Shown here piece by piece: positions 1-13,205 of a DNA stretch of 13,205 nucleotides. How positions within the stretch are numbered: the stretch's first letter is position 1; the number at the start of each line of letters is the position of its first letter. The notes below the pieces were generated by a model. That model saw nothing but the letters and a program-made list of their open reading frames with translations. It was not told the origin of the DNA and did no database searches. The DNA is from a virus (lineage: Duplodnaviria > Heunggongvirae > Uroviricota > Caudoviricetes), in the IMG/VR virus record IMGVR_UViG_2585427757_000002; one strand, given 5' to 3'. A program made the position numbers and the translations under genes.

Positions 1-551
1 CCACTGCCGGAGCCTTCATAAGCAATATCAATGGCCACGGATTCGGTCGGGTTAAACTGCACGCCAGCTCCCCACGCCAGAGACGTGTTGCTGTGGCGAC
101 CGTCATCACTTCCGGTCAGCACATCGTGCGTTTTCCCCTTGTTGTCAGTTACGCGGAGATAATCCCCGGAGAAAGTCGACACACGGCTGTAAGCCACACC
201 CGCCATCGCATACGCGCTGAACCATTCATTCACGCGCACAGACGGCCCCGCCATTACGCTGAACCAGCGGTTACGAACGGAATCTTCATGCCAGCGGGTA
301 TCGCTGTAATGGGTCAGCTGGCGATTCTTGTCTCCTGCATAGCTGAATGACGTCACCAGCCCCAGCGTATCCGTAAACTCATAACGGTATTTCACGTTAA
401 TCCCGTTCAGATCATCACTGCCGGGAACGTTGGTCCGGGCATGAAGATACCCCGCGCTCAGCGTGGACTGATGTTCAGACGCCCATGCAGGCGCACCGGA
501 TACGGCCAGACAAATGGCTGCGGACAAAATGGCGGCACAAACTTTACGCAT
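1..551 (-). CDS. lom: Outer membrane protein Lom (Ail/PagC/OmpX-family beta-barrel), prophage moron; N-terminal 183 codons, 3' end runs off the window start
   Basis: Reverse-strand ATG at 549-551 preceded by RBS GAGAGG. Translation MRKVCAAILSAAICLAVSGAPAWASEHQSTLSAGYLHARTNVPGSDDLNGINVKYRYEFTDTLGLV...AYEGSGSG has a signal peptide and matches lambda Lom as recalled. Position immediately downstream of J is as in lambda. Confidence 0.9.
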   Translation of the reverse strand, partial: MRKVCAAILSAAICLAVSGAPAWASEHQSTLSAGYLHARTNVPGSDDLNGINVKYRYEFTDTLGLVTSFSYAGDKNRQLTHYSDTRWHEDSVRNRWFSVMAGPSVRVNEWFSAYAMAGVAYSRVSTFSGDYLRVTDNKGKTHDVLTGSDDGRHSNTSLAWGAGVQFNPTESVAIDIAYEGSGS

Positions 552-573
552 AATTACCTCTCGCTTTTCTGCA

Positions 574-599
574 ATAAAAAAGGCGTCATTCCTGACGCC
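574..599 (-). terminator. Candidate intrinsic terminator between J and lom (GC stem ggcgtca/tgacgcc, loop ggaa, then TTTTTTAT on the minus strand)
   Basis: Plus strand reads aataaaaaaGGCGTCAttccTGACGCC; on the minus strand this is a 7-bp GC-rich hairpin followed by a T-run, 23 nt after the J stop and just before the lom RBS. Confidence 0.4.
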
Positions 600-621
600 A
601 TTTATTGGGGTTATAAATATT

Positions 622-3600
622 TCAACGAATACTGATGCCGGAAGCCGCTTTTTTGGTCACAATCACCGTACAGTCGGTGATATTGCCTGCCCCCTGATTG
701 CCTTTCTGGAAAATCTTAAACTCCAGAGTGACGCTACCACCACCACTAGGCATATCAATAACTGCACTGTAACTACCGGGAATGGCCCCTTTAGTTTCTC
801 TGGATGCGATTAATACGCCGTTTTTGCGAACTTCAAAACCATAACCCGTGTATCGCGTGCCTCCCGGGTTATTTCCGCTCCCCGGATCGTCATACGCTAT
901 ACCGTTAAAAATAATGGGCGGAATAATAATCTGGCGGTCAAAGTTATGATCATCGCTGATGGTGACTGTAACCGTACCGTTTGGTGTTTCCGTGTTACCC
1001 CACGTACCGACTTTTTTCGGGAAGGCTTTTGATACAGCTTTAACGAAATCTCCTCTGACCTGGGTCGCCTCCAGCATGCCCTTAATCGTACAGTTCTGGT
1101 TAATCGTGACATTGTTGAGCGTTCCTGAGTTCGCATTCACACTGCCACTGATATCCGCATTTTTAGCGGTCAGCTTTCCGTCTGATGTCAGGGAAAATAC
1201 CGGAGGACTGCCACCACTGGTAATGGTGGGGGCCGTCAGGCGCTTCAGGAACACGTCGTTCATGAATATCTGATTGCCCTGCGCCACAAACATCGGCGTT
1301 TCATTCCCGTTTGCCGGGTCAATAAATGCGATACGGTTAGCGGCAACCAGAAACTGACTCAGTTTGCCTTCCTCCGTGTCCTCCATGCTGAGGCCAATAC
1401 CCGCGACATAATGTTTGCCGTCTTTGGTCTGCTCAATTTTGACAGCCCACATGGCATTCCACTTATCGTTGGCGTCCTTCCACTCTTTCGAAAACTCCTC
1501 CAGTTTGCTGGCGTTATCTTCCGTCAGCTCAAAGTTTTCCAGCAGTTCCTTGCCGAGATGCGTTTTATTGATCAACCCTTTATAAAAATTCAGATAACCT
1601 TCCGCATCATCGCTCGCCCGACCAACGGCCTCCACAAATGCCGATTTACCAACGGTGTTCACGCTGCGGATATAAAAGTAATAATCATAACCCGGCTTAA
1701 TATTGCTACTGGCGGCTATCCAGTACAGCGCCGTACCAAGATAACGCGCGCTGGTTTCAACCTGCCTGATATCGATAATCCGCTTTTCCGAGAACCAGAA
1801 CTCAAACTGCACCGTCGGGTCATATACAGCCAGTTTCGGGACCGCTGTTATCTGAAAATACCCTGGTATCAGTTCAATAGTGACAGGCGCTGCCGGTGCC
1901 GCAATCCGGAACGATACCGATGCCGGATCGCCCTGCTGCCCCCACGCATTTACCGCCCGGACCGTCAGCGTGTAACGCCCCAGCGCCAGTTGCCTGAAGC
2001 GGTATGTGGTTTCCGTCGTCCGGGCCGTGCTGACCAGCCGCTCACTGCCGTCGTCCGCTGTTACGGTCAGACGGAGCAGGAAGCTCACGCCCTTCACCAC
2101 CTTCGGTGTGTCCCATCGCGCCAGCACCTGATATTCCCCGCTGTCTGCAGTGACTTCTGCGGCCAGGTGCTGCACCGCTGGCGGCGTGACACCATTCACC
2201 GTGCCACTCTGGTCGCCGTCAAAGTGCGCCCCGTTATCCACGATGGCTTCTTTTTCCGGTACATGCTGCACGGCGGTGATGGCATACGTGCCGTCGTCGT
2301 TCTCACGGATACTCACACAGCGGAACAGGCGCTGGCGCAACGTCGGCAACTTCAGCCCCCACACGCTGTATTCTGCAACGCCGTCAGGAACCCGGCTCAC
2401 TTTCACCTTCACGCCGTCGGTGACGGACTGGACCTGCACGCTGACCGGATTGCCACTTCCGTCAACCAGGCTTATCAGCGTGGTACCGGAGGATGGCAGA
2501 GTGATTTCACGGTCGAGCGTCAGCGTCCGGGTCTGGCTGTTTACCGCCAGCACGCGCCCGCCGATGCTGATACCGGCATAGTCATCATCGCAGATTTCAA
2601 TGACATCGCCCGGTACATGGCGAAGCCCTTCAGCACCCACGCTGAAATCCACGGTCTGCGTCTCCAGCAGTTCCGTTTTAATCAGCCACAGCCCGGCTCG
2701 GTGTGCCTGCCCCCGGCTGGTACAGCCAAAGGCATCCATCTTCGTGACATTACGACCGTAACGGGCAATGGCCTGCGTGTCCTCCACAAGCTCTGTTGCC
2801 GTTTCCCAGCCGTTATCCGGGTCAATCCAGTTCACCTCAACGGCATTATGGCGGTCCTTCAGGGCGCTGAAACTGTAGCGGAACGGCGCGCCATCATCCA
2901 GCATCACCACATTACTGCGGTTATAGGTCCACACCTTATCCGACGGCCGGTCCTGCACGAACGTCAGCGTCTGCCCGTTCCATACCGGCATACAGCGCAT
3001 CGCCGAGCAGAAATCACTGAGCACATCCCACGCCTTACGCTGTGTGGTCAGGTACGCATTACAGGTGATGCGCGGCTCCGTACCGCCAAAGCCGTCCGGC
3101 ACCGACTGGTCGCAGTACTGGCCGATGACATACAGCGCCCATTTATCCACATCTGCCGCACCAAGACGTTTCCCCATGCCGTAGCGCGGATGGGTCAGCA
3201 TATCCCACAGACACCAGGCCATGTTGTTGCTGTATGCCGGTTTAAACGTTCCGTCCCAGATACCGCTGTATTGTCGCGTCTGCGGGTTATAGTTCGACGG
3301 CACCTGCAGAATGCGCCCGCGCAGATGATAATTACGGCTCACCTGCTGGCTGCCGAACTGCTCCGAATCCACCTGCACGCCGACCAGTGCCGTGTTCGGG
3401 TAGCACTGTTTCACATCGATGATTTCGGTGTATGACGACCAGAGCGTTTTGTTCTGCAGCTGGTCTGTGGTGCTGTCCGGCGTCATCCTGCGCATCCGGA
3501 TATTAAACGGGCGCGGCGGCAGGTTACCCACCACCACCGAGGCCAGATACTGCGAGGTGGTTTTGCCTTTAATGGTGATGTCTTTTTCCGTCACCCAGCC

Positions 3601-4035
3601 ACCGTTACGCTGTATCTGAACCAGCAGGCGGACTTCCGATGGATTCCTGTCCCCCTTTGAGGTGGTTTCCACCAGTGCCTGCACACCGAAGGTAAAACGC
3701 AGACGGTCGATGTTTGCCGACGTGATGGTCCGGGTGATCGGCGTATCATATTTCACTTCCGTACCCAGCACCGTCTCGGAGCCGGAGGATTCAAACCCCT
3801 CCGGCGGTGACTGCTCCTGCTCACCGGCCCGGAACACCACCGTGACGCCGGATATATTGGTATTCCCCTCACTGTCCAGCACCGGCGTACTGTTCAGCAG
3901 CACGCTTTTTAATCCATCCACCGGACCTTCAACCGGCCCTTCGCTGATGGCATCGATCACACTCAGCAACTGCGTGGACTTCAGGTTGTCCTTCGCTTCG
4001 CGCGGGGTATGCCCCTTACTGCTGCCTTTACCCAT
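622..4035 (-). CDS. J: Tail tip attachment / host specificity protein J (central tail fiber), 1137 aa, with a C-terminal receptor-binding region that differs from lambda J
   Basis: 1137-aa ORF starting [34 protein letters not shown], near-identical to lambda J (1132 aa) over most of its length as recalled. RBS GGAGCGTGAGG upstream of the ATG at 4035. Lies between I and lom as in lambda. Confidence 0.95.
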
Positions 4036-4095
4036 TCCTCACGCTCCATAAACGACAAAACCGCCCGCAGGCGGTTTCACATAAAATATTTTGCA

Positions 4096-4767
4096 TCATC
4101 GACCAATCACCACAACCTGACCACCATCCCCTTCGTCTGCCGTGCTGATCTCCTGAGAAATCACGCGTGACCCCACGCGCATTTCACCGTACAGAACGGG
4201 CAGAACATTGCCCTGGGCAACCATGTTATCCAGTGAGGAGAAATACGTGTTCTGCTTACCGTTATCCGTTGTCTGTGTACGGGGAGTTCTGGCTTTCGGT
4301 GCCAGCATCTGCGCCACACCACCGAGCACCATACTGGCACCGAGAGAAAACAGGATGCCGGTCATACCACCGGCCCCAATGGCTGCCCCCCATGCTGCAA
4401 GGGTGGCTCCGGCGGTAAAGAATGATCCGGCAATGGCGGCTGCTCCCAGGACAATCTGGAATACACCACCTGACTTGGCCCCGGCGACTCTGGGAACAAT
4501 ATGAATCACAGCGCCATCAGGCAGAGTCTCATGTAACTGCGCCGTTAATCTGGACGTGCTGACGTCCCGCCCGGCAATCCGTACCTGATACCAGCCGTCG
4601 CTCAGTTTCTGACGAAACGCCGGGAGCTGTGTGGCCAGCGCCCGGATGGCTTCAGCCCCCGTTTTCACACGAAGGTCGATGCGGCGGCCAAATCGTTGTA
4701 AATCCCCGTAAAGGCAGATGCGCGCCATGCCCGGTGACGCCAGAGGGAGTGTGTGCGTCGCTGCCAT
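4096..4767 (-). CDS. I: Tail tip assembly protein I (223 aa)
   Basis: 223-aa ORF MAATHTLPLASPGMARICLYGDLQRFGRRIDLRVKTG... with a C-terminal Gly/Ala-rich hydrophobic segment; same length as lambda I. Overlaps the 3' end of K as in lambda. RBS GAGAGAGG. Confidence 0.93.
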   Translation of the reverse strand: MAATHTLPLASPGMARICLYGDLQRFGRRIDLRVKTGAEAIRALATQLPAFRQKLSDGWYQVRIAGRDVSTSRLTAQLHETLPDGAVIHIVPRVAGAKSGGVFQIVLGAAAIAGSFFTAGATLAAWGAAIGAGGMTGILFSLGASMVLGGVAQMLAPKARTPRTQTTDNGKQNTYFSSLDNMVAQGNVLPVLYGEMRVGSRVISQEISTADEGDGGQVVVIGR

Positions 4768-5408
4768 TTGTCGGTATACCTCTCTCGTTTGCTCAGTTGT
4801 TCAGGAATATGGTGCAGCAGCTCGCCGTCACCACAGTAAATGGCGGCATGATTCGGCACCGATGAACCAAAACAGCACAGCAGCACATCGCCCGGTTGTG
4901 CTGATGACAACGGCACCTGATACAGCCCTGTGTCCTCCAGATTATCCAGATAGAGATTCTGACCGTGACGCCACCAGTCATCCTCGCGATGAAAATCCGG
5001 CATCTCAATCCCCGCCAGATGATAAGCATCCCGGAACAGCGTGTAACAGTCCGTCACCCCGTGCTCAAAGCGCCGCCCGGTGAGATGCGGCACACAGCGG
5101 AACTTATGAATCGTCCCCCGGCAGACCAGCCACCACGGCAAATCACTCTGCACCTGCAGCCGCCGGTCGGCCTCACTCAGCCAGGGCAGACCACCGGGGT
5201 GGCTGTGGACCAGCGCCACAATCTCACCCTGCATTTCTGCCTGCAGCCAGTCCTCCGGAGCCATCCGGAAATAATCCTCCGGCTCACCGGAAATATTCAC
5301 GCAGGGAAAATATCTTTCCCCCTCCGGCGCTCTCACCACGAAGCCGCACGACTCCGCTGGCGCACATCGCCGGGCGTGCGCCAGAATCGCTGATTCTGTC
5401 TGTGTCAT
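4665..5408 (-). CDS. K: Tail tip assembly protein K (MPN/JAB-like N-terminal domain plus NlpC/P60-like C-terminal domain), 247 aa from the MTQTES start
   Basis: ORF contains MTQTESAILAHARRCAPAESCGFVV...HSHPGG (JAB/MPN-like motif) and a C-terminal Cys/His hydrolase-like region. Start chosen at the internal ATG (5406-5408) that corresponds to the lambda K N-terminus; the upstream ATG at 5483 would overlap L extensively. Confidence 0.88.
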   Translation of the reverse strand: MTQTESAILAHARRCAPAESCGFVVRAPEGERYFPCVNISGEPEDYFRMAPEDWLQAEMQGEIVALVHSHPGGLPWLSEADRRLQVQSDLPWWLVCRGTIHKFRCVPHLTGRRFEHGVTDCYTLFRDAYHLAGIEMPDFHREDDWWRHGQNLYLDNLEDTGLYQVPLSSAQPGDVLLCCFGSSVPNHAAIYCGDGELLHHIPEQLSKRERYTDKWQRRTHSLWRHRAWRASAFTGIYNDLAAASTFV

Positions 5409-5412
5409 GGGA

Positions 5413-6111
5413 TTACTGCGAAAGTTTGTTAATGGAAAGGAAGCCGCCAAAGTTGCCGACGTTATTGCGGAACTTACAGCCACTCAGGCATTTGCTGCAT
5501 TTATCCTTCGTGATATCGGACGTCGGCTGGTCATATTCATCCGCGACAGCCGGACCGCTATAACCGCACTCGTCACCGCGATAGGTCCAGGTGCAGGTGT
5601 TGGCCAGCATGATACGTCCCGGAAAAACAGCGCCATCCGTTTCCGTCGGCGTGGACAGTACAAAGGAGGCACTCACCGCGCTCAGTTCGCTGCACTGCTC
5701 AATGCGCCAGCGGCTGATCACCTCCTGCTCCGGATCGGCGTAACTGTTTCCGTTGACGAAGTTCACCGCATCCAGAAAACGGGCATAAACCTTACGCCGG
5801 ACCACCGTTCCGCCGACCAGACTCTGCATATCTTCCGCCATCCCGGTGACCATACCGTACAGGTTAGAAACCGTCAGCGTGGGGCGCGTACTGGTGCCTT
5901 TGCCATTCAGTTCAAAACCACTCCCCTGAATGGGATACGGCTGATACTGTCGCCCCTGCCAGGTGACCGGCTCACCTTTTTCGTTCTGCTCATTACAGAA
6001 AAAATAACGTTCTCCACCGACCTCTGTCAGGTCGATTTCCCAGAGCACCACGCTGGCCGACTGCTCCGCACGGGTGCATTCATTCAGTGTTTCCTGCCGG
6101 ATATCCTGCAT
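5413..6111 (-). CDS. L: Tail tip protein L (232 aa)
   Basis: 232-aa ORF MQDIRQETLNECTRAEQSASVVLWEIDLTEVGGERYFFCNEQNEKGEPVTWQGRQYQPYPIQGSGFELNGKG... with a C-terminal Cys cluster (CSKCLSGCKF), matching lambda L in length and sequence as recalled. Confidence 0.93.
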   Translation of the reverse strand: MQDIRQETLNECTRAEQSASVVLWEIDLTEVGGERYFFCNEQNEKGEPVTWQGRQYQPYPIQGSGFELNGKGTSTRPTLTVSNLYGMVTGMAEDMQSLVGGTVVRRKVYARFLDAVNFVNGNSYADPEQEVISRWRIEQCSELSAVSASFVLSTPTETDGAVFPGRIMLANTCTWTYRGDECGYSGPAVADEYDQPTSDITKDKCSKCLSGCKFRNNVGNFGGFLSINKLSQ

Positions 6112-6440
6112 CAGTTCACCACCTGTTCAAACTCTGCGCTGAACTCAACACGCAGCATACTGACCCGCGACGACCATTTTGCGCAGGTCACCTTTATCTG
6201 CCGCCACTCATAAGGCGGCGTCCACAGAAAGGCTTTCCAGCCCCCGTGCTCTTCCAGAAACGACTCCAGCGCCGTGGCCTCCCAACGGGGGACAGAAAGC
6301 GTCACGCTGTACGTTTTCAGGTTGGCATTCAGCCCGGCAGGCGCTCGCTGGGAATAGCCATCACCAAAGCGCACCTTTCTTACAGAAGGGGCCGAAGCCA
6401 CATCCATACCGGGTTTCACTTTCCAGCGGAAGGTTTTCAT
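6111..6440 (-). CDS. M: Tail tip protein M (109 aa)
   Basis: 109-aa ORF MKTFRWKVKPGMDVASAPSVRKVRFGDGYSQRAPAGLNANLKTYSVTLSVPRWEATALESFLEEHGGWKAFLWTPPYEW...; same length as lambda M. Start overlaps the H stop by 4 nt (ATGA) and the stop overlaps the L start. Confidence 0.93.
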   Translation of the reverse strand: MKTFRWKVKPGMDVASAPSVRKVRFGDGYSQRAPAGLNANLKTYSVTLSVPRWEATALESFLEEHGGWKAFLWTPPYEWRQIKVTCAKWSSRVSMLRVEFSAEFEQVVN

Positions 6441-9035
6441 CGTCCACCTCCGGAGAACAGACCACCATCGCGCATCTGTGCCTGGATTTCATCACGGGCA
6501 CCCTTGCGGGCCATGTCATACACCGCCTTCAGCGCCTGTGGCCCTATCTGACCATTCGTACCGTCGTTCTGAATCACCACATGGTTATTCTGCTCAAACG
6601 TCCCGGACGCCTGCGACCGGCTGTCAGCCAGACTGCCCGGTGTACCGACATAACCACCGGTGGCATAGCCGCGCATCAGCCGGTAGAGATTCCCCACGCC
6701 AATCCGGCTGGTTGCCTCCTTCGTGAAGACAAATTCACCACGGTGAACAATCCCCGCTGGCTCATATTTGCCGCCGGTTCCCGTAAATCCTCCGGTTGCA
6801 AAATGGAATTTCGCCGCAGCTGCCTGAATGGCTGTACCGCCTGACGCGGATGCGCCGCCACCAACAGCCCCGCCAATAGCGCTGCCGATACTCCCGACAA
6901 TCCCCACCATTGCCTGCTTAAGCAGAATTTCTGTCATCATGGACAGCACGGAACGGGTGAAGCTGCGCCAGTTCTGCTCACTGCCGGTCAGCATCGCCGC
7001 CATATTCTGTGCAATACCATCAAAGGTCTGCGTGGCTGCACTTTTAACCTGCGACATACTGTCCGTGGCGCTCTCTTCCCACTCACTCCAGCCGGACTTC
7101 AGGTCTGCCATCCAGCTCCCGCGAAGCTGGTCTTCAGCCGCCCAGGTCTTTTTCTGCTCTGACATGACGTTATTCAGCGCCAGCGGATTATCGCCATACT
7201 CCTCCTTCAGACGCTGTTCCGTGGCTTCCCGCGCTGCCTGCCGGTCAGTCAGCCCCCGGCTTTTCGCATCAATGGCGGCCCGTTTTGCCCGTTGCTGCTG
7301 TGCGAATTTATCCGCCTGCTGCGCCAGTTCGTTCAGCCGTTTCTGGTGTTCAACCTTATCGCCAAGTTCAGCCAGCTGACGTTTGTACTCCAGCGTCTCT
7401 TTTTCATGAGCAAGAAGAGATTTTTCCTCGATACTTAGCGATTTCTTCTGGCCATCCAGAACGTCAGCAGACAACTTCTCATGCAACACGGCATACTGAC
7501 TTTCGGCCTTCCACAAATCCCGGCGCTGCTGGCTGATTTTCTCATTCGCTCCGGCATGCTTCTCCAGCGTCCGGAGTTCTGCCTGAAGCGTCAGCAGGGC
7601 AGCATGAGCACTGTCTTCCTGACGATCGCCCGCAGACACCTTCACGCCGGACTGTTTCGGCTTTTTCAGCGTCGCTTCATAATCCTTTTTCGCCGCCGCC
7701 ATCAGCGTGTTGTAATCCGCCTGCAGGATTTTCCCGTCTTTCAGTGCCTTGTTCAGTTCTTCCTGACGGGCGGTATATTTCTCCAGCGGTGTCTGCAGCC
7801 GTTCGTAAGCCTTCTGCGCCTCTTCGGTATATTTCAGCCGTGATGCCTCAGATTCGGCCCAGTCCTTTGCTGCCATCTCTCTGGCCTTTTCAAGATCGGC
7901 CTGCAACATGGCGACTGAAAGCCCAAGTTGCGCATTCGCTCTGTCTTCCCAGTCCACGGAGATTGGCAAGAAATGCTGAGGTTTTACCGCGCCGGTGGCT
8001 CCGGCTCTCATACCACTGCCATTTCTTGTCCGCTTCATCAAAAGCCTTTTCAGCTTTGGCGAGCATATCAGCAGAGGAGTCCGGGCGACCAATATCCAGC
8101 ACCGCATCCCACATGGATTTGAATGCCCGCGCAGTCCTGTCTGCCCAGGTCTCCAGCGTGCCCATGTTCTCTTTCAGGCGGCGGGTCTGGTCATCAAACC
8201 CCTTCGTCGCGGCCTCGTTCGCCGCCTGCAATGCCCCGGCTTCATCGCCGGAACGCTGCAACTGAGCAACATACGCAATCTGCTCCGCCGTCACGTTATG
8301 GAACTGGCGTGCCATCGCTGTCAGCCCCGACGTCGGGTCTGTGGTCAGCTTCCCGAAGGCTTCAGCGACCTTGTCCACCTCCACACCGGATGCAGAGGAG
8401 AAACGCGCCACACTCTGGCTGATGGACGCAATCTGAGCCTCACCGCTTACTCCCGCCTTAACCAGTGCGCTGAGTGACTCGCTGGTCTGGTTAAACGTCA
8501 GCCCTGCCGCCTGCCCGGCTCTGGACAGGACCAGCATGCGATCTGCCGTCAGACCCGACTGATTGCCGGAAAGGACCAGCGTTTTGTTGAAATCGGACAG
8601 GGTTGAGTCCCCCTGATACCAGGCATACGCCAGCGCACCGGTCGCCACCGCCAGCGAGGTGGCCCCCACCATCGGCAGGGTGATCGCACCGGCAAGCCCC
8701 CTGAACATGGGGATCATCCCGCCGAAGGAGTCCTTCACCTGACCACCCTGTTGCAGCAGGATCAGCCACGGACTTTGCCCGCCTGCAAGCTGCGTGGCCA
8801 CGTCGGTGAACTGTGCAGGCAGCATACGCATGGCAGCTTTATACTGCCCGACGGAAATCCCCGCTTTCTGTGCAGCCAGTGCCTGTCGGCTCAGCGACTG
8901 TTCAACGACTGCCGCTGTTTTTTTCGCATCACTTTCCGTACCGGAAAAATGACGCCTGACTCTGGCCATCTGCTCGTCAAATCTGGCCGCATCCAGACTT
9001 AAATCAACGACCAGATCGCCTACCGGTTCAGCCAT
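6437..9035 (-). pseudogene. H: Tail length tape measure protein H, interrupted by an apparent +1 frameshift (N-terminal frame 7890..9035, C-terminal frame 6437..~8010)
   Basis: Two overlapping minus-strand ORFs (381 aa and 556 aa) together span ~866 codons, matching lambda H (853 aa). The N-terminal part begins MAEPVGDLVVDLSLDAARFDEQMARV; the C-terminal part ends ...MRDGGLFSGGGR with the Gly-rich hydrophobic tail of lambda H. The frame changes between the KKWQWY codons (~8010-8021) and the SVDWEDR codons (~7945-7960). RBS AGGAGGAG before the ATG at 9035. Confidence 0.85.
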
Positions 9036-9866
9036 ACCGGACTCCTCCTGCGATCCCTTCTGATACTGTCATCAGCATTACGTCATCCTCCGTCATGTCC
9101 GCCACATCCGGGGACGTAGGGATAACTTCATTCCCGTCCGGGCCAAAGCGGACACCTCCGGCAAGCCCTGCCGCTTTCTGCATCAGCACATCATCTTCAG
9201 GCTCTTCGTCAGCCTCGCGCCGGTTCAGCAGACTGAAATCCAGCGGATGCATATCCGGATCGCTGAAAAACAGGCTGAGCACGGTGTACGTCAGCCCGGA
9301 AAAGTGCATATCCAGCAGAACATCATGAAAATAATGGGTACTGTAAAAGCGGTGCCAGTCGGCATACTCCGTGGATGACATCCCGGCAAGCATGGCGCGC
9401 CAGTCGGGTCGCCCCATCTCACGCGCCAGTTTCAGGGCAAAACTCAGCTCACCGTCGAACACTTTCCCGCAGAAACAGGCTCTGCTGGCCCGGCGTCATC
9501 TGCCTGTTCAGGTGCATCATTCACAACAAACTCAGACATACCGGACAGACGCATTACCACATTTTCAGCCTGAGCAATTGCCTCTGTGGGCCAGGTGGTA
9601 AGCACTTCCTGCTCAATCTGTTTAACGGCTTCATTCATGGACGGCATCTTTGTCTTCTGCGGATGGCTATGCCACAGGGACATCGCCACCAGAAAAGCAC
9701 CGGTTCTGACGAGATCTTCCACGCTCACCTGTCGATTGAGACTGGCTCCCGCCTGTTCTGCCTGTCGTTTCAGCAGGGCGAGATGCTCAATTCGCTGCAG
9801 GGCTGACAGTTCAGAAAGCGTGACGCTCACACCGTTATATTCAAATGATTCGGTTTTCAGGAACAT
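9028..9866 (-). CDS. T: Tail assembly chaperone G-T fusion, made by programmed -1 ribosomal frameshift from G into the T frame
   Basis: The T-frame ORF (9028..9462) translates to MFDGELSFALKLAREMGRPDWRAMLAGMSSTEYADWH..., matching lambda T. It overlaps the 3' end of G and is entered through the slippery heptamer G GGA AAG at 9462-9468. Confidence 0.85.
9444..9866 (-). CDS. G: Tail assembly chaperone G (140 aa)
   Basis: 140-aa ORF MFLKTESFEYNGVSVTLSELSALQRIEHLALLKRQAEQ...AGPAEPVSAGKCSTVS, same length as lambda G and near-identical as recalled. RBS GGAGAG. Confidence 0.93.
   Translation of the reverse strand: MFLKTESFEYNGVSVTLSELSALQRIEHLALLKRQAEQAGASLNRQVSVEDLVRTGAFLVAMSLWHSHPQKTKMPSMNEAVKQIEQEVLTTWPTEAIAQAENVVMRLSGMSEFVVNDAPEQADDAGPAEPVSAGKCSTVS
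9462..9468 (-). promoter_or_regulatory. Programmed -1 ribosomal frameshift slippery heptamer GGGAAAG (G GGA AAG in the G frame)
   Basis: Plus strand ctttccc is GGGAAAG on the minus strand, lying in the G frame as gcg-GGA-AAG 6 codons before the G stop. Shifting -1 here enters the T ORF. Same heptamer and position as the known lambda G-T frameshift site. Confidence 0.85.
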
Positions 9867-9881
9867 CGCTGACTCTCCGGA

Positions 9882-10622
9882 TTAACTGGCGGTGACGGTG
9901 ATTTCTGCAACCACAGCAAGTTCACCATTACCGGATACAACCGGAATGTTGACCTTGCCTGCAGCAACGCCGTTCACGGTGATGGTCATACCACTGACCG
10001 ACACGGTGGCTTTTGTTTTATCCGCAGACACCGCACGAAAGCTCTTGTCGGTTACGCCCTCCGGCTGGAATGCCACGGTCAGCGTGGTGCTCTGCCCTTT
10101 CACCACCGAGGTGCTGGCAGGCGTCACGGTCATACCGGTTGCCGCTGTTACCGTGCTGCGATCTTCTGCCATCGACGGACGTCCCACGTTGGTGACTTTC
10201 ACCGTGCGGGTGATCACTTCCTTCGCCGTCACCGCCTTACCGATACTGCTGACCCAGCCACGGAACACATCGACCGTGCCGTTCGGGAAGCGGATTTTAT
10301 AGGCACGGGTATCGCCTTCATTAAACCACGCCAGCAGCGCCTGCTGCCCCTGCTCTCCGGGCATCCACGCCAGCGTGAAGCTGGTATCTCCGGCAGATTT
10401 CTGCCCCTGCCCGGTCGCAGTCCAGTCTGCATCTTCATCATCGAGATAGCTGTCGTCATAGGACTCAGCGGTCAGTTCGCCGGGCGTCAGGTCTTTAACT
10501 TTTGCCAGACGCGACCAGTCAACGTCTGAAAGCGGATTCGCATAAGGGTCACCGCTCCCCTTATAAACCCACAGGGTGGTCCCGGCACCTTTCACCGGCA
10601 TTACAGGATTTGGTACAGGCAT
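9882..10622 (-). CDS. V: Major tail tube protein V (246 aa) with C-terminal Ig-like (Big_2-type) domain
   Basis: Sequence [42 protein letters not shown]...ITVTAS matches lambda V as recalled. Start set at the ATG at 10620-10622, preceded by RBS GAGGA; the upstream ATG at 10652 would overlap U and lacks an RBS. Confidence 0.92.
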
Positions 10623-10629
10623 AGCGTCC

Positions 10630-11025
10630 TCACATTTCATAGGTAATGACATAAGTCAGATCGGCTGAACTCCACAGGCCCGCATCATCGTCGCGCCGGT
10701 AGTCATAGCCGCTGGCCACCATACTGGTGATCAAATCTGACAGTGCCGGGATATCGCTCATCACCGGATAAATCCGGGACTCCATCCACGCATCCAGCTC
10801 TGAATCCGGCACCTGAGCAGGCAGGAAAACTTCGATATGCAGCTCCGCCTGCCAGGTATCGCTGTCCAGCTCTTCGCCCGTGTATTCAGCGCCGGTGAGA
10901 TAAACGGCAACTGCCGGAAAATCCGCCTCATCAAAAACAGCGGGGCGACCATCAAAAAACGTCGCCCCGGTGTCATGCTTCTCCAGTGCATCCAGTACGG
11001 CTGCACGGAGTTCAGTATGTTTCAT
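10630..11025 (-). CDS. U: Tail tube terminator protein U (131 aa)
   Basis: 131-aa [57 protein letters not shown]...; same length as lambda U. Start overlaps the Z stop by 4 nt. Confidence 0.92.
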
Positions 11026-11600
11026 CGCTTTATTACCATCCTCAGTTGATGCTGCAGCGCATAGCCCAGCTCTTTCGGAAGACGTTCACGCCGTATCCGC
11101 TCAATATTTTGTTTAAACGCCGTGGTCAGCGGCACCGCCATCGGGATTTTCACCACATCAATGGGGTAACGGTTTTTCCCGGCCACACGCTGCATGACAT
11201 GCCACCGGCCATTTTTCAGTTGCTGAATAAACGCGCCGGGAATACGACGGTTACCCACCACAAGCACGCTGCCGCCACCTTTCAGGGATGAACGCTGCCC
11301 CTTTTTACGACGCCTGCGGCGCGAAAGGACAACCCGCGCATTACCCAGCTTGATTACGGGCAAATCCCCCCGGTTAACTTTGATTCTGGCCTGCGGATTT
11401 TTGACCGTGGCCCTTTTCAGCCTGGCCCTTTCCTTTACCAGTTTCCGGCGTACCTTTGTCTCACGGGCAACCTGTGACGCCGACTGCGATATCGCGGATG
11501 AAGCAACGCGGTTAATGGCCATTGCGGCGGCACCAGGCACCGCCGTTTTGCTGATACGGCTGAGGTTTTCAATGGCCTGCTCAAGACCTTTTATGGCCAT
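11022..11600 (-). CDS. Z: Tail completion protein Z (192 aa)
   Basis: 192-aa ORF MAIKGLEQAIENLSRISKTAVPGAAAMAINRVASSAISQSASQVARETKV... with a basic RRRRRKKGQRS stretch; same length as lambda Z. Confidence 0.92.
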   Translation of the reverse strand: MAIKGLEQAIENLSRISKTAVPGAAAMAINRVASSAISQSASQVARETKVRRKLVKERARLKRATVKNPQARIKVNRGDLPVIKLGNARVVLSRRRRRKKGQRSSLKGGGSVLVVGNRRIPGAFIQQLKNGRWHVMQRVAGKNRYPIDVVKIPMAVPLTTAFKQNIERIRRERLPKELGYALQHQLRMVIKR

Positions 11601-11611
11601 ACATCCCCCTT

Positions 11612-11965
11612 TCAGCGGCGACGGTTAACGGCAGGCGGTACGCCCCGCCCAAGCCAGAGATGACAGCTTCCACCATCATCCGGCGAAACCCGGTCTATCC
11701 AGAAGTTTTCCTCACCGATGGTCAGCGTGTCTCCACGCCGCAGCTGCCGCACATCATCAGTCCGGACAAACAGGGACGGGCTGGAGCCTTCAACGCGCAC
11801 GCCCTGTCCGGCATAGCTGATATTTTCAGGGTCATCAAAAACACCACGTATTACTGCGCCGGACTGCTCACCGGATGTCATGGTGGCTGACGTTCCCATG
11901 TACCCGCGTATCGTTTCATCGGCGCGGACAATGGCAGCATCGAACAGGTTATCGAAATCAGCCAC
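11612..11965 (-). CDS. FII: Head-tail joining / head completion protein FII (117 aa)
   Basis: 117-aa ORF MADFDNLFDAAIVRADETIRGYMGTSATMTSGEQSGAVIRGVFDDPENISYAGQGVRVEG...; same length as lambda FII. Confidence 0.92.
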   Translation of the reverse strand: MADFDNLFDAAIVRADETIRGYMGTSATMTSGEQSGAVIRGVFDDPENISYAGQGVRVEGSSPSLFVRTDDVRQLRRGDTLTIGEENFWIDRVSPDDGGSCHLWLGRGVPPAVNRRR

Positions 11966-11976
11966 AGCGCCTCCCG

Positions 11977-12372
11977 TTATTGCATTCTGGCCAGGCCGCG
12001 CTCTGTCATTTCGGCTGCCACACCGGCAGAGACACGAAACGCCGTTCCCGGCAGCACAAATGCCACAGGTTCATCCCGCGTGGCGTGAAGTGCATCGGTA
12101 TGCAGCGTCACCAGTGCCACAACCGTGACCAGAGCAGCCGTATCAGTCACGGTATCCGTCTGTGCTGATACCACCTCATTTTCATGTCCGGTCAGCGCAT
12201 TTTCCGGGCTGACAGACGAGTCCTGACCGGCTCCGTCATCCGTGTCATCAAGCTCCTCTTCCAGCTCTGCCACACGGAGCGCCAGTTCTTCTTTCGTCCC
12301 CGTCAGGCTGACATCACGGTTCAGTTGCTCACCCAGCGACCGGAGACGGGCAATCAGTTCATCTTTCGTCAT
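11977..12372 (-). CDS. FI: DNA packaging / head assembly accessory protein FI (132 aa from the MTKDEL start)
   Basis: MTKDELIARLRSLGEQLNRDVSLTGTKEELALRVAELEEELDDTDDGAGQD...TERGLARMQ matches lambda FI as recalled. Start taken at the ATG at 12370-12372; the ORF track's upstream ATG at 12411 would abut the E stop. Confidence 0.88.
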   Translation of the reverse strand: MTKDELIARLRSLGEQLNRDVSLTGTKEELALRVAELEEELDDTDDGAGQDSSVSPENALTGHENEVVSAQTDTVTDTAALVTVVALVTLHTDALHATRDEPVAFVLPGTAFRVSAGVAAEMTERGLARMQ

Positions 12373-12413
12373 GGACTCCTCCACAGAGAGAAAATGGCCC
12401 CTAAGGGCCATGA

Positions 12414-12937
<524 letters not shown>

Positions 12938-12938
12938 G

Positions 12939-13205
<267 letters not shown>

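Follow-up and report, generated by a model that had tools for sequence, protein, structure and literature searches.

The receptor-binding tip of gene J in a lambdoid prophage of Escherichia coli and its relation to the h434 host-range allele

Host specificity is set by the C-terminus of the tip attachment protein gpJ, and lambda equipped with the J gene of phage 434 has its binding redirected to OmpC, the 434 receptor (PMC3509688; PMC11101478; PMC12502783). The DNA analysed here, referred to as the window, is a stretch of 13,205 bp that makes up one whole contig of a short-read draft assembly (JOQW01000061.1, GCA_000714295.1), and it encodes a J protein whose end departs from that of lambda. 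The questions raised by this locus are which type of receptor-binding domain the protein carries, how far the exchanged DNA extends, and to which outer-membrane receptor the tip would be directed.

The window is the late, tail-encoding part of a lambdoid prophage of E. coli. All its genes lie on the minus strand and follow one another as capsid gene E (partial), FI, an FII-like gene, Z, U, V, G, T, H, M, L, K, I, J, and lom. The position of J fits the lambda tail gene order ..H-M-L-K-I-J-lom, as judged from the Pfam calls of its neighbours, among them the lom and gpI domains, and from the annotation of a 96.3%-identical prophage.

Gene J and its C-terminal domain

Gene J and its 3' part are located as follows (window positions).

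622..4035, minus strand: gene J (tip attachment or host specificity protein), intact, 1137 amino acids; from the open reading frame list and its translation.
622..1116, minus strand: receptor-binding domain of 434 type (h434), J residues 974–1137 and the stop codon, the host-range determinant; assigned by amino acid and nucleotide identity and by PF12421.

The protein has the same length as phage 434 J. Six gpJ Pfam domains are present in canonical order, all above their cut-offs (PF24801, PF13550, PF24421, PF24489, PF09327, and PF12421), and form the lambda-type series of FNIII-A, Phage-tail_3 hub, two Ig-like domains, tail-tip fibre, and C-terminal receptor-binding domain. The C-terminal peptide of about 157 residues quoted in the preliminary description of this DNA is encoded exactly by the minus-strand frame, and the span given for it, 622–1100, corresponds to residues ~979–1137 plus the stop codon. 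Three other open reading frames, 514..813 (plus), 959..1273 (plus), and 897..1136 (minus), were considered and rejected as by-products of the J and lom frames; J and lom, conserved as proteins, account for the region.

The references used for alignment were lambda J (NC_001416) and phage 434 J (OL657226; UMO75286.1), to which the whole protein is 89 and 97% identical, respectively. Residues 1–973 are 96.0% identical to lambda J (934 of 973, zero gaps), in agreement with the earlier statement that J stays close to lambda for some 980 residues, and 97.0% identical to 434 J. Over residues 974–1137, only 64 of 170 alignment columns (37.6%) are identical to lambda, with 17 gap columns and five indels, and the C-terminus is far from identity with its lambda counterpart. 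At the DNA level, identity to lambda is 95.4% in window 1400–1117 and 48.7% in window 1116–622. This fall takes place within about 10 codons and therefore does not represent chance drift. The break lies at residue ~974 (window ~1116), slightly upstream of position 1100, at which the region had initially been taken to begin; the swap itself had been recognized correctly.

The end of J had also been described as not matching lambda. The low identity and the five indels bear out a marked difference, but the wording is too strong, as the two domains are homologous. The receptor-binding domain matches PF12421 (Ig_GpJ_C) with 93.4 bits, compared to a cut-off of 26.2, over profile positions 1–134 of 135, and it matches solved lambda J chains from end to end (8xcj, E 2.1e-24; 8iyk, E 1.7e-23). 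The top-scoring solved structure is gpJ of A8 (9wca, E 2e-33, 44% identity). A non-homologous replacement of the lambda C-terminus was rejected on these grounds, the two domains belonging to the same Pfam domain and being alignable over their whole length. An AlphaFold2 single-sequence model of the 164-residue domain had a mean pLDDT of 45.2, too low for a fold search; presumably the domain adopts the trimeric Ig-like fold known from lambda, as family membership suggests.

Relative to lambda J, the domain has insertions after lambda residues 1011 (+2), 1043 (+6), 1078 (+1), and 1099 (+2), and lambda residues 1109–1114 are deleted. All five indels coincide with, or lie within a few residues of, the natural indel hot spots 1012, 1048–49, 1077–78, and 1107 that define J lineages (PMC6646904); their positions are given here in relation to these published hot spots and not to the named loops L1–L4.

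The domain is near-identical to that of phage 434 J: 160 of 164 residues are shared (97.6%, zero gaps), and the nucleotide identity is 98.6%. The four differences are N1019D, I1108V, Q1110H, and G1115R (window residue, position, 434 residue). Near-identity and the same indel pattern relative to lambda, by which a 434-type J allele is recognized, are thus both found, whereas the close identity to lambda J 974–1132, loop lengths included, that would mark a lambda-type LamB-binding domain is lacking.

Similar domains are carried by a number of other phages. A megablast of window 622–1100 against phage genomes returned 74 records. Several Stx2-converting phages (including Stx2a_WGPS6 and Stx2 phages of O157), mEp460_ev081, and ASU11 are 99.4% identical over these nucleotides, and phage 434 and the laboratory hybrid lambda h434 imm21 are 98.3–98.5% identical (the hybrid 98.3%). 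As protein, all 164 residues of the domain are shared with J of phages ASU11 and Stx2a_WGPS6 (100%). Across phage J records, identities to the domain are bimodal, with 74 records at 90% or above, none between 60 and 90%, and 169 below 60%, a distribution that fits discrete receptor types. Several discrete types of receptor-binding domain exist, and by sequence the J tip of the window is of the classical 434 type (h434).

The two forms differ widely in prevalence. DNA of the 434-type domain occurs in 2113 of 5426 complete E. coli genomes, and 508 records are at least 99% identical in nucleotides, 100% matches included. DNA of the lambda-type domain occurs in 98 of the same 5426 genomes, and the five records listed for it are laboratory or DE3 strains. 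To differ from lambda at this site is therefore the norm in E. coli.

Extent of the exchanged block

The features adjoining the receptor-binding domain on either side are the following (window positions).

1..551, minus strand: lom (Ail/Lom outer-membrane beta-barrel) of 434 type, its 3' end truncated by the contig end; PF06316, 371 bits, profile positions 1–183 of 199.
582..599, minus strand: terminator-like hairpin GGCGTCA-GGAA-TGACGCC followed by TTTTTTATT, just 3' of the J stop codon; from a consensus scan.
1117..1505, minus strand: J residues ~845–973 (Phage_Tail_Tip match 845–972), a 434-identical tract leading into the receptor-binding domain; from alignments.
1486..1893, minus strand: second mosaic patch, J residues 715–850 (second Ig-like domain and start of Phage_Tail_Tip), neither lambda-like nor 434-like.

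The block diverged from lambda reaches from window ~1116 to ~37, past the J stop codon and the terminator-like hairpin and through almost the whole of lom. The phage 434 record has an annotated terminator at the position equivalent to that of the hairpin. In window 550–60, the nucleotide identity of lom is 95.9% with phage 434 and 49.3% with lambda, and it climbs to 89% with lambda only in window 37–1, at the lom 3' end. The sharp drop at ~1116 and the recovery only at the end of lom are in keeping with the mosaic module exchange put forward in the preliminary description, and Maddamsetti et al. (2018, PMC6646904) concluded that J residues 960–1132 circulate independently as an evolutionary module.

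Judged by these identities, J tip and lom appear to form a single cassette of ~1.1 kb between conserved flanks, namely upstream J on one side and the lom 3' end on the other. Conserved flanks around the J-tip/lom block are the pattern expected from homologous recombination between lambdoid phages. The allele probably entered J by this route, the receptor-binding domain and lom travelling together.

Upstream of the break, the similarity to phage 434 is even closer. Window 1400–1117 is identical to 434 at 284 of 284 nucleotides, and base-for-base identity begins at about window 1505 and is continuous to the receptor-binding domain. Over residues 851–973 the protein agrees fully with 434 (100%) and to 96.7% with lambda, and the identity between window and 434 extends over J residues 851–1018.

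The second patch, residues 715–850, is of a different kind. It is 86.0% identical in amino acids to lambda and 86.8% to 434, whereas lambda and 434 are 97.1% identical to each other here. Its closest sequenced phage record has 87.0% nucleotide identity over window 1486–1893; the same DNA is present at 100% in eight listed complete E. coli genomes, including JJ1886, and at 99% or above in 174 records.

Three of these observations extend the preliminary description: the identification of the tip with the classical h434 allele, its being the common form in E. coli, and the inclusion of lom in the swapped block.

Predicted receptor, prophage state, and alternative readings

In lambda, the receptor-binding domain is Ig-like, and four bottom loops (L1–L4) enter the extracellular mouth of trimeric LamB (PMC11101478). 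Binding to LamB spreads the three domains, and the change travels up the fibre and opens the tail tip (PMC11101478).

Beyond the identities, domain membership, block boundaries, and prevalence given above, which are observed directly, we infer a receptor and an opening mechanism for the window protein. The 3' ~495 nt of J encode the 434 allele of the gpJ receptor-binding domain, carried on an otherwise lambda/434-like J body. As suggested by the near-identity to 434 J, a trimeric fibre tipped with three copies of the domain would dock onto OmpC, itself a trimeric porin, and not onto LamB. By analogy with the lambda-LamB structures, the distal loops would insert into the porin mouth and spread the three domains, and this movement would be relayed up the fibre, so that the tail tip opens for DNA ejection. 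Taken as a whole, an h434 allele in a lambda/434-like J, docking on OmpC by a trimer-on-trimer mechanism, is very probably the correct account. The earlier proposal that a receptor other than that of lambda is used gains support from the 97.6% identity to J of 434, a reported OmpC binder. The literature contained, as far as found, neither a receptor assay for the exact window allele nor receptor data for ASU11, Stx2a_WGPS6, mEp460_ev081, and the O157 Stx2 phages; the search on the mEp460 receptor returned unrelated OmpC papers only.

The feature is already known: it is the well-known h434 host-range allele in a well-described system of modular exchange. Lambda geneticists have worked with the h434 allele for decades, and there is an explicit published account of modular exchange of the J specificity region (PMC6646904). 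It carries little weight as a discovery, and the practical points are that the predicted receptor is OmpC rather than LamB and that the LamB-type tip is the rare form.

A different matter is whether this J is still in use. The prophage is probably defective. Of the major capsid gene E, only the last 148 codons (the C-terminal part) are left, as a remnant at 12414–12860 on the minus strand (PF03864, profile positions 191–328); the gene is interrupted by IS621 (IS110-like) at window ~12860–12880, and the contig runs into the end of the element. Window 12850–13205 is 100% identical to the capsid/IS621 junction in several complete E. coli genomes, in which both capsid halves are annotated as pseudogenes. 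In addition, the tape-measure gene H is split into two open reading frames, 7890..9035 and 6437..8107 (minus), by the loss of 2 bp near window 7953. Across the stretch with this deletion, the best E. coli matches (99.0%) have 303 bases where the query has 301, and in a relative aligned in full, H is intact and the two bases are present. An exact-match scan of representative genomes for the H frameshift junction found none. The deletion may be a genuine frameshift or may have arisen as an error when the short reads were assembled into the draft.

Both lesions, in the capsid gene and in H, favour the view that J is here a relic, the domain no longer mediating infection by the defective prophage and persisting as recombination stock for lambdoid phages. 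Against it, J is a full-length open frame with the length of 434 J, the H deletion could be a draft-assembly error, and the remainder of the prophage lies outside the window. On balance we lean slightly towards the relic view, which concerns the present use of J and not the identity of its domain.

Some further peculiarities were noted in H and in a related prophage. Window positions 7001–7500 and 8001–8500 in H are only 84 and 91% identical to the S6aCHROMc prophage, which is otherwise ~96–99% identical, and relative to that prophage the window has a 21-bp insertion in H near 7471. The divergent stretches and the insertion point to further mosaicism or to repeat-length variation. In the complete genome NZ_CP031134.1, IS621 disrupts the capsid gene in the same way, and the related prophage there has a split portal gene as well (21349–31734). 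The insert of ~10 kb, an element outside the window, carries genes for an integrase, a RepA-family helicase, and a terminase small subunit, together with major capsid and head decoration proteins of its own, and it resembles a phage satellite or island that has inserted into the portal gene.

With the domain taken as the h434 allele directed to OmpC, its fine specificity may still differ from that of 434. The four substitutions align at lambda residues 1017 and 1099–1104, within a few residues of hot spots 1012 and 1107, and therefore the preference for particular OmpC alleles, or even the receptor range, could differ. In a stronger form, the 434-like domain would have been retuned by these substitutions to a subset of OmpC variants, or to another porin, e.g., OmpF, in addition to OmpC or in its place. 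Gain of OmpF use in lambda is governed by residues 1012 and 1107, the sites that evolve fastest among natural J homologues (PMC6646904). In phage 21 J, one mutation adds OmpC and further J mutations add OmpF (PMC11336670), and two natural OmpC-directed gpJ variants accept different OmpC alleles (PMC11338833). The domain is, however, 97.6% identical to 434 without a single indel, and the same allele is widespread, with 100% protein identity in ASU11 and Stx2a_WGPS6 and at least 99% nucleotide identity in the 508 E. coli records. It clusters tightly with 434, a point in favour of a common receptor class, and such retuning is considered unlikely. The same low expectation applies to the wider proposal that the substitutions represent an arms-race variant for particular OmpC alleles or a second porin, with the J-tip/lom cassette acting as an exchange unit for host range and virulence and defective prophages as its reservoir.

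Finally, the full-length J might be a chimeric consensus, produced by short-read assembly of co-resident lambdoid prophages, and not one real gene. The draft contig terminates in repeated sequence on both sides, IS621 on one and the conserved lom 3' end on the other, there are a median of three J-like places per E. coli genome, and the whole J reaches at most 97.6% identity in complete E. coli genomes, though each of its segments has 100% matches there. Such a chimera is nevertheless improbable, as exactly the same 1137-residue protein is found on a 6.2-kb contig of a second assembly (GCA_000700445.1), mosaicism is an established property of J genes in nature (PMC6646904), and the 434-identical tract is unbroken from window ~1505 through the receptor-binding domain. 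The J mosaic is regarded as real, and with the tract unbroken from ~1505 the finding at the J tip is therefore independent of any joints upstream.

Comparison with known systems

Phage 434 J, the source of the h434 allele, is like the window protein in length and in its receptor-binding domain, and is likewise followed by a terminator and a 434-type lom. OmpC is the documented receptor of phage 434 in the literature. Phage 434 J differs from the window in lacking the diverged patch at residues 715–850 (86.8% identity) and at the four domain residues. The J proteins of ASU11 and Stx2a_WGPS6 have a domain identical to that of the window, and mEp460_ev081 and the O157 Stx2 phages share 99.4% of the DNA.

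The lambda J domain (8XCJ/8XCK, 8IYK) is of the same PF12421 family, sits on a J protein that is otherwise 96% identical, and presumably has the same trigger mechanism. It differs from the window domain in binding LamB, in its low identity, and in the five indels at or near the specificity hot spots.

A8 gpJ (9WCA/9WCB), a natural variant used in engineered lambda particles, is of the same family, and delivery through OmpC has been shown for it experimentally (PMC11338833). At 44% identity to the window domain it represents a different sequence type. Phi330 gpJ is another diverged OmpC-recognizing type, with 35–40% identity to 434 and lambda (PMC12502783). A8 is directed to OmpC in spite of its low identity, and recognition of OmpC therefore arose in, or is common to, several diverged gpJ types.

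Follow-up and report, generated by a model that had tools for sequence, protein, structure and literature searches.

A two-nucleotide loss divides the tape measure gene H of a decaying lambda-like prophage in one Escherichia coli draft assembly

Introduction

When a gene that is one open reading frame in its relatives is found as two overlapping frames, is the split a working arrangement, a mutation, or a fault of the assembled sequence? The question is raised by gene H of a lambda-like prophage that lies on a stretch of 13,205 nucleotides of Escherichia coli DNA, the whole of which was analysed and is here called the window. The product of H, gpH, is one continuous ruler whose length sets the length of the tail, and initiation of the tail on the tip complex requires its C-terminal region. 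On this basis, a truncated copy of gpH alone would not be expected to make tails.

An earlier note on the window had described two overlapping minus-strand reading frames for H, at 7890..9035 and 6437..8107, and both exist exactly so. It placed the change of frame within 7945..8021, and alignment with intact H genes now locates it at 7951-7953, at the 3' end of that interval. As set out below, the split is a private lesion of this one contig, and the reading favoured here, at a probability of roughly 0.55, is that of a real, recent and strain-specific two-nucleotide frameshift in H.

The contig and the prophage it carries

The window is the entire draft contig JOQW01000061.1 (13,205 bp; assembly GCA_000714295.1), assigned in GenBank to E. 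coli 5-366-08_S3_C2. This isolate belongs to ST5285, phylogroup B1 and O163:H19 (Table S1 of Richter et al. 2018, PMC6222053). Its genome of 5.40 Mb in 174 contigs, from a Tanzanian infant source, was sequenced as 100-bp reads on the Illumina HiSeq 2000 and assembled with MaSuRCA 2.3.2 (PMC6222053). The late genes of a lambda-like prophage occupy its minus strand, from a 3' fragment of E through FI, FII, Z, U, V, G, T, H, M, L, K, I and J to the start of lom. Repeats bound the contig on both sides, IS621 on one and lom on the other. The remaining 12 complete genes have lengths equal to those of their intact homologues, and thus there is no general indel noise on the contig. Consensus indel errors are rare in Illumina data, and are mostly not of the type of the lesion found in H.

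Among the intact genes are the tail assembly chaperone gene G (9444..9866, minus strand) and its frameshift extension T (9028..9462, minus strand; PF06223). The canonical slippery heptamer of the lambda G/GT -1 frameshift, GGGAAAG, is intact near the end of G, at 9462..9468 of the minus strand, and marks the real programmed frameshift of the tail module. Genes Z, G and FI of the contig are very common, each occurring in 356-6,114 blocks of the collection that was searched. The major tail protein V (246 aa; 9882-10622, minus strand) has no exact match in a collection of 15 billion proteins, the isolate of the same sequence type included; either V is a rare allele, or the consensus is mixed in the upstream half of the contig.

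That other isolate, 3-267-03_S4_C2, is likewise ST5285 and O163:H19, and was sampled about 11 weeks later from another child (subject 3-267-03). Its corresponding contig, JNMR01000084.1, matches positions 1..6225 of the window with one mismatch, has the same lom end, and breaks inside M at 6225. Assemblers therefore had trouble just where H begins, which marks this as a region that is hard to assemble.

At the opposite end of the contig the major capsid gene E is represented by a 3' fragment (12414..12882, minus strand; PF03864), homology to intact E stopping at 12882. The sequence from 12883 to 13205 is the end of IS621, an element of the IS110 family inserted in E with its junction at 12882/12883; the contig ends inside the element, as is expected for a short-read assembly. 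The identical junction recurs in 11 complete E. coli genomes whose hosts and countries of origin vary. In strain MB06102 it is seen with the whole 1,279-bp IS621 and the 2-nt CT core repeated at both ends, where the intact target in E reads ...ATCGAAGC-CT-ACGCGCTG.... The shared junction could be one inherited insertion, or could result from repeated site-specific insertion into the same target. E has been destroyed independently of H and the prophage was already defective, and thus the earlier suggestion of a decaying prophage with a disrupted E was sound. E. coli commonly harbours defective lambdoid prophages like this one, another decayed example with a truncated H being locus L124. At a further locus (L126, 8417-9447; GCA_037029985.1), E is split into ORFs of 190 aa and 148 aa with no insertion sequence present. 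A scar left by excision of IS621 was considered for that split and rejected, because the insertion-site sequence there is wild type and the break lies elsewhere.

Gene H and its two reading frames

Homology, synteny and Pfam domains identify the locus at 6437..9035 (minus strand; 2,599 nt) as the lambda-like tape measure gene H, disrupted as assembled, in agreement with the earlier assignment of a lambda-type gene whose downstream part is in the +1 frame. The 2,599 nt align with annotated lambda-type tape measure genes at 100% coverage and 92-94% identity, and DNA identity is 92-97% with the H genes annotated in lambdoid phages and prophages. H lies between T and M, as in the tail gene order of lambda and in six annotated relatives. 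Both expected domains are detected: TMP_2 (PF06791; E = 2.9e-70) at residues 54-256 of the 381-aa upstream ORF, and Tape_meas_lam_C (PF09718; E = 7.1e-20) in a 479-aa downstream ORF, corresponding to residues 640-714 of the repaired protein. Thousands of E. coli genomes also have chromosomal prophage copies with which the region aligns, segments homologous to H being found at a median of 2 and a maximum of 7 places per genome.

The 5' ORF (7890..9035, minus strand; KEL77251.1 in GenBank) has 381 codons, of which the first 361 are authentic, ending at G361 (...SAFLANLRG), and the last 20 are out of frame (LGRQSECATWAFSRHVAGRS), after which translation meets TGA at 7892..7890. The authentic 3' part, as judged by homology, runs from W363 (WEDRANAQ...) to the natural stop at 6437..7950 of the minus strand, lies in the +1 frame with respect to the 5' part, and is open throughout. 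The longer ORF in this frame, 6437..8107, encodes 556 aa and overlaps the 381-aa ORF by 218 nt, but its 7951..8107 segment is not authentic in that frame; GenBank annotates the 3' half as a 479-aa CDS from the ATG at 7876 (KEL77250.1). The two frames proposed earlier are thus real, with their limits redrawn: the N-terminal frame is authentic as far as ...SAFLANLRG and not merely to ...WQWY, and the C-terminal frame starts at WEDRANAQ, the preceding SVD not being part of the protein.

From the lesion onward the +1 frame stays open over 504 codons, with no second disabling change, so the event in H is either very recent or not real. As assembled, H is not a single continuous ORF of about 850-870 codons: it consists of two ORFs in different frames that become one only after a 2-nt repair, which makes the locus, as assembled, a disrupted copy and a pseudogene.

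Intact H alleles are single ORFs of 853, 859 or 866 codons, all of which coexist among E. coli prophages. The nearest allele of the same architecture, that of strain E300082, has 2,601 nt, as do intact alleles of the same length, against 2,599 nt here. The allele in the window is a mosaic not seen elsewhere, its nearest relative being 96.8% identical. Differences from the E300082 allele fall mostly in two mosaic patches, at H nucleotides ~1400-1500 and ~2300-2500; outside these there is about 1 difference per 100 nt. Codon differences number 35 synonymous and 30 non-synonymous. There is no allele switch at the lesion, and on either flank of it the window hardly differs from the E300082 allele.

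The lesion to the base

Alignment with intact H genes resolves the lesion (7951..7953, minus strand) as a net loss of two nucleotides, a G and an A that flank a C, where relatives read GTGGAGCATGGGA and the window reads GTGGACTGGGA. Intact genes have GGA-G-C-A-TGG and the window has GGA-C-TGG, so that the G is missing between A7953 and C7952 and the A between C7952 and T7951; global alignments put the loss at H nucleotides 1083-1084. In a multiple alignment the four intact genes read CCG(T/G)GGAGCATGGGA(A/G)GAC and the window reads CCGTGGACTGGGAAGAC, and this is the sole frame-changing difference; the other alignment gaps with respect to the references lie within the divergent mosaic patches and cancel out in frame. 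Putting the two nucleotides back in silico gives one ORF of 866 codons, whose product is identical to H of E. coli E300082 at 836 of 866 positions without gaps; the repaired 866-aa protein itself has no record in the 15-billion-protein collection.

The earlier note had looked to homopolymers for the cause, naming the runs ggtaaaacc and ccggagccaccggcgcgg. A slip at either is rejected, because both are invariant with respect to four intact homologues and the two lost bases flank a C. Neither the G nor the A belonged to a homopolymer, each being a single base in GAGCAT, and the only run of at least 4 bases within ~40 nt of the lesion is an unchanged AAAA 27 nt upstream.

The lesion also converts the GGAGCATGGG of intact genes to GGACTGGG at 7948-7955 of the minus strand, and a second copy of GGACTGGG, identical over 8 nt to the lesion site, lies 90 nt downstream at 7858..7865 on the same strand. 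The window has no third copy on either strand, and only 4.4% of mock lesions of the same form placed along H give as good a nearby match. The match is suggestive, though not conclusive, and mildly favours a templated mutation in vivo, in which GAGCAT would have become GACT by copying from the imperfect direct repeat 90 nt downstream, as in natural repeat-templated frameshift mutagenesis; that specific route is nonetheless regarded as unlikely. A chimeric join through the repeat was also considered as the source of the lesion and rejected, because it would remove the intervening 90 nt, yet these remain.

Is the split H a conserved arrangement?

Whether close homologues share the two-ORF arrangement bears directly on whether it could be an expressed feature, and no other sequence was found to have it. 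In an index of 153 billion gene positions, neither the 381-aa nor the 479-aa product has an exact copy on any other contig. A megablast search of 5,426 complete E. coli genomes with a 62-nt query centred on the lesion gave 21 matching records, none of them 100% identical. In the 15 of these 21 that were listed, 62-64 nt of subject align with 61-62 nt of query, which is the undeleted form, and the deleted form is present in 0 of the 5,426 genomes. When the two known flanking SNPs are permitted, the motif in its deleted form has no match among JGI metagenome contigs and none in IMG/VR, where the intact motif, serving as a positive control, is present in 96 contigs. A gapped pattern that allows a spacer of 6-30 nt finds 94 contigs, every one with a span of 44 nt. 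Across all related loci that were fetched the spacer is 16 nt in 99 of 99 and 14 nt, the length in the window, in none. A natural length allele at the site is rejected on these data, as all 99 loci share the 16-nt spacer and only two flanking SNP positions vary. Among GTDB species representatives the exact 39-nt motif has no match, and a degenerate 21-mer has three, in unrelated archaeal and Burkholderiales MAGs, evidently by chance.

Thus the H split is not a conserved recoding site, the deleted form being found in no relative. In favour of a functional reading of the split, both halves retain intact domains, the downstream frame is fully open, and a genuine programmed frameshift acts just upstream at G/T. 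A programmed +1 ribosomal frameshift might join the halves, or two polypeptides might be made from them. Against this stand not only the 0 occurrences in 5,426 complete E. coli genomes and in viral and metagenome contigs, beside 96 intact viral contigs, but also the makeup of the overlap. No X_XXY_YYZ heptamer occurs in the 218-nt overlap of the ORFs, inspection of it reveals no +1 site like that of prfB (for example CUU UGA preceded by a Shine-Dalgarno sequence), and the ATG at 7876 is preceded, again by inspection, by only a weak and badly spaced Shine-Dalgarno-like sequence. The functional reading is accordingly given very little credence, and on the sequence evidence a programmed or otherwise maintained split is effectively excluded. 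Equally improbable is a variant in which the lesion is real and the tail module still works, be it through low-level +1 slippage over GGA-C-UGG, or through a 361-residue piece and a re-initiated C-terminal piece that would form a two-part tape measure.

Mutation or assembly error?

What has to be weighed, then, is a broken gene against a misassembled one. In the reading that we prefer (probability about 0.55), a recent strain-specific mutation in E. coli 5-366-08_S3_C2 would have removed two bases (GAGCAT to GACT) at H codons 362-363. Translation from the H start would yield 361 authentic residues and 20 wrong ones before a stop, and the predicted product would retain TMP_2 and be without the C-terminal 504 residues, including Tape_meas_lam_C. 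With the capsid gene lost earlier to IS621, H would already have been under no selection, and the lesion would be a case of ordinary pseudogene formation in a decaying prophage. The lesion in the assembled sequence, its position and uniqueness, the restored ORF and the IS621 insertion are shown directly; that the lesion is present in the DNA of the strain and abolishes the function of H is what we infer. Evidence for a real lesion includes its position at a site that is not a homopolymer, on the Illumina HiSeq platform where indel errors are rare, in a contig that is otherwise clean; the flanks match the E300082 allele, and other decayed prophages with a truncated H exist, as at L124. Against it are the occurrence of the lesion in one draft assembly only, in a region that is repeated in E. 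coli genomes, and its form, two 1-nt losses one base apart being an unusual spontaneous mutation.

The first of these objections carries over into the rival reading, to which we give somewhat less than even odds, namely that H of the strain is intact and that the MaSuRCA/Celera consensus introduced the 2-nt loss within a repeated prophage region. That the exact 381-aa and 479-aa products are confined to this contig is what such an error would leave behind, and the setting is one in which it could arise: a 13.2-kb draft contig bounded by the repeats IS621 and lom, in a species whose genomes have homologous H segments in 2 places at the median and in as many as 7. The ST5285 isolate from another child was assembled over window 1..6225 only, with 1 mismatch. 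The unique V protein would also fit a chimeric consensus. The details of the site are harder to reconcile with an error, as it is not a homopolymer, shows no allele switch, and has no counterpart in frame-breaking indels elsewhere on the contig. Moreover, all 99 related alleles have the deleted bases unchanged, so that a blend of two paralogous copies would leave no gap there.

Consequences of either outcome

If the lesion is real, this prophage copy would be unable to measure or build its own tail, and its tail module would be dead, able only to serve as material for recombination or to be complemented by co-resident lambdoid prophages. Defective prophages are known as gene reservoirs for recombination with active phages (PMC3945230). 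If the lesion is an artefact, the GenBank entries KEL77251.1 and KEL77250.1 represent a single gene in two parts and ought to be merged. Beyond annotation the significance is small, and the lesson is a practical one: a frame break seen on a single draft contig, within a prophage region that is repeated, calls for a check of the reads before a biological reading.

Comparison with known systems

The locus corresponds to gpH of lambda in all but its reading frame. Gene and position are the same, between T and M in the order Z-U-V-G-T-H-M-L-K-I-J, and both Pfam domains are present here too, but the frame is broken after codon 361 by the 2-nt loss, whereas intact alleles are single ORFs. The G/GT -1 frameshift of lambda, a few hundred bases upstream of the H split, likewise involves two overlapping ORFs of the tail module in different frames. 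The likeness ends there, because G/GT has a conserved GGGAAAG in all relatives, whereas the H split is not conserved, has no slippery motif, and could be bridged only by a +1 shift. A further parallel is with the cryptic lambdoid prophages of E. coli that have insertion sequences and frameshifts in morphogenesis genes. The present prophage combines an insertion sequence in its capsid gene and a point lesion in a tail gene with intact neighbours, and a genome of the type studied here usually carries several lambdoid prophages. From the known cryptic prophages the present one shows no difference of kind, its lesion being private to one assembly, and the split H is a matter of ordinary prophage decay or of assembly error, in either case nothing new in kind.
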